Assembly: GCA_964437025.1 (NCBI GenBank)
Contig: CAYTEZ010000001.1
Span: 1-62,268, forward strand
Direction of reading: 5' to 3'
DNA from: an uncultured Gammaproteobacteria bacterium
GTDB lineage: Bacteria > Patescibacteriota > Patescibacteriia > Patescibacteriales > UBA12465
Length of the DNA: 62,268 nt
Under the pieces are notes generated by a model. That model was not told where the DNA came from, did no database searches, and worked only from the letters and a program-made list of their open reading frames with translations. Positions 1-62,268 of this stretch are shown here, piece by piece. The stretch's first letter is position 1. Every line of letters starts with the position of its first letter. Position numbers and translations under genes: made by a program.

Positions 1-122
1 TTTCTAATTCTCTTCCCTAGTTTGTGTTTATACAAAAAGTCGGTTAACAGCGGAGTCCATAAGAAAGTAAAAACAAAAGCCAAGACAGAGAAAAATAAAA
101 TTTTAATAATTTCAAATTCCAT
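1..122 (-). CDS. 5' part of a membrane protein gene running off the window edge; N-terminus resembles MraY (phospho-N-acetylmuramoyl-pentapeptide transferase)
   Basis: Not in the ORF track because the window edge truncates it. The reverse strand from the ATG at 120-122 reads MEFEIIKILFFSVLAFVFTFLWTPLLTDFLYKHKLGKRIRK. That is one TM helix followed by a basic K-x-G-x-x-IR stretch, as at MraY N-termini. Only 40 codons are visible. Confidence 0.35.
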   Translation of the reverse strand, partial: MEFEIIKILFFSVLAFVFTFLWTPLLTDFLYKHKLGKRIR

Positions 123-130
123 AAAATATT

Positions 131-550
131 TTAAAAATTAATTAGATAAGTTGAGATAACTGACATTAATAAAAAACAATGAAATAATAGAAGAAAGGAT
201 AATAAGAAATGAGACCAGAATTTAAAATCTTTCTTTTTTACTAATAGTAATAAAACAATTAGATTGGCTATTATAAATATCAAACTCAAAAGCGGTATAA
301 CAAAAAAGTTAATTTTGTTTCCAATTAAATCAATTCCAAAATCAACATTGTAATGCAAAATAGCGACATCCTGATTACTCTTGCGATACATAAAAAAAGC
401 CAAGTACCATAATGCTAGATTAAGCAAGAGTAAAATGATAAAATAGACCCGAACAAACAAAAAACTAAAGACATCCTTTAATAAAAGCTTTAGCTTAAAT
501 AAGCTAATATGTAGTTGATCGTAAATTTTAATAAAAAAACCCATAAACAT
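131..550 (-). CDS. hypothetical polytopic membrane protein (139 aa)
   Basis: ORF track. It has several hydrophobic helices (FIILLLLNLALWYLAFF, FFVIPLLSLIFIIANLIVLLLL, FLLSFLLLFHCFLLMSVI). It sits 8 nt upstream of the MraY-like start. I recognise no family. Confidence 0.5.
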   Translation of the reverse strand: MFMGFFIKIYDQLHISLFKLKLLLKDVFSFLFVRVYFIILLLLNLALWYLAFFMYRKSNQDVAILHYNVDFGIDLIGNKINFFVIPLLSLIFIIANLIVLLLLVKKKDFKFWSHFLLSFLLLFHCFLLMSVISTYLINF

Positions 551-644
551 TAATTAATTGTACCCACTTTAATTATCATTTTAGCATATTTAAAAATATT
601 ATAAAATATGCTATTATTCTAATGAAAAATTAAGAAAGTTGATT

Positions 645-1331
645 ATGAAAACATTTTGCGTAATTCCTGCCTGGAATGAAGAAAAGAATATCTTTAAAAC
701 CCTCTCCTCTGTTTTACCTAGAGTTGATTTTATTGTAGTAGTAGATGACTATTCCAAAGACAATACCTGTCTACAAGCAGAAAAAATCTTATCCATGCCA
801 GAAGCTAAAGATAAGTTAAAAATACTACGTCATCCTATTAACCTAGGACAAGGAGCAGCCTTGCAAACCGGTAATGAATACGCCTTAAGCCATGGAGCTG
901 ATGTTATTGTTCATTTTGATGCCGATGGTCAATTTTTAAGCGAGGAAATACCAACTGTTATTAAACCAATCATAGAGAACGAAGCTGATATTGTTTTTGG
1001 TTCTCGTTTCTTAGGCATAAAATCAGACATCCCTGGCTTCAAAAAAAATATTATTATGCCGCTGGCTAAAGTATTTAATCTAATATTTTTTGGAATAAAA
1101 ACTAGCGATCCACAAAGTGGCTTTAGGGCAATGAACAAAGAAGCAGCTCAGAGAATAAAAATAGAAAACAATATGATGGCTCACTGTAGCGAAATATTAG
1201 CCAAAGCTCATAAATACAAGCTTAGAATCAAAGAAGTCCCTATTACTGTTATTTATAATCATTTTGGACAAAAATTATCTGGTAGCTTTAAAATTATTAA
1301 AGATTTATTCTTCAAAAAAATAAGTAGTTAA
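645..1331 (+). CDS. family 2 glycosyltransferase (DPM1/polyprenol-phosphate sugar transferase-like)
   Basis: Shows VIPAWNEEKNI, VVVDDYSKDNT and HFDADGQF (a DxD-type motif), typical of GT2. The ORF track starts at TTG 639; the ATG at 645 is the more likely start. Confidence 0.85.
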   Translation: MKTFCVIPAWNEEKNIFKTLSSVLPRVDFIVVVDDYSKDNTCLQAEKILSMPEAKDKLKILRHPINLGQGAALQTGNEYALSHGADVIVHFDADGQFLSEEIPTVIKPIIENEADIVFGSRFLGIKSDIPGFKKNIIMPLAKVFNLIFFGIKTSDPQSGFRAMNKEAAQRIKIENNMMAHCSEILAKAHKYKLRIKEVPITVIYNHFGQKLSGSFKIIKDLFFKKISS

Positions 1332-1348
1332 AAAATAAAAAAAATAAT

Positions 1349-1666
1349 ATGATTCAACAAGTTGTTGCCCTCCTTATCCTTCTCTTCTTTATCGTAAAAT
1401 TAAATAGAGAAAGAAGGAAAAAATCTATTACTAAAAATGAATTTGTTTTCTGGTTAATCTTTTGGTTGTTGGGTGTATTAACTATTGCTTTTATCAAACC
1501 AATCGACAAAATAGTAATGAACCTAGGTTTTTCCTCTTCTGGTATTAATTTGGTCTTCTACTTAGCCGTTCTTTTCTTATTCTACTTAATATTTAGAATG
1601 CGACTTAGATTAGTAAAGATGGAAAACGATATTACCGAACTTAGTAGAAAAATTGCTTTGAAATAA
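1349..1666 (+). CDS. DUF2304-like small membrane protein (usual GT2 partner)
   Basis: 105 aa with three TM helices and a C-terminal amphipathic helix (VKMENDITELSRKIALK). It lies immediately downstream of the GT2 gene, which is the usual DUF2304 arrangement. Confidence 0.65.
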   Translation: MIQQVVALLILLFFIVKLNRERRKKSITKNEFVFWLIFWLLGVLTIAFIKPIDKIVMNLGFSSSGINLVFYLAVLFLFYLIFRMRLRLVKMENDITELSRKIALK

Positions 1667-1680
1667 AATAGATAAAAATA

Positions 1681-1710
1681 AAAACACGTATCTCTTGATA
1701 CGTGTTTTTT
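1681..1710. terminator. bidirectional intrinsic terminator between convergent genes
   Basis: AAAACACGTATC-TCTT-GATACGTGTTTTTT. This is a 9-bp stem (1684-1692 / 1697-1705) flanked by an A-run and a T-run. Confidence 0.65.
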
Positions 1711-1727
1711 ATTTAAATAATATATTA

Positions 1728-2813
1728 TTAATCTTTTAAACAACGAACCGAGAGACCGCTAACTAAAGATTCTCGAAAAGAATCATGGAGAAAGGAAGTT
1801 CCACCATAATTGAAATAACGATTATAAGCAGCCGATGAATAACGTAATGAAGACGACCAAAAAAACGCATATTGACGCAAAAATTCAAAAGACCCATTAT
1901 TTTCAGACCATATAAACCCAGAACCTACTCCATTAAAACCAACCTCATTAGTTGCACTAGAATTAGGAGACCACCAATAAATAGTCCCTGTTGTTTTCAA
2001 TTTTCCTCCAGCGACAGAACTACCACCTAAATAAGATGTCAAAGTGTCAAATTCAACTGACATTGGAACATGCCAACCAGTTGGACAAGCACCTTGGGCT
2101 CCTTCAGCTGAGCCATTAGTGCTAGATGTAGCTACAGCAGCATACCAATTATACAAAACACCGTAAGTAATATAATTAGCCGAAGCTTTAGCAGCGGCTA
2201 TATCACTACCACTGTATCCTTGAACACCATAAGCCGCTTGAGCAGAATTGCTCAAAGAAGTAAAAGCAGCACCACTTTGAACTGATGGAAGATAGGCTAA
2301 ATTTTTTGCCATCCAACATTGAGTCCCTATTTGAACTGTTGGATATTGTTGCCCATCGCGAGAATCAGTTAAAATTTCCCCGCAAACAAAGGGAGGTGTA
2401 TAATTACTTACCCCATCTCTAGTAGCAATTTTGTCACCAGAACTTAAACCAGAAGTTCTTCCACCTAAACAAAAAGTAATGGAATAAGTAGAACCATTTG
2501 AAGAATAGGTATAAGCATTAGTTGTAGTTGTGCAACTTCCATCTATTGGGGTTGGAGCTACCGGAAGAGTTGTAAGATATACTACCCCCGATGTAGCTAT
2601 AGTACTAGTAACCGATGTAGGATATGAATTATTATCATTAAAATACAACTCTAATGCTGTTTGCATTTGTTTAACATCAGCAAGTCTTTTAGCATCACGA
2701 GCACTAGCACGAGAGTTTTGTAGGGCTACTACGGCTAGAGTGGCTAATACAGCAATAATAGCTATTACCACTAATAGCTCTATTAGGGTAAAAGCTTTTT
2801 TAAGCTTGTTCAT
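1728..2813 (-). CDS. type IV pilin-like protein: prepilin N-terminal methylation domain fused to a FISUMP (Fibrobacter succinogenes major paralogous, TIGR02145-type) domain
   Basis: The N-terminus KKAFTLIELLVVIAIIAVLA is a class III signal/pilin helix. The C-terminal half carries the FISUMP blocks DGQQYPTVQIGTQCWMAKNLAY, YGVLYNWYAA, CPTGWHVPMSVEFDTL, GGKLKT, TNEVGFNGVGSGF, FFWSSS and SVRCLKD. Confidence 0.85.
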   Translation of the reverse strand: MNKLKKAFTLIELLVVIAIIAVLATLAVVALQNSRASARDAKRLADVKQMQTALELYFNDNNSYPTSVTSTIATSGVVYLTTLPVAPTPIDGSCTTTTNAYTYSSNGSTYSITFCLGGRTSGLSSGDKIATRDGVSNYTPPFVCGEILTDSRDGQQYPTVQIGTQCWMAKNLAYLPSVQSGAAFTSLSNSAQAAYGVQGYSGSDIAAAKASANYITYGVLYNWYAAVATSSTNGSAEGAQGACPTGWHVPMSVEFDTLTSYLGGSSVAGGKLKTTGTIYWWSPNSSATNEVGFNGVGSGFIWSENNGSFEFLRQYAFFWSSSLRYSSAAYNRYFNYGGTSFLHDSFRESLVSGLSVRCLKD

Positions 2814-2861
2814 AATTTGTTTTATTTAAAATTTTAATAAGCAAATCAATCTTATTTTTTT

Positions 2862-2890
2862 ATTATAACATCTGAAAAACAATAATTCAA
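2862..2890 (-). promoter_or_regulatory. putative sigma70-type promoter of the pilin-FISUMP gene
   Basis: The minus strand reads TTGAAT (2885-2890), a 17-nt spacer, then TATAAT (2862-2867), about 48 nt upstream of the ATG. AT-rich DNA gives many chance matches. Confidence 0.4.
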
Positions 2891-2899
2891 CCAGAATAT

Positions 2900-3646
2900 T
2901 TAATTTAGTATACAATAATAAGTACGACTCTGAACTTGAGGCCCACAATAAGTATCAGCGCAAACATCTTTAACTACAAATCCAGCTTTAGTCAAAAAGT
3001 TTTTCATATCAGTTTCGTTGATATAACTCATCTTAATAGGATAAAGACCAATTTTTTGATAGAGAAATTTTTCTGAGAAACCAAGACCTTTTAAAGCATT
3101 ATATAATCGTCTAACTGGTTGAAAGCGAAAGCGCCAAGGAATTTCACTAGGTAGTTGAAAAACTAAAACTCCCCCATCTTTAAGTATTCTTTTAAACTCT
3201 AAAATATATTTTTTAATAAACTCCCTATTTGGTAAGTGTTGCAACACTATTCCGGAGTAAATAAAATCAAATTTTTTATCAGGAAATATTTTTAAATCAT
3301 CACTGTTTACAAAAAACTCAGCCATTAAACCAGAATTAATTCCTCGCGCTTTTTCTACCATAGCTTGAGAAATATCAGTGCCATTATATTTAGAAAAATG
3401 CTTTAACCAAAACCGAGCCAAACGGCCGACACCGCAACCGAAGTCTAACATTTCTCCCCCATTTAAACCAATACCATGTTTTTTCATTTGAGAAAAAATA
3501 TTTTCTACTTCAATTTCTCCGGTACTTAAAAATTCATTTAAGTCCCAATTATTAAATCGCTTGCTACTGTCTGAAAGTACGGCCCAAAAAGGATCAAGCT
3601 CACCCAAGGCCTCCCAGTTTTTTTTGTGTTCTGTGATCTTAGACAT
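2900..3646 (-). CDS. class I SAM-dependent methyltransferase
   Basis: Motif I LDFGCGVGRLA, followed by GTDISQAMVEKAR and IYSGIVLQHL. Confidence 0.8.
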   Translation of the reverse strand: MSKITEHKKNWEALGELDPFWAVLSDSSKRFNNWDLNEFLSTGEIEVENIFSQMKKHGIGLNGGEMLDFGCGVGRLARFWLKHFSKYNGTDISQAMVEKARGINSGLMAEFFVNSDDLKIFPDKKFDFIYSGIVLQHLPNREFIKKYILEFKRILKDGGVLVFQLPSEIPWRFRFQPVRRLYNALKGLGFSEKFLYQKIGLYPIKMSYINETDMKNFLTKAGFVVKDVCADTYCGPQVQSRTYYCILN

Positions 3647-3664
3647 AATAATTATTTATTAAAA

Positions 3665-4090
3665 TTATTTTTTAAAATCTCTTTTAACAAATTTCTTCCC
3701 TTTATATCTACTACTATCTGATTTTTTAGCACTAAATCTTTTAATCCCAAAAGGTTTTTTATCTTTATCTAAAAATGCTTTATCATCGTTAAACTTTCTT
3801 TTACCAAAAGACTTCTTCTCTCCTAGTGGTTTTCTATCATCAAACTTTCTTTTACCAAAAGTCTTTTTTGCACCAAATGGTTTTTTATCTTCAAATTTTC
3901 TATTACCGAATGTTTTTTTACTTCCAAAAGATTTATCTTCTCCAAAATTTTTTCTATCATCAAATTTCTTTCTATCATCAAATTTTTTATTACCAAAAGA
4001 TTTTTTATCTTTATCATCAAATCTCTTTCTGTCGCCAAATGGCTTTTTACCTCTATCTCCAAAAGGCTTTCTACTAGGACCAGCTGATTT
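3665..4090 (-). repeat. in-frame tandem degenerate repeats encoding the K/R/D-rich FG tail of the helicase
   Basis: The last ~140 aa read RKPFGDRGKKPFGDRKRFDDKDKKSFGNKKFDDRKKFDDRKNFGEDKSFGSKKTFGNRKFEDKKPFGAKKTFGKRKFDDRKPLGEKKSFGKRKFNDDKAFLDKDKKPFGIKRF. The unit is roughly KK-x-FG-x-(K/R)KFDD(R/K). Both antisense ORFs in the track (3823..4098, 3826..4077) are repeat artefacts. Confidence 0.75.
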
Positions 4091-5275
4091 TCTGCCATAT
4101 GTCTTTTGCGGGGTAAGAGAATAACTCTTTCTAATTATTGGTTTTTGGTCTATTCCAATTCTAGTGGTTGGAAGGTTTTTCTTAATCAAACGTTCAATTT
4201 TTTGAATCTCTCTAATTTGGCCAGGAAGTGAAAAAGAAATAGCTTTACCACCTTTTCCAGCTCGAGCTGTTCTACCAATACGATGAACATAGTCCTCTGA
4301 ATTATCTGGTAAATCATAGTTTAAAACTAATTGAATCCCGTTTATATCCAAACCTCTAGCCGCCACATCAGTAGCTACTAAAATTCTCTTAGCCCCATCT
4401 TTAAACCCAGCAAGTGATGTCTTTCTTTGATTAAAGGATAGATTAGAATGAATTTCGTTCGCCTTATACCCCTCTTCATTTAATCTCTTAGCTAAAGCAG
4501 TAGCTCCGTATCTAGTTCTAACAAAAATTAAAACCAAATCTTTGTACTCATCTAAAAGTTTTGTTAAGTTTTTAAACTTATCCTCCGACTTTAATATATA
4601 TATTTCTTGATCAACTAATTCGGCTGTTGTTCCGGTTGGGGCAACTTGAATTTGTAATGGTGATTTTAAATATTTTTCAGCTAACTTAATAATCGCGGCT
4701 GGCATAGTAGCTGAGAATAATAATGTCTGACGAGTAGCTGGAGTTAATTTAATAATTTCTTCTATCTGTGGAGCAAAACCTAAATCAAACATCATATCAG
4801 CTTCATCTAAAACCAAAACTGAAATATCATCTAATTTAATTGTTTTTCTTTTAATATGATCTAATAATCTTCCTGGTGTTGCTACAATCACATGAGGATT
4901 TCGACGAAGAGAATATAGTTGTTTGTTAAAAACCTCACCTCCAATAATGGAGACAGTTTTTAAACCTAAATCTCTACCTAAATTTTTTAAATTTTCTTCT
5001 ACTTGGTTAGCTAATTCTCTGGTTGGAAGCAAAACTAAAGCTCTCCCCTTAACTTCAGCTAAGCGTTGAATCATGGGGATACCGAAAGCAAAGGTTTTAC
5101 CAGTTCCAGTTTGAGCTACACCAAATAGATCTTGGCCTGATATAGCTACAGGGATAGCCTTAGCTTGAATAGGTGTAGGGATTTCTATCCCAATTTTTTT
5201 TAAAACACCCAAAATGGATGGTTTTATACCCAAACCATTAAAATTAGTTGGTGTTAAAACTGTGTCTTTTGACAT
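3665..5275 (-). CDS. DEAD-box ATP-dependent RNA helicase with a long repetitive basic C-terminal tail
   Basis: Q-motif region (F..LGI..S....L...GIEIPTPIQ), Walker A AQTGTGKT, PTRELA, VLDEAD, SAT, and HRIGRTARAG. Confidence 0.92.
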   Translation of the reverse strand: MSKDTVLTPTNFNGLGIKPSILGVLKKIGIEIPTPIQAKAIPVAISGQDLFGVAQTGTGKTFAFGIPMIQRLAEVKGRALVLLPTRELANQVEENLKNLGRDLGLKTVSIIGGEVFNKQLYSLRRNPHVIVATPGRLLDHIKRKTIKLDDISVLVLDEADMMFDLGFAPQIEEIIKLTPATRQTLLFSATMPAAIIKLAEKYLKSPLQIQVAPTGTTAELVDQEIYILKSEDKFKNLTKLLDEYKDLVLIFVRTRYGATALAKRLNEEGYKANEIHSNLSFNQRKTSLAGFKDGAKRILVATDVAARGLDINGIQLVLNYDLPDNSEDYVHRIGRTARAGKGGKAISFSLPGQIREIQKIERLIKKNLPTTRIGIDQKPIIRKSYSLTPQKTYGRKSAGPSRKPFGDRGKKPFGDRKRFDDKDKKSFGNKKFDDRKKFDDRKNFGEDKSFGSKKTFGNRKFEDKKPFGAKKTFGKRKFDDRKPLGEKKSFGKRKFNDDKAFLDKDKKPFGIKRFSAKKSDSSRYKGKKFVKRDFKK

Positions 5276-5411
5276 AAAATAAAGTGATCCGAGTTCTAGC
5301 GATCACTTTTAAATAAATGATGAAGAAACGAATTTATTAATAATTACGATTAAATACTACCTCTAAGATGACACCTAAATAATTAAATGTCAAGCTTTGG
5401 TAAAATTATTT

Positions 5412-5446
5412 AAAAAAAGCCCCAAATTGTTTATACAACTTGAGGC
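5412..5446 (-). terminator. intrinsic terminator of the 5454..6140 gene
   Basis: Minus-strand RNA GCCUCAAGUUG-UAUAAA-CAAUUUGGGGC forms an 11-bp stem including two G-U pairs. It is followed by UUUUUUUAAAUAA. Confidence 0.6.
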
Positions 5447-5453
5447 TAGAAAA

Positions 5454-6140
5454 TTAGTTAGATCTTATTGATGAATCAATAAAAGCAAACCCGTCATAGA
5501 TGTCCCACGATTTACCAATATAATAACTTCTTAAAGACAACAAAGAGCTGTTAGAATTATTATTAAAACTACCTTCAATATTTTCCCAAACAGATAATAA
5601 AGCTGGATCCATATCTGGTTTTTTTATCGGTTCGTGCATAACAACCATAGTTCTTACCTCCATAGACCTAAAGTCTTTGTTAAAAAATTTGTTTCTGATA
5701 AGACAGGCGGCTTCATAATTAGTGTTAGAAAATCTTAGCTTTTCAGCTTCTAAAAGAATATTTTTAATATTCCTGTTTTTTGTATTTTTGATAATTCCAC
5801 CCTTCAAAACAGCGATGTTATAAATAACACCAATAGTTGGTTTAAAATTTTTAGAAAGTAATACTTGCTTAGTTTTGTTGTCAACACCAATGCCTTTATT
5901 TTCAAAACGATTAATCCACTCGCCGCCGGTCGTGCCATCTGAAATAACCGAAAAACGAATAATGCCGTCTTCTTCATCCCATGAAGAAGTAGATTCAGAC
6001 AAAACCCATTCACCGGAATTAACCAATCTAATAGCTTCTTCAGGATCATTAATCCCTGTTTGTTTCATAATGTTGTTTACTAGGGCATTAAGTTTGCCTA
6101 CTTCAACTTTTTGAATAGTAAATAAAAATTTTTCTTTCAT
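5454..6140 (-). CDS. hypothetical cytoplasmic protein (228 aa), no recognised domain
   Basis: ORF track. A strong SD lies upstream (AAGGAG 6 nt before the ATG). There is no TM segment or signal peptide. It may be weakly related to the 48.7-51.2 kb paralog family (see findings). Confidence 0.6.
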   Translation of the reverse strand: MKEKFLFTIQKVEVGKLNALVNNIMKQTGINDPEEAIRLVNSGEWVLSESTSSWDEEDGIIRFSVISDGTTGGEWINRFENKGIGVDNKTKQVLLSKNFKPTIGVIYNIAVLKGGIIKNTKNRNIKNILLEAEKLRFSNTNYEAACLIRNKFFNKDFRSMEVRTMVVMHEPIKKPDMDPALLSVWENIEGSFNNNSNSSLLSLRSYYIGKSWDIYDGFAFIDSSIRSN

Positions 6141-6208
6141 AATTAACTCCTTGCGCTACATTACGCTTTTTGTTTTTCCTCTACTCCGAGGCGGAACTAT
6201 GAACCATT

Positions 6209-6262
6209 TTGGTTATAGCCAGAAAAAGATTAAATAATTAATCATCTTTTGGCTATAACCAA
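6209..6262 (-). promoter_or_regulatory. long hairpin inside the ~140-nt 5' leader of the 5454..6140 gene
   Basis: TTGGTTATAGCCAGAAAAAGAT (6209-6230) pairs with ATCTTTTGGCTATAACCAA (6244-6262). That gives 13 perfect bp plus a further ~7 bp after a bulge. No U-tract follows on the minus strand, so it is not a canonical terminator. Confidence 0.4.
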
Positions 6263-6290
6263 TTAGAATTATTTTAAAGAACAATATTGT

Positions 6291-6319
6291 ATTTTAACAT
6301 ATCTCCGATTATTTGTCAA
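6291..6319 (-). promoter_or_regulatory. putative promoter for the 5454..6140 gene
   Basis: The minus strand reads TTGACA (6314-6319, overlapping the end of the upstream ORF), a 17-nt spacer, then TAAAAT (6291-6296). Confidence 0.4.
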
Positions 6320-8234
6320 TAGAGCCAAAATAAAATATCATAATAGCACCATCAGATACGGTATATATAGCGTCAGCTTGAACCCTAGCCTCCTCTACAA
6401 TTCTGTCAAAGGCCCACCAATAGTCATTAACTACAAAATATACTCCACTAGCTCCAGTTTGAGCCATTAATTCCTTCATTAATTCTTTTTGCGGATTCTC
6501 TATCATCTTTAGATAATAATCATAGGTAAGCCCACCAGTTTGGACGGAATAATAGAACCAAGGGCCGAAGTATCTCTTGAAACCTAGTTCTTTAATAGCA
6601 GCAGCTCCCACTTGTTGGTTGGCTAAAACAATATAGTTATCATTTTCTTTTTTTTCTTCAATTAGTCGCACCGCCTTAAAATCATTTTCCGAAACAGAGA
6701 AAGAACGAGAATTAAAATAATTATCTTTCCTTGGATAGTTTATATACAACGAAGAAAAAAGTAATGATAAAAGAAAAAGGGATAAAATAATTCTAATAAT
6801 CTTTTTTTCTTGCCCTATTCTTTTAAGCAAGCAAATAAACATATCATAAAAAACGGGAATTAAAAACAAGAAAGACAAAATTAATATTCTGCCAGCATAA
6901 CTACTTTTATCAATCTGACTTAAAAATGGAAAATCAATAAACAAACTAGCTAGATAAGAAAGCATGAGAGTCAAAGAATTAAAATAGAAAACCTTTAATT
7001 CCTTTCTTCCCTTTTTAAAAACAAATATACTAGCTAAAACAAAAATAAATAACAGAAAAATATTTTTGTTAACAAAAAAGAAATAAACAAAATTTAAAAA
7101 TACATTTTCTTGTCCTAATAATTTTGGTATCCAACTAGAGATTGAAATGTTTAAACCAGTAAAGCGACCACCAGACAAACATAAAAGCAATGGTAGTAGT
7201 ATAATTTGAGCAGTATAAGCTAAAAGGCGTAAAAAACTAACTATTTTAAGCTTTAAATTGAGCTGATAACTAAAAAGTATGGAAACAAAAATTAAGGCTG
7301 GCACCCCGGCTAAAGGATGAATAAAAAATATTGTTATCGCCAAAGAAAAAAGAAAAAAGAAATTACTTTTTTGCAAAACAAATTTTTGATTGAAAGAAAA
7401 GAATAATAATACTAGCAAAAAAAGGAAGGCTAAATTTTGTGGAACAGTATAAGTAAAGATAGAGAAAGGTAATATTAGAAATAAAAGCAAAGCCCACACA
7501 TTATTTTCTCTACCCCTTCTTTTAAAATTAAAGAAAATAGTAGCTGGTATTAAAATAGCTGACAAAAAAGGAACCAGCATCTTATCTAAAAGTGACAAAG
7601 AAGCTGGCCAAATTTTAAAGATACTTAATTCCAAAACATACTGTCCAATATAATAAATTGTTTTAGGAACTATTAAACCAAAATTATAAATATCGGAAAT
7701 GGCTCGCTCGTGCAATAATTGATCATAACCAAAAGCTATTCTGTAAACAAAGAAAGAAATAGAAAAAAATAATAAATAAAGAATGGCTATTAAAAAATAC
7801 GAATAGCGATTTTTTAAATAGATACTAACAAATAAGATAAGTAAGGCTAACAAAAGTAAAAGCCAAAAACTAAGAGGTAAAAAAGTCCAAGGAGTGTAAA
7901 TTGCCATTAAGCTTCCTTTAATATATAGTAGTTTAAATAAATATAAAACAATCCCTAAAAAAGGCACAACCAACAACAAATCTTTCCATTTTCTCCCCTG
8001 TATAATTTTACTAGTTTTAACTTGTTGCTCGTCTTTAAAAATGTTAAAATAAATAAAGGTTCCAGTACCAATTATGGCCAAAATTAAGGACAAAACAAAG
8101 GTGAAATTATTAAAACGATAAAAATAGTACAAAATTGAAGAAATATTAACCATTATTGAAATAAAAAGCAAAATCAAGGTCAAAAAATTGGCCCCAATAT
8201 AATGACTAAGCATTTTGTAAGTAAGTTTTCTCAT
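6309..8234 (-). CDS. large polytopic membrane protein with a C-terminal soluble domain; possible GT-C-type glycosyltransferase or glycan polymerase
   Basis: 641 aa. About 480 aa consist of a dozen or more hydrophobic helices, followed by a ~150-aa hydrophilic C-terminal domain (SFSVSENDFKAVRLIEEKK...WWAFDRIVEE). It is divergent from two GT4 genes. The functional call rests on architecture and context only. Confidence 0.55.
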   Translation of the reverse strand: MRKLTYKMLSHYIGANFLTLILLFISIMVNISSILYYFYRFNNFTFVLSLILAIIGTGTFIYFNIFKDEQQVKTSKIIQGRKWKDLLLVVPFLGIVLYLFKLLYIKGSLMAIYTPWTFLPLSFWLLLLLALLILFVSIYLKNRYSYFLIAILYLLFFSISFFVYRIAFGYDQLLHERAISDIYNFGLIVPKTIYYIGQYVLELSIFKIWPASLSLLDKMLVPFLSAILIPATIFFNFKRRGRENNVWALLLFLILPFSIFTYTVPQNLAFLFLLVLLFFSFNQKFVLQKSNFFFLFSLAITIFFIHPLAGVPALIFVSILFSYQLNLKLKIVSFLRLLAYTAQIILLPLLLCLSGGRFTGLNISISSWIPKLLGQENVFLNFVYFFFVNKNIFLLFIFVLASIFVFKKGRKELKVFYFNSLTLMLSYLASLFIDFPFLSQIDKSSYAGRILILSFLFLIPVFYDMFICLLKRIGQEKKIIRIILSLFLLSLLFSSLYINYPRKDNYFNSRSFSVSENDFKAVRLIEEKKENDNYIVLANQQVGAAAIKELGFKRYFGPWFYYSVQTGGLTYDYYLKMIENPQKELMKELMAQTGASGVYFVVNDYWWAFDRIVEEARVQADAIYTVSDGAIMIFYFGSIDK

Positions 8235-8263
8235 ACTAATAATATAGCAAAAAATAAGAATAT

Positions 8264-9364
8264 ATGAAAATTGCCCAAGTGGTCTGCATCTATCCCCCTT
8301 CTACTGGTGGGATTGGAATGTCAGCTTTTAAACTCCATAAATCATTCAGCAAAGAACATGAGTCTGTGGTTTTTAGTATTTCCCATAAAAAAGAAATGGA
8401 AGAGAAAGAAAAAAATAATAAAGTAGTATATCTAAATCCATTCTTAAAACTTGGCTATGGTGCTGTCCCCTTTTCTCTTTTAAAAAGATTAAAAGATTTT
8501 GATCTAATATATTTTCACTACCCTTTCTTTGGTGCTGCCTGCATCATCTATCTCTTCAAATTATTACATCCTAAGAAAAAAATAATTATTCACTATCACA
8601 TGGATGTAAGGCATAAAAATATATTATTTAAAATCTTAAGTTGGCCGGAAGAATTAATAAAAAAATCTCTTTTCCAAAAAAGCACTGCCATTGTTAGTGC
8701 CTCACTTGATTATATTAAAAACAGTGAAATAAAAAATATATATCAGAAATATCAAAATAAATTTAAAGAAATTCCTTTTGCTATTAACACGGAAGAATTT
8801 AAAGCTAATATAGACAGCAAAGAAAACGTCTTGCTCTTTGTGGGCGGATTAGATAAAGCCCATTATTTTAAAGGCGTTGAAATACTAATTCAAGCTTTTA
8901 GTAAAATAGAAAACAAAGAATATCGTTTAAAAATAATTGGCGAAGGTGATCAGAAGGAAAAATTTGTAAAACTATGTCAGAAATTAGAGATAGATAATCG
9001 AGTAGAATTTTTAGGAAAACTAGAAAAAGATGAATTAATAAAAAACTATCAACAAGCCAAGGTTACAATTTTGCCATCAATTAATAGTAATGAAGCTTTT
9101 GGAATAGTTTTAATTGAATCGCTTGCTTGTGCCACTCCAGTTATTGCTTCTAATCTTCCGGGAGTTAGGTCGGTTTTTGAAGATGGAAAATCAGGTCTAA
9201 CGGTTGAGATAAATAACATCCCTGATTTAAAAGAAAAAATTGAAAGTTTGATAAATAATCCAGAAAAATTAACAAATATGGAAATAGAAGCTAGAAAACT
9301 AGCAGAAAATAAATATTCTCAAGAAAGATTTGAACAAAATATTCAAGAACTTCTAAATCTATGA
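8264..9364 (+). CDS. family 4 (GT-B) glycosyltransferase
   Basis: The C-terminal GT1/GT4 signature is present: LLFVGGLDKAHYFKG, ILPSINSNEAFGIVLIESLACATPVIASNLPG. Confidence 0.85.
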   Translation: MKIAQVVCIYPPSTGGIGMSAFKLHKSFSKEHESVVFSISHKKEMEEKEKNNKVVYLNPFLKLGYGAVPFSLLKRLKDFDLIYFHYPFFGAACIIYLFKLLHPKKKIIIHYHMDVRHKNILFKILSWPEELIKKSLFQKSTAIVSASLDYIKNSEIKNIYQKYQNKFKEIPFAINTEEFKANIDSKENVLLFVGGLDKAHYFKGVEILIQAFSKIENKEYRLKIIGEGDQKEKFVKLCQKLEIDNRVEFLGKLEKDELIKNYQQAKVTILPSINSNEAFGIVLIESLACATPVIASNLPGVRSVFEDGKSGLTVEINNIPDLKEKIESLINNPEKLTNMEIEARKLAENKYSQERFEQNIQELLNL

Positions 9365-10428
9365 AAATAGCTATAATCAACAACCTATACAAACCATATA
9401 ATAAGGGTGGGGCCGAAAGAGTTTGTGAATCCATGATTAAGGATCTACAAGCTTTAGGTCATTCCTGTTTTGTAATAAGCACTAAACCAAAAGATAAAAC
9501 AGAGATAAATAAAGATCCTCTAACATATTATCTACCATCTAGCTATTATAATCTCTCTACTAAATCTCTCCCCTATCGCTTGTTGTGGCAAATAGCTAAT
9601 CTCTTTAATTTCAATCAAAGAAAAAAATTAAAAAATATTTTATTAAACGAAAAGCCAGATTTAGTTATCACTAATAACTTAATGGGTATTGGTTTGCTAA
9701 CTTTTAGGATTATAAAAAAAATAGGTATTAAACAAGAACACATCTTACACGATGTTCAACTATTCTACCCTTCGGGTTTAATTATTTTTGGGCAAGAAAA
9801 AAAAGCTAATTCAAATTTAGCTAAAATATATCAGATAATAGTAAAAAAAATTATTGGCTCACCTGATACGGTTATTTCTCCTTCACATTGGCTACTAAAA
9901 GAACATATCAATAGAGGCTATTTTAAAAATAGCACAAAACAAGTTAGACCTAATCCAGTAAATATAGAAAAGATAACAACAGAAAAAAGAGAGAATAAAG
10001 AAATAACTGATTTTCTTTTTGTTGGTCAACTAGAAAAACATAAGGGTATTATTTTTCTAATAGAAACCTTCAAACAAATTGAAAAAGAAAATATAAGATT
10101 AAAAATAATAGGTTTAGGCACTCTAGAGGAAGAAATATTGGAGATGATAAAGGATGATAAACGATTTGAATTCTTAGGTAAAAAAGAACCTTTAGAACTG
10201 GCTATAGAATTACAAAGAAGTGACTGTTTAATTGTTCCTTCTCTTTGTTATGAGAACTCCCCTACTATCATCTATGAGGCTAAAAGCTTTGATCTACCGA
10301 TAATAGCCTCAGATTTGGGTGGAATACCAGAATTGATTAATAGAGCTCAGGAAGAGCTGTTTAAACCAGGAAATAAGGCTGATTTAATAGAAAAAATAGA
10401 GAAATTCATGAAAAATCCTAAAAAGTAA
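9361..10428 (+). CDS. family 4 (GT-B) glycosyltransferase
   Basis: FLFVGQLEKHKG and VPSLCYENSPTIIYEAKSFDLPIIASDLGGIPE. A 4-nt ATGA overlap with the preceding GT4 gene suggests translational coupling. Confidence 0.85.
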   Translation: MKIAIINNLYKPYNKGGAERVCESMIKDLQALGHSCFVISTKPKDKTEINKDPLTYYLPSSYYNLSTKSLPYRLLWQIANLFNFNQRKKLKNILLNEKPDLVITNNLMGIGLLTFRIIKKIGIKQEHILHDVQLFYPSGLIIFGQEKKANSNLAKIYQIIVKKIIGSPDTVISPSHWLLKEHINRGYFKNSTKQVRPNPVNIEKITTEKRENKEITDFLFVGQLEKHKGIIFLIETFKQIEKENIRLKIIGLGTLEEEILEMIKDDKRFEFLGKKEPLELAIELQRSDCLIVPSLCYENSPTIIYEAKSFDLPIIASDLGGIPELINRAQEELFKPGNKADLIEKIEKFMKNPKK

Positions 10429-10495
10429 GCTTATTTATACTATTGACTTATATTTAAAGTTATGATATAATCTCTAGGCGTTAAAAAAAGAGGTT

Positions 10496-10729
10496 ATGGA
10501 AGAAAAAAAAATAATTCCCAACAAGGAATTAATCGAAAGAGCTAGAGACGTAGTAAATTTTGGTTTTGATAAAAACACAAACAAAAAAAACTCACAACAA
10601 CTAAAAGAACTACTAGAAAAATTTAGAAATGAACTACCTCCAACGCTAAAAAAAGACAATTATACAAATGAAGGGCTATATCAATTAGCTCAAGATATTT
10701 TTGTCAAACAAATAAAAGAAGGTCTTTGA
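10496..10729 (+). CDS. small hypothetical protein (77 aa)
   Basis: ORF track. An SD-like AGAGG lies 4 nt upstream of the ATG. The protein is hydrophilic and helical. I recognise no family. Confidence 0.45.
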   Translation: MEEKKIIPNKELIERARDVVNFGFDKNTNKKNSQQLKELLEKFRNELPPTLKKDNYTNEGLYQLAQDIFVKQIKEGL

Positions 10730-10748
10730 AAAAAGACCTTATTTTTTT
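10719..10748. terminator. bidirectional terminator hairpin overlapping both convergent stop codons
   Basis: AAGGTCTT-TGAAAA-AAGACCTT has 8-bp arms at 10719-10726 and 10733-10740. ATTTTTTT follows on the plus strand. Confidence 0.5.
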
Positions 10749-11476
10749 AATTCTTCTTTTATTTTTTCTGATAGAACTGTTAAATCTTCATACATTTCAA
10801 GAGCCCAATTAGCAATATAACCCCTTTCAGCTAAAGGATCGGTGCGAACATTATCTAAATCAAAAAATATATCTCTTTTGTTAGGAAAAGAATAATATTC
10901 TCTCTGGCTCATCAAATTTTTTAATTCCTCTCGACTCAAATCTTTTCTGTCCATAGCCTTAGCTTCTTCCTCTAGGCGAAGCTCTTCTGGAAAGTCTTTG
11001 TTAAAATTAATATTAATAATTTTAATCAACATTTTTAAATCTGATATTAAAGCATTGTGATAAATTCTTCTCAATCCATCTGACTTTTCAACCACTGACT
11101 GATATTGATCTAAATCTTCATAACTTTCCTTTTTTTCTACCTGCAATATAGCAACTTGTGATAAATATTTTTTTATATCTTCCAAAATTTTAGAGAATGT
11201 TTTTATGGCCACATCTTTTCTCATATTTAAAATCTGAGATTCTTTTTGATTACCAGAAAACTCTAGCTTTAAACTCGCCGCTTTTACCAGCTCTAAAGAA
11301 TGATAAAATCGTTTAGAAATTTCTCCTAAATTCTCTTCCTCTTCTAGTTTGTTCTCTTTATTACCAAACTCTGTTTTAGGATCAAGTTTACCTTCACTCC
11401 TTATTTCTCTTCTGTCCTCATCGGAAATGCCTTCATTTTTTTTCAAATCTCTAAAATATTTAAAAAGGTCTTCCAT
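10739..11476 (-). CDS. hypothetical helical, charged protein (245 aa); last gene of the MNT/HEPN-led operon
   Basis: ORF track. It is rich in E, K and D, with no TM segment. I cannot name any motif. Confidence 0.55.
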   Translation of the reverse strand: MEDLFKYFRDLKKNEGISDEDRREIRSEGKLDPKTEFGNKENKLEEEENLGEISKRFYHSLELVKAASLKLEFSGNQKESQILNMRKDVAIKTFSKILEDIKKYLSQVAILQVEKKESYEDLDQYQSVVEKSDGLRRIYHNALISDLKMLIKIININFNKDFPEELRLEEEAKAMDRKDLSREELKNLMSQREYYSFPNKRDIFFDLDNVRTDPLAERGYIANWALEMYEDLTVLSEKIKEELKK

Positions 11477-11518
11477 ATTATTTATTGTTAATTTTAAAAT
11501 ATTATATTTAATAAAAGA

Positions 11519-12169
11519 TTACCTCTGCAAAACCAATTCACCAGTAGACAACGCATCGTCATAAGACGAACAATAAGGCCAAGGGTTATCCAAAACATCT
11601 TCCGAATCAAAAATAAACACCAAACAATCACTTGGTATGTCTTTATTATAATTACTTGTTAAAATATAATCAAAATATTTCCACATAATCTGCGAATAGA
11701 CAGGCCATGGTTTTGTTGACGCTTCAACTCTATAGTGTAATATATAAAGATTAGCCTCCTTTCCGTTACAAATGTCTCCAGATCTAAATTCACGTAAACC
11801 AGATTCAGTTGGCACAACAAAAAAATTTTTATTTTCATCTGAAGATTCTAAAGTACCACCAGCCGCATCAAAAAAAGAAGCCAAAGAAAGATCTTCAATA
11901 TTCGAGGGTGAACCACTAACTATAATGCTACCTGGCTTACTTAATTCAAATAAAGAATTTCTTTTTGTTTTCAGTAATTTTGAATCTGGCTTTAAAAAAA
12001 TCTCCTCACCACAAGCAAATATTCTATAATCAGTCTTTGATATAATTTGTTTTTCTATCAAAAATTGATTTTTATTTTTTGAAACAAAAAAAACCAATAC
12101 TAGTATAAATAATATTATGATAGTACTTATAATTACTGACTTATAAATATTTTTTTTTATAAATTTCAT
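11519..12169 (-). CDS. hypothetical membrane-anchored extracytoplasmic protein (216 aa, 4 Cys)
   Basis: It has an N-terminal anchor (IYKSVIISTIIILFILVLVFFV) followed by a hydrophilic domain with four cysteines (FACGEE, DICNGK, SDCLVF, PYCSS). Its start lies 2 nt after the stop of the upstream gene. Confidence 0.6.
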   Translation of the reverse strand: MKFIKKNIYKSVIISTIIILFILVLVFFVSKNKNQFLIEKQIISKTDYRIFACGEEIFLKPDSKLLKTKRNSLFELSKPGSIIVSGSPSNIEDLSLASFFDAAGGTLESSDENKNFFVVPTESGLREFRSGDICNGKEANLYILHYRVEASTKPWPVYSQIMWKYFDYILTSNYNKDIPSDCLVFIFDSEDVLDNPWPYCSSYDDALSTGELVLQR

Positions 12170-12171
12170 AA

Positions 12172-13140
12172 TTACTTTATTACTTCAAGAACACCTATAC
12201 TTAAAAAATCACCTTTACGAGCTTTAATTAATTTGTCATATATCTCATTCCATTTTTCGACCTCAGTTACTGTGACGCAACCTAAGGATCGACTACCTGT
12301 ATGTAAATATCTTTCTCCTTCGTGTCCAATTCTAAACCAAGTTTTTGCTCTAGATGATTTATTTAAATAATACTGGCCACCCGAATGAGGATAATCTGGT
12401 AATTCAATATCATACCAACCTACTTCTAATGGATAGTCCGGATAATCGACAACATTATATTTTTTAGCTCCAATAATTAACTTTTTTTTAGAAATAGAAT
12501 ACTGAATATGAGCTGAGGGCTCATATTCAATATCGGTCAAAAGTCTTGAAATATTATTATTTTCATTGCTTAAACTAACCGAGGCCTTGCTATCCTTGTA
12601 CAAACCTTCCAATATTTTAAAATATTCCCGCCCTTCCTTAATATTTTCTGGCTGCACTTCCAAAAAAGCTGGTAAAGAAACCAAGTCTCCATTTTCCATT
12701 TTGACCTTAAGCCAACCATCACCAATATCAGGTATATATTTTATCGGTTCAACAGCAGAGGCTTCAATAGTAATTTCAAATTTTGCAATTGACTTACCCC
12801 AATTTTTCAAAAAACGCTTTTCACGAAGCTCAATCATATAATCAAATTTTTGTTGTTTAAAATTTTTCATATCAATATTAATCGAATTTTCGGTACTGCC
12901 CATATCATTAAACAAAACATCTTTTTCAACAACAACAATTTTTACTTTAGTTTTAAAAAATTTTTGGTCAATCGAAAAAGAACCTATTTCCTTTTCAAGC
13001 TCCACCACATCTCCAACTTTAATTCTTTTATCAATTTTTAAATTTCTATCGAGTATATCAATATTTATGCAAACATTTCTGCCAATTGATTTGCCTATAT
13101 ATTTTATTTTTGTGAGATTAAATTGAACCTTCTTAAACAT
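12172..13140 (-). CDS. hypothetical protein (322 aa) whose C-terminus resembles the L,D-transpeptidase-fold catalytic motif (YkuD / DUF2778-Tlde1-like)
   Basis: The C-terminal segment is WFRIGHEGERYLHTGSRSLGCVTVTEVEKWNEIYDKLIKA. It contains H-x12-S-x-G-C-V, close to the YkuD H-x(14-17)-[ST]-x-G-C-[IV] motif and to the DUF2778 pattern. The N-terminal ~230 aa are unrecognised and there is no signal peptide. The domain call is tentative. Confidence 0.55.
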   Translation of the reverse strand: MFKKVQFNLTKIKYIGKSIGRNVCINIDILDRNLKIDKRIKVGDVVELEKEIGSFSIDQKFFKTKVKIVVVEKDVLFNDMGSTENSINIDMKNFKQQKFDYMIELREKRFLKNWGKSIAKFEITIEASAVEPIKYIPDIGDGWLKVKMENGDLVSLPAFLEVQPENIKEGREYFKILEGLYKDSKASVSLSNENNNISRLLTDIEYEPSAHIQYSISKKKLIIGAKKYNVVDYPDYPLEVGWYDIELPDYPHSGGQYYLNKSSRAKTWFRIGHEGERYLHTGSRSLGCVTVTEVEKWNEIYDKLIKARKGDFLSIGVLEVIK

Positions 13141-13154
13141 ATTATTTTTTATTT

Positions 13155-13634
13155 TTAAAAATTTAATATACCTTGCTTATTTAAAATCAATTTTAATTCC
13201 TTAATTTTAGCTATCAAAACACCAGCATCTATATATGCTTGTTTTAATTCTACTTCAGAAATTCCAACAAAATCTCCATATTCAATTTGATTTCTTTTTT
13301 TTCTCATTTGTTGGAATCTTTTAAATTCATTAGCAAGCTGACCATCAAGCAAAATTGCAGCAGTATTAATCACAATATAGTGATGTCCCTCTCCGCTTGT
13401 TTTAGCTCTATATCCATTAATTAAAAGCACTGCCTCGCAAGCAATTCTGACTGAATCATAAATATTATTGTAAACAATATCACCATCGCCCATTGTCAGA
13501 CCGGATAAATTTTTATAAGAAAAATCATACAATCTCTCAGCCTTTTTAATCTTTGTTTCAATAAGTTTTAAACTTAAAGAAAAAGGCTCAATTAAGTTAT
13601 TGTTTAATAATGTTTGAAATTCCTTCGAATTCAT
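13155..13634 (-). CDS. HEPN domain protein (UPF0332-like), putative toxin partner of the upstream nucleotidyltransferase
   Basis: 159 aa and all-helical, with EGHHYIV ... FQQMRKKRNQIEYGD matching the H...R-x-x-x-x-Y pattern of MNT-associated HEPN proteins. It overlaps the MNT gene by 38 nt. Confidence 0.7.
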   Translation of the reverse strand: MNSKEFQTLLNNNLIEPFSLSLKLIETKIKKAERLYDFSYKNLSGLTMGDGDIVYNNIYDSVRIACEAVLLINGYRAKTSGEGHHYIVINTAAILLDGQLANEFKRFQQMRKKRNQIEYGDFVGISEVELKQAYIDAGVLIAKIKELKLILNKQGILNF

Positions 13635-14187
13635 AAGGGTCTCCTTTTAATTTAATAATTGGCGATAAAAAAATATTAGATATAAAACCGTCTCGTTCTT
13701 TAATCTTTTTAGTAATTTCTTTCCTACTATAAATATGATAATTTATTTCTCTAGAAATTTTACTTTCCACTGAACTTAAAAGGGGTGTAAAAATATTTTG
13801 ATCTACATCCCCAATTAACATTAAATCAACATCACTATTACTATTTTCCTTACCCTTAGCAATAGACCCAAATATAAAAGCACATTCAACATCGCCAAGC
13901 TTATCAACTATTTCTTTAAGTTCATTTTCCAAACCAACAGTTTTAGAGACAATACTTTTTATTTCCTCATAAAGCGGGTGCTCTTTATTTAATCTAAAAA
14001 ATCGCATATTACCACGACGATTATCTAACAATATTTTATCCTCAACCAGTCTATCTAAATATTTTTGATAATAACTGGGTTCTTTATTTAAAATTTTAGA
14101 AATTTCTCTAAAATAATACTCTTTTTCGGTATCCTTAAAAAAAAGCTTAAGAATTTCGCCTCCTCCATTTTTTAAAAAATTTAACAT
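13597..14187 (-). CDS. minimal nucleotidyltransferase (MNT) with an N-terminal winged-helix DNA-binding domain
   Basis: The nucleotidyltransferase motif is FIFGSIAKGKENSNSDVDLMLIGD (GS-x9-11-D-x-D). The N-terminal ~90 aa look ArsR/wHTH-like (YYFREISKILNKEPSYYQKYLDRLVEDKIL). Confidence 0.85.
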   Translation of the reverse strand: MLNFLKNGGGEILKLFFKDTEKEYYFREISKILNKEPSYYQKYLDRLVEDKILLDNRRGNMRFFRLNKEHPLYEEIKSIVSKTVGLENELKEIVDKLGDVECAFIFGSIAKGKENSNSDVDLMLIGDVDQNIFTPLLSSVESKISREINYHIYSRKEITKKIKERDGFISNIFLSPIIKLKGDPYEFEGISNIIKQ

Positions 14188-14227
14188 ATAAATACTTAAT
14201 TATTTCATTTTGGTTTATCTCATCTAT

Positions 14228-14271
14228 ATTATACATATTTTATGTACAATTGTAAATACTTTGTGTACAAT
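14228..14271 (-). promoter_or_regulatory. putative MNT/HEPN operon promoter with candidate operator repeats
   Basis: The minus strand reads TTTACA (14251-14256), a 17-nt spacer, then TATAAT (14228-14233). The 8-mer TGTACAAT occurs at 14243-14250 and 14264-14271, a 21-bp spacing. The perfect palindrome TACAATTGTA (14245-14254) spans the -35 edge. Confidence 0.4.
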
Positions 14272-14284
14272 ACCTTAAATACTT

Positions 14285-14313
14285 CAAAAAATGACCAAAT
14301 TACTGGTCATTTT
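14285..14313 (-). terminator. intrinsic terminator of hisS
   Basis: Minus-strand RNA AAAAUGACCA-GUAAUU-UGGUCAUUUU is followed by UUGAAG. The stem is at least 8 bp. Confidence 0.6.
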
Positions 14314-14324
14314 ATAGTCTTTTA

Positions 14325-15608
14325 TTATTTAATCTTAACACTAGTCTCTTTCCCGCTCTTCATATCCTTAACTTTATATTTCTTAGACTTAAACTCATCT
14401 TCACCTAAAATCACAACATAACCTAAATTGTTTTTATTAGCATACTCTAGGGCTTTAGGAATTTTAGTTAGATTTAAACCTAACTCTACTTTCTTCCCTT
14501 CCTTCCTCATATTGCTGGCAAGCAACAACATAGTCTTATCATACTCCTCTTTAAGAAGTGGTAAATAATAGACATCTTTTTTGCTTTCAATTTTTGGCAA
14601 TATATTCCAGGACTCTAAAAATAATTTAAAAGTTTCATCACCTGGAGCAAAACCAATAGCTGGGAAATTATTAGAACCAAAAATATTAGCCAAACCATTA
14701 TATCTACCTCCACCAAACATCGCTCGATTATTGTCTGGATGTTTATCAAAAACTTCAAAAACTAAACCATCATAGTAATCAAAACCACGGATAATATCTG
14801 GGCTAAAGATAACATATTTGTCATAAGAAACAGATTTTAATTTATCCATGATATTTTTTAAAAACACTACGGCATAGGAATCGGCAATTTCTGGGATATC
14901 ATCAACCAAATCATTCAAACTAGAGGAAGAAATAAATTTGATAACTCTATCAATCTGTTCACTTTTTAAACCAAGATTTTCCATTTCAGTGATAAAATCA
15001 CTATCCTTTAATTTCTTATTCTTATCCATCAACCTAACTAAATTTAGTCTCTGTTCTTTCTTAACCTTAATAGCATCAAACAAGGCCTCGATAAGTCCAC
15101 GATGACTTATTTTTAGAATAAAGGAATCTTTTGGTGGGTTAAAAGACAAAACTAAATCAATACTTAATTGAAGTATTTCTAAATCTGACAATATACTTTC
15201 TTCACCAAAAATATCACAATTCAATTGCCAAAATTCACGATTACGGCCTCGTTGTGGTTTTTCATTACGAATAAAGTTGGCAATAGAAAATAATTTCAAA
15301 GGCTTGGGTGCAGTTGGATAAATTTTAGAAACCATTCGAACAATACTAGGTGTCATTTCTGGTCTAATAGCTAATTCCCTTCCACCTTGATCAACAAAAA
15401 TCATTAATTCTTTTCCAGAAATATCTTCACCTGATTTAGCCCGATAAATCTCAGCATTTTCTAAAAGCGGACTTAAATATTCTGAAAAACCATAGGACAA
15501 ACAAACTTGACGCCATTTATCAAAAATATACTTACGAAAATTAAATTCCTCGGGAAACCAATCTCTAGTTCCCTTCACTTCTTGGTTAGAAATGTTTTTT
15601 CCTGCCAT
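14325..15608 (-). CDS. hisS: histidine--tRNA ligase
   Basis: N-terminal VKGTRDWFPEE, class II motifs (IRPEMTPS, FRNEKPQRGRNREFWQ, GGGRYNGL) and a C-terminal anticodon-binding domain. Confidence 0.9.
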   Translation of the reverse strand: MAGKNISNQEVKGTRDWFPEEFNFRKYIFDKWRQVCLSYGFSEYLSPLLENAEIYRAKSGEDISGKELMIFVDQGGRELAIRPEMTPSIVRMVSKIYPTAPKPLKLFSIANFIRNEKPQRGRNREFWQLNCDIFGEESILSDLEILQLSIDLVLSFNPPKDSFILKISHRGLIEALFDAIKVKKEQRLNLVRLMDKNKKLKDSDFITEMENLGLKSEQIDRVIKFISSSSLNDLVDDIPEIADSYAVVFLKNIMDKLKSVSYDKYVIFSPDIIRGFDYYDGLVFEVFDKHPDNNRAMFGGGRYNGLANIFGSNNFPAIGFAPGDETFKLFLESWNILPKIESKKDVYYLPLLKEEYDKTMLLLASNMRKEGKKVELGLNLTKIPKALEYANKNNLGYVVILGEDEFKSKKYKVKDMKSGKETSVKIK

Positions 15609-15623
15609 ATTTTTTTATTTAAT

Positions 15624-16349
15624 TTAAATCACTAATTTATCTTGTAATTTTTCTTTAGCTAAAATCTGAGCTTCTAACAAACTATCAAAAGTTCCAGCAT
15701 CGATCCAAGCTCCATCTACCATTGCTACATCTAATTGACCATTGGCTAGATAGGTTTTATTAACATCAGTAATCTCTAATTCTCCTCGGCCTGATGGTTT
15801 TAAATTTTTAGCAATGTTTACAACTTGGCTATCATAAACATATAATCCGGTAACACAATAATTTGATTTAGGATTTTCTGGTTTTTCTTCAATAGATATA
15901 GCTTTATTATTTTCATCAAACTCCACTACTCCAAAACGTTGTGGGTCTGGTACTCTTTTAGCAAAAACTTTAGCTCCACTTTTAAAATTCTTAATATCCT
16001 CAGAAAAATCATCTTCGAAGATATTATCACCCAGTATCATACAAACACTATCCTCATCAATAAATCTCTCACCGATGATAAACGCCTGGGCTAAACCTTC
16101 TGGCTTGTCCTGCACCTCATAACTAAACTTTACTCCAAAATCTTTGCCACTACCAAGTAGATTTAAATAATGACCGGCTTGTTCTGGGGCTACAATAATT
16201 AAAATATCCTTAATACCAGCTTTAATCAAAGTATTTAGCGGATAATAAATCATCGGCCGATTATAGACCGGGAGTAATTGTTTTGATGTAACCTTAGTAC
16301 AAGGTCGAAGTCTAGTAGCGCTACCACCAGACAAAATAATTCCTTTCAT
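15624..16349 (-). CDS. rfbA: glucose-1-phosphate thymidylyltransferase (short form sugar nucleotidyltransferase)
   Basis: [38 protein letters not shown], plus its position in an rmlC-B-D-A operon. At 241 aa it is shorter than the classical ~290-aa RmlA. Confidence 0.8.
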
Positions 16350-16354
16350 ATTTT

Positions 16355-17275
16355 TTAATTAATATTATTTATATATTCTTTTAAAGCCTCCTTCCAACTA
16401 CGTAAGGCTGGTAATTTAGTATTAGCTAAAACTGAATATTTTGGTCTTTTAGCAGGACGAGGAAACTCATCAGCTGAAACTGGGATAGTGAGAACCCTTA
16501 TTCCTTTAAGGCGGAAAAGTTCTACCGCTGCATCATACCAAATAGCTGGGTCATTATTTCGAACATGATATATTCCCCATTCTTTTTTATCCCTTAATAT
16601 ATTAACAGTTTGTTTGGCTAAGTCTGGAGTATAGGTAAAGCAACTAAGTTCTTCTCCTACCACCTTCAAAGTACTCTGAGTTTGGGAAATTTTTAACATC
16701 AAATCAAAAAAGTTCTCTTTAGCATCGGGCGATTTACCCTTAGGGCCAAATAATTTTGAAGTTCGAATAATATAATATTTTAATTTTCTTTCAGCTAATT
16801 TTAAAATTTCATTCTCCCCCATTAATTTTGTCTCACCATAACGATTAATAGGACAAGGGGTATCACTTTCTTTAAAACCACCCTTTTCTTTAAATTCTAA
16901 CAAACATTCTTCAGCACAATTATCATCTTGGCAAGTATCACCACCAAAAACATAATCGGTTGAATAATGAATTAAGATAGCATCATTTTTTAAAGCTGCT
17001 CGGCCTAAATAGCGCAAAGTTTCTCCATTTATTTTCTTAGCTATCTGATACTCTTTATCAAACTCTTCACATTTATCAACCGCATTATAGGCAGTAGCGT
17101 TGATGATAATATTAGGCTTAACTTTTGTTATCTTAGGAACTATTAAATCCTGCTCTAACAAATTTAAATCTTCCTTAGTATAGGAAATTATTTCGTAATC
17201 ATCATACTTTTCTAACTCTAATCTCAATTGCTCACCTAAATTACCGTCAGCTCCTAAAAGCAAAATTTTTTCCAT
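16355..17275 (-). CDS. rfbD: dTDP-4-dehydrorhamnose reductase
   Basis: [11 protein letters not shown] Rossmann start, the STDYVFGG motif and operon context. Confidence 0.85.
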
Positions 17276-17279
17276 AAGA

Positions 17280-18254
17280 CTATTGTTTATTTTTTAATTT
17301 CTGCCACCAAGCAGGATTGTTTTTATACCAAGAAATAGTATCTTTTAAACCAGAAACAAAATCAATTTGAGGTCTAAAACCCAATTCTTTCTCAGCTTTA
17401 GAAAAATCAATAGCATAACGTAAATCATGCCCCAAGCGATCACCAACATGTTCAATCATATCCTCACCAAATTCCATTAAACTTAAAATATTTTTGGTAA
17501 TATCAATATTCCTTATTTCGTTGTTTCCCCCTAAGCAATAGGTTTCACCAATCTTTCCTTTCTTAATTATTAACTCTACCCCCCTATTATGATCTTCCAC
17601 ATGAATCCAATCCCTAATATTTTCACCACTACCATAAACCGGTACTTTTTTTCCTTCCAATAAATTGGTGATGAAAAGCGGAATTAATTTTTCTGGAAAT
17701 TGATAAGGACCATAGTTATTAGAACAATTAGAAATAGTTATTGGTAAATTGTGAGTATGGAAATAAGCTCGAACTAAATGATCAGATGAAGCTTTAGAAG
17801 CACTATAGGGTGAACGAGGATCATAAGGTGTCTTTTCGTTAAATTTAGGATCATTTAAGGATAAAGAACCAAAAACTTCATCTGTTGAAATATGATGAAA
17901 ACGAATTCCGCCATTATTCTTAGCTGCTTCTAAAAGAGTTCTAGTACCTTCAACATTAGTTTTGATAAAATCAGAACTGTTTTGGATTGATCTATCAACA
18001 TGACTCTCAGCTGCAAAATGAACTATTAAACTAACACCCTTAACTAAAGAATTAACTAATTCAGAGTCACAAATATCACCTTGAACAAAACGATAATTAG
18101 GATTGTCTGATATATCTAATAAATTATCAAGATTACCAGCATAAGTTAATTTATCCAAATTAATAATTTCATCACTAGGATTTGATTTCAACCAATATCT
18201 GATAAAGTTTGAACCGATAAAACCAGCTCCACCAGTTACAAGTATTTTTGCCAT
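17280..18254 (-). CDS. rfbB: dTDP-glucose 4,6-dehydratase
   Basis: ILVTGGAGFIGSNF, HFAAESHVDRS, STDEVFG and YSASKASSDHLVRAY (the Y-xxx-K catalytic motif). Confidence 0.92.
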   Translation of the reverse strand: MAKILVTGGAGFIGSNFIRYWLKSNPSDEIINLDKLTYAGNLDNLLDISDNPNYRFVQGDICDSELVNSLVKGVSLIVHFAAESHVDRSIQNSSDFIKTNVEGTRTLLEAAKNNGGIRFHHISTDEVFGSLSLNDPKFNEKTPYDPRSPYSASKASSDHLVRAYFHTHNLPITISNCSNNYGPYQFPEKLIPLFITNLLEGKKVPVYGSGENIRDWIHVEDHNRGVELIIKKGKIGETYCLGGNNEIRNIDITKNILSLMEFGEDMIEHVGDRLGHDLRYAIDFSKAEKELGFRPQIDFVSGLKDTISWYKNNPAWWQKLKNKQ

Positions 18255-18274
18255 AATTTTTATCTTAATTATTT

Positions 18275-18727
18275 CTATTTAATAACAAAAGGAGAATCAA
18301 TATCGTTTTCCCAACGAATCTCATCAATCTCTTCTGTTTTTCCCTCCCCCTTATATAATTTATCTGGTAAATTTATAGAATAAGAATCAACTGGACCTAT
18401 AGCTTTATAACCATGAACAACCCCTGGAGGAACAATGACTAAGCTAGGATTATTCTCCCCCACCTCAATATTAATATATTCTCCCTTAGTTTCACTATCT
18501 TCTCTTCTGTCCCAAAGATGAAGAGAAAAAGAACCAGGGCCAACAAAAACAAAACAATCACTTTGGTATTTGTGCTCATGTGGACCACGAATAACACCAG
18601 GTTTAGTTAAGCTAATATAAGCCATGCTAGGTTGATAATTCAACTCATCTACTCGATAAATCTCACTCAGCCAACCACGATCGTCATGATATTGATTAAG
18701 ATTCTTTATAATAACCCCTTTAATCAT
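18275..18727 (-). CDS. rfbC: dTDP-4-dehydrorhamnose 3,5-epimerase-like cupin
   Basis: 150-aa cupin with HDDRGWLSEIYR and RGPHEH, first gene of the rml operon. It is shorter than the classical RmlC. Confidence 0.75.
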   Translation of the reverse strand: MIKGVIIKNLNQYHDDRGWLSEIYRVDELNYQPSMAYISLTKPGVIRGPHEHKYQSDCFVFVGPGSFSLHLWDRREDSETKGEYINIEVGENNPSLVIVPPGVVHGYKAIGPVDSYSINLPDKLYKGEGKTEEIDEIRWENDIDSPFVIK

Positions 18728-18814
18728 ACTAAAAAATTAATTATTAATTCTACTAGGATTTTAGCACGTAAAACCCTTAAAATCAAGTTAAATAAACCCC
18801 ATATAAAACTGCTA

Positions 18815-18843
18815 TTGATTTATTTTTTAGTCTATGATATTAT
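18815..18843 (+). promoter_or_regulatory. putative rpmE promoter
   Basis: TTGATT (18815-18820), a 17-nt spacer, then TATTAT (18838-18843). Confidence 0.35.
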
Positions 18844-18901
18844 CAAAAAAGCCATTATTAGATGGTTTTATTATTTAAATTATAATTATATAATATAAAA
18901 T

Positions 18902-19174
18902 ATGAAGAAAGATATTCATCCAAAGTATAATAACAAAATCAAAGCTACTTGTGCTTGTGGTTTTGTATTAGAAACCGGTTCAGTTGACCCGGAAATCAAA
19001 ACTGAGTTATGCTCAAACTGCCATCCTTTTTATACTGGAAAACAAAAATTAGTAGATACTGCTAATCGCGTTGGTAAATTTAAAGAAAAAATGGATAGAA
19101 AAGATGATTCTAGAAAAAGTAAAACTGCCAAAAGAGCAACTAAAGCTGCTAAGAAATCGGAAAAAAGCAAATAG
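18902..19174 (+). CDS. rpmE: 50S ribosomal protein L31
   Basis: MKKDIHPKY, C-x-C ... CSNCHPFYTGKQK (zinc-ribbon type A), and a lysine-rich tail. Confidence 0.92.
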   Translation: MKKDIHPKYNNKIKATCACGFVLETGSVDPEIKTELCSNCHPFYTGKQKLVDTANRVGKFKEKMDRKDDSRKSKTAKRATKAAKKSEKSK

Positions 19175-19192
19175 CAATGATATATAAAAAAT

Positions 19193-19222
19193 AAAAGCTT
19201 CGATTTCGAAGCTTTTATTTTA
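19193..19222 (+). terminator. intrinsic terminator of rpmE
   Basis: AAAAGCTTCG-ATTT-CGAAGCTTTT forms a 10-bp stem and is followed by ATTTTAT. Confidence 0.7.
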
Positions 19223-19249
19223 TCCAAAAATCAATTAAACTATTAATAT

Positions 19250-20284
19250 ATGACAAACAACGAAATAAAAACAAAATATCAGGAGCTAAGTGCTAAAATG
19301 TCAGATTCAGCCATTATCTCTGATCCAACACAATTAACCAAAATTGCTAAAGAACTTTCTTCCATCAAGAAGGCCTATGATTTAATTACCGAAATTGAAA
19401 AAATAGAAGAAAATATTTCCGGCAATCAAGAGATTATAAAACTAGAGGAAACATCTGATTTGGGAAAAATGGCAGCTGAGGAATTAATTGAACTGCAAGA
19501 AAAGAAAGAAAAATTAGATTTAGAATTACACCGTGAATTACACCCAGCCGATCCTAATGACAAGAAAGATATTATTATAGAAATTAGAGCTGGAGCTGGT
19601 GGCGATGAAGGTGCTCTTTTTACCGCTGAATTATTTAGAATGTACAGTCGTTATGCTGAAAAAAATGGTTGGAAAACTGAAGTATTAAACTCCAGTGCTA
19701 TTGGTATTGGTGGTTTTAAAGAAATTATTTTTTCTATTGCTGGTAACAACGTTTATGGTCATTTAAAATATGAGGCTGGAACTCACCGCGTTCAAAGAGT
19801 ACCAGAAACCGAAAAACAAGGCCGTGTTCATACTTCTACTTCCACTGTAATTGTTTTACCAGAAGCAGAAGAGGTTGATGTTAAAATAGAGGCTAGCGAT
19901 ATCAGAATAGATACCTTCTGTTCTTCTGGGCCTGGTGGTCAAAGTGTTAATACTACTTACTCAGCTATCCGTATTACTCACATACCAACAGGAATCGTGG
20001 TTAGTTGCCAAGACCAAAAATCACAACACCAAAATAAAGAAAAAGCTATGCAAATTTTACGCTCCAGAATACTGGCCAAAGCCGAAGAAGAAAAAGCAGC
20101 TAAAGATTCTAAAGAAAGAAAAGAGCAAGTTGGCAACGGTGACCGCAGTGACAAAATTAGAACATATAACTTCCCTCAAGATAGAATAACCGATCATCGA
20201 GTTAATAAATCTTGGCATAATATCTCCGAAATTATGGATGGAGAATTAGATGATATTGTCAAAAGTCTCTCAGTTCTAAATTAA
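19250..20284 (+). CDS. prfA: peptide chain release factor 1
   Basis: GGQ motif (SSGPGGQSVNTT) and an RF1-type P-x-T tripeptide (RVPETE). Confidence 0.93.
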   Translation: MTNNEIKTKYQELSAKMSDSAIISDPTQLTKIAKELSSIKKAYDLITEIEKIEENISGNQEIIKLEETSDLGKMAAEELIELQEKKEKLDLELHRELHPADPNDKKDIIIEIRAGAGGDEGALFTAELFRMYSRYAEKNGWKTEVLNSSAIGIGGFKEIIFSIAGNNVYGHLKYEAGTHRVQRVPETEKQGRVHTSTSTVIVLPEAEEVDVKIEASDIRIDTFCSSGPGGQSVNTTYSAIRITHIPTGIVVSCQDQKSQHQNKEKAMQILRSRILAKAEEEKAAKDSKERKEQVGNGDRSDKIRTYNFPQDRITDHRVNKSWHNISEIMDGELDDIVKSLSVLN

Positions 20285-20285
20285 T

Positions 20286-21167
20286 ATGACTATTTTTGAT
20301 ATCTTAAAGGAGATCTCAACTAAGCTAAAAAACTCCAAAATAGAAAACTATCAATTAGAGGCTAGCTCTCTGATTTCTTTTGTTTGTAAAATAGATCAAA
20401 GCTTTATCATTTCTCACCCTGAAAAAAAGATTTTCAAGAAGCAAGAACAAGAAATAAAAAAGCTAGCCAAACTTCGTAGCAAAAATTGGCCCTTAGCCTA
20501 TCTCCTAAAGAATAAAGATTTCTATCAACTAAATTTTATCGTCTCCCCTGACGTCCTTATCCCTCGACCAGAAAGTGAATTAATTATAGAAAATGTTTTG
20601 TCAGATATAAAAAATATAAAAAAAGAGGCCAGTATTATTGATGTCGGAACCGGTTCTGCTTGTTTAATTATTAGCCTAGCTCATATCCTAAAAAATAATA
20701 AAAATATTAATTATTACGGTTTAGATATAAGCTCCAAAGCCTTAAAAATAGCTAAGAAAAACGCTAAGAGATACCAACTTGATAAAATTATCAAGTTCTC
20801 CAAAAGTAATCTTTTACAAAAATTAATTAATAAAATAAATCTAGAGCCAAAAGAATATTTTGTCCTAGCTAATCTGCCATATCTCACAACGGAAGAGATA
20901 AAGAAATCACCCAGCATCCAAAAAGAACCAAAAACAGCTTTAGCTGGTGGTAAGGATGGATTGTTCTTATACCAAAAACTATTTAAACAAATAATTGAAA
21001 CTACTAAACACTCTAAATTTAATATCTATGCCGAAATTAATCCCTGGCAAGAGACAAAAATATTAGAGCTAGCAAAAAAAGCATTCCGAGAATGCTTAAT
21101 TGAGACAAAAATTATATTAGATTTAAAAAATGAAACTCGCTTAGTAATATTTAGAGTTAAAAAGTAA
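20286..21167 (+). CDS. prmC: release-factor glutamine N5-methyltransferase (HemK/PrmC)
   Basis: It follows prfA directly. SAM motif IIDVGTGSACL and the N-x-P-Y-type motif LANLPYL. Confidence 0.85.
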   Translation: MTIFDILKEISTKLKNSKIENYQLEASSLISFVCKIDQSFIISHPEKKIFKKQEQEIKKLAKLRSKNWPLAYLLKNKDFYQLNFIVSPDVLIPRPESELIIENVLSDIKNIKKEASIIDVGTGSACLIISLAHILKNNKNINYYGLDISSKALKIAKKNAKRYQLDKIIKFSKSNLLQKLINKINLEPKEYFVLANLPYLTTEEIKKSPSIQKEPKTALAGGKDGLFLYQKLFKQIIETTKHSKFNIYAEINPWQETKILELAKKAFRECLIETKIILDLKNETRLVIFRVKK

Positions 21168-22230
21168 GAGAATAATTATCATCTAGTAAATGAACCCAAG
21201 TTTTTCCACGATTAAACTCAACTTCTGTCCCATCTGAATAATAGAAAACAGTGCGATTAGTCGCGCTATTTTTTTTCCAATAACCCAACTTACAAGAGCC
21301 ATCCAAACAAATAGTAGCCTCTCCTTCCCCACTCAACTTAATGCGCAAACGAAGCGCTTCATCAAGTATTTCAGTTTGAACAAATTGAAATATCAAATTA
21401 CTGGCAGAAATATTTTCTCCCGCATTATCTACTTGCTCTTTACCGCCTAAATTTTTTGTATATAGATTCTTTTCTTTGTCATAATTCCACTCAATAACAT
21501 AATCTTTAAAACCATTCTCTATCTTTATCTTTTCATTTAAAGAACTAGAGGCTAACTTTTCATCTTTAAACTTCCAAGAGTTAAATTCAGAGCTATGTAA
21601 ATCTTTTTCTATTAAATATTCTTTAATTTTAGAAAAATCAGCTAAGACATTGTGTGGGGCTACAAAACCAGAATATCTTCTAAAATAATAACCGTTATAG
21701 AATTCATTTAACGCAAGTTTTTTGTCTCTAATTATTAACGCTAAGGCCTCCGGACTACCGCCACAATGTAACATTAAAGAATCATACTCAGAAGCAATGT
21801 CTAAAAAATATGGCCGAGCACTCCTAACTGGCCCAATTTCTGAAATATCTAGAGCATCACTTGGAAAAAAGGCTAGATAACGATTAATTCCTCCTTCTGC
21901 TGGAGCATCATAAACAAGGACGGCTTTAGCTAAAGAAAATTGTGGCCTAGCTTCTACTTGATTATCAATTACGGCTGAAATTAAGAAAGGTTTTTCTTGT
22001 CCACGTTCTACCACAGCCCCGTCTATTAATCTAAAAGCACAATTATCACCACAAGTTATTTCGCTAATATCATTAGCTCCATCTTTTAAATTATCATTAC
22101 TTTGAGGTGAATTTTTTTTAATAAAAACAAAAAAAACTAAAATGATTAATATAATAAATAGGGTAATATAAAAAAACACCCGATACTGTGTTATAATATT
22201 TTTTAATTTAGTATAAAATTCTTTTTTCAT
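21157..22230 (-). CDS. DUF3048-domain protein (YerB-like), N-terminally membrane anchored
   Basis: TM anchor FFYITLFIILIILVFFVFI. VLVYDAPAEGGINRYLAFF and GPVRSARPYFLDIA match the DUF3048 core. Confidence 0.65.
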   Translation of the reverse strand: MKKEFYTKLKNIITQYRVFFYITLFIILIILVFFVFIKKNSPQSNDNLKDGANDISEITCGDNCAFRLIDGAVVERGQEKPFLISAVIDNQVEARPQFSLAKAVLVYDAPAEGGINRYLAFFPSDALDISEIGPVRSARPYFLDIASEYDSLMLHCGGSPEALALIIRDKKLALNEFYNGYYFRRYSGFVAPHNVLADFSKIKEYLIEKDLHSSEFNSWKFKDEKLASSSLNEKIKIENGFKDYVIEWNYDKEKNLYTKNLGGKEQVDNAGENISASNLIFQFVQTEILDEALRLRIKLSGEGEATICLDGSCKLGYWKKNSATNRTVFYYSDGTEVEFNRGKTWVHLLDDNYSLTF

Positions 22231-23448
22231 TTACATTTGTTTAATTTCTTTTAAGGTTTGCTCAGCACATTTGCGCCAAGAGAAATCTTTAGCCCTAGTT
22301 AAGCCATTATTTATTAATTTTTCTCGAAGTTCTTTATCAGAAATAATTATCTCCATTTTTTTAGCTAAATCAACAACATCAAAACGATCAAAAAATAAAG
22401 CGTTATCTCTTCCGGCCACTTCCACTAAAACATCAATGTCTGATAATATATTAGGAGTGCCACAAGCCATAGCTTGCAAAACTGGGATACCAAAACCCTC
22501 ATACAAAGAAGGAAAAACAAAAGCCTCAGCTTTATTAAAGATATAAGGCATATCTTTTTCTTCCACCCAACCCAGTATTAAAACATCATTTTCTAAAGCA
22601 AATTCTTCAATTAAATATCTCATTTCATCATAACCATAACCAGCTCGACCAGCTAAAATTAATTTAATATTTGAATCCTTATTCCTTTCTTTAAAAATAG
22701 AAAAACCTTCAATCAAACGATGAATATTTTTTTTCTTTTCCATGCGACCAACGTATAAAAAATAAGGAAAATCAAGGCCATATTTCTTTAAAATCTTTTC
22801 CATATCTTCGTTTTCTGGCAGTTTTTTATACAAAGAATCCATAAAACCATTATGAACTACTGCAATTTTGTCATTCTTCACTTGATAGTTTTTTAGAATC
22901 TCTTTCTTGGTAAATTCAGAAACAGTTATTATTTTTTTAGCTCTCTTTAAAGCCAACTTAGTTGACCATTTTAAATAATCAGTTGCCTTAGAGGTATATT
23001 TTCCAAGCGTAAAAAAACGAACTAAAGACTTTGTCATTTTAGTAGGACTGGTAAAATTATCCGAAACCAAAACTGGATCATAAAAACATTCATTTTTTAA
23101 AAAAGCGATATCATGAATAGTATTAATTGTTTTTTTAGGAAAAATTAAAGGTAAGGCATGAGCTGGCACAAATAGAACATTAGGACTATGAAAAATCATT
23201 TCTAAACTTAAGCGTCCCAAGGTCCATAAAAAAGAAAAAGGCCAGTGCAAAACTTTGACCTTAACGTGTTTATTCTCTTTTAAGTTTAAATCATCAAGAA
23301 ATGATTCTGACAATGGTTTATCGGAATACAAAATGTATTTATTTTCTTTATCAATTTCAATTAAATTTTTTATCAGATAATAGGAGTACCATTCAGTCCC
23401 CGTTTTAAAATCTCTATTAGCTCGTGAAGCGTCTATTCCTATAACCAT
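22231..23448 (-). CDS. family 4 (GT-B) glycosyltransferase
   Basis: FLYVGRMEKKKN and FVFPSLYEGFGIPVLQAMACGTPNILSD. It abuts the downstream DUF3048 gene with no gap. Confidence 0.85.
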   Translation of the reverse strand: MVIGIDASRANRDFKTGTEWYSYYLIKNLIEIDKENKYILYSDKPLSESFLDDLNLKENKHVKVKVLHWPFSFLWTLGRLSLEMIFHSPNVLFVPAHALPLIFPKKTINTIHDIAFLKNECFYDPVLVSDNFTSPTKMTKSLVRFFTLGKYTSKATDYLKWSTKLALKRAKKIITVSEFTKKEILKNYQVKNDKIAVVHNGFMDSLYKKLPENEDMEKILKKYGLDFPYFLYVGRMEKKKNIHRLIEGFSIFKERNKDSNIKLILAGRAGYGYDEMRYLIEEFALENDVLILGWVEEKDMPYIFNKAEAFVFPSLYEGFGIPVLQAMACGTPNILSDIDVLVEVAGRDNALFFDRFDVVDLAKKMEIIISDKELREKLINNGLTRAKDFSWRKCAEQTLKEIKQM

Positions 23449-23456
23449 AATGATTA

Positions 23457-24470
23457 TTATTTAGCCGCCAAAATACTTCGTTTGTATGAGTCTAAATTAT
23501 CCAAAGCAATACCTGTTCCTTTAGCTACACAAAGTAAAGGATCGTCGGCAACATAGGCAGACACACCTAGAGCTCGAGAAAATAATTGATCAATATTTCT
23601 AAGCAAGGCAGTGCCACCAGTTAAAACAATACCCTTATCAATAATATCAGCCACCAATTCGGGTGGAGTTTGTTGAAGTATTTTTTTGGCAGTATTTAAA
23701 ATAATTTCTAATTCACTAGAGATAGCTGCAGTTACATCATTACTATTTATTTCCATAGTCTTAGGTAATCCACTAACTGCATCTCGTCCATTTATTTCCA
23801 TAGTTAGCACACTATCATCATCTAAATATAAAGCTGAACCAACTTTTATTTTCATTTCCTCAGCTGTTCTCTCACCAATAACTAAACCATATTTTTTTCT
23901 AACATATTCCAAAATAGCTAAGTCTAATTTATTTCCACCGATACGAACTGAAGTTGAAGAAACTACTCCACCTAAGGATATAACCGCCATTTCAGAAGTA
24001 CCACCACCAATATCAACTACCATGTGACCAGTAGCTGAACTAATTGGAATATTAGCCCCAATAGCAGCTGCTACCGGCTCTTTGATGATATAGGCAGCTT
24101 TAGCTCCGGCAGCGATAGTAGCTTCAATTACAGCCCTTCTTTCATTAGAAGAGATACCGGCAGGAACAGCTACCATAACCTCGGGACGAAATATTCTTAC
24201 CTTTCCTAAAGTTTTGTTAATAAAATAACGGATCATAGCTTCAGTTGTTCTATAATCAGCAATTACTCCGTCTTTTAATGGTTTTAAGGCTATAATAGTG
24301 TCGGGAGTACGACCCAACATATCTTTAGCTTCATGTCCTACTGCTAGGACCTTATTATCATCCATAGAAACAGCTACTACACTTGGTTCATTAATAACAA
24401 CACCTCTTTTAGGCAAATAAACCAAGGTATAAGTTGTCCCTAAGTCAATTCCTATTCTTTTTACCATCAT
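23457..24470 (-). CDS. mreB: MreB-family actin-like protein (solo paralog)
   Basis: IGIDLGTTYTLVY, NEPSVVAV, MVVDIGGGTSEMAVISLGG and GIVLTGGTALL. This is a second copy, separate from the mreBCD operon. Confidence 0.9.
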   Translation of the reverse strand: MMVKRIGIDLGTTYTLVYLPKRGVVINEPSVVAVSMDDNKVLAVGHEAKDMLGRTPDTIIALKPLKDGVIADYRTTEAMIRYFINKTLGKVRIFRPEVMVAVPAGISSNERRAVIEATIAAGAKAAYIIKEPVAAAIGANIPISSATGHMVVDIGGGTSEMAVISLGGVVSSTSVRIGGNKLDLAILEYVRKKYGLVIGERTAEEMKIKVGSALYLDDDSVLTMEINGRDAVSGLPKTMEINSNDVTAAISSELEIILNTAKKILQQTPPELVADIIDKGIVLTGGTALLRNIDQLFSRALGVSAYVADDPLLCVAKGTGIALDNLDSYKRSILAAK

Positions 24471-24499
24471 ATATTTAGAAAATTAAGAAATATAGATAT

Positions 24500-24528
24500 A
24501 TCTTAGCCTTTTATTGATTATTAGTCAA
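24500..24528 (-). promoter_or_regulatory. putative promoter of the solo mreB-GT4-DUF3048 operon
   Basis: The minus strand reads TTGACT (24523-24528), a 17-nt spacer, then TAAGAT (24500-24505). Confidence 0.4.
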
Positions 24529-24548
24529 CCAAGACCTTTTTTGACAAT

Positions 24549-25805
24549 TTACTCTTTTCTCAAAGCTTCTACCGGGTCTAAACGCCCAGCTTTTCGAGCT
24601 GGGAAAATACCAAAAACTACACCGAAGAAAACAGCAAATAAAAAAGAAACAACAAAAGCTTTGAAGGGCACGACAAATTTCCAACTCAAGCCAAAATAAT
24701 TGGCTAGAAGAAATATAAAAAAAGAAAAAATTATTCCCAAAATTATACCCAACACTGCCCCAATTAAAGTAATCAAAATTGATTCAATTAAAAATTGTTT
24801 CATAATATCAGAAAACTTAGCGCCCAAAGCTTTACGCAAACCAATCTCTGGAGTACGCTCCGACACAATAACATACATAACATTAAGTATGCCAACACCA
24901 CCAACCACCAAAGAAACGGTAACAATTAAAAGAAGTAAAATAGTAATACTATTAGTAATGCTTTTTGATGTTTTAAGCATCTCCTTCATAGTAGTCACAC
25001 GAAAATCATCTCTATCAGGATTACTGATTCCATGATTATCTCGCAAAATTTCTCTCATATCTTCAGCTGTTTCTTCAGCTAGATTAGGATCAACTACTTT
25101 GTGCATAGTATACATAAAATAATCAATCCCCATAACTTTCTTCTGTAAAGTTTTAACCGGCATTAAGGTCATAGAGTCAAAATCAAAACCAACTGTTGCT
25201 CCCCTTTCCTTTAAAACACCCACAACTAAATAACGTCCTCTTTTTATAGTTACATTTTTTCCAATTGGATCCTCTCCTTGAAAAATATCTTCCGCCACCT
25301 TGCTTCCCAAAACTACTACTTGCGACAATGATTCATTATCACTGTTTGTAAAAAAATAACCACTTTCCAATTCGGAATTATCAATATCAATATAAGAAGG
25401 ACTAACACCAAAAAGGAAAGCCTTCTTTGTTTCATTTTGATAGCTAATAGTTTCTTGGCTCAAAATTGCACCATAACCATCACTAATATTATTTAACTTT
25501 TTTATATCCTCTAAATCATTCTCATTTAAAGAAGTAACTTGAATTCCGCTAGCAATAGCTTGAGCACTATCCATGTCAGCTTCAGTTCCTTTTTTAGAGC
25601 TAGGAACCTTCACCTCAGTTTGAATAGTGTTAGTACCAAAAGCTTCGATTTGGCCAACTATTAAACTCCTAATACCCTCTCCAGCAGCAAAAACAATAAT
25701 GATACTAGCAATACCAATAACCATACCTAAAACAGTTAAAGTTGTTCTAGTTTTATTCTTTAACATGGAACTCAAAGATAGTTTTACTACTTCTCTTATT
25801 CTCAT
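24549..25805 (-). CDS. ABC transporter permease, MacB/FtsX type
   Basis: TM1, then a ~230-aa extracytoplasmic MacB_PCD-like domain, then a three-TM FtsX module with ERTPEIGLRKALGA. Confidence 0.88.
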   Translation of the reverse strand: MRIREVVKLSLSSMLKNKTRTTLTVLGMVIGIASIIIVFAAGEGIRSLIVGQIEAFGTNTIQTEVKVPSSKKGTEADMDSAQAIASGIQVTSLNENDLEDIKKLNNISDGYGAILSQETISYQNETKKAFLFGVSPSYIDIDNSELESGYFFTNSDNESLSQVVVLGSKVAEDIFQGEDPIGKNVTIKRGRYLVVGVLKERGATVGFDFDSMTLMPVKTLQKKVMGIDYFMYTMHKVVDPNLAEETAEDMREILRDNHGISNPDRDDFRVTTMKEMLKTSKSITNSITILLLLIVTVSLVVGGVGILNVMYVIVSERTPEIGLRKALGAKFSDIMKQFLIESILITLIGAVLGIILGIIFSFFIFLLANYFGLSWKFVVPFKAFVVSFLFAVFFGVVFGIFPARKAGRLDPVEALRKE

Positions 25806-25808
25806 AAA

Positions 25809-27065
25809 TTATTCATAACTTAAAGCTTCAACTGGCTCTAATTTACTAGCTTTTTTAGCTGGGTATATACCAAAGACCAAGCCAACTAAACCAGAAATAA
25901 AAATGGCCAAGAAAACTGAAACTGGACTAACGATAAGAGCCCAATCATAATCTAAATATTTCATTACCACTGATATCAGCCAAGAAACTATTACTCCTGA
26001 AACAATGCCTATTATTCCACCAAACAAAGTTAAAATAACAGCCTCTAACAAAAACTGACTAATTATATTTTTATTTGAAGCCCCAATTGCTTTACGCACA
26101 CCTATTTCCCTAGTTCTTTCATTAACACTAATAAGCATAATATTCATAATACCAATTCCACCAACCACCAAAGACAACCCAGCCATTAAAGCTAAAAAGT
26201 AACGCAAAGCATCAGTAATAGTTCTAACCAAATCTAATAAGTCGGTTAAACTACGAACTGAAAAATCATCACTATCACCACTCTGATCTTTAATACCATG
26301 ATTATCGCGCAAAATAACTTCTATATTATAAATAACATCATCAATATTATAATTTTCATCAGCTTTAACATTGATATTATTTAAATAATCAATTCCAACA
26401 ATAGTCTTCTGCATAGTTTTAACTGGTATAAAAGCACTATCATCATAATTAGAAAAAGCAACTTGACCTCTTTCTTCAAAAACTCCAATAACCTCAAAAA
26501 TTTGTTTTTTAATTTTTACTCTTTGGCCAACAGCCTCCGAATCACCAAACAATTCTTTTTTTACTCCGCTACCCAAAACCACTAAATTAGCTAAACTCTC
26601 ATTTTCTTCCGAAGTAAAGAAACGGCCCGAAACTAATTCCCCACCTTCAGCCTCTAAGTATGATTCCGAAACCCCTTCTAAGCTAGCGTCCATGGAAGTA
26701 TTTTTAAAAGATAAGGTCGCCTTACCACTAACATAGGCAGTGATAGACGAGACTCCGATACTTCCCTTAACTTTTTCAATTGATTTAAAATCATCTTCAT
26801 TTAAAGTTGTCACCACGATACCCAAAACTGAGGTTGGCGGCCCTTTCTCATCGGACTTACCAGGAGTAATAGATATCAAATTAGAACCTAAACCTTCTAT
26901 TTGTCCTAAAATTAAGCTTTGAGCTCCAGCACCAACTGACATGATAACGATAACTGAGGCTACACCAATAATTATACCTAGCATAGTTAAAAAGCTCCTG
27001 GCTTTATTGGCTCGAAGAGCTTTAATAGAAGTTCTAAATGCTTGTTTTAAACTTAAAAAATTCAT
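25809..27065 (-). CDS. ABC transporter permease, MacB/FtsX type (second paralog)
   Basis: Same architecture as the neighbouring permease, with ERTREIGVRKAIGA. Confidence 0.88.
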   Translation of the reverse strand: MNFLSLKQAFRTSIKALRANKARSFLTMLGIIIGVASVIVIMSVGAGAQSLILGQIEGLGSNLISITPGKSDEKGPPTSVLGIVVTTLNEDDFKSIEKVKGSIGVSSITAYVSGKATLSFKNTSMDASLEGVSESYLEAEGGELVSGRFFTSEENESLANLVVLGSGVKKELFGDSEAVGQRVKIKKQIFEVIGVFEERGQVAFSNYDDSAFIPVKTMQKTIVGIDYLNNINVKADENYNIDDVIYNIEVILRDNHGIKDQSGDSDDFSVRSLTDLLDLVRTITDALRYFLALMAGLSLVVGGIGIMNIMLISVNERTREIGVRKAIGASNKNIISQFLLEAVILTLFGGIIGIVSGVIVSWLISVVMKYLDYDWALIVSPVSVFLAIFISGLVGLVFGIYPAKKASKLEPVEALSYE

Positions 27066-27071
27066 AATAAA

Positions 27072-27785
27072 TTATTTCCTCAAAATTCCATCTTTAGCTA
27101 AGCGACGATTTTGTACTGGTTCGTCACTAATAATTTCTCCGTCTTTTATTTTAATAATTCTTTTAGCATGTTCAGCGGTATCAGTTTCGTGAGTAACTAA
27201 AATAATAGTATTACCATCATCATTTAATTTCTGAAGTATCTCCATAATTTGATTACCAGATTTAGAATCAAGATTACCAGTTGGTTCATCAGCAAAGATA
27301 ACTGATGGCTCATTAACTAAAGCTCGGGCAATAGCGACTCTTTGTTTTTCTCCACCAGAAATTTGATTAGTATAATAATTAAAGCGATGGCCCAAGCCAA
27401 CACTCTCTAAAACTTTTTTTGCTCGCTCTTCCATGTGATGACGATTGTCAGAATAGGTTAGAGGTAATATTACATTATCCAAAACTGAAGTCTTAGCCAG
27501 CAAATTGAAAGATTGAAAAATAAAACCAATTTTTTTATTTCTAAAAGCCGCTAATTCATCATCACTTAAACCACTAACATCTTGACCTTCAAATTCATAG
27601 ACACCGCTACTTAAACGATCGAGTAACCCTAAAATATGCATTAGAGTTGATTTTCCAGAACCAGATGGGCCCATGATAGAAACAAACTCACCAGCTTCAA
27701 TATCAAAAGAAACACCATGCAACACTTTAGTAGAAACATCCCCTGATTCGTATTCTTTTTTTAGATCTTTTACTCTAATTAACAT
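27072..27785 (-). CDS. ABC transporter ATP-binding protein (MacB/LolD-like)
   Basis: Walker [10 protein letters not shown], signature [15 protein letters not shown], Walker [12 protein letters not shown]. Confidence 0.93.
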
Positions 27786-27789
27786 GTTT

Positions 27790-29700
27790 TTAATTATTCT
27801 TAATAGCAGTAACTATCAAAGCACCTTCTAGCAATTGGTCAGATGAAATTTCCAACATTGCTTGATCTCCACTAATACCAGTTTGAACATCAATTTCACT
27901 AACATTTTTCCCGTTTAATACTCTAACATAACGAGTATTATCAGTTCTGGTTAACACAGCTCTAGCTGGAACGGTTAAAACATTAGCTTTAAAGTTAGTA
28001 GTAATATCAATATTAGAAGTCATACCTGATTTAATTACTAAACCTTTACTATTTAATTCATTCTCAGGAAAATTAATTTTAACTTTATAGTAAATAACAT
28101 CAGAAATAGAGGTAGCGGCTGGTTCAATAAAGTAAACCTTACCAGTAACCGGAGCATCATCTCCGAAAGCATCAAAGGTAACCTTAGCCTCATTACCAAT
28201 CTTTATCTTGGAAATATCTGATTCAGAAATAAGGGCTTCAATTTCATAATTATTTTCAGTAAGCAAACTAATAACTGCTTGAGCTCCACTAACTTGTTCC
28301 CCTACTTCATAATTAATCTTAACCACTTTTCCATTAATTGGGGCCTTAATAATATTGTCTTCAATTTGTTTTTCAATTAATTGTAAATTAGCGCTAGCTT
28401 GATCAACTTGAGCTTGAGCTAATTTTAAATCATCATTTTTAGCTGGAGTTTTTAGCTTAGCTAACTGTAACTTTACCACTTCATAATTTTTGCTAGCTGA
28501 ATCTAAACGAGCTTCAGCAGAAGAAATTTGTTGTTGACCGTTAACCTTAGCTAAAGAAAAAGCATTTTGAGCATTAGAAATAGCATCGCTTAAAGAAGCT
28601 TCGGCTTTTCTTAAATTATCTTTAGCACTCAAAACACTAGTTTCATTATTTAAAACTGCACTAGTATAGGCAAAATAAGAACTCTGAGATGAAGCAATAG
28701 AGGTATTAACTTGTGATTTGCTGGTATTAATATTAGTTTTAAAAGCATCAAGAGAGGTTTGAGGGAAAGATGAAGACACAATAGTATTTTCTAAAGCGGT
28801 AAAACAATTAGTTAAAGTCAAAAAGGTCTTATCTAAGAATTTAGATAAATCATCAGCTGTCTTCTTTAAATTTTCTGGACTAGGATTGGTTTTAGCAGTG
28901 CTGATAGAAGAACTAATTTGAGGCATAAACTCCAAAGAACTATCATATAATCTTTCAACTTCTGATTTGTAATAATAATTTTTAACACTAAAAACATTTT
29001 TGATATCCTCGTCGTCTAAAATTCTATTCACTACATCCAAGGCTGATTTAGCTACAGAAAAATTATAATCGAAAGATGATAATAATGAATCACGGCTATT
29101 GCTAACACTCTGCTGACCCGATCTTTCAGTATTAGATAAATTAATTCTAGCTGATTCCACTGATTGTTTAACTAGCATCGGCACTGAAGAATTTGGAGCT
29201 TGCAAATCATTTAGGTTTTTAGCTGCTTGAGAAATATTTTCATTAACAATATTTTTAGTGTTTTCTAAATCATTTTTGGCTGAATTATATGAACTCTCAG
29301 CTTGATTAACTTGAGCCTCTAAAACCGAGATATCTTCATAGGAAGCACCTTTGATCAATTTATCTTGGTTAGTCTTAGCAATGTTTAAAGCAGCCTGCAC
29401 TTCTTCTTTTTTAATGTTTAAAGAAGCATAGTCTAACTCAGCTAAAACTTGTCCTTCACTAACCTCATCTCCAACAGCAACGTGAAGTAAGTTTAGTTTT
29501 CCAGCTTGCAAAAAATTTAAACCAATTTCTTGACTGGCTTTAACTGTCCCGACTTCAGAAACAGTTTGCTTTAAATCTTGTTTTTTTAATTCTACAGTTG
29601 TATATTGAACTTTGCTCTTTTTAAAAAATAAAGGGACAATAGCCAAAACTAAAACTACAGCCACAACTGAAATAATAATAATTTTTTTCTTTTTTTTCAT
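27790..29700 (-). CDS. HlyD/MacA-family periplasmic adaptor with an unusually long helical-hairpin region
   Basis: N-terminal anchor, then lipoyl halves (GKLNLLHVAVGDEVSEGQVLAELD ... APINGKVVKINYEVGEQVS) and beta-barrel/MP domains at the C-terminus. About 330 aa of S/N/A/Q-rich helix lie between the lipoyl halves. Confidence 0.8.
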   Translation of the reverse strand: MKKKKKIIIISVVAVVLVLAIVPLFFKKSKVQYTTVELKKQDLKQTVSEVGTVKASQEIGLNFLQAGKLNLLHVAVGDEVSEGQVLAELDYASLNIKKEEVQAALNIAKTNQDKLIKGASYEDISVLEAQVNQAESSYNSAKNDLENTKNIVNENISQAAKNLNDLQAPNSSVPMLVKQSVESARINLSNTERSGQQSVSNSRDSLLSSFDYNFSVAKSALDVVNRILDDEDIKNVFSVKNYYYKSEVERLYDSSLEFMPQISSSISTAKTNPSPENLKKTADDLSKFLDKTFLTLTNCFTALENTIVSSSFPQTSLDAFKTNINTSKSQVNTSIASSQSSYFAYTSAVLNNETSVLSAKDNLRKAEASLSDAISNAQNAFSLAKVNGQQQISSAEARLDSASKNYEVVKLQLAKLKTPAKNDDLKLAQAQVDQASANLQLIEKQIEDNIIKAPINGKVVKINYEVGEQVSGAQAVISLLTENNYEIEALISESDISKIKIGNEAKVTFDAFGDDAPVTGKVYFIEPAATSISDVIYYKVKINFPENELNSKGLVIKSGMTSNIDITTNFKANVLTVPARAVLTRTDNTRYVRVLNGKNVSEIDVQTGISGDQAMLEISSDQLLEGALIVTAIKNN

Positions 29701-29729
29701 ATATAAATATAATATTCTAGATTTGATAT

Positions 29730-30161
29730 TTAATCTAAGACTAAATCATCAGTGTCTTCACTTTCTTCTTCCAATAGCTTACTCTCCCTACCCATAATTC
29801 GCATAACCTTGTTGGAAAAAGTATAAATATCAAATTCATTTTTCATAAAATAATAATTAGCGCCTAAGCCAATACTACGACTACGACCATCTTCTTCACT
29901 TAAATCGGTAAAAATAAAAATTTCAGCACTGCTGGTTACATCATCCTCTTTTATTCTCTTCATTAGTTCTGCCCCATCAATTTTTGGTAAAACTAAATCT
30001 AAAATAATAATGTCTGGTTTAAATTTTCTAATACGGCCCAAAAGCTCTTCTAATTCTTCATTAGAATCACTAGTTTCAACCTCGTAATCATTAGAAGAAA
30101 AAATATCACTTAAGCCATAAAGGATATTTAAATCATCTTCGACTATAAAAATATTTTTCAT
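29730..30161 (-). CDS. stand-alone response-regulator receiver domain protein
   Basis: The CheY-like fold signature is present: IFIVEDD, the phospho-acceptor context PDIIILDLVLPKIDG, and a later FIFTDL. There is no output domain, only an acidic tail. Confidence 0.85.
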   Translation of the reverse strand: MKNIFIVEDDLNILYGLSDIFSSNDYEVETSDSNEELEELLGRIRKFKPDIIILDLVLPKIDGAELMKRIKEDDVTSSAEIFIFTDLSEEDGRSRSIGLGANYYFMKNEFDIYTFSNKVMRIMGRESKLLEEESEDTDDLVLD

Positions 30162-30168
30162 AAAATTG

Positions 30169-31149
30169 TTATTTAATTATTTTATTTAAAGGTAGTAGCC
30201 CATTTTGAGCTCCAATTTTAGTTACCAAAGATGAAGCGTTTTTAGCCCCATAACTCAAAGCTTTCTTGTAGTCACCCTTTAACTTATACAGAAATGCTAC
30301 TGCGGTAGAATTAAAAGCATCGCCTACTCCGGTGACATCAACACACTTCTTGCTCTTTAAAGCAGTCTGTTTATACAAATTATCACCATCATAAAAATAA
30401 GAACCAGAAATACCATCGGTTAAAATAATTTTAGCTGGACCAAATTTCTTTATCAGTTTAACTAAGTTATTACAATCATTTAAAAACTCATTGGACAAAC
30501 CTTTAAAATCATCTGATTTTTTAGCTAGCTCTAAAGCTTCGTCTTTATTCAATAATAAAATATCGGTCTTTTTTAAAAATGGAACAATTTTTGAAATATT
30601 ACCTGATAATTGTTTTAAACCTGGGTTCCAAGCTATTTTATTCTTAACAGAAAAAATATGTTTTAAGCTAGCTAAACTATCACCCGGTAAAGAAGAAAGA
30701 TAAACCCAAGCTGAATCTTTAATTACTGCTAAATGTTTTTTTTCTACCTTAAAAGAATCATTAGCCCCTCGATAAGTAAAGATAATTCTATCTTGCTTAT
30801 TATTTAAAACGAAGGAAAAACCACTTTGTTGTTTTTTATCAATATCAATGTTTTGACAATTAACTTTATACCTCTTTAAATTTTCTAAAATTCTCAAAGA
30901 TCTTTCATCGGCGCCTAACTTTCCTAAGCAAGCCACCTTAAAACCTAGGTTCGAAAAGTTAACAGCGGCATTAGAGGCTCCCCCACCAAAACCAATTTCG
31001 CTTTCTGAAACATTAATCTTAGCCCCTTGTTCAAAGGCTAATAATTTTTGTTTTAGTAAATCACCTGGGTTATTAATAAGTACCCCGTCGTTACTAAAAA
31101 AAACAACATCCTCGGTTAAGCCACCAATTGTAATAAAGTCAAATTTCAT
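30169..31149 (-). CDS. PfkB-family carbohydrate kinase
   Basis: GGGASNAAVNF and DVTGVGDAFNS, the ribokinase/PfkB signatures. Confidence 0.85.
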   Translation of the reverse strand: MKFDFITIGGLTEDVVFFSNDGVLINNPGDLLKQKLLAFEQGAKINVSESEIGFGGGASNAAVNFSNLGFKVACLGKLGADERSLRILENLKRYKVNCQNIDIDKKQQSGFSFVLNNKQDRIIFTYRGANDSFKVEKKHLAVIKDSAWVYLSSLPGDSLASLKHIFSVKNKIAWNPGLKQLSGNISKIVPFLKKTDILLLNKDEALELAKKSDDFKGLSNEFLNDCNNLVKLIKKFGPAKIILTDGISGSYFYDGDNLYKQTALKSKKCVDVTGVGDAFNSTAVAFLYKLKGDYKKALSYGAKNASSLVTKIGAQNGLLPLNKIIK

Positions 31150-31185
31150 ATTGAATTGATTAATTATCTACCTAATATAATAGCA

Positions 31186-31722
31186 CTAAAATGGTTTTTT
31201 TTCAAAACTTAATCCACCGGTACGTCCCTTTTGTCGGTTTAATAGATAAAAGAAGATTATTATTAATAAAAATACCCAAATTATCTCATATAGCAAATTC
31301 AACCAAAAATGACCATTAAACCAGGCAACATTAACATCACTCTTTTCTAGAATAAATAAGCTTAAATAAAGGATAAAATTATAGAAAATTGATAAAAAAC
31401 CGCCTAAAATCAAAAAGGAGTAAATGGAACGATTGGTAAAAAAATTAGTCCAAACAAAATCAGCTAAAAATAGGGTTAAAATGAAAACTAGAGTATAAAC
31501 CCCAAAAAAATAAAAAGAGAATAAATCTAAAAATATTCCCAAGAAGATAGCTAAATATAAAGAATTTTTGAAATTATAAAAAATAAACAAACAAATAACG
31601 GCTAATAGCGGTAAGTTTATCTTTCCCCAAAAACCAGGTAAAGAATTAAAAAAAGAATACTGTAATAAAAATATCAAAAAGGCCAAGAAAAATAAAAAAA
31701 CAGATTTTAAATACTTTGGCAT
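31186..31722 (-). CDS. mreD: rod shape-determining protein MreD (by position and topology)
   Basis: 178-aa polytopic membrane protein directly after mreC. There is little sequence signal beyond that. Confidence 0.55.
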   Translation of the reverse strand: MPKYLKSVFLFFLAFLIFLLQYSFFNSLPGFWGKINLPLLAVICLFIFYNFKNSLYLAIFLGIFLDLFSFYFFGVYTLVFILTLFLADFVWTNFFTNRSIYSFLILGGFLSIFYNFILYLSLFILEKSDVNVAWFNGHFWLNLLYEIIWVFLLIIIFFYLLNRQKGRTGGLSFEKKPF

Positions 31723-31733
31723 AAAGATATAAA

Positions 31734-32540
31734 TTACTGTGGCACAATAACAGAAACAATATTTAAATCATTAATATTAAATAAAGCTTCAGCATTAATT
31801 TTTTGCCAAATATCATTAACTTCTTGTTCAACATTGTTTACTCGACCAACTGCCAAACCTCGAGGAATATTTTTTTCTAAACCAGAGGTTATAATTTGAT
31901 CGCCGACATTAACTTTTTCTGATTGCGAAACAAAACTTATCTTAACTGACAAGCCTAAATCTCCCTCAGCCAAGCCAACAGTTCTTTCTTCGTTACTTAA
32001 AGATACTGCCATCTGACAAAAACTATTATTTATCAAACAAACTCGTGAACTATTACTTTCTACTGCAATAATTTTCCCAACAATCACTCCGGCTTCATTA
32101 ACTACAGCCAAACCCTCATACAAACCATCACGGCTACCACGATCGATAACTATATTTTGATTATAATGAGAAAAATTTAAAAGATTTTCCTGCCAAACAA
32201 CATTAGCTAAAACATATTTAGCCGACTTATTATTTAAAAAGTTTAAATACTGACGCAATTTAGAATTTTCTTCTTCGGTTGAATTAAATTTAGCTAATTC
32301 TACTTCGCTTTTTAACAATTTCTCCTGTAAGGTTGAAACTTCCTCCATCAACTCTTCCCTACTCTTTTCCGAATTTTCTAAATTCTGTGAAGATTTTCTA
32401 AACCAAGAAGAGCCAGGATTAACCACCGCTGAAAATATGCGATGACCCCAGGAAGAAAAAACAATAATGTTTAAAAAAATAAGCAGAATTAAAACTGCTA
32501 AAAAAATTTTAAAATTTTTCCGATCAAATAAAATTCTCAT
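31734..32540 (-). CDS. mreC: rod shape-determining protein MreC
   Basis: N-terminal TM, a coiled coil (EELMEEVSTLQEKLLKSEVELAKF), then beta domains with GLAVVNEAGVIGKI and ITSGLEKNIPRGLAVG. Confidence 0.8.
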   Translation of the reverse strand: MRILFDRKNFKIFLAVLILLIFLNIIVFSSWGHRIFSAVVNPGSSWFRKSSQNLENSEKSREELMEEVSTLQEKLLKSEVELAKFNSTEEENSKLRQYLNFLNNKSAKYVLANVVWQENLLNFSHYNQNIVIDRGSRDGLYEGLAVVNEAGVIVGKIIAVESNSSRVCLINNSFCQMAVSLSNEERTVGLAEGDLGLSVKISFVSQSEKVNVGDQIITSGLEKNIPRGLAVGRVNNVEQEVNDIWQKINAEALFNINDLNIVSVIVPQ

Positions 32541-32562
32541 AAAAGCTAAACTGCTAAAAGAA

Positions 32563-33606
32563 TTATAAATCTAAAACCGAAGTAATCTTTTTTAACAATT
32601 CTTCATCAGCAAATAATGAACCAGCTCCACGAACCATAGCTGATAATGGATCTTCCACTACCATCACTGGAATTTTAGTAGCTCGAGAAACTAACTTATC
32701 CAAACCATAAAGCAAAGCACCACCACCGCTTAAATACAAACCGTGTTCATAAATATCAGCTACTAATTCCGGCGGAGTCTCTTCCAAAGTTAATTTAATA
32801 TTTTCCACTATCTTAATAATTGTTTTTTTAATAGCATCCCTCACCTGAGCATCAGAAATTTTAATAGCTGTTGGTAAACCATTGATTAAATCTCGGCCCC
32901 TGATTTCCATTACTCTATCTTCTTCAAAAGGCATAACTGAAGCTAAGTTAATTTTGATTTTCTCTGCTAATTGCTCACCAATTAAAACATTAAAATTATC
33001 TCTAATATAATCAATAATATTAGCATCTAACTCATTACCAGCTAAACGAAGCGATTTCCAAGCAACCACACCAGAAAGTGAAATAACGGCAATATCAGTG
33101 GTTCCACCACCAATATCAACAATCATATTAGCTCGAGGACTATCAACCGGAAGACCAGCCCCTAAGGCAGCCGCCATAACTTCTTCAATTAAATACACTT
33201 TTCTAGCACCAGCTGATTTAGCAGCATCTTCTACCGCCTTCTTTTCTACCTCAGTAATATCTAGTGGAATACCAATAATTACACGAGGACGAGGTAAAAA
33301 AGAAAATCCCTCTCCGTGAACTTTATTGATAAAATGCTTTAACATCTTTTCAGTAATTTCAAAATCAGAAATAACTCCATCAACCAAAGGTTTTACCGCT
33401 TGAATATGAGCTGGAGTTTTTCCTACCATTTTTTTAGCTTCGTGCCCGATTTCCAAAATCTCAGTAGTCTTAGTATTTACCGCTACCACACTTGGTTCAT
33501 TAATAATAATACCTTTGTTATTAACATAAACTAAGGTATTTTTTGTTCCTAAATCAATCGCGATATCATGACCTAGACTTCCAATTTTTTTTAGAAAATC
33601 AAACAT
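32563..33606 (-). CDS. mreB: rod shape-determining protein MreB
   Basis: IAIDLGTKNTLVY, NEPSVVAV, MIVDIGGGTTDIAVISLSG and GLYLSGGGALL. It heads the mreBCD operon. Confidence 0.93.
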   Translation of the reverse strand: MFDFLKKIGSLGHDIAIDLGTKNTLVYVNNKGIIINEPSVVAVNTKTTEILEIGHEAKKMVGKTPAHIQAVKPLVDGVISDFEITEKMLKHFINKVHGEGFSFLPRPRVIIGIPLDITEVEKKAVEDAAKSAGARKVYLIEEVMAAALGAGLPVDSPRANMIVDIGGGTTDIAVISLSGVVAWKSLRLAGNELDANIIDYIRDNFNVLIGEQLAEKIKINLASVMPFEEDRVMEIRGRDLINGLPTAIKISDAQVRDAIKKTIIKIVENIKLTLEETPPELVADIYEHGLYLSGGGALLYGLDKLVSRATKIPVMVVEDPLSAMVRGAGSLFADEELLKKITSVLDL

Positions 33607-33616
33607 AAGATTTTAC

Positions 33617-34855
33617 TTAAATTATTTTTTTCAAAAATTCTGAAATTTTTTCAATTTCTACCAATTCACTAGTCTCGCTCACACGAGATTTAAACTCCAC
33701 TTTATTCTCACTTAAAGTTTTTTGACTAACAACCAAGCGATATGGACAACCAATTAAATCAGCGTCAGCAAATTTTTCTCCCGGACTAACACTATCTCTA
33801 TCGTCATATAGAACTTCAATATTTTCACTTTGTAAATTTTGATAAATTTTTTCAGCCTCTTCATTTTGTTTAAGGGAAATAAGATGAACAGAAAAAGGAG
33901 CAACGTTTTTAGGCCAAACTATACCTTTATCATCATGACAAACCTCAACAATTGTTCCTAAGATACGACTAGGACCCATACCATAGCAACCCATTAACAC
34001 CTCTTGGCTTTTTTCAGCTTGATCTTTAAAGGTAAAATCAAAAGCATGAGAATATTTAGTCTTTAATTCAAAAATGTTACCAACCTCAATTGCTTTCTTT
34101 GTTTCTAAAACAGTAGCGCCACACTGAGGGCAAGAACTTTGTTCAGCAATAATTTCGTCATTAATAGCTATGTGACATTTTGGGCAAACATAGACGGTAT
34201 CTTCTCCGCTTTCACAAACAGTTTGAAACTCATGTGAGTATTTAGCAAAAGTTCCGCCAGCGGCATAAGTAAAATAGGTTAAGTCACCCAAACCTAAGCG
34301 ATCATAAATTCTAACATAAGCCTCTTTAACTTTATCATAATATTCTTTTAAATCTTCCTCACTGGCATGAAAAGAGTACAAATCTTTCATCACAAACTCT
34401 CTGCCCCGAAGTAATCCAGCCTTAGCTCTTTTTTCATTACGAAATTTAGTTTGTATTTGATAAACAGCAAATGGTAAATCTTTATATGACAGTGTAAACT
34501 TTTGTCCTAGTGGAGTAACAATCTCTTCGTGAGTTGCTCCTAAGGCGTATTCTTTATCATCTGAACCAGATAATTTAAACAAAACATCCAAATCATCCCA
34601 ACGACCAGTCTTTTGCCAATTCTCTTTAGGATTTAAAGCTGGCATTAAAACTTCCTGACCTCCCACAGCATTAATTTCTTCTCGAATAATACTGTTTATT
34701 TTATGTAATACTTTTAAGCCTAAAGGTAAAAAAGTATAAACCCCAGCGCTTACTTTATCAACAAAACCAGCCCTAATTAGGGCTTGAGCGTTATATGAGG
34801 TCTCATCCTTAGGCAGTTCTTTAATTGTTTTTGTAAATAAAAATGATTGTTTCAT
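33617..34855 (-). CDS. proS: proline--tRNA ligase, short bacterial-type form without the INS editing domain
   Basis: Motif 2 FRNEKRAKAGLLRGREFVMKD, motif 3 GCYGMGPSRILG and a C-terminal anticodon-binding domain. The ORF track start at 34903 adds 16 aa; the ATG at 34855 (MKQSFLFTKT) fits ProRS N-termini better. Confidence 0.88.
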   Translation of the reverse strand: MKQSFLFTKTIKELPKDETSYNAQALIRAGFVDKVSAGVYTFLPLGLKVLHKINSIIREEINAVGGQEVLMPALNPKENWQKTGRWDDLDVLFKLSGSDDKEYALGATHEEIVTPLGQKFTLSYKDLPFAVYQIQTKFRNEKRAKAGLLRGREFVMKDLYSFHASEEDLKEYYDKVKEAYVRIYDRLGLGDLTYFTYAAGGTFAKYSHEFQTVCESGEDTVYVCPKCHIAINDEIIAEQSSCPQCGATVLETKKAIEVGNIFELKTKYSHAFDFTFKDQAEKSQEVLMGCYGMGPSRILGTIVEVCHDDKGIVWPKNVAPFSVHLISLKQNEEAEKIYQNLQSENIEVLYDDRDSVSPGEKFADADLIGCPYRLVVSQKTLSENKVEFKSRVSETSELVEIEKISEFLKKII

Positions 34856-34936
34856 AGCAATTTCACTATAACTAAAAAAAATGCTTTTGTAAATACTAAG
34901 CATTTTTTAAAAAATAGCCTATTTTTAAAAATATTT

Positions 34937-35515
34937 CTAATTTTTTGACAGCTTTTTTAAGGCCTGACGAATTCTTTCGGCACTATCTTGAATTTCCTGA
35001 CCAACTTGGTTCAAAGCATCTCTAGCTTCAATTACACTATAGCCTAAAGCCATCAGAGCATCAATCTCATCAGCTGAGAAATTAGCTGTAATTGATAAAT
35101 CATAAGCACCACCAATTTTTAATAACTTATCCTTTAATTCCAGCACTACTCTTTCGGCAATCTTTTTTCCAATACCAGAAACTTTAGTTAAAAGGCCAGA
35201 GTCACCACGAACAATTGATTCTTTGATATCGGATAATTGGGCTACAGCTAAAACTGATAAAGCTGATTTAGGGCCAACACCAGAAATAGAGATAAGTAAT
35301 TCAAAAAATTCTAATTCTTCTAAAGTTTTAAAACCATATAGATCTAGAGCATCTTCTTTCACATTTTGAAAAGTAAATATTTGAGTTTCCGTATCAACTT
35401 TTAAATCATTAAAAAAGTTTTCACTAACAAAAACCGAGTAACCGATATTATTTACTTCAATAATTACCTTACCTTTTAGTTTATAGGAAATCTTTCCTTT
35501 TAAATATGAAATCAT
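34937..35515 (-). CDS. ruvA: Holliday junction DNA helicase subunit RuvA
   Basis: MISYLKGKI, HhH motifs (ISISGVGPKSALSVLA, KVSGIGKKIAERVVLEL) and a C-terminal domain III. Confidence 0.9.
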   Translation of the reverse strand: MISYLKGKISYKLKGKVIIEVNNIGYSVFVSENFFNDLKVDTETQIFTFQNVKEDALDLYGFKTLEELEFFELLISISGVGPKSALSVLAVAQLSDIKESIVRGDSGLLTKVSGIGKKIAERVVLELKDKLLKIGGAYDLSITANFSADEIDALMALGYSVIEARDALNQVGQEIQDSAERIRQALKKLSKN

Positions 35516-35519
35516 ATAT

Positions 35520-36755
35520 TTAAATTTTTCTTCTAAGAACTGATAATTTAGGTATCTTTAATTTATCTACAATTTCTAAAATTACTTCTTGCCCGCCACC
35601 ACCACCATGAACATCCAAAACTTCTTCCCTCTTTTTACTGTCCAGCATCTTTGTCAACTTCAATTTAATTATATCATATTTTGGTAAAACTATCTCTATC
35701 TCATCCCCCGCTTTCATAGTGTTGTGAACTTTAACCTTAATTTCATTCAAATATTTAGTGCCTTTCTTTGTTGCGTTATTTTGCAAAACTTGTCCGCAAA
35801 ACTCCCAGGCTGGAAGAAAATGAGAATTCTCTATATTCTGTTCTCCCTTCTTCCCTAACAAAAAGCCAGTGGTATAACCACGATGAGTAATCTTTTCTAG
35901 CAGTTCTTTGTATAGAAAGTTTATTTTCTTGGGTTCAGCTAAAGCTTTTTTATACATACCAACAATATTGGCTAAGTAATAAACACTTTTAGCTCGACCT
36001 TCAATTTTGAAGCTAGTTACCCCGGCCTTAATTAATTCCGGTATGCTTTTTATCAAGCATAAATCTTTTGAATTTAGAAGATATGAACCATGTTGTTCTG
36101 AAACCAACTCTAATTCTTCACTATGCCCTTTAGCTTTGATAAAAACATCATATTCAAAACGACAAGGTTGGACACAATCACCTAAATTAGCACTGCGATC
36201 AACAAAGTCTTTAGATAAAAAACAACGACCAGAATATGACATACACATGGCTCCGTGAACAAAATATTCTAAATCAACTTTCGGGCAAGCTTTATGAATC
36301 TTTTTAATTTCTTCTAGCGTTGTTTCCCTGCCTAAAATTATTCTCTTGATTCCCTGTTTATACCAAAACTTAGCTGCTTCATAATTAGTACAATTAGCTT
36401 GAGTTGATAAATGAATTTCCATTTTAGGACAATACTTTTTTACCAAACTTAAAATACCCGGATCAGAAATGATAAAGGCATCTGGTTTAATCTTATTTAA
36501 TTCTTTGAGATATAGCGGTAATTTATCTAAATGATGATTGTGCGCAAAAATGTTTATTGTTACATAAGCTTTCTTTTTTTGTGCATGTACATAAGCCACC
36601 GCTTCTTTTAGAGATTTTAAATTAAAATCATTAATTCTAACACGAAGAGAAAAATCAGGAATGCCTAAATAAACCGCATCAGCTCCGTGAGCTAAAGCTG
36701 TTTCCATTTTAATAAAGTTACCGGCTGGAGCTAATAATTCGATTTTTTTAGGCAT
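35520..36755 (-). CDS. peptidase U32 family protein (RlhA/TrhP/UbiU-type family)
   Basis: KIELLAPAGN, DAVYLG, a U32 core with ST-x-N, and a Cys cluster (CMSYSGRC ... GDCVQPC). The ORF track start at 36839 overlaps pyk. The ATG at 36755 (MPKKIELL) removes the overlap. Confidence 0.85.
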   Translation of the reverse strand: MPKKIELLAPAGNFIKMETALAHGADAVYLGIPDFSLRVRINDFNLKSLKEAVAYVHAQKKKAYVTINIFAHNHHLDKLPLYLKELNKIKPDAFIISDPGILSLVKKYCPKMEIHLSTQANCTNYEAAKFWYKQGIKRIILGRETTLEEIKKIHKACPKVDLEYFVHGAMCMSYSGRCFLSKDFVDRSANLGDCVQPCRFEYDVFIKAKGHSEELELVSEQHGSYLLNSKDLCLIKSIPELIKAGVTSFKIEGRAKSVYYLANIVGMYKKALAEPKKINFLYKELLEKITHRGYTTGFLLGKKGEQNIENSHFLPAWEFCGQVLQNNATKKGTKYLNEIKVKVHNTMKAGDEIEIVLPKYDIIKLKLTKMLDSKKREEVLDVHGGGGGQEVILEIVDKLKIPKLSVLRRKI

Positions 36756-36765
36756 TTTATAAAAA

Positions 36766-37815
36766 TTATTTTTTGTAAATAACCTCTCCTTCTTCAAAGT
36801 AATTACGATGACCAAAATATTGATTAGTTCTGCTAACAATTTTATTCATCATCGCTACAGTTTCAATCGGATAAGAACCAGCCGCAGTTTCGTCTGACAA
36901 CATTAAAGCATCAGCACTATCAAAGATAGCATTAGCTACATCAGAAACTTCAGCTCTAGTTGGGCGATAATGATCAATCATAGAAGTCATCATTTGAGTG
37001 GCCACAATAGCTGGCTTATTATGCCAATGAGCATGACGGATTAAGTTTTTTTGAACAATTGGTAAATCTTCTAGAGGAATTTCAATACCTAAATCACCTC
37101 GAGCAATCATGATACAGTCCGAAGCTTGAATAATACTATCAATATTTTCTAAAGCGATACCTCTTTCAATTTTAGCTACTACTTTAATATTTTCGTCTTT
37201 AATTTTTCTTTTTACCTTTAAAATATCTTCGGCATTTTGCACAAAAGAAGCAGCCACAAAATCTGGCTTTACCTTTTTAACAAATTCAATATCCAATAAG
37301 TCTTTAGGAGTTAAAATATCACGGTTTAAAACAGTCTTTGGCACATTGATTCCTTTGCGAGAGAAAAGTAATCCTCCTCTTTCAACTCTAGCTAAAAATT
37401 TATGATTTAATAAATCAATTTCTGTAATTCTTAGTTCTAATTTTCCACTATCAATATAAAAGGGATCATTAATCTTTAAATCTTTGATTAAATCCAAATC
37501 ATCAATTGGCACTTCCATATTATCAATATTACCTTTGTTGTGCATAAAGGTATAAACTTCTCCTTCGGTCATTAAAACTTCATGTTCTAATTTACCAACT
37601 CTAATTCTTGGTCCTTGAAGATCAAATAATATCTTTACCTCAGTCCCTAATTCTTTATTAATCTTGTCTAAATTTTCTTTAATACGATCATATTGCTCAT
37701 AACTAGCATGAGAAAAATTTACACGAATAATATCGACACCATTTTTTATCATAGCTTTTAATGTCTCAAAATCTTCAGATTTTGGTCCAATCGTTACAAT
37801 AATTTTTGAATCCAT
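36766..37815 (-). CDS. pyk: pyruvate kinase lacking the C-terminal regulatory domain
   Basis: KIIVTIGPKS, NFSHA, DLQGPRIR, MIARGDLGIEIP and TQMMTSM. The protein ends shortly after the A-domain at 349 aa. Confidence 0.88.
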   Translation of the reverse strand: MDSKIIVTIGPKSEDFETLKAMIKNGVDIIRVNFSHASYEQYDRIKENLDKINKELGTEVKILFDLQGPRIRVGKLEHEVLMTEGEVYTFMHNKGNIDNMEVPIDDLDLIKDLKINDPFYIDSGKLELRITEIDLLNHKFLARVERGGLLFSRKGINVPKTVLNRDILTPKDLLDIEFVKKVKPDFVAASFVQNAEDILKVKRKIKDENIKVVAKIERGIALENIDSIIQASDCIMIARGDLGIEIPLEDLPIVQKNLIRHAHWHNKPAIVATQMMTSMIDHYRPTRAEVSDVANAIFDSADALMLSDETAAGSYPIETVAMMNKIVSRTNQYFGHRNYFEEGEVIYKK

Positions 37816-37837
37816 TTTTTTATACTTAATTATTAAA

Positions 37838-38752
37838 TTATATTTTTAAATCTCTAAGAGCTTTAATTCTCTCTTCCACCGGTGGATGAGTCATAAAAGC
37901 TTTAGCAAATAATCTTTTACGATCACTCTTTAAAGGTGAACTAATATACAAATGAGCTGTAGCCTGATTAGCGCTTTGCAGTTCGTTAGGGTCAGAAGAA
38001 ATCTTCTCTAAAGCTTTGGCCAAACCTTCAGGATAACGGGTAATTAAAGCACCATCAGCATCAGCTAGAAACTCCCTTCTACGAGAAATAGCAAACTGCA
38101 TCATATAAGCAAAAATCGGAGCTAAAATTGAAAAAACTATTGCTAAAACTATCATCACCAAACGAACAGCTCCACCATTACTATCATTATTATCACTACG
38201 AGATTTTCCTATTTGACCATAGAAGGCAAAACGTCTGAACCAATCAGCCAGTAGCACAATCATGCCCACCAAAATAGTGGTAATAGTCGCTAGTAGAATA
38301 TCATAGTTTTTGACGTGAGACAACTCATGAGCAATAACTCCTTCTAATTCACTTTTCTCTAATTTATTAAGCAGTCCAGTGGTTACAGCAATAACAGCGT
38401 TCTTAGGATTACGTCCAGTAGCAAAAGCATTGGGTGCCACATCATCAATAATATATATCCTAGGAACTGGTAAACCAACTGTAATGCATAAGTTTTCTAC
38501 CAAACGATACAATTCCCTATTCTCAGCTGGATCAATAGCTCTAGCATGACTCATAGCCAAAACAATTTTATCACTAAACCAGTAGCTAAAAAAAGATGAA
38601 GCAATGCTTAAAAATACTACTATATACAAAATACTTGGGTCGTTATAAGCAACGCTGAAAATATAGGCAATGATAATAGTAAATACTAAAAAACCAGAAA
38701 ATAAAAACCAGGTCTTTCTTTTATTGCTATCACTGTGATTATATAATGTCAT
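37838..38752 (-). CDS. htpX: M48-family zinc metalloprotease HtpX
   Basis: HELSHVKNYD (HExxH) plus four TM segments in the HtpX arrangement. Confidence 0.9.
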   Translation of the reverse strand: MTLYNHSDSNKRKTWFLFSGFLVFTIIIAYIFSVAYNDPSILYIVVFLSIASSFFSYWFSDKIVLAMSHARAIDPAENRELYRLVENLCITVGLPVPRIYIIDDVAPNAFATGRNPKNAVIAVTTGLLNKLEKSELEGVIAHELSHVKNYDILLATITTILVGMIVLLADWFRRFAFYGQIGKSRSDNNDSNGGAVRLVMIVLAIVFSILAPIFAYMMQFAISRRREFLADADGALITRYPEGLAKALEKISSDPNELQSANQATAHLYISSPLKSDRKRLFAKAFMTHPPVEERIKALRDLKI

Positions 38753-38767
38753 ATTTATTTTACCTTA

Positions 38768-38796
38768 AATTACCTTGACGTTAGCCAAGGTAATTT
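38768..38796. other. intergenic perfect hairpin between the small ORF and htpX
   Basis: AAATTACCTTG-ACGTTAGC-CAAGGTAATTT has 11-bp arms. The T-run follows only in the plus orientation, although both flanking genes are on the minus strand. Its function is unclear. Confidence 0.3.
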
Positions 38797-38808
38797 TTTA
38801 TTCTTTAT

Positions 38809-38955
38809 TTATTCAAAAAATTTTTTGTAGACTATCAGAATCACCACACCAGCTACAATGATGCAAGCTAGTATTGGCCAAATTGATAAAGTTCCTCCAC
38901 CGCTAGAAGAAGCGACGTCATAACCCAAACCTAGATTATCAATACTGTTATTCAT
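38809..38955 (-). CDS. small single-pass membrane protein (about 48 aa)
   Basis: MNNSIDNLGLGYDVASSSGGGTLSIWPILACIIVAGVVILIVYKKFFE. The start was trimmed to the ATG at 38955 to avoid overlapping the lemA stop at 38960. It could be spurious. Confidence 0.4.
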   Translation of the reverse strand: MNNSIDNLGLGYDVASSSGGGTLSIWPILACIIVAGVVILIVYKKFFE

Positions 38956-38959
38956 ATTA

Positions 38960-39526
38960 TTAAAATTCAACTTTAACATTTTCTCTTTGAGAAGCTTCTT
39001 CAATCTCAAAGAAATTTTTAGAAGAGAAACCTAATCTCTTAGCAATAATGTTAGTTGGAAAAACTTGTAATTTAGTATTGAAGTCACGGACATTACCATT
39101 ATAGAAACGACGAGCAGCTTGAATTTTGTTTTCAGTGTCAGCCAATTCTCTTTGTAATTCTAAAAAGTTTTGGTTAGCTTTTAAATCAGGATAATTTTCA
39201 CTTAAAGCAAAAATTGATTTTAAAGTTGAAGACAAAGTATTTTCTGCTTGTAGTTTACCAGCAATATCAGAGCTATTTTGCATAGCCATAGCTTCGTTTC
39301 TGGCTTTAATAACATTCTCTAAAGTTTCTTTTTCGTGCTCAGCATAACCTTTTACAGTTTCTACTAAATTTGGAATTAAATCATATCTTCTTTTAAGTTG
39401 AACATCAATATCGCTCCAAGCTTCTTCTACTCGGTTTTTTAAACGGATAAGACCATTATACATAGCAATAATAGCGATAACTAGAACCACGACAACGGCC
39501 AAAACTATCCATAAAGCTGTAGACAT
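38960..39526 (-). CDS. lemA: LemA family protein
   Basis: N-terminal TM, then YNGLIRLKNRVEEAWSDIDVQLKRRYDLIPNLVETVKGYA and RRFYNGNVRDFN, the LemA hallmarks. Confidence 0.9.
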   Translation of the reverse strand: MSTALWIVLAVVVVLVIAIIAMYNGLIRLKNRVEEAWSDIDVQLKRRYDLIPNLVETVKGYAEHEKETLENVIKARNEAMAMQNSSDIAGKLQAENTLSSTLKSIFALSENYPDLKANQNFLELQRELADTENKIQAARRFYNGNVRDFNTKLQVFPTNIIAKRLGFSSKNFFEIEEASQRENVKVEF

Positions 39527-39557
39527 AGATTTTTATAAGTTAATTATTAACTTGATT

Positions 39558-39586
39558 ATTATAGCAAAAATATAGTGAAAAAGCAA
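39558..39586 (-). promoter_or_regulatory. putative lemA promoter
   Basis: The minus strand reads TTGCTT (39581-39586), a 17-nt spacer, then TATAAT (39558-39563). Confidence 0.4.
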
Positions 39587-39591
39587 CTGAT

Positions 39592-39636
39592 AAAAAAAGC
39601 CCCCGATGCAGACTTATCTGCATAAGGGTCTTTTTT
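39592..39636. terminator. bidirectional-looking intrinsic terminator downstream of the XRE/ImmA pair
   Basis: AAAAAAAGCCCCCGATGCAGACTTATCTGCATAAGGGTCTTTTTT. The inner stem is ATGCAGA/TCTGCAT and the outer stem is CCC/GGG, with A- and T-runs on either side. Confidence 0.6.
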
Positions 39637-39681
39637 ATAGTGATATTTATATCGTAAAACAAAACCAGACAAAAATCAAAT

Positions 39682-40293
39682 TTATTTACTGTTTCTGCGT
39701 CCAATAGCAATCTCTATTGGCGCTCGAGAAACATTAAACTTTTCAGCTAAATCATCTATTACATATTCCATTAAATCAAAATCACCCTTTAATCCAGATT
39801 TTTCTAATTTCCTTTTTTTCTCTATAATAATTTTTTCTTTTTCTTCTTCCAATTTTTTTCTTGGCACTAAAAAATGGCTAGCAAAAATATTTGCTTGGGT
39901 TTCTAAAAAACTATATTGATCACCTGAAACATTTTTATAAAAACTATAATAATCTTCAAGAGATTTAATTTCAAAAGTTTCATATATTCCTTTATGTAAG
40001 AATAAATGACCCAACTCATGCGCCATAGAAAAACGTACTCGACGATATTTATAATCATCAAGATAATCATCATTATCAACATAAATATTTTTCCAATCTG
40101 AGGTTATGAAAGAATCTATGCCCGTATTTTTTACTAAGTCTTTAATAGGGACTACATCAATCTTTAATTTCATTAAAAGTTTTTCAACATCGACAAAAGA
40201 CCCCTCTTTCCAAAATTTGGATCTAACCTTTTCCGCCAAAGTTTCAATATCTTTGTCAGAAATATAAGGAGTTTTAAAATCGAAATACACCAT
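39682..40293 (-). CDS. ImmA/IrrE-family (DUF955) metallopeptidase
   Basis: HELGHLFLH (HEXXH) followed by QANIFASHFLVP, as in ImmA/IrrE proteins. Confidence 0.8.
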   Translation of the reverse strand: MVYFDFKTPYISDKDIETLAEKVRSKFWKEGSFVDVEKLLMKLKIDVVPIKDLVKNTGIDSFITSDWKNIYVDNDDYLDDYKYRRVRFSMAHELGHLFLHKGIYETFEIKSLEDYYSFYKNVSGDQYSFLETQANIFASHFLVPRKKLEEEKEKIIIEKKRKLEKSGLKGDFDLMEYVIDDLAEKFNVSRAPIEIAIGRRNSK

Positions 40294-40296
40294 AAA

Positions 40297-40668
40297 TTAA
40301 AGATTTTTTATTAGTTTTATTAAATCATCCAACTCTTTTTTAGTCGGCTTTTTATTACGTATAGTCCTAAAGAATGCGGGCATTAATTGTAAAACCTCTT
40401 TATTTTCTCTAATATCACAAGGGATTATTCCTTGAGCAATACTAGCATAATCAATAAAATCTCTAGTTTGTCCTTCTTTTAGATTTAACGCCTTCGCCCA
40501 TACCTTTAAAACTTTTTCTTCGGCTGGAGGAGAAATTAATCCCCTTTCAATTTTACTCCAATTACTCGGATCATAATTAACCATCCGACATATTTCACGA
40601 ATGCTTAATTCTTTATTGACTCTAAACTCATACAGCAAAGAGCCAAATTTTTTTAAATTTTTTGTCAT
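40297..40668 (-). CDS. XRE-family helix-turn-helix transcriptional regulator
   Basis: LYEFRVNKELSIREICRMVNYDPSNWSKIERG is a Cro/C1-type HTH. It lies 3 nt upstream of the ImmA gene. Confidence 0.75.
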   Translation of the reverse strand: MTKNLKKFGSLLYEFRVNKELSIREICRMVNYDPSNWSKIERGLISPPAEEKVLKVWAKALNLKEGQTRDFIDYASIAQGIIPCDIRENKEVLQLMPAFFRTIRNKKPTKKELDDLIKLIKNL

Positions 40669-40690
40669 ACTTTTTATTTTAATATTACTC

Positions 40691-40727
40691 TGTGGTATTA
40701 TTATACCACAACAAAATATTTTGTCAA
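40691..40727 (-). promoter_or_regulatory. XRE/ImmA promoter with a palindromic operator over the -10
   Basis: The minus strand reads TTGACA (40722-40727), a 16-nt spacer, then TATAAT (40700-40705). The inverted repeat TGTGGTAT-TATT-ATACCACA (40691-40710) covers the -10. Confidence 0.5.
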
Positions 40728-40786
40728 TAGTATATAAAAAAGACCTTTATAAAAAGATCTTTCTTAAAAAAACGTTTAATATTTGC

Positions 40787-43687
40787 TTATTTTCCCACTG
40801 CAATTAACAACTCTTTATCATCTATCTTTATCTTCTTGCCATTCTCTTCCAAGATATTAGAAAAGATGATCTCTGAACTTAGAGTTTCTTTTTTGATATC
40901 ATCACCAAATTTATCAACTATTTTTTTAATAAAGTCATCACTAGAATCAATAGTTACCTGGGCCATATCGTTGATTGAAAGATTTAAATCCTTACGCATT
41001 AGATTGATAAAGCGAACCAATTCTCTTTTACCACCTTCTAGTTTTAATTCTGGAGTAATCAGAGCATCTAATTCTACTCTTAAATCATCTTCAGAATTAA
41101 CTATTTCAACAGTTTTCACATTTAGCTCATCAGTTATTAAAGACAAATAATCACTTTGATTTGATATCTTCAAATCTTTTCCATATACTTTAGCCGAGCT
41201 TAAAATTTGTCTAACCTTGATACCGAGTTTATCTCTTTCCGCTAAACCTAATTCAACCACTCTTCGTACTTCACTCATCTTATCCAATACTTCTTGACTG
41301 CTTGATAAATCTAAAACTTCTGGCCAAGCTTCTAGATGAACACTTTTGTCTTTGTCAGAAAAATTATATCCTAAAACTTTTTGCCATAAGTCTTCTGCTA
41401 TAAACGGCATAAAAGGAGCCATAACTTTGCTTAAAGTAATAAAGACAAAACGCATAGTGGACAAAGCTAAAACCTTGTCCAAAGCATCATCACCCTTTAA
41501 TCTCTCACGACTACGACGCAAATACCAAGTAGAAAATTCATCAATAAAGTCAGTAATAGGACGCATAGCCCGATTTAAATTATATGATTGCATGGCTTCA
41601 TCAACTTCTTTTGCTAAACCATTAACCTTAAACAAAATCCATTTATCTAATATATTAGAACTACTTAAATATTTAGAAAAATCAGCTTCACTTAAATCAC
41701 TTACATACATTTGATAGAAATTATATATGTTATTAAGTAGCATAATATTTTTTCGAAGTGATTCTTCAACTCCCTTCTCTGAAAAGTTTAAATTTTCAGC
41801 TAATACTACCGGTGAGGATAAGATATAGGCACGCAGGGCATCAGCTCCATATTTTTCCATCACTAACATTGGATCAGGATAATTTTTTAACTTCTTTGAC
41901 ATCTTCTTACCATCTTCGGCTAATACTATTCCATTAACGATAACGTTCTTAAAGGCATGACTGCTCTTTATTCCACCCGAAATAGCATGAAGATAATAGA
42001 ACCAAGCTCTAGTTTGATCAACGCCTTCAGCAATAAACTCAGCTGGAAAATTCTTTTCCACCTTTTCTTTGTTCTCAAAAGGATAGTGATGTTGAGCATA
42101 TGGCATAGAGCCACTTTCAAACCAACAATCCAAAACATCAGGAATTCTTGTCATTTGACCAGAGCATTTAGGACAAGCAAAATGAATATTATCAACTACA
42201 TCTTTATGGATATCATTAATTTTTTCTCCACTTAGTTCTTCTAACTCTTTTACGCTACCGACAACCTTTCTTTCACCGCACTCACACTCCCAAACTGGGA
42301 TAGCACTAGCCCAAAATCTTTGACGAGAAATTGACCAATCACGAGCTCCTTCTAACCAATTACCAAAGCGACCATTTTTAATATGAGCTGGTGACCAATT
42401 AATATTTTCCGCTGATTTTAATAATTGTTCTTTGATTTTAGTGATAGCCACAAACCAAGATGAAGTAGCATAGTTAATAAGCGGAGTATCACAACGCCAA
42501 CAATGAGGATAACTATGCTCATATTTAGCTTTATCGAATAATAATCCTTGGTGAGCTAAGTATTTTACAATCTCAACATCGGTAGACATATGATCATCTA
42601 TTGGTTTAACATTAAGTCCAGGAAAATCTGTAACCTCTACTTTAAAAGTTCCATCCATATTAACGTGTTGAATAAAGGCTAACTTTTTCTCCTTACCTAA
42701 GTTCATATCATCTTGACCAAAAGCTGGAGCAATATGAACTACACCAGTACCATCTTCAGTTGTAACAAAATCAGCACTATGAATCATCCAAGAATTTTCT
42801 CGACCCTCTAATTTTTCATCATTCACGTAATAATTAAATAGTGGTTTATATTTTTTCAAAACTAAATCACTACCTTTAAATTCACTGACAACTTCAAACT
42901 TTTTATCCTTCATAACCTCAGCTAATCTCTCTTTAGCTAAAATTAAGTTTTCACTACTACCGTCTTCTTTATTGTATAGAACTTTTACATAATCCATTTC
43001 AGCTCCCACAGCTAAAGCTACATTACCAATCAGAGTCCAAGGAGTTGTGGTCCAAGCTAAAACAAAAACCCCTGGTTCATCCACTAATTCAAATTTAGCT
43101 ATACAGGATAAATCTTTAATATCTTGATAGCCTTCAGCTACTTCAGATTGAGAAAGAGTGGTTTCACAACGTGGACAAACATGCATTGAACGATAATCTT
43201 TATATACTAAATCTTTATCCCAAAGTTGTTTAAAAACCCACCAAATAGACTCCATAAAGCTTAAGTCCATGGTATGATAAGCGTGTTCTTTATCAACAAA
43301 ACGACCTATTTTATCAGACACCTTATACCATTCCTCAGCATAAGCTAAAACTTTAGAACGACAAATACTATTAAATTTAGCAATGCCTAATTCTTCGATA
43401 TCTTTTTTAGTTTTAGTGCCTAATTCTTTCTCTACAATGTTTTCAATTGGAAGACCATGACAATCCCAACCCCATTTTCTTTCAACTCTATATCCTTTCA
43501 TGGTAAAAAAACGAGGAACAACATCTTTCATTATTTGACCAACAATATGTCCATAATGTGGTGTTCCAGTAGCAAAAGGAGGGCCATCATAAAAAACATA
43601 ATCACCCTGAGGCGCTTCTTTATCAACTGTCTTTTGAAAAATATTATTATCTTTCCAAAAAGATAGCACTTGTTCTTCTCTATTCAT
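40787..43687 (-). CDS. ileS: isoleucine--tRNA ligase
   Basis: PPFATGTPHYGH (HIGH), KMSKKLKN (KMSKS), a CP1 editing domain with TTPWTL, and zinc-knuckle Cys pairs. Confidence 0.95.
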   Translation of the reverse strand: MNREEQVLSFWKDNNIFQKTVDKEAPQGDYVFYDGPPFATGTPHYGHIVGQIMKDVVPRFFTMKGYRVERKWGWDCHGLPIENIVEKELGTKTKKDIEELGIAKFNSICRSKVLAYAEEWYKVSDKIGRFVDKEHAYHTMDLSFMESIWWVFKQLWDKDLVYKDYRSMHVCPRCETTLSQSEVAEGYQDIKDLSCIAKFELVDEPGVFVLAWTTTPWTLIGNVALAVGAEMDYVKVLYNKEDGSSENLILAKERLAEVMKDKKFEVVSEFKGSDLVLKKYKPLFNYYVNDEKLEGRENSWMIHSADFVTTEDGTGVVHIAPAFGQDDMNLGKEKKLAFIQHVNMDGTFKVEVTDFPGLNVKPIDDHMSTDVEIVKYLAHQGLLFDKAKYEHSYPHCWRCDTPLINYATSSWFVAITKIKEQLLKSAENINWSPAHIKNGRFGNWLEGARDWSISRQRFWASAIPVWECECGERKVVGSVKELEELSGEKINDIHKDVVDNIHFACPKCSGQMTRIPDVLDCWFESGSMPYAQHHYPFENKEKVEKNFPAEFIAEGVDQTRAWFYYLHAISGGIKSSHAFKNVIVNGIVLAEDGKKMSKKLKNYPDPMLVMEKYGADALRAYILSSPVVLAENLNFSEKGVEESLRKNIMLLNNIYNFYQMYVSDLSEADFSKYLSSSNILDKWILFKVNGLAKEVDEAMQSYNLNRAMRPITDFIDEFSTWYLRRSRERLKGDDALDKVLALSTMRFVFITLSKVMAPFMPFIAEDLWQKVLGYNFSDKDKSVHLEAWPEVLDLSSSQEVLDKMSEVRRVVELGLAERDKLGIKVRQILSSAKVYGKDLKISNQSDYLSLITDELNVKTVEIVNSEDDLRVELDALITPELKLEGGKRELVRFINLMRKDLNLSINDMAQVTIDSSDDFIKKIVDKFGDDIKKETLSSEIIFSNILEENGKKIKIDDKELLIAVGK

Positions 43688-43701
43688 ATTTTTATATTTA
43701 A

Positions 43702-44919
43702 TTATTTTATAATTCTAATTGATTTAATAATTTTATTCTCCACTTTTTCAACAGTACATTCATATTCTTTAATTTTTACCTTCATTCCTTCCTTAGGAAT
43801 TTTTTTAATTTCGTTTAAGATAACATCAGCTACGGTATCTAATTCAGCATCAGAAAAATTAATATTTAAGAAACGATTTAAATCACGCACTTCAGTTACC
43901 CCAGAAACCACAACTTCATTTTTACCAATTCTTTTCATTAAGTTTTTATCAACATCATGTTCATCAATAATTTCACCCACTAATTCTTCAATAGTATCCT
44001 CTAAAGTGATAATACCATCAGTACCGCCATATTCATCCAACACTACAGCAATATGAATCTTTCTTTTTTGGAATTCTTTTAATACATTACTAATTATCAT
44101 CTGTTTAGGCACTACAATAATTGGTCGCATAATAGTCTCAACTGCTTCTTTTTCCTTATCCTCTCTAAAAGCTAATAATACATCTTGCGCATGGACAAAA
44201 CCTTTAATTTTATCCGGGCTACCATCGATAACCAAACAACGAGTAATACCATGGTTTTCTATCTCGGAAGCTGCTTCTTCAATGCTAGCTCCACTCTCTA
44301 CAAAAACTAACTCTACTCGAGGAGTCATGACATCTTCGGCAGTAATATCATTAAATTTAAATAGGTTTTCAATCATCATTCCTTCATTTCTCTCAATCGT
44401 TCCCTGCTCTACTCCAGTCATAGCTAAAGCTTTTAATTCGTCTTCAGAAACTTTTTCGGCTTTATGACGACCTACTAGCAAAATTGTAATCTTGTTTAGA
44501 ACAAAAACAACAGGAGAAAAAAGTTTTTTTAAAAAAGAAATAAAAGGAGCAAAAATTGTAGCTAAAAAAACAGCATTGGAAGTAGCAAAACTTTTAGGAG
44601 CAATTTCACCGAAGATTAAAATAATTAAAGTCATTACAAAAGTAGTTACTCCGACTACAGCTGAATCAAAATAATGAGCAAAAACAATAGTAGCTAGTGA
44701 AGCAGCTCCAATATTTACTATATTATTTCCAATAAGTACTGTAATCAAAAAAGATCTAGGATCAGATTTTAATTTTTTTATCATGTTAGCATTTCTTCTT
44801 CCTTCTTTAATTAAAGAATTGACTTTAGAATCGCTTAGCGACAAAAAGGCTGCTTCGGCTGATGAGAAAAAAGCTGATAGAGCTATTAAAATGACTAACG
44901 CTACTACGTAATATTCCAT
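43702..44919 (-). CDS. CNNM/TlyC-family membrane protein (DUF21 + CBS pair + CorC_HlyC)
   Basis: A four-TM DUF21 N-terminus, then ITAEDVMTPRVE (the start of CBS domain 1), then a C-terminal CorC-like domain. Confidence 0.88.
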   Translation of the reverse strand: MEYYVVALVILIALSAFFSSAEAAFLSLSDSKVNSLIKEGRRNANMIKKLKSDPRSFLITVLIGNNIVNIGAASLATIVFAHYFDSAVVGVTTFVMTLIILIFGEIAPKSFATSNAVFLATIFAPFISFLKKLFSPVVFVLNKITILLVGRHKAEKVSEDELKALAMTGVEQGTIERNEGMMIENLFKFNDITAEDVMTPRVELVFVESGASIEEAASEIENHGITRCLVIDGSPDKIKGFVHAQDVLLAFREDKEKEAVETIMRPIIVVPKQMIISNVLKEFQKRKIHIAVVLDEYGGTDGIITLEDTIEELVGEIIDEHDVDKNLMKRIGKNEVVVSGVTEVRDLNRFLNINFSDAELDTVADVILNEIKKIPKEGMKVKIKEYECTVEKVENKIIKSIRIIK

Positions 44920-44928
44920 ACAATGTTT

Positions 44929-46110
44929 TTATTTTATTTTTAAATTTTTAAATTGTTTATTCTTTAATCCTTCGGGTAAATAGGTTTGATCACTATCATC
45001 CACCTCTGGACTATATTTATAATTTTCACCATAACCTAATTCTTTCATTAACTTAGTTGGTGCATTTCTTAAATGAATTGGCACTGGTAAATTACCGCTA
45101 GTTCGAATTTCTTCAACTGTAATATTATATGCCTTATACGCTGCAATACTTTTAGGTGATTTAGCCAAATACATAGCACAGTGAGTTAAGTTTACTGAGC
45201 ATTCTGGTAAACCAATATTGCGACAGGCGTCATAAGTGGCATTAGCAATCATTAAGGCGCTGTTGTTAGCCACTCCGATATCTTCACTGGCAAATCTAAT
45301 CATACGACGAGCAATAAACAAAGGGTCTTCCCCAGCCTCAATCATACGAGCTGTCCAATAAACCGAAGCTTTAACATCACCACCTCGCATTGACTTATGC
45401 AAAGCTGAGATAATATTATAATGCTCATCCCCCTTCTTATCATAATTTAATTGCGGCTTGTTAATAATTTCCTTGATCAATTCCACACTTAACTCCTTAC
45501 TTGACTCTGAAGCTGATTCTAAAATATTTAAAGAACGTCTAGCATCACCCTGGCCTAAACGAGCTATTAGTTTAACAAGTTTCTTATCAATTTTCAAGTT
45601 TAATTCCTTAGCTCCCCGGGTAATAATTAGACATAGATCTTCATCATCTAGAGGATCTAAAACAACAACTTTGAGACGTGATAATAGGGCTGAATTAACA
45701 GAAAAACTGGGATTTTCGGTAGTAGCCCCAATAAGTATTAAAACCCCATTTTCTACCTGTGGCAATAGAGCATCCTGCTGAGCTTTGTTCCAACGATGAA
45801 TTTCATCAATAAACAAAATTGTCTTTATCCCCAATCTTTTATTAGTTTCAGCTCGATCAACAATCTCTTTTAAATCTTTTTTGCCGCTATCAGTAGCTGA
45901 AATTGATTTAAATTCAGCTTTAGTCTCTGAGGCAATAATAAAAGCTAGAGTGGTTTTGCCGGACCCTGGAGGTCCCCAAAAAATCAAAGACGGCACTTGA
46001 TCTCTTTCAATTGCCAAACGTAACCAGGAATTTTTTCCAATAATCTTTTCTTGACCAAAAAAGTTTTTTAAACTATCGGGTCTAAGTATTGTAGCTAATG
46101 GTTTTTTCAT
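44929..46110 (-). CDS. rarA: replication-associated recombination protein A (AAA+ ATPase)
   Basis: LIFWGPPGSGKTTLA, LFIDEIHRWNKAQQDALLP, and the C-terminal MgsA domain (HYNIISALHKSMRGGD, YWTARMIEAGEDP). Confidence 0.92.
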   Translation of the reverse strand: MKKPLATILRPDSLKNFFGQEKIIGKNSWLRLAIERDQVPSLIFWGPPGSGKTTLAFIIASETKAEFKSISATDSGKKDLKEIVDRAETNKRLGIKTILFIDEIHRWNKAQQDALLPQVENGVLILIGATTENPSFSVNSALLSRLKVVVLDPLDDEDLCLIITRGAKELNLKIDKKLVKLIARLGQGDARRSLNILESASESSKELSVELIKEIINKPQLNYDKKGDEHYNIISALHKSMRGGDVKASVYWTARMIEAGEDPLFIARRMIRFASEDIGVANNSALMIANATYDACRNIGLPECSVNLTHCAMYLAKSPKSIAAYKAYNITVEEIRTSGNLPVPIHLRNAPTKLMKELGYGENYKYSPEVDDSDQTYLPEGLKNKQFKNLKIK

Positions 46111-46114
46111 AAAC

Positions 46115-48646
46115 TTATCCTAATACTATTCTATTCTTCCCTCGATAATAATAATATTTAACTAATTCAGAACAAAATAAATAAATCATAGTTACTCCGA
46201 TTATCAACATTAAATGAATAAAGGAAGGAGCAACAAAACTAAATATATCTTGCCCCCAAGAAGTAAACGGAATGATTATAGTAAATGCTATAGCAAGTGA
46301 TGTTAATATTATAATCATATTAGAAGGACGACTAGACTTAAACATAAATCTCTTGGTACGAATTGAGAATAAGAAAACTAATTCCGTTAAGATACTGGAG
46401 ATAAACCAATTAGTTTGCAAAACCCCTGGTGAAATTTTGTAAAACATCGCAAAAAAAGTAAAATCAAAAATTGATGAAAGTAACCCCAGTATCATAGCGA
46501 TAATAATAATATCTTTTACCTGATATTTTTTAGGCGATAACAATTCTTCCTTGTCCACATTATCAGTAGCAATAGCAATCATTGGAAAATCAGATAATAG
46601 GTTTAATAACAAAATCTGAAGTGGAAGCATTGGTAAAAAATCGATAATCAAAGAAGCGATAGCTACTGCATAAAAATTACCAAAGTTAGAAGCTAGCGTT
46701 GCTTTAATATATTTATTGCTATTAGCAAATATTTTTCGACCTTCTTTAATACCATCAATAATAACTCGCAAGTCACTTTGAAGTAAAATAATATCAGCTG
46801 TTTCTCGAGCAATATCAGAAGCGTGTTGAACTACTAGCGAAACACCAGCAATCTTCAAAGCTGGAGCATCATTAATACCATCACCCAAATAACCAACACT
46901 ATATTTCTTTTGCAAAGTTTCAATTATTTCAAATTTCTGTTCCGGCAAAACACGAGCAAAAACATGATACTCTTCCACTACTTTAATTTTTTCTTCATCG
47001 GATAGACCTGCTAAGTCTTTGGCCAAAAATACTTTTTTTGGATCATCAATCAAACCAATTTGGTAAGCTACAGCACCAGCTACTTCAGCACTATCACCGG
47101 TAATAATCTTTAAACCAACCCCAGCCTCGTGAGCATCAAGAACTGCTTGTATAGTTGAGTCTTTTACCGGATCAGCAAAAACTATCATTCCTAAAAACTC
47201 TAAATCTTTTTCTTCTTCTATCAAATTCTTTTTTAAATCATCTAACTTAACTTCCGCTATTTTTTTTCTAGCAACTCCCAAAACTCGACGACCCAAAAAT
47301 CCCTGCTCAGCTATCCATTTTAGACAAGCTTCTTTTTTAGCTTCATCTAAATTAGTAACTAAGGAAAACAAAACCTCTGGAGCTCCCCGAACAATTAATT
47401 CCAAACCCTCCCCTTTTACCAAGGCATTGTTTCTTTGTCTTTCTGGATCGAAAGGAGTATCAATGATAAATTCAAACTTATTCAAATTAGCCTTATCTTC
47501 TTCATCCATCTTTTCTGATAGAGCAATATCAAATGGTTCATATTTTTCACTCAAACGAGCTGAGGCTAAATTAGCATAAAGCAAAGTAGTCTTTACTGGG
47601 AATAAGGAATCATAGAAATCAATAGCGGTTAATTTGTTTTCAGTTAAAGTCCCAGTTTTATCAGAGCACAATATATCAATATTACCCAAATCTTCAACTG
47701 AAGATAGCCTTTTTATAATAACATCTTTTTTAGCTAGATTCATTGCCCCGCGAGAAAAAGAAAAGGTCATAACTAAAGGTAAGGCTTCTGGAATAACTGA
47801 AATAGCTAAGGCAATAGAGAAAATGGTTAACTCTAAAATATTCAGTCCTTCTTTAAAGAAAGCATTAAAAACAAAAACAAAAATTAAAGTAACCAAAACT
47901 AGCTTTAGAATAAAAGAAGAAAATTTAGAAATACCTTTTTCAAAATCACTCACCCTTTTTGTTTGAGTTGTCATCTTAGCCACACTACCTAAAAAAGTAT
48001 CCTTACCCACGGCCACCACAATGGCTTTAGCTTTTCCCTTAACTACTGAAGTACCAGAAAAACAAATATTTTTAGCTGATAAGTAATTTAAGTCTTCACT
48101 TCCATCAAATTCAGCTTGCTTTAACACAGCCACTGATTCACCGGTTAAAACTGATTCATCCAAACAAAGATCACAAGCTTCAATAATTCTTAAATCAGCT
48201 CCCACTTTGTCACCAGTTTCTAAAATTACAACATCACCCACAACTAAATCTTCACTATCAATCATATTCTTTTCTCCATCTCTAATAACCCGAGCTCTAA
48301 TCTTTACATACTTTTTTAATAATTTAACGGTATTTTCTGAACGATACTCCTGAAAAAAACCTAAGATAGTATTAATTACTATAAACAACAAAATCATTAG
48401 CCCTTCAGTAACTTGACCTAAAACAAAAGAAAGAACTACTGCCGCTAATAGTAAATAGATAAAAGCAGATTTAAATTGTTTAAAAAATATCTTCCACCAT
48501 TTAATACTGCTCTGAGGCAAAATATTTCTCCCATTCTTTAACAAACGATTACTAGCTTCTTTTATACTCAAACCTTTATCCAAGTCACTTTTTAAATCCA
48601 AAGCAACATCAGATAGGTCTCTTTTAGCTATTTGCAAAACATCCAT
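46115..48646 (-). CDS. cation-transporting P-type ATPase (P2/P3-type, MgtA- or Ca-ATPase-like)
   Basis: TGES, PEALP, the phosphorylation motif CSDKTGTLT, the hinge GDGINDAPALK, and 10 predicted TM helices. Confidence 0.92.
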   Translation of the reverse strand: MDVLQIAKRDLSDVALDLKSDLDKGLSIKEASNRLLKNGRNILPQSSIKWWKIFFKQFKSAFIYLLLAAVVLSFVLGQVTEGLMILLFIVINTILGFFQEYRSENTVKLLKKYVKIRARVIRDGEKNMIDSEDLVVGDVVILETGDKVGADLRIIEACDLCLDESVLTGESVAVLKQAEFDGSEDLNYLSAKNICFSGTSVVKGKAKAIVVAVGKDTFLGSVAKMTTQTKRVSDFEKGISKFSSFILKLVLVTLIFVFVFNAFFKEGLNILELTIFSIALAISVIPEALPLVMTFSFSRGAMNLAKKDVIIKRLSSVEDLGNIDILCSDKTGTLTENKLTAIDFYDSLFPVKTTLLYANLASARLSEKYEPFDIALSEKMDEEDKANLNKFEFIIDTPFDPERQRNNALVKGEGLELIVRGAPEVLFSLVTNLDEAKKEACLKWIAEQGFLGRRVLGVARKKIAEVKLDDLKKNLIEEEKDLEFLGMIVFADPVKDSTIQAVLDAHEAGVGLKIITGDSAEVAGAVAYQIGLIDDPKKVFLAKDLAGLSDEEKIKVVEEYHVFARVLPEQKFEIIETLQKKYSVGYLGDGINDAPALKIAGVSLVVQHASDIARETADIILLQSDLRVIIDGIKEGRKIFANSNKYIKATLASNFGNFYAVAIASLIIDFLPMLPLQILLLNLLSDFPMIAIATDNVDKEELLSPKKYQVKDIIIIAMILGLLSSIFDFTFFAMFYKISPGVLQTNWFISSILTELVFLFSIRTKRFMFKSSRPSNMIIILTSLAIAFTIIIPFTSWGQDIFSFVAPSFIHLMLIIGVTMIYLFCSELVKYYYYRGKNRIVLG

Positions 48647-48706
48647 ATAATTAATTATTTAAATAAATATGCTTAAATTATATAATAAAAAAGGGCTTTT
48701 GTCTAT

Positions 48707-48745
48707 TAAAAAATCCCTTGTAGTGTTTAGAACAATCCAAGGGAT
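48707..48745 (-). terminator. intrinsic terminator of the single-domain paralog gene
   Basis: Minus-strand RNA AUCCCUUGG-AUUGUUCUAAACACUA-CAAGGGAU is followed by UUUUUAAU. It shares the ATCCCTTG/CAAGGGAT arms with the terminator at 49376-49436. Confidence 0.5.
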
Positions 48746-48754
48746 AAAAATGTT

Positions 48755-49276
48755 TTAAGACTTTATAATTTGTGGAACAACCACAAAATGACGAACATTT
48801 CCTCGTCCAATTGCAAGGGTATCAAAAGGGAAAGAAAAGATATACAAACCATCCGAGTAAGCCCCAATAAAAACCACCAAGAGATTTTCATTTATAGCTG
48901 GTTTGTCAGAATCTTCTTTCGCCAAAAAAAGAGTCATATAATGATCATCGCAAAACCAATCAGGTTGGGTTTCACAAAAATTATTAATCTGATTTTGTGT
49001 CAGAACTAACTCTTCTAAATCAACACCAAAACTATTAAATACCTCTTTGCCGAAACCATCTCTAAATAATTCGTAAATGCTTACCAATGTTTTTTTAGTT
49101 TCTGGTCCTTTTTTTGTTAAAGGCCAATTATTAAACTCAGAATTAATACCAGCCTTAAAAATTGTCTTCGCATTATAAATCAATTTATTACCATCAGTTG
49201 ATTCAATAGTAACTTCCCTTTTTTCTACATCTAATAACATAAAATGGGTTTGAAAAACAAGTTCTTTTTCCATCAT
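48755..49276 (-). CDS. hypothetical protein, a single copy of the unrecognised ~165-aa domain repeated in the upstream gene
   Basis: TIESTDGNKLIY ... KKGPETKKTLVSIYEL ... LVLTQNQINNFCETQP ... TLFLAKE ... HFVVVPQ aligns block for block with each repeat of the 560-aa ORF. The track start (GTG 49306) lies in the conserved non-coding leader, so the start was trimmed to ATG 49276. Confidence 0.65.
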   Translation of the reverse strand: MMEKELVFQTHFMLLDVEKREVTIESTDGNKLIYNAKTIFKAGINSEFNNWPLTKKGPETKKTLVSIYELFRDGFGKEVFNSFGVDLEELVLTQNQINNFCETQPDWFCDDHYMTLFLAKEDSDKPAINENLLVVFIGAYSDGLYIFSFPFDTLAIGRGNVRHFVVVPQIIKS

Positions 49277-49280
49277 TATT

Positions 49281-49374
49281 TTTTTTAAACGAACTTTTGC
49301 CCGCACTTCCTGACAGGCTTAGGGATATTTGAATATCAAAGTAATATACAACTAATGATGAAAAAGGTCAAGAT
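49281..49374 (-). repeat. copy A of a ~94-bp promoter plus 5'-leader repeat (partner at 51168-51261)
   Basis: By hand alignment it is identical to copy B except at 3 positions (49290, 49357, 49358). The minus strand contains TTGACC (49366-49371), a 17-nt spacer, then TATATT (49343-49348). Confidence 0.8.
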
Positions 49375-49375
49375 A

Positions 49376-49436
49376 TAAAAAATCCCTTGGATTTCAAGAA
49401 CATATATTAATATATGTTCAAGATAATCCAAGGGAT
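49376..49436 (-). terminator. intrinsic terminator of the 560-aa triple-domain gene
   Basis: The long hairpin has arms ATCCCTTGGATT...GAACATATATTA and TAATATATGTTC...AATCCAAGGGAT: 12 + 12 bp around an internal loop. On the minus strand UUUUUUAU follows, and it runs straight into the next -35. Confidence 0.6.
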
Positions 49437-49475
49437 AAAGAAACAAAGTATCAAAGTGATAAAAAGTTAAAGTTT

Positions 49476-51158
49476 TTAAGCAACAAGGAGTTGCGGAACA
49501 ATGATGCGATACTGGTACAGAGCGTCCCAAGCATCATTATCCTCAAGGCGGTCAATGCCGACGCGCAAACCATCGAGGTCAACATACACATGGATCACGA
49601 AATAGTTGTCACCCTCTTTTGTTAAAAACAGAGTAGCATGCCCATTCCGACGAAGCCAATTTGGGTGTTTTTCGCAAAAATCAATAATTTGGTGTTGTGT
49701 CATCAACAACTTGTCCAAATCAACATTGAAACCTTGAAAAATTTGTTTTCCAGTACCACCTTTTACCAACTCATAAACACTTACTGGTGTTTTTTTAGTT
49801 GCAACACCCTTTTTGGCCAATCCGTAATTCTTAAAATCTAAATTGATATAAGATTTAAAGATTGACCCAGAACCATAGATGAAACGACTTCCATCTGTAG
49901 CGTCAAGGTTAATTTCTGAATTGCCAGAAATCAATTTCGCATGAGAAGTTTCAGCTAAGGGTAATTTAACAATTTCCTCTTCTTGAAATTGTATTGGAAC
50001 TATAACGCGATAGCATTGCAAACCAAAATAAAAAACATCCTCATTAAAACGGGCAACGCGGGTGCTTAACCTGGTGTCCGAACTAGAAATATTAGCCCAC
50101 ACGCTAACAATAAAATAACAACCTTGCTCCTTAATCAAAAACAGAGTAGCTTGTCCATCTCGAAAGCAAGACAAATGCTTTTCGCAGAAATTAATAACCT
50201 GATGTTGCGTAAAAGCTAACCTTTCTAATCCAACTTTAAAGCTTTTAAAAAGTTTCTTTCCTGTTCCATGTTTTGTTGATTCATAAATTGAAACCAAAGT
50301 TTTTTCTGTAGCACCACCTTTTTTGTTTAATCTAAAATCTTCAAATTTTTGATCAATATCCGATTCAAAAGTGAGCTTGGCTTCAGAAATAAATCTACTA
50401 CCATCAGTGGCGTCAAGACTAATTTCTTTATCACTAGAAATTAGCTCTAGGTGAGAAGTTTCCATTAAGGGTAATTTAAAAATTTCTTCTCTTCTAAATT
50501 GTGTCGGAACAACAATGTAATGATGACTAACAAAAATATTTTCATGATTAAAATGATGAACATTAACCCATAAACCATTGGAGTGAATCTTTACCCAAAC
50601 AATAAAATATTTATAATATTCTTTAATCAAAAAAAGTGTAACACCATTTTGACAAAGCAGAGATGGGTGTTTTTCGCAAAAATCAATAATTTGATTCTGT
50701 GTTAACACTAGTTCGTCTAACTTAACAAAAAATCTTTTAAAAAATTCTTGTCCTGTCCCTGGTTTTGTTGATTCATAAACGCTTACTAATGTTTTTTCGG
50801 TTGGAATACTTTTTTTGCCCAGATTATATCTCTTAAAATTTTCTTCAATTTTGTCTTTAAAAGTTGGTTCTGCTTCAGAAATAAATCTGCTACCATCGGT
50901 AGCTTCAAGGTTAATTTCTGAGTTTCCAGAAATTAATTTTAAGTTAGAGGTTTGAGAAATAACCTGCAAGGGTCTTTTACTAAATTTTTTATCTCTTTTA
51001 AGAAATTTACCCTCTATGTTGCACTGCAGACTGTCTATGAAGTCCTCTGGATCAAAGGGACATCCACTTTCTTGACGAAGTTGACGTTTCAACTCCAAAA
51101 TTTTACCATCAATACGAATGTATTGCTCGCCGGTGACATTAAATTTTTCTTTTGCCAT
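49476..51158 (-). CDS. hypothetical protein: ~57-aa head plus three tandem copies of an unrecognised ~165-aa domain
   Basis: The repeats are at about aa 58-220, 221-390 and 391-560 (nt 50499-50987, 49989-50498, 49479-49988). Shared blocks are LISGNSEINL(E/D)ATDGSRFI, KKG..T.KT.VS(V/I)YE, GTG, TQ(N/H)Q(I/V)I(D/N)FCEKH, TLFL(I/T)KE, and Y/H-x-(I/V)(I/V)VP.Q. There is no TM segment or signal peptide. Confidence 0.7.
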   Translation of the reverse strand: MAKEKFNVTGEQYIRIDGKILELKRQLRQESGCPFDPEDFIDSLQCNIEGKFLKRDKKFSKRPLQVISQTSNLKLISGNSEINLEATDGSRFISEAEPTFKDKIEENFKRYNLGKKSIPTEKTLVSVYESTKPGTGQEFFKRFFVKLDELVLTQNQIIDFCEKHPSLLCQNGVTLFLIKEYYKYFIVWVKIHSNGLWVNVHHFNHENIFVSHHYIVVPTQFRREEIFKLPLMETSHLELISSDKEISLDATDGSRFISEAKLTFESDIDQKFEDFRLNKKGGATEKTLVSIYESTKHGTGKKLFKSFKVGLERLAFTQHQVINFCEKHLSCFRDGQATLFLIKEQGCYFIVSVWANISSSDTRLSTRVARFNEDVFYFGLQCYRVIVPIQFQEEEIVKLPLAETSHAKLISGNSEINLDATDGSRFIYGSGSIFKSYINLDFKNYGLAKKGVATKKTPVSVYELVKGGTGKQIFQGFNVDLDKLLMTQHQIIDFCEKHPNWLRRNGHATLFLTKEGDNYFVIHVYVDLDGLRVGIDRLEDNDAWDALYQYRIIVPQLLVA

Positions 51159-51167
51159 GACAATATT

Positions 51168-51261
51168 TTTTTTAAATGAACTTTTGCCCGCACTTCCTGA
51201 CAGGCTTAGGGATATTTGAATATCAAAGTAATATACAACTAATAGTGAAAAAGGTCAAGAT
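51168..51261 (-). repeat. copy B of the ~94-bp promoter plus 5'-leader repeat
   Basis: See copy A. Here -35 TTGACC is at 51253-51258 and -10 TATATT at 51230-51235. Its distal end overlaps the stop codon of the histidine kinase gene (51261-51263). Confidence 0.8.
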
Positions 51262-52067
51262 TAAAAACAAACCCTAAACACTGAGCCCTGACCTAGGGTA
51301 CTTTCTACTTCAATCCTGGCCTTGAGATGATTTTCGGCTATATCTTTAACCACTGCTAAACCTAAACCACAGTTTTTACTATCCTCACTCTTTATATCCT
51401 TAAGAGAGAAAAAGGTTTCAAATATCTTTTTTAAATATTTATCGGAAATACCACAACCATTATCAGAAACCTCTAATATGAATTCCTTGTCCCTGTAATA
51501 TGTGCTAACCTTTATTCTCCTATTCTCTTCTCTCTCAGAAAAAGATTCAATAGCATTAGCTAGTAGATTTAGTAAAACACGAAAAAACATATTTCCGTTT
51601 CCTTTAAGCAAACAAGTATTGGTTAATGATAATTCTAAATTAATATTTTTGTTTACAAAATAGAAATTGAAAATTGATAGAGCATTATTAATTTCTTGAT
51701 TAATATCAAAGGTATCAAGCTCCTTATCCCCCTTCAAACAATGCCTATAGTTTTTTAGTAAGCTAATAATTCTCTGATTTATATCCAAGCCCTGACTGCT
51801 TAGCTTCTCAACCGATAGAGCATCATGAGAATTAATTTTAATCTGTTGCCAAGCTAAATTAGAAGCACTTAAAATATTGCAAACATCATGATATACCCCC
51901 AAAGAAAGCTTCCCAGCTTCAGCTAAATTATGTTCTCTAGACATTTTTCTAAAACAATCCTTGAGTAAACAAGAATGAGAATATCTATACCTTAGACAGC
52001 GATACACTAAAAAAACCACTGCCACAAACAAAAATGAGATAACGTGGAGATAAATAATTCTAAACAT
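51261..52067 (-). CDS. small membrane-anchored histidine kinase without an obvious sensor domain
   Basis: One N-terminal TM (IIYLHVISFLFVAVVFLVY), an H-box LGVYHDVCNILSA, an N-box LLNLLANAIES, and G-boxes SDNGCGI and GLGLAVVKDIAE. There is no adjacent response regulator. Confidence 0.8.
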   Translation of the reverse strand: MFRIIYLHVISFLFVAVVFLVYRCLRYRYSHSCLLKDCFRKMSREHNLAEAGKLSLGVYHDVCNILSASNLAWQQIKINSHDALSVEKLSSQGLDINQRIISLLKNYRHCLKGDKELDTFDINQEINNALSIFNFYFVNKNINLELSLTNTCLLKGNGNMFFRVLLNLLANAIESFSEREENRRIKVSTYYRDKEFILEVSDNGCGISDKYLKKIFETFFSLKDIKSEDSKNCGLGLAVVKDIAENHLKARIEVESTLGQGSVFRVCF

Positions 52068-52071
52068 AGAG

Positions 52072-52103
52072 ATAAAAAGAAAAACAGCCGGGAGAGGCTG
52101 TTT
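52072..52103 (-). terminator. intrinsic terminator of the mtaB-like gene
   Basis: Minus-strand RNA AACAGCC-UCUCCC-GGCUGUU is followed by UUUCUUUUUAUCU. Confidence 0.55.
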
Positions 52104-52105
52104 AT

Positions 52106-53353
52106 CTATAGTTTATATTTAATAATTTTTCCTATACTTTTTTTGGGTGAATGCATCTTTCTTGGAGAAAGAAAAAGATCAAAGTAATACTGACTTTTAG
52201 CCCTTATCTTTCCGGCCTCAACTGATTCAATGATAACATCTAGTTCTTTAGACTGACTAAGTATTTCTTTTTTAAAATCTTGCTCTTGTTTTTTTGACAA
52301 AGCCCGGAGTTCTTTTGATCTGTTTTTTATATCAATTGAGCTGACCTTATCCGGATAATGAAAAGCCGGAGCTTTCTCATGAGCCGAAAAAGAAAAAACA
52401 TGAATTTTGGAAAATTTAATTAACTTGCAAAATTCATAGGTAGCTTGAAAATCAATATCTTTTTCTCCTGGAAAACCAACGATAACATCGGTAGAAATAG
52501 CCATATCTGGCATTTTTTCTCTAATCTTTTCTATTCTTTTAGCGAAATAATTAGTATCATACGGACGGTTCATTAATTTAAGTATTTTGTCATTGCCTGA
52601 TTGAAGTGGAATGTGTAGATGACGGCACATTTTTTCATTTTTAGACATTAAATCAATTAGCTCATCACTAACCTCAGTTATCTCAATGGAGCTCAAACGA
52701 AGACGGAAATTACCTTTAAGAGCTAAGATGTCTTTTAAAATTGAGATCAAGCTTTCACCTTTTGTTTTAAAATCTTTAGCATATAATCCTAAATGAATCC
52801 CTGAAAGAACAATTTCTTCAATACCATTTTTAAGTACTGTTTTAATTTCTTTTAATATTTCTTTGCTAGAACGACTTTTAAGCGGTCCCCTAGCAAAAGG
52901 TATAACACAATAGGAGCAAAATTGCTCACAACCATCTTGAATTTTTATAAAGTAACGAGAGCGATCATCAATAATATTTAAAGCTTCACAAGCCGGTTTC
53001 TTTTCATTATTATTAAATATTTTCTTAATTTCTTTGGCTATTTTTTCAATATTTCTTTCGTTAAAGATAAAATCAACCTCTAAATCTTCAATTTGATAAA
53101 TCTTAGGCCAACAACCCATAAGGATAGTTATAGCTTTAGGATGTTGTTTTTTGAAAGTTGAGAGTAATTTACGACTTTTGGAGATAGCAGTTTTAGTAAC
53201 CGAACAAGAATTAATAATAATCAAATTTAAACCCTTCTCAGCTTTAATAAAGTTGTTGGCACTTAAAATATTAGCCAACACAGCTGAGTCATATTGATTA
53301 ACCTTGCAACCTAAAGTTAAAATCTTAAATTTTATCTTTTGTTCTGTATTCAT
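52106..53353 (-). CDS. mtaB: radical-SAM methylthiotransferase of the MiaB/RimO/MtaB family (MtaB-like)
   Basis: N-terminal UPF0004 domain FKILTLGCKVNQYDS and radical SAM cluster CEQFCSYCVIP. The start was trimmed to the ATG at 53353 (MNTEQKIKF). Confidence 0.82.
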   Translation of the reverse strand: MNTEQKIKFKILTLGCKVNQYDSAVLANILSANNFIKAEKGLNLIIINSCSVTKTAISKSRKLLSTFKKQHPKAITILMGCWPKIYQIEDLEVDFIFNERNIEKIAKEIKKIFNNNEKKPACEALNIIDDRSRYFIKIQDGCEQFCSYCVIPFARGPLKSRSSKEILKEIKTVLKNGIEEIVLSGIHLGLYAKDFKTKGESLISILKDILALKGNFRLRLSSIEITEVSDELIDLMSKNEKMCRHLHIPLQSGNDKILKLMNRPYDTNYFAKRIEKIREKMPDMAISTDVIVGFPGEKDIDFQATYEFCKLIKFSKIHVFSFSAHEKAPAFHYPDKVSSIDIKNRSKELRALSKKQEQDFKKEILSQSKELDVIIESVEAGKIRAKSQYYFDLFLSPRKMHSPKKSIGKIIKYKL

Positions 53354-53424
53354 TAAATTAACTAAAAAAAATCTTAACAATTAAGATCTTCTTTAAAAAA
53401 TGAAATAAACTTGAGTGACGAATG

Positions 53425-53498
53425 AGCCGCCTGTCGGGTTCGAACCGACGACCTACTGTTTACAAGACAGTCGCTCTGGCCAGCTGAGCTAAGGCGGC
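53425..53498 (-). tRNA. tRNA-Thr (anticodon UGU)
   Basis: The minus strand reads GCCGCCTTAGCTCAGCTGGCCAGAGCGACTGTCTTGTAAACAGTAGGTCGTCGGTTCGAACCCGACAGGCGGCT. It folds as a cloverleaf with acceptor GCCGCCT/AGGCGGC, anticodon loop CTTGTAA and T-loop GGTTCGAA. The 3' CCA is not encoded. Confidence 0.9.
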
Positions 53499-53508
53499 AG
53501 TATTTATG

Positions 53509-53581
53509 TGCGCCCAGCAGGATTCGAACCTGCGACCTTCTGCTTAAAAGGCAGCTGCTCTACCGACTGAGCTATGAGCGC
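53509..53581 (-). tRNA. tRNA-Lys (anticodon UUU)
   Basis: The minus strand reads GCGCTCATAGCTCAGTCGGTAGAGCAGCTGCCTTTTAAGCAGAAGGTCGCAGGTTCGAATCCTGCTGGGCGCA. The anticodon loop is CTTTTAA and the T-loop is GGTTCGAA. The 3' CCA is not encoded. Confidence 0.9.
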
Positions 53582-53620
53582 AAAATAAAACAAATCATAA
53601 ATAAATTCATGATTAATTTA

Positions 53621-53649
53621 ATTATAAAGGAAAAAATTATTTTTGGCAA
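53621..53649 (-). promoter_or_regulatory. putative promoter of the tRNA-Lys/tRNA-Thr (and possibly mtaB) transcript
   Basis: The minus strand reads TTGCCA (53644-53649), a 17-nt spacer, then TATAAT (53621-53626), about 40 nt upstream of the tRNA-Lys 5' end. Confidence 0.45.
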
Positions 53650-53651
53650 GT

Positions 53652-53682
53652 GGTGGATTAGCAGTGGATTACTAGTGGAAAA
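53652..53682 (+). repeat. three direct 9-mers at 11-bp phasing between the divergent tRNA and dnaB promoters (DnaA-box-like)
   Basis: GGTGGATTA (53652-53660), AGTGGATTA (53663-53671) and AGTGGAAAA (53674-53682). Each matches TGTGGATAA, the complement of the DnaA box TTATCCACA, at 7 of 9 positions. Confidence 0.5.
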
Positions 53683-53688
53683 AATAGC

Positions 53689-53717
53689 TTGAAAAATGTG
53701 GCTAACTAGGATATTAT
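53689..53717 (+). promoter_or_regulatory. putative dnaB promoter
   Basis: TTGAAA (53689-53694), a 17-nt spacer, then TATTAT (53712-53717). Only 6 nt separate the -10 from the dnaB ATG at 53724. Confidence 0.45.
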
Positions 53718-53723
53718 ATAGGC

Positions 53724-55109
53724 ATGTCAGAGACAAAACAAAACACAATTGAAAAACTACCACCACAGAACATTGAAGCTGAGCAATCACTTTTAGGTTG
53801 TTTAATGTTGGATAAAGAAGCTATTTTTAGAGTGGTAGACATTTTAAATGCTGATGATTTCTATCATAATAGCCACAAACATATTTTTGAGGCGATGTTG
53901 GAATTATTCAATAGCCAAGAGCCGATAGATATTATTACCCTTTCTAATCGTCTGGAAGAAAAAAAGTTGATTAAAGATATTGGAGGCAGAACTTATCTAG
54001 CTCAATTATCAAATACTGTTGCAACCTCAGCTAATACTGTCTACTACGCTAATTTAATACAAAAGAAGGCTACTCTACGTCGCTTGCAGGTTTCGGCTAG
54101 CGAAATAATGGACATGAGCTTTGAAGAAGAAAGAGAAATTGATGAAATATTAGATCAAGCCGAGAAAAAAATATTTAGCGTTTCCAGAAAATACTTAAAG
54201 AATTCCTTTCTTGGTATTGATAGCTTGTTAACTGAAGCTTTTGAAAGAATTGATGAACTACATAAAAGAAGCGGTAACTTACGTGGTCTTTCTACTGGCT
54301 TCTATGATTTAGATAACTTACTGGCTGGATTACAAAAATCCGACTTATTAATTTTAGCTGCTCGTCCTAGTGTGGGAAAAACTTCTCTAGCCTTAGATAT
54401 TGCTCGTCAAGTAGCTATTAAAAATAAAGCGGGGGTTGGTATTTTCTCTTTAGAAATGGGCAAAGAACAATTAGTTGATAGAATGCTTTGTGCTCAAGCT
54501 AATGTTAATCTTTGGAAGATGAGAACTGGCAATCTATCAGATAAAGAAGAAGATAATGACTTTACTAAGATTGCTGAAGCTATGGGTTATTTATCCGAAG
54601 CTCCAATATATATTGATGACTCCCCTAACGTTTCAGTTATGGAAATTAGAGCTAAATGCCGTCGTTTGCAATCAGAAAAAGGTTTAGGTTTAATAGTTAT
54701 CGACTACTTACAGTTGATGGAAGGTCGAGGAAAATATAGCGACAATCGCGTTCAAGAAATTTCTGAGATTAGTCGTGGACTTAAAGGTATTGCCAGAGAA
54801 TTAAATATTCCAGTTTTAGCTTTAGCTCAGTTATCTAGAGCCGCTGAACAACAAACTGGACCATCTATTCCTCGCTTGTCTCATTTACGTGATTCTGGAT
54901 CTATTGAACAAGATGCTGATGTTGTTATGTTCATCTATCGTAAAGCAGCTGATAGAGCCTTTAACGTTAACGACCTACCAATTGACGAAAGATATAAAGC
55001 TGAAATTCATATAGCTAAACATCGTAACGGTCCAACTGGTAAAGTTGACCTATTCTTCTCTGAAGAAACCGCTAGTTTCAAAAATATCAGCAAACAACAA
55101 GACGAATAA
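53724..55109 (+). CDS. dnaB: replicative DNA helicase DnaB
   Basis: PPQNIEAEQSLLG, Walker A AARPSVGKTS, IVIDYLQLM, and the RecA-like C-terminal domain with SRGLKGIARELNIPVLALAQLSR. There is no intein. Confidence 0.95.
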   Translation: MSETKQNTIEKLPPQNIEAEQSLLGCLMLDKEAIFRVVDILNADDFYHNSHKHIFEAMLELFNSQEPIDIITLSNRLEEKKLIKDIGGRTYLAQLSNTVATSANTVYYANLIQKKATLRRLQVSASEIMDMSFEEEREIDEILDQAEKKIFSVSRKYLKNSFLGIDSLLTEAFERIDELHKRSGNLRGLSTGFYDLDNLLAGLQKSDLLILAARPSVGKTSLALDIARQVAIKNKAGVGIFSLEMGKEQLVDRMLCAQANVNLWKMRTGNLSDKEEDNDFTKIAEAMGYLSEAPIYIDDSPNVSVMEIRAKCRRLQSEKGLGLIVIDYLQLMEGRGKYSDNRVQEISEISRGLKGIARELNIPVLALAQLSRAAEQQTGPSIPRLSHLRDSGSIEQDADVVMFIYRKAADRAFNVNDLPIDERYKAEIHIAKHRNGPTGKVDLFFSEETASFKNISKQQDE

Positions 55110-55139
55110 TTATTATAATTTAATTAATATCAAAAAATT

Positions 55140-55415
55140 ATGTTCAACAAATTAAAACAGTTAAAAGATTTAAAAAGCCAAGCTAAGGTTATGCAAGATG
55201 CTTTGTCAGGCGAAAAAGTAGAATTAGAAAAAAATGGTGTCAGAATGGTTATGAATGGTAATATGGAAGTAACCGAATTAACAGCTAGCGGTGATATCAG
55301 CAAAGAAGAAGTGGCTAGAATTTGCAAAGAATTATTTAATGATTCAATTAAAAAAATCCAAAGAATAATGGCTAAAAAAATGCAAGAAATGGGTGGCTTT
55401 CCTGGATTAAACTAA
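55140..55415 (+). CDS. ybaB: YbaB/EbfC-family nucleoid-associated protein
   Basis: 91 aa with MFNKLKQLKDLKSQAKVMQDAL at the N-terminus. It sits in the classic ybaB-recR pairing. Confidence 0.85.
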   Translation: MFNKLKQLKDLKSQAKVMQDALSGEKVELEKNGVRMVMNGNMEVTELTASGDISKEEVARICKELFNDSIKKIQRIMAKKMQEMGGFPGLN

Positions 55416-55419
55416 AACC

Positions 55420-56037
55420 ATGCCTATCAACTACCCTAAATCAATAGAAAACATTATTAAGCAATTCTCTCTATTGCCTGGGGTTGGTCGTAAAACAGCT
55501 GAACGTTATGCTTTCTATTTACTAAAACAAAAACCAGAACAGATAAAATTATTTGCCAAATACTTAAATGAAATGCCAGATAACTTTAAGTTCTGCCAAA
55601 AATGTTTTGCCCTATCAGAACAGAGCATCTGCTCCATTTGTTCTGATAATAAAAGACTAAACAACACCCTATGTATCGTAGCTAATTTCCAGGACTTAAT
55701 AGCCCTAGAAAACACTAAGCAATACCAAGGAAAATATTTTGTTTTAGGCGGACTCATCAATACCATTGATGACCTAGGGCCAGATAAGTTAAACATCAAA
55801 GCTTTAGTCAAAGAGGTAAATGAAAAATTAAAAACAGAAAAAAGTTTAGAAATAATTTTAGCCCTATCCCCTACCATGGAAGGAGAATCAACTTCACTTT
55901 ATTTACAAAAAATTCTAAAAAATTCAAAAATAAAAATTAGTAAATTAGCCAGAGGCCTGTCAACCGGTGCTAGTCTGGAATATGCTGATGAAAATACCCT
56001 ATCCTATGCTTTGAAATTTAGAGGCAAAATTCAATAA
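55420..56037 (+). CDS. recR: recombination protein RecR
   Basis: LPGVGRKTAERYAFYLL (HhH), a C4 zinc finger CQKCFALSEQSICSICSD, and a Toprim domain. Confidence 0.93.
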   Translation: MPINYPKSIENIIKQFSLLPGVGRKTAERYAFYLLKQKPEQIKLFAKYLNEMPDNFKFCQKCFALSEQSICSICSDNKRLNNTLCIVANFQDLIALENTKQYQGKYFVLGGLINTIDDLGPDKLNIKALVKEVNEKLKTEKSLEIILALSPTMEGESTSLYLQKILKNSKIKISKLARGLSTGASLEYADENTLSYALKFRGKIQ

Positions 56038-56051
56038 CAAATCACAATAAC

Positions 56052-56084
56052 AAAAAACAGAGTAATTAATTACTCTGTTTTTTT
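56052..56084. terminator. bidirectional intrinsic terminator between recR and rplU
   Basis: AAAAAACAGAGTAATT / AATTACTCTGTTTTTT is a perfect 16-nt palindrome pair with an A-run and a T-run. Confidence 0.7.
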
Positions 56085-56100
56085 ATACTTATATAGATAA

Positions 56101-56412
56101 CTATATTTTGTTGATTTTTACCTTAGTAAATTCTTGACGGTGACCAACACTCTTTTTATAACGAGTCTTGTTCTTGTATTTTACTACTAAGACCTTTTTT
56201 CCTTGACCTTCTTCTAAAACTTCAGCCTCAACCTTTTCACCTAAAGATGGTTGGCCTAACTCCATAGTACTACCATCGGTCTCAGCTATTAACAAAGTGT
56301 CAAATTTTACCTTTTTTCCGGCCTCAACTGAAAGTTTTTCAACCTTTAAGATCTCACCTTCCTTAACCTTGTATTGTTTACCTCCGGTTTTAATTACTGC
56401 AATTTTTGCCAT
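56101..56412 (-). CDS. rplU: 50S ribosomal protein L21
   Basis: MAKIAVIKTGGKQYKVKEGEILKVEKL and GHRQEFTKVKI. Confidence 0.93.
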   Translation of the reverse strand: MAKIAVIKTGGKQYKVKEGEILKVEKLSVEAGKKVKFDTLLIAETDGSTMELGQPSLGEKVEAEVLEEGQGKKVLVVKYKNKTRYKKSVGHRQEFTKVKINKI

Positions 56413-56443
56413 ATTTTTCTTTTTATTTATATTTAATAATCCT

Positions 56444-56471
56444 ATAATACCAAACTATCCATAATTGTCAA
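56444..56471 (-). promoter_or_regulatory. putative rplU promoter
   Basis: The minus strand reads TTGACA (56466-56471), a 16-nt spacer, then TATTAT (56444-56449). Confidence 0.45.
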
Positions 56472-56489
56472 TAGATATTAACAAATTCA

Positions 56490-56909
56490 TCAATATCTCC
56501 CTTTTTTATAAACAAAAAAGCGATAAAGAACAAAATTCCAGGTAGTGGCAAAAATAATATTTGCTATTCTAACTATCAAATAATTTTCATGCAAAAAGAC
56601 AGCAAAAAACCACATCCAGGCTATGGAGATAAGATAATTAAAAAAAGCTAATTGGCAATATCTTATTGCCTGCCTCAAAAAATCATCCCTAATTTTGAAA
56701 ACAAAAAACTTATTTAGAAAAAAAACATAGTTATAAATAACAATCTGGTTTAAAACGACTGACAAAACTGGAGAAAAGTTTAAACATTCCTTTAAAAATG
56801 ATAACAGCAATAAATCAATTAAAACAGAACTAGATCCAACCAAAAGATACCCCACAAATTCTTTTTTAGAAATTTTATCTAATATTTTTTTAATTTTATT
56901 TTTCTTCAC
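56490..56909 (-). CDS. GtrA-family membrane protein
   Basis: 139 aa with four TM helices. [20 protein letters not shown] and [13 protein letters not shown] are GtrA hallmarks. Confidence 0.8.
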
Positions 56910-58377
56910 AATATTTTTCTTCTGTATTAATTTTCCACAAATTATCTTTGCTTTTTACTCCATTAATAATATTATCAGCTGCCAGTAATCCCGTTAGAAT
57001 AGAATGGTCCATATTATTATAACGATGCATGCCATTCCTTCCTATTAAAAATAAATTTTCAAACCCATCAACAAAATTTTTAACTACATCAAATTGATTA
57101 TACGAACCAAAATAAGCCGGATAAGCTTTAGGAACCCTAAGTACTATATAATCCAATAGATCTTCAGAATCTATTAAATTAATTTTTGCTAATTCCTCCA
57201 CGGCAAAGGTTTTGATCGCGTTGTCAGTTTTTTTCCAAAATTCATCATCCTCATTACAAAAGTATTCCGCCCCTAGCCAAACTGAATTTTTATCTCTTAA
57301 CATTTCTTTACTAAAATTATTAAAAACATCTAATCTACCCATTTTTATATCCCGTTCTTGAATATATAACCAATTATCTGGAATAATATGATTTTTAGTG
57401 TTTATTTTATTTTTATTAAGTTTAAGCATTCTTTTAAACAACACCCCAACAATAATATAATCCCTATACACCAACCCGCTAGCAATTTTTTTTACCTCCG
57501 AAGCAGAATCCTCCATTTGATTAATTAAGTCTAAAACAGGCATACTTGATAAAAAGTAATCAGCTTTTATTTCTTGAGTTAAATTATTTTTATTCTTCAC
57601 GGTTACTGATTTTATTTGGCCACACTCACTCTGTAGGCTGATAACTTCCTGATTTAAATAAATCTTTCCACCATTTTTAATAATCTGCTCAGCCATCTCT
57701 TCATACATTTGGCCAGAGCCAAGAGAAGGATAAAAGAATTCTTCAATCAAACTAGTTTCATCTATTTGATTAGCTTTAAATATTTTTTTAAAAAAATGAG
57801 CTAGAGCCTTCGAAATAGACATGTTTTTAACGCGTTGCACACCCCAGTCACGAGGAATTTGGGAGCAAGGCACACCCCAAACTTTTTCAGTGTAATCTTT
57901 AAAAAAAGTTAAATATAATTCTCTGCCAAAACGATTAATAAAAAAGTCTTTAAGAGAGCTCTCGTTTTTAATTGGCCATAATTTAACACTCAAATAACTA
58001 AAAAAAATTTTTACTATTCTTTTAACACCTAAATTTTTAAGAGTACCCATATTCAAGCTGATTGGATAATCAAAAAATTTTTTTAAAAACAAAATTCTAG
58101 TCAAACGGCTGACCCTTAAAAGCTCTTTTCTATGATTAGTGGTTTGGCTGGCTAACGGCAATATTTCTTGCCACAAATCATTAACTCTCTTAATCTTTGA
58201 AAAAAAACGATGAGGCCCAATATCAAGACGATTGCCATTGTAAACCACGGTTTTAGATATACCACCGACCTGACTATCACGTTCAATGATGATAGGCTTA
58301 ATATCTGACTTTTTAATTAATTCATAGGCCGCAGCCAATCCAGCTGGCCCAGCTCCTATTATCAAAACATTCTTCAT
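56896..58377 (-). CDS. FAD/NAD(P)-binding flavoenzyme, UDP-galactopyranose-mutase-like
   Basis: N-terminal dinucleotide fold [17 protein letters not shown]. The C-terminal [17 protein letters not shown] resembles the GR-x-x-x-Y-x-Y-x-x-MD motif of Glf/UGM. It overlaps both neighbours (14 nt and 4 nt). The substrate is not determinable. Confidence 0.65.
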
Positions 58378-59624
58378 ATCTTACTAGAAAAAATAATTAA
58401 ATAAATGTTTAACAAGGTTGATAAAATTACTAAAATTTTAAAGCCGCTCTTTAATTTTTTGTTTTCAGAAAAGTAGCTCAACATTAAGGATAAAAACAAT
58501 AAAGGAAAAAAATCGAGAGAATAACGAAACCCAAATTGGACATACCCACTAAAAAAAGAAAATATAATAACAAAATAAATTAACAAAGAAGTAAATATTA
58601 ATAAATAATTAATTTTTTCTCTGCTTTTTAAAATAAAAAGTAAAACTAAATAAGGTGAGGTAAAAAACATACTCATCCCCCAAGGATTTATTTTTATAAA
58701 AGGAAATAACAACAAGTGTGTCTCCGAAGAAAAAACTGGCATAGGAAAACTTAATAAAGAATAATAAAGGCCACGAAAAAAATACCTAAAATTAAACAAA
58801 CCATAAGTTTCTCTATCTAAAACAAAATCGGAAGAAAGAATTTGCCCCAAATATCCCTGATCAAAAAAATTTCCGAAACGAAAATAATTATACAATAATA
58901 AAAGCAACAAAGTAAAAATTGGGAAAATTGAAATTTTAATAATTTGTTTTACTTTTTTCTTGAAACTGTAATTTTTGGACAAAAGAATATCTCCAACAAA
59001 AAAAATAATAGCAAAAAAGGCCGTAACCCTAGTAAGCAAAACAAAACCCATTAACAAACCAATTAGCCAAAATCTTTTTTTATTTAAATATTCAAAGAGG
59101 GCCAACAAAAGCAGAGAAACCGAGACCACATGAGCAAAAAAACTACTGTGAGAAGAAAAAACTATACCAGCAAAAGCCGAAGCAAACACAAAAGCCATCG
59201 ACCAATAAGAGGCATCTTTGCTGTTAAACCCAATTTTTTTTGCTATTTTAAAAATCAGAAAAAAAATTAATAATACTAAACAAAAGTTAACTAAATTTTG
59301 AATAAAAAAAATTGGTAAACCAAGAAAAATAAAGATCAACAGAAAAGGAATTAAAATAACGGCAGGAAATGGACCTAGCGGATAATAATACTTATCATTA
59401 AAAAAAACATTATCTGTTATTGCCCTGTTGTAAAAAGAGTTTTCTAAAAAGTACATTTTTCCACCAATAAAAGAACGGGCTAGCTCTAAGAATTGATCAG
59501 CATGGGGGAGGAGAAATAAAAAAATCAAAGAAATAAAAAAACAAAAGAAAATAAAATATAGCAAAAAAATATTTTCTATTTTCTCTTTTAAAAAAAGTCT
59601 CTTTATTTCTTTTAAATTAATCAT
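58374..59624 (-). CDS. polytopic membrane protein, putative GT-C-fold glycosyltransferase
   Basis: 416 aa with about 11 TM helices. The first extracytoplasmic loop carries D/Y-rich [30 protein letters not shown]. The call rests on architecture and operon context. Confidence 0.5.
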
Positions 59625-59636
59625 TTTATAAAAATT

Positions 59637-60896
59637 TTACTCAACTCGAGAAATATCAGCCCCTAGTTTTCTAAGTCTTTCATCAATCTTTTCATATCCC
59701 CTATCAATTTGATAGATATTGTCTATTTCTGTGCTACCTTTAGCTATCAAAGCAGCAATAACCAAGCCAATGCCAGCTCTAATATCAGGACTAATTAACT
59801 TTTTACCATATAGCTTGCTAGGACCGGTAACTACAACACGATGTGGATCACACATGGTAATATTAGCTCCCATTTGGGATAACATATCAGTCCAAATTAA
59901 ACGACGGTCATAAATTGTCTCATGAATCAAAGAATTACCCTTAGCTTGAGTCATAAGCACAACATAAGGTGACTGCAAGTCAGTTGGAAAGCCTGGATAT
60001 TCATGAGTTTGAATATCATATGGTTTTAAAGCAGCACTCTTCTTCATCTTAATCCAAGTTTTTCCAGTTTCAAAATTAACCCCAATCTTTTTAAAGATTG
60101 TTAACAGAACAGAGATATTTTCTGGATCACAATTAGTAATTGTAATTTCGGAATTAGTAGCAGCGGCCATAATAGCAAAAGATCCAGTTTCAATTCTATC
60201 TGGCATAATTTTAATACTACCGCCTTTTAATTTCTTAACTCCAGTGATAACAATAGTTGGAGTACCAGCGCCAGAAATTTTAGCTCCACAACGATTTAGG
60301 TAATCAGCTAAATATTTAATTTCTGGTTCCATGGCGCAATTTCTCAAAGTAGTCTTCCCTTCAATTAAACAAGCAGTCATCATCAAACTTTCAGTTCCAG
60401 TAACTGAAACCTTAGGAAAGAAAAAATCACAACCTTTTAATTTATCAGCATAAATATAGTAAGAGCGTTCTTCCTCTTTAATTTTAGCACCAAAGGCCAA
60501 AAAACCATCAATAAACAAATCAATTGGACGACCACCAGCACCAATAACGCAACCTCCAGGATGAGGAAAACGAACTTTTTTAAAACGAGCTAAAAGTGGG
60601 CCAACAAACATAATAGAAGTTCTAAACTTATCAGCTAGTTTAGGTGGCAAATCAGTAGTATTAGCTTTTTTAGCTTCAATAATAGTTTTACCGTTAGCAG
60701 TAGTAACAGAAAAACCTAGCTCTTCTACCAATTGCAAAGATTTAAAAATATCTTCAATCTTTGGTAAATTATCAATTATCATTTTTTCTGAAGAAAGTAG
60801 TGCTGCCGGGATAACTTTTAAAGCTAAGTTTTTAGCTCCACCAACTTTTATCTCTCCCTTCAAAGGTTTTTGTCCATTTATCAAAAATTTTGCCAT
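59637..60896 (-). CDS. murA: UDP-N-acetylglucosamine 1-carboxyvinyltransferase
   Basis: KGEIKVGGAKNLALKVIPAALL, the catalytic loop PGGCVIGAGGRPIDL, and C-terminal YQIDRGYEKIDERLRKLGA. Confidence 0.95.
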   Translation of the reverse strand: MAKFLINGQKPLKGEIKVGGAKNLALKVIPAALLSSEKMIIDNLPKIEDIFKSLQLVEELGFSVTTANGKTIIEAKKANTTDLPPKLADKFRTSIMFVGPLLARFKKVRFPHPGGCVIGAGGRPIDLFIDGFLAFGAKIKEEERSYYIYADKLKGCDFFFPKVSVTGTESLMMTACLIEGKTTLRNCAMEPEIKYLADYLNRCGAKISGAGTPTIVITGVKKLKGGSIKIMPDRIETGSFAIMAAATNSEITITNCDPENISVLLTIFKKIGVNFETGKTWIKMKKSAALKPYDIQTHEYPGFPTDLQSPYVVLMTQAKGNSLIHETIYDRRLIWTDMLSQMGANITMCDPHRVVVTGPSKLYGKKLISPDIRAGIGLVIAALIAKGSTEIDNIYQIDRGYEKIDERLRKLGADISRVE

Positions 60897-60907
60897 AAAA
60901 TTTTATT

Positions 60908-62245
60908 TTATTTTATAAGTAATTTAAATAATCCTTCTTGACTGCCAATCTTTCCTGAAAAATACAACACTCCCCCCAAACGATCTAAAACTAAATTAGA
61001 AATTGCATCTAAGGCAACTAGATTAACTGAATTTTTTTCATATTTTAAATCAAAAACTGTTAGACTGTTTTGGGTAGAATAAATAATATAATTATTAGGA
61101 TGCCAAACAACGCTAGTTATCTTATTCTCCAAACGAGTAACCAAACTTTTATCAGCTAAAACTGAGTTAAAAGTAAATATTTCAAAATCAGTGAAATAAA
61201 CTAAACTATTATTATCAATGAAGTTAAAGCCTTTTACTCCTTCAATGGTAGCCCAAACAGAATTTAAACGTGAGCTCAAATTAATAACATAAATATTATT
61301 CCAATCTTTATTATAAATATAAACAAAAGGAGAAGAACCAGTAAGCGGTAAAATTTCATAAGAATCTGAAGCTGGCAAAATAAACTCACGGTACAATTCT
61401 TGGTTCTTGTAGTAATAAGCCTTTAGAGAATAAACATTCTCATTTTTTTCTACTAAATAATAAAAATTATTATAGAATTCAAAATCAATAATTTTAGAAC
61501 GAGAAAAAATTGTTTTAGGCTCTTCTTTAGACAAACCAGACATTTTTAATTCTCTATCATCTTTTATATAATACAAATCTTTATTTCTAACCTTAACTTT
61601 ACTATAAATAGCCTTAACATTCTCTGGCCAATCAATATACTTTTTCTTGCTATAATCGAAAATTATTCCTCCATTTAATAACATCTTTTGGGCACCAATA
61701 AATTCAGCTGAAGTAACCTGATCCATTAATTTGTCTGTCTGTTCATCCTCTAAATCAACCAAGGTTTTATCATTTTCTAATAAAACTTTTTGGTAATTAG
61801 GATCAAGAGAAATTTTTTGTGAAGCGGAAGGATAAAAAAGGGCTGGTAAATTTTTTTGGAACAAAACAATATCTTCTAAATAGGTTGATTGTCCTGGATA
61901 AATATTTATTTTCTGCTCAAAAGTCCAATAACCATCCATTTCTAAGCGTAAAAGATATTCTCCAGGTAATAAGTTCTTTATCTTATACGGAGTCTTTATC
62001 ACCTTATTCTTCAAAACATTATTATCAAAAAACAAACCTCTAAATTGACGCTCTAAAACTACTTTGGCTCCTTTGGGGGTTGAATCTAAGATTAATATAC
62101 CGGTTTTTTGTACTGGCATTTGACCTTTTAGAAAACTATCAACTGACAAACGATAACCACTAGCATACAAAGAAAAAATAGTGGTTAGAATTATAAACAC
62201 ACCAACAAAAGAGAAAAATAAAATGTTACGAAAACGATATGACAT
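60908..62245 (-). CDS. membrane-anchored PEGA-domain protein with a C-terminal repeat-rich (beta-propeller-like) region
   Basis: TM ILFFSFVGVFIILTTIFSLYA. The PEGA-like module is LILDSTPKGAKVVLE...TPYKIKNLLPGEYLLRLEMDGYWTFEQKINIYPGQ. Confidence 0.65.
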   Translation of the reverse strand: MSYRFRNILFFSFVGVFIILTTIFSLYASGYRLSVDSFLKGQMPVQKTGILILDSTPKGAKVVLERQFRGLFFDNNVLKNKVIKTPYKIKNLLPGEYLLRLEMDGYWTFEQKINIYPGQSTYLEDIVLFQKNLPALFYPSASQKISLDPNYQKVLLENDKTLVDLEDEQTDKLMDQVTSAEFIGAQKMLLNGGIIFDYSKKKYIDWPENVKAIYSKVKVRNKDLYYIKDDRELKMSGLSKEEPKTIFSRSKIIDFEFYNNFYYLVEKNENVYSLKAYYYKNQELYREFILPASDSYEILPLTGSSPFVYIYNKDWNNIYVINLSSRLNSVWATIEGVKGFNFIDNNSLVYFTDFEIFTFNSVLADKSLVTRLENKITSVVWHPNNYIIYSTQNSLTVFDLKYEKNSVNLVALDAISNLVLDRLGGVLYFSGKIGSQEGLFKLLIK

Positions 62246-62268
62246 TTTTTTAAAATTTAATACTAAAG

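Follow-up and report, generated by a model that had tools for sequence, protein, structure and literature searches.

Diversity-generating retroelements (DGRs) hypermutate proteins in a targeted manner, and no other machinery of this kind is known in prokaryotes. Patescibacteria are particularly rich in DGRs, and to our knowledge almost nothing is known of what they diversify there. The DGR variable proteins that have been solved, namely Mtd of a Bordetella phage, TvpA of Treponema, the archaeal AvpA and TaqVP of Thermus, are all C-type lectin folds (PMC2408619, PMC5006420, PMC6328139), and surveys of DGRs in CPR bacteria expected the unknown domains that carry their variable regions (VRs) to be new C-type lectin variants (PMC8144416, PMC5758913). 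Retrohoming in BPP-1 uses cis elements, consisting of the invariant 3' end of the VR and a hairpin (PMC3240598). Targets can also be remote from the retroelement, e.g. in Treponema, with up to seven targets (PMC5758913), and others have been linked to signalling, such as the regulatory targets of cyanobacteria (PMC7517822) and putative antigen sensors in multicellular bacteria (PMC10907252).

The locus described here lies in a stretch of 62,268 nt, which was analysed as a whole and is referred to as the window. It very likely represents a core-less locus of a family of DGR variable proteins specific to Patescibacteria, in which a domain of ~165 aa would serve as a putative ligand-binding module.

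Two cassettes with four copies of one domain

Both cassettes lie with all their parts on the minus strand (Table 1). The large gene encodes a two-helix head followed by three tandem domains (R1, R2 and R3), and the small gene encodes a single free-standing domain (S) without head, of 173 aa, or of 183 aa if an upstream GTG is taken as alternative start. A previous sequence-only reading had already delimited the head and the repeats, placed the start of the free-standing copy, listed a set of conserved blocks and seen neither TM segments nor signal peptides. The analysis bears this out: the repeats are confirmed, all of the blocks are found in the copies, and no TM segment or signal peptide is predicted in the 560-aa or the 173-aa protein. 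R1, R2 and R3 are ~50% identical to each other and S is 36-45% identical to them, with BLASTP scores among the copies of 94-151 bits, far above chance level, and a nucleotide identity among the coding repeats of just 64-73%.

Table 1. Features of the two cassettes and the adjoining gene (positions in the window).
Feature	Position	Strand	Basis
HK-like gene, 268 aa, membrane-anchored, without sensor domain	51261-52067	-	Pfam HATPase_c, E = 2.6e-20
Large-gene promoter: TTGACC 51258-51253, 17-nt spacer, TATATT 51235-51230	51230-51258	-	
Leader RNA motif, copy 1	51170-51238	-	covariance model, 59.6 bits
Large ORF, 560 aa	49476-51158	-	ORF call
Two-helix head, aa 1-57 of large ORF	50988-51158	-	
R1, aa 58-220 of large ORF	50499-50987	-	
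R1 VR-equivalent, YFIVWVKIHSNGLWVNVHHFNHENIFVSHHYIVVPTQ, decayed	50499-50620	-	
R2, aa 221-390 of large ORF	49989-50498	-	
R2 VR-equivalent, YFIVSVWANISSSDTRLSTRVARFNEDVFYFGLQCYRVIVPIQ, with insertion	49989-50115	-	
R3, aa 391-560 of large ORF	49479-49988	-	
R3 VR-equivalent, 37 codons, FVIHVYVDLDGLRVGIDRLEDNDAWDALYQYRIIVPQ	49491-49601	-	
Large-gene terminator hairpin, AUCCCUUGGAUU...AAUCCAAGGGAU and U run	49377-49436	-	RNAfold
Small-gene promoter, TTGACC-17-TATATT	49343-49371	-	
Leader RNA motif, copy 2	49283-49351	-	covariance model, 58.2 bits
Small ORF (S), single domain, without head, 173 aa from ATG 49276	48755-49276	-	
Small-gene terminator hairpin, AUCCCUUG...CAAGGGAU and U run, shortened family version	48708-48745	-	

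S carries an insertion, KEDSDKPAINENL, that is typical of the family or subfamily, and this insertion and the low identity to R1-R3 speak against a recent tandem duplication of the large gene or its repeats as the origin of S. By sequence, S is instead an old paralogue of R1-R3, so that the near-identity of its promoter and leader with those of the large gene needs a separate explanation, either conversion or recombination, or constraint. Core dN/dS is 0.1-0.5 in every pairwise comparison of the four domain cores (0.25-0.48 for S against the other copies), which indicates purifying selection on all four cores and thus working proteins.

The domain itself is as unrecognised as first stated. Searches of Pfam, NCBIfam, PHROGs, PADLOC and PDB sequences with both window proteins and the family profile gave no match at family threshold and none that is credible, the only library matches of the two window proteins being far below family cut-offs; no housekeeping domain was matched. 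The anti-phage defence models of PADLOC likewise had no match to the 560-aa, the 173-aa or the neighbouring histidine-kinase (HK)-like protein. The stop of the HK-like gene abuts the large-gene promoter, and the same neighbour is found in L001, L003, L031/L032 and L201/L202, an adjacency that is confined to one subfamily. The HK-like gene lies outside the cassette and is probably not part of it.

A family of DGR targets and its variable regions

The close homologues (n = 27) all come from CPR bacteria. The domain family comprises 2,592 cluster representatives, and homologues with intact frames exist in thousands. Two to three tandem domains occur in 7 of the best 150 of the 2,592 representatives, and a TM segment or signal peptide is found in just 9 of 152 heads of the family. 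A scan of loci in other genomes, which used an alignment of 10 sequences, found Avd and/or reverse transcriptase (RT) directly 3' of the family gene at 39 of the 72 informative loci, i.e. those with enough downstream flank. In the syntenic L003, the order is HK, family gene, template repeat (TR), bAvd, RVT_1, family gene and MgsA; its Avd matches NF033474 'DGR protein Avd' (1e-19, 70.6 bits, slightly below the 80-bit cut-off), as well as the PHROG family 'Avd protein of DGR'. TR and VR of L003 differ at TR adenines only. Indeed, TR adenines hold 323 of the 332 mismatches in 22 distinct TR/VR pairs of the relatives, counted in a fixed 111-nt frame, with a mismatch rate of 52% at A and of <=0.6% at C, G and T, and the ten Asn codons of the TR correspond to the ten most variable (highest-entropy) columns among 167 family members. 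Besides the DGR core, no conserved partner gene was found across the family.

Through these relatives, sequence comparison identifies the domain family of the window as DGR variable (target) proteins. The window holds a variant of the known DGR system, a target array without retroelement, and not the undescribed system that the sequence-only reading had proposed, its relatives being DGR targets with adenine-specific TR/VR differences; the assignment to a fast-evolving, interaction-type gene family was correct. Furthermore, the C-terminal (Y/H)-x-(I/V)(I/V)VP.Q, noted before as a conserved block, constitutes the invariant 3' terminus of the 37-codon VR. In the 62,268-nt window, neither RT nor Avd was found (best tblastn E-value 0.75), nor any VR-only, TR-like match.

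In the canonical element, as seen in relatives, the family gene is followed by the TR, by avd on the opposite strand and by the RT. The TR encodes FFVANVNVNSDGLNVNVNRFENDNVWNAENRHRVVVPQL, and error-prone reverse transcription at template adenines rewrites ~ten AAY (Asn) codons within the last 37 codons of the gene. The ancestor of the window locus was probably a target composed of a head and one domain, as is the target of the syntenic L001, which would have expanded by duplication or fusion of cassettes via recombination at the conserved regulatory ends, while the retroelement core was presumably lost or resides elsewhere in the genome. With a core elsewhere, R3 alone could still be rewritten, being the one copy in which both 3' end and hairpin are intact.

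Sequence comparison marks R3 as the only copy that keeps the composition and the sequence of a templated VR. The GC excess of its VR over the domain core is +0.13 (family mean +0.15), and at non-A sites the VR matches the consensus TR with an identity of 0.72 (family range 0.65-0.86). Against L001 and L003b, synonymous divergence in the VR stays below that in the core (0.24 vs 0.51 and 0.37 vs 0.74, respectively). The R3 VR aligns to the nearest available TR, that of L003, over 114 nt with 17 differences at non-adenine positions, so that any cognate TR would be a different one. The invariant VR 3' end followed by the hairpin is present at R3 as sequence, and the R3 end, TATCGCATCATTGTTCCGCAACT, matches the end of the L003 VR/TR at ~20/23 positions by eye. 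The VR of R1 has a GC of 0.26 (-0.04 relative to the core), the lowest among 106 family copies, an identity at non-A TR sites of 0.55, under all regular family VRs, and is 2 aa short of the canonical frame. R2 retains a GC excess of +0.10 and has an indel relative to the 37-codon frame, so that a canonical TR could not overwrite it cleanly. The VR-equivalent of S, LVVFIGAYSDGLYIFSFPFDTLAIGRGNVRHFVVVPQ, is decayed (identity at non-A TR sites 0.55, GC excess +0.09), the hairpin of S is shortened, and its VR end has diverged. Identity to the single-domain orthologue P0002 is 70.6% for R3, 57.5% for R1 and 46.5% for R2. The comparison marks R1, R2 and S as frozen or decayed specificities.

AF2 models the domain with high pLDDT (92 for R3, >90 for R1), the head with 60-74. 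Foldseek searches of two independent AF2 models against the PDB gave no significant match (best E-value 0.42-0.56) and no DGR protein among the 50 best matches listed per search, and the R3 model had no significant match in BFVD. The sole lectin-like match, which is non-significant, was the carbohydrate-recognition domain of BDCA2 (TM 0.41, target-normalised; E = 0.78; probability 0.25), and the order of the secondary-structure elements in the model is compatible with a minimal lectin-like core. According to the model, the variable residues would alternate along two adjacent beta strands and on into the next loop, and would form one hypervariable surface patch, for which ~15^10 variants are possible by arithmetic.

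Promoters, leader RNA and terminators

The regions upstream of the two genes (49274-49380 and 51161-51267) are 94% identical across 107 nt; the near-identity reported earlier thus stands, and its extent of 94 bp is to be corrected to ~107 nt. Both regions contain TTGACC-17 nt-TATATT, the large-gene promoter being identical to that of the second cassette and 87% identical in the close relative L201. Both genes end in a hairpin with the arms ATCCCTTG/CAAGGGAT followed by a T run, in agreement with the same-arm terminators described before. With the same promoter, leader and terminator at each gene, expression units and not ORFs alone are repeated, as had been suggested. A near-identical hairpin follows the DGR-linked L003 genes and the L001 gene, and the base of its stem, UCCCUYGG/CCRAGGGA, is retained across the whole family.

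The two copies of the leader motif differ by one substitution. In copy 1, a hairpin P0 (51224-51211, GAUAU-UCAA-AUAUC), spotted by eye only, precedes the hairpin P1, in which GCCUGU (51205-51200) pairs with GCGGGC (51191-51186) around the loop CAGGAAGU (51199-51192), and CCU (51210-51208) can pair with AGG of this loop (51198-51196) to form an H-type pseudoknot. In the hand-curated leader alignment, 96.9% of the cells of the P1 stem are paired, both-sided changes occur in 5/6 pairs, and the covariation score was reached by 0/500 shuffles; L201 adds a further stem variant, ACUCAC/GUGGGU. The pseudoknot is moderately supported in this hand-curated alignment: its core comprises 3 bp, 6/17 sequences show a swap from C-G to U-A, and extensions are optional. 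All 27 matches of the covariance model (27/27) are immediately 5' of a family gene and on its coding strand, and 0 occur elsewhere in 740 kb. The leader is also present at all further genes that did not enter the model, two in L201 and one each in L203 and L205, and likewise on the duplicate contigs L202 and L204. In viral contigs, the 90 matches to the motif as a DNA pattern are about as many as expected by chance, and 0 were confirmed by the covariance model.

Rfam 15 has nothing at the leaders, either at the gathering score or at E up to 10, its matches in the window being limited to two tRNAs and chance snoRNA-like matches. Single-sequence folding of the leader gives a z-score of -0.65, so that the evidence for the RNA comes from comparison and not from thermodynamics. 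The motif is located ~30 nt upstream of the ATG, where it overlaps neither a Shine-Dalgarno sequence nor the start codon, and no expression platform is evident in the leader. With its hairpin, probable pseudoknot and compensatory changes, the leader RNA is a candidate for a new, family-specific cis-regulatory motif.

Fate of the retroelement core and comparison with known systems

That the core was deleted in this lineage, leaving fixed binding proteins whose diversification is now limited to duplication, fusion and the exchange of cassettes, has close to an even chance. L009 and L011 share the same two flanking targets, and a TR-avd-RT core of 1,788 nt is present in L011 and missing in L009; in L086 and L106, truncated remnants of RT/Avd lie beside family genes. 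Decay is plain in R1, R2 and S, and cassette content varies between close relatives, with one cassette start being 98% identical across otherwise diverged genomes. L201, the flanking genes of which are 89-92% identical to those of the window at the nucleotide level, has a variable gene with one domain that is only 67.5% (nt) and 46% (aa) identical. However, the R3 VR has not drifted toward genome composition, unlike that of R1, and the 199 nt between the cassettes consist of terminator, promoter and leader only, with no recognisable trace of TR, avd or RT.

Alternatively, a DGR core outside the window could rewrite R3, and possibly S, in trans, which would make the array a live multi-target locus; we regard this as a serious possibility, if somewhat short of an even one. 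Non-adjacent and remote targets are documented (PMC5758913), the R3 VR is family-typical in its GC excess and TR-like in sequence, and its low synonymous divergence relative to the core is expected for copying from a conserved template. Across the family, the GC excess of the VR is the same without an adjacent core as with one (0.146 vs 0.151), and the VR takes 6 of the ~10 residue differences within near-identical clusters (4/4 between P0017 and P0179, from a core-less locus). Yet there is no core inside the 62 kb, and the codons at the variable sites of R3 and the 17/114 non-adenine differences would equally fit a recently templated orphan.

A more far-reaching reading combines a scaffold other than the C-type lectin with a leader that acts as a ligand- or protein-responsive switch, and with arrays as stored and exchanged repertoires that maybe serve as HK inputs; taken together, this is rather improbable. 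If it were true, core-less arrays would store past binding specificities, which would be exchanged among co-occurring Patescibacteria via recombination at the leader and terminator ends, and the domains would perhaps feed the adjacent sensor-less histidine kinase as exchangeable input modules.

A self-contained, undescribed system of conflict or immunity without relation to known machinery would fit the lack of credible matches of the window proteins in Pfam, NCBIfam, PHROGs, PADLOC and PDB sequences and of significant Foldseek matches in the PDB and BFVD, as well as the local amplification and rapid turnover of the locus. It is nevertheless very improbable given the DGR cores at over half of the informative loci and the adenine-specific TR/VR differences, the DGR core being the only family-wide partner and the HK neighbour belonging to one subfamily. 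Finally, the degeneration of 3/4 VR-equivalents would fit non-functional ORFs or pseudogene debris of a former DGR locus, but this is scarcely credible, since the 560-codon frame is unbroken, core dN/dS is low in all pairs, promoters, leader and terminators are conserved, and AF2 models both R1 and R3 with confidence.

The analysis favours a core-less array of DGR targets. It links a very large protein family without annotation to DGRs and delimits the VR of this family, 37 codons long with ten mutable codons. The array illustrates the fate of targets without a core, where one stays template-like and the others freeze, multiply and are swapped among close relatives, and in this way serves as a natural archive of DGR gain and loss. 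Beyond the known picture are the AF2 model without significant solved match, the family-specific leader RNA and the family-wide terminator hairpin. A confident model without detectable relative would challenge, or at least stretch, the rule that DGR variable proteins are C-type lectins only, and the conserved leader offers a small, experimentally tractable candidate regulatory element that is specific to family genes.

The preQ1-I and SAM-II riboswitches are small cis-regulatory RNAs of the H-type pseudoknot class. The leader resembles them in its size of ~30 nt, its 5' position, the probable pairing of a 5' strand with the loop of a 5-6-bp hairpin and its short, conserved connecting loops, and differs from them in having no Rfam match and no evident ligand.

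As in the solved DGR proteins, the VR is C-terminal, TR-templated and changed only at template adenines in AAY codons, a hairpin comes after its invariant 3' end, and Avd and RT adjoin the gene in relatives. Unlike these, the window proteins have no sequence match or significant structural match to any of them, the variable residues are predicted to alternate along two long beta strands, the window is without TR, Avd and RT, and one ORF carries three copies of the domain. Like remote DGR targets, the locus has a gene that resembles a target, ends in a VR-like 3' end with a hairpin and has no RT beside it, whereas 3/4 window copies no longer fit any TR-type sequence. In signalling-linked targets as here, a diversified binding protein adjoins a signalling gene, in this case the sensor-less HK-like gene, although binding protein and kinase are separate genes and adjacent in one subfamily only. 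The DGRs that Roux et al. 2021 (PMC8144416) assign to 'clade 2' of Patescibacteria/CPR, and those with the unknown VR classes UVR1-6 in Wu et al. 2018 (PMC5758913), come from the same host group and are likewise chromosomal, with small uncharacterised targets and a target-TR-avd-RT architecture. Of the C-type lectin variants expected by these surveys, the AF2 model of the window domain gives a non-significant hint only, and core-less multi-domain arrays and the leader RNA are absent from their descriptions (PMC8144416, PMC5758913); the window family itself is very probably already inside these CPR DGR catalogues.

Cassettes and the family of their domain

The large ORF encodes a protein in which a 57-aa head precedes three copies of the domain, R1 (aa 58-220), R2 (221-390) and R3 (391-560), which are ~50% identical to one another, while the small ORF holds a single copy, S, that shares 36-45% identity with R1-R3. 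This bears out the arrangement proposed by the sequence-only reading, and the same applies to the regulatory ends: the two upstream regions are 94% identical over 107 nt, compared with just 64-73% for the coding repeats, each contains the promoter TTGACC-17-TATATT, and at the 3' end of both genes a hairpin with ATCCCTTG/CAAGGGAT arms precedes a T run. The domain had also been called unrecognised, and searches of Pfam, NCBIfam, PHROGs, PADLOC and PDB sequences with the window proteins indeed gave no credible match.

Coordinates of features in the window and at loci from other genomes (L numbers) that carry family genes (P numbers)
Feature	Position	Strand	Remarks
Large ORF	49476..51158	minus	560 aa
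R3 VR-equivalent	49491-49601	minus	ten variable codons
Small ORF (S)	48755..49276	minus	173 aa counted from ATG 49276
Upstream regions	49274-49380; 51161-51267	minus
Leader motif	51170-51238; 49283-49351	minus
Leader motif, relatives	L001:5918-5988; L003:3261-3332 and 5919-5989; L201:1182-1250 and 2040-2108; L203:1334-1403		further loci
GTTCATTTAA-like box	51178-51169; L011:~2823-2835; L006:~10380-10395		between leader hairpin and start codon
(G)CUGUGRC-type sequence	L016:7740; L029:7752; L020:7833 and 10599; L025:7827		upstream of family genes
HK-like gene	51261-52067	minus	HATPase_c; small, membrane-anchored, without sensor domain
HK-like gene, relatives	L001:5014-5820; L003:2135-3094; L201:395-1159
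Two adjacent tRNA genes	53425-53581	minus	between radical-SAM gene and dnaB; sole Rfam matches in the window
TR-avd-RT core	L011:999-2787		1,788 nt
Same interval without core	L009:8541-8563		~22 nt
RT remnant	L086:4609-4719
RT and Avd remnants	L106:4470-4994
Start of second cassette	L201:2117-2278
Matching start of P0002	L001:6001-6162

A profile built from R1-R3 and S picked up 27 close homologues, most of them ~220 aa long with a variable head and a single domain, and the few with a named source come from Pacebacteria/Parcubacteria. An exhaustive HMM search extended this to 2,592 cluster representatives (1,048 at E ≤ 1e-30), with two or three tandem domains in 7 of the 150 top-ranked representatives. 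The window proteins are members of this Patescibacteria (CPR) family, in which just 9 of 152 heads have a TM segment or signal peptide. The records of the family-bearing MAGs L004, L006, L007, L009, L010, L014, L017, L018, L022 and L030 are titled “uncultured Gammaproteobacteria bacterium”; judged by the other family members, their true origin is probably Patescibacteria and the titles are probably placeholders or mis-assigned taxonomy.

At L003, a syntenic locus, DnaB is followed in turn by a MiaB-like radical-SAM protein, a histidine-kinase-like (HK-like) protein, a family gene, a short repeat, bAvd (on the opposite strand), an RVT_1 reverse transcriptase, the second family gene P0003 and MgsA. 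The short repeat (translated as YIFVVNVNVNSDDLNVNVNRFENDNVWNAKYQHRIVVPQL) can be aligned to the 3' end of each flanking family gene, and all differences fall at the adenines of the repeat. The L003 Avd matches the NCBIfam model “diversity-generating retroelement protein Avd” (1e-19, 70.6 bits, slightly below the model's 80-bit cut-off), as well as the PHROG family “Avd protein of DGR”. The downstream context was scored in the 72 of the 110 fetched loci whose downstream flank is 1,300 nt or longer, and in 39 of these Avd and/or reverse transcriptase (RT) lies immediately 3' of the family gene, usually with a recognisable template repeat (TR). In 22 distinct pairs of TR and C-terminal variable region (VR), compared in a fixed frame of 111 nt (37 codons), 323 of 332 mismatches occur at template adenines (52% at A vs ≤0.6% at other bases), and the highest-entropy columns among 167 family members are exactly the positions of the TR Asn codons. 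The mechanism of diversity-generating retroelements (DGRs) is established in relatives of the window proteins. Because of the adenine-specific TR/VR differences, the Avd/RT context and the coincidence of Asn codons with entropy in these relatives, the domain is the target module of a DGR, whose VR has the C-terminal (Y/H)-x-(I/V)(I/V)VP.Q block as its invariant 3' end. The earlier suggestion of an undescribed system is therefore not upheld.

State of the four variable regions

Neither RT, Avd nor TR was found in the 62-kb window, where the best tblastn E-value is 0.75 and there were no VR-only matches; the core is absent from the window, and the locus is a DGR target array without a retroelement. 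Throughout the family the VR exceeds the domain core in GC content by +0.15 on average, with or without an adjacent core, and its identity to the consensus TR at non-A sites is 0.65-0.86. R3 (+0.13; 0.72) lies close to these values, followed in GC excess by R2 (+0.10), which carries an indel and so has no non-A identity score, S (+0.09; 0.55) and R1 (-0.04, the lowest among 106 copies; 0.55). In comparison with orthologues, R3 is the only copy whose VR has diverged less at synonymous sites than its core (0.24 vs 0.51 to L001; 0.37 vs 0.74 to L003b), the signature expected when a conserved template is the source of the sequence; in R1, R2 and S, VR and core have similar values. The single domain of the syntenic L001 gene is orthologous to R3 (70.6% identity), and R1 (57.5%) and R2 (46.5%) are additional copies that evolve faster. 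R3 alone among the four would still be open to rewriting.

That the array is fully orphaned, its retroelement core gone, has close to an even chance. Only slightly less probable is the reading that a core elsewhere in the genome still rewrites R3 as a remote target, and within-cluster variation weakly favours such trans activity at core-less loci. As to dead ORFs, the dN/dS among the repeats, a calculation that the sequence-only reading had proposed, is 0.1-0.5 for the cores in every pair compared, therefore all four copies encode constrained proteins; purifying selection acts on the domain cores, and the four VRs differ markedly in state. Both an independent new system, which is very improbable, and dead ORFs, which are more improbable still, are contradicted by the data.

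Core turnover, proposed cassette exchange and shared RNA elements

In two related genomes, L009 and L011, the same pair of family genes encloses the TR-avd-RT core (L011) or ~22 nt in its place (L009), a presence/absence polymorphism of the DGR core that is clean and leaves both targets in place. The truncated RT (L086) and RT and Avd (L106) remnants beside intact family genes look like decaying cores.

L201/L202 belong to an organism very closely related to that of the window, with nucleotide identities to the window of 89% for the 3' end of the radical-SAM gene, 87% for promoter and leader, 90% for the inter-cassette terminator, promoter and leader, and 92% (97% aa) for the HK-like gene, as against 67.5% (46% aa) for the adjoining variable gene P0013, which encodes a head and one domain with a degenerate VR. 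The start of the second cassette, which comes after P0013, is 98% identical at the nucleotide level to that of P0002 in L001; the HK of L001 has ~81% aa identity to that of the window/L201 lineage. L202, which has the same cassette as L201, and L001 share the source metagenome MUNK22-1, and the identity of the cassette starts suggests cassette transfer between co-occurring populations. The regulatory ends are as conserved as the genome background, but the coding parts have been replaced or are hyper-divergent, a contrast pointing to exchange of cassettes through recombination at these ends. Such exchange would explain why 94% identical promoter/leader sequences precede genes that are just 36-45% identical. 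The array would have arisen by duplication or fusion together with cassette exchange. The HK-like gene lies directly upstream of the variable gene throughout the MATKF-head subfamily (window, L001, L003, L031/L032, L201/L202), and a functional coupling of the two proteins is speculative.

Many family genes have a common leader motif upstream, consisting of a 5' hairpin (P0, identified by eye), a CCY triplet, two to three A and a hairpin of 5-6 bp (P1). The P1 stem covaries among relatives (UCUAC/GUAGA, UCUGC/GCAGA, UUUCGC/GCGAAA, AUCAGC/GCUGAU, ACUCAC/GUGGGU) and reads GCCUGU/GCGGGC in the window, where its G·U pairs work on the coding strand only. The conserved P1 loop, YRGGRAGU, can pair with the CCY triplet, which would create an H-type pseudoknot. 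RNAalifold predicts P1 with compensatory changes at five of six pairs. When the sequences were registered by hand, P1 came out 96.9% paired, the CCY/RGG core of the putative pseudoknot swaps C-G for U-A in 6 of 17 sequences, and the observed covariation score was reached by none of 500 shuffles; the fold of a single leader sequence is not significant (z = -0.65). A covariance model found 27 copies, every one directly upstream of a family gene and none elsewhere in 740 kb, and also detected the motif upstream of all family genes fetched later. The leader RNA is family-specific across this material, and Rfam has no corresponding family. Pattern matches in viral contigs were due to chance.

The GTTCATTTAA-like box recurs in the leaders of first-position genes and in those of the short-head genes that lie 3' of RT, the latter being otherwise without the pseudoknot motif. 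Branches without the CCY/GGRAG leader share another upstream sequence, (G)CUGUGRC followed by an A-rich stretch (GCUGUGGCGAA in L029, CUGUGACUA in L020 and L025), which may be a second leader motif. The stem base of the terminator hairpin, UCCCUYGG/CCRAGGGA, is kept in distant family members, whether or not a core is present. Since the hairpin that follows the VR in BPP-1 promotes retrohoming (PMC3240598), a dual role in termination and retrohoming is possible.

Predicted structure and relation to known systems

AlphaFold and Foldseek, applied to single repeats, gave confident models without significant structural matches. The AF2 model of R3 has a mean pLDDT of 92 and a pTM of 0.88, R1 has a pLDDT >90, and the head is predicted as two helices with pLDDT 60-74. 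In the model the VR covers two long adjacent strands, the next loop and the last strand, with the variable residues alternating along the strands, such that they would form one binding surface. Against PDB and BFVD the best E-values were 0.29-0.56, and none of the 50 best PDB matches listed for either model is a DGR variable protein. The sole lectin-like match listed is the carbohydrate-recognition domain of BDCA2 (target-normalised TM 0.41, E = 0.78), and the AF2 model has its secondary-structure elements in an order that would fit a minimal C-type-lectin-like core. New lectin variants were expected among the unknown CPR VR domains by Roux et al. (PMC8144416).

Because DGRs of CPR bacteria, along with their unknown VR classes, have already been catalogued (PMC5758913, PMC8144416), the system itself is not new. 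What the analysis of this target array, whose family has an uncharacterised VR scaffold, contributes beyond these catalogues is a defined family with a defined VR, a confident model that has no structural relative, evidence that the internal VRs are frozen and that cassettes are swapped between close relatives, and a family-specific leader RNA.
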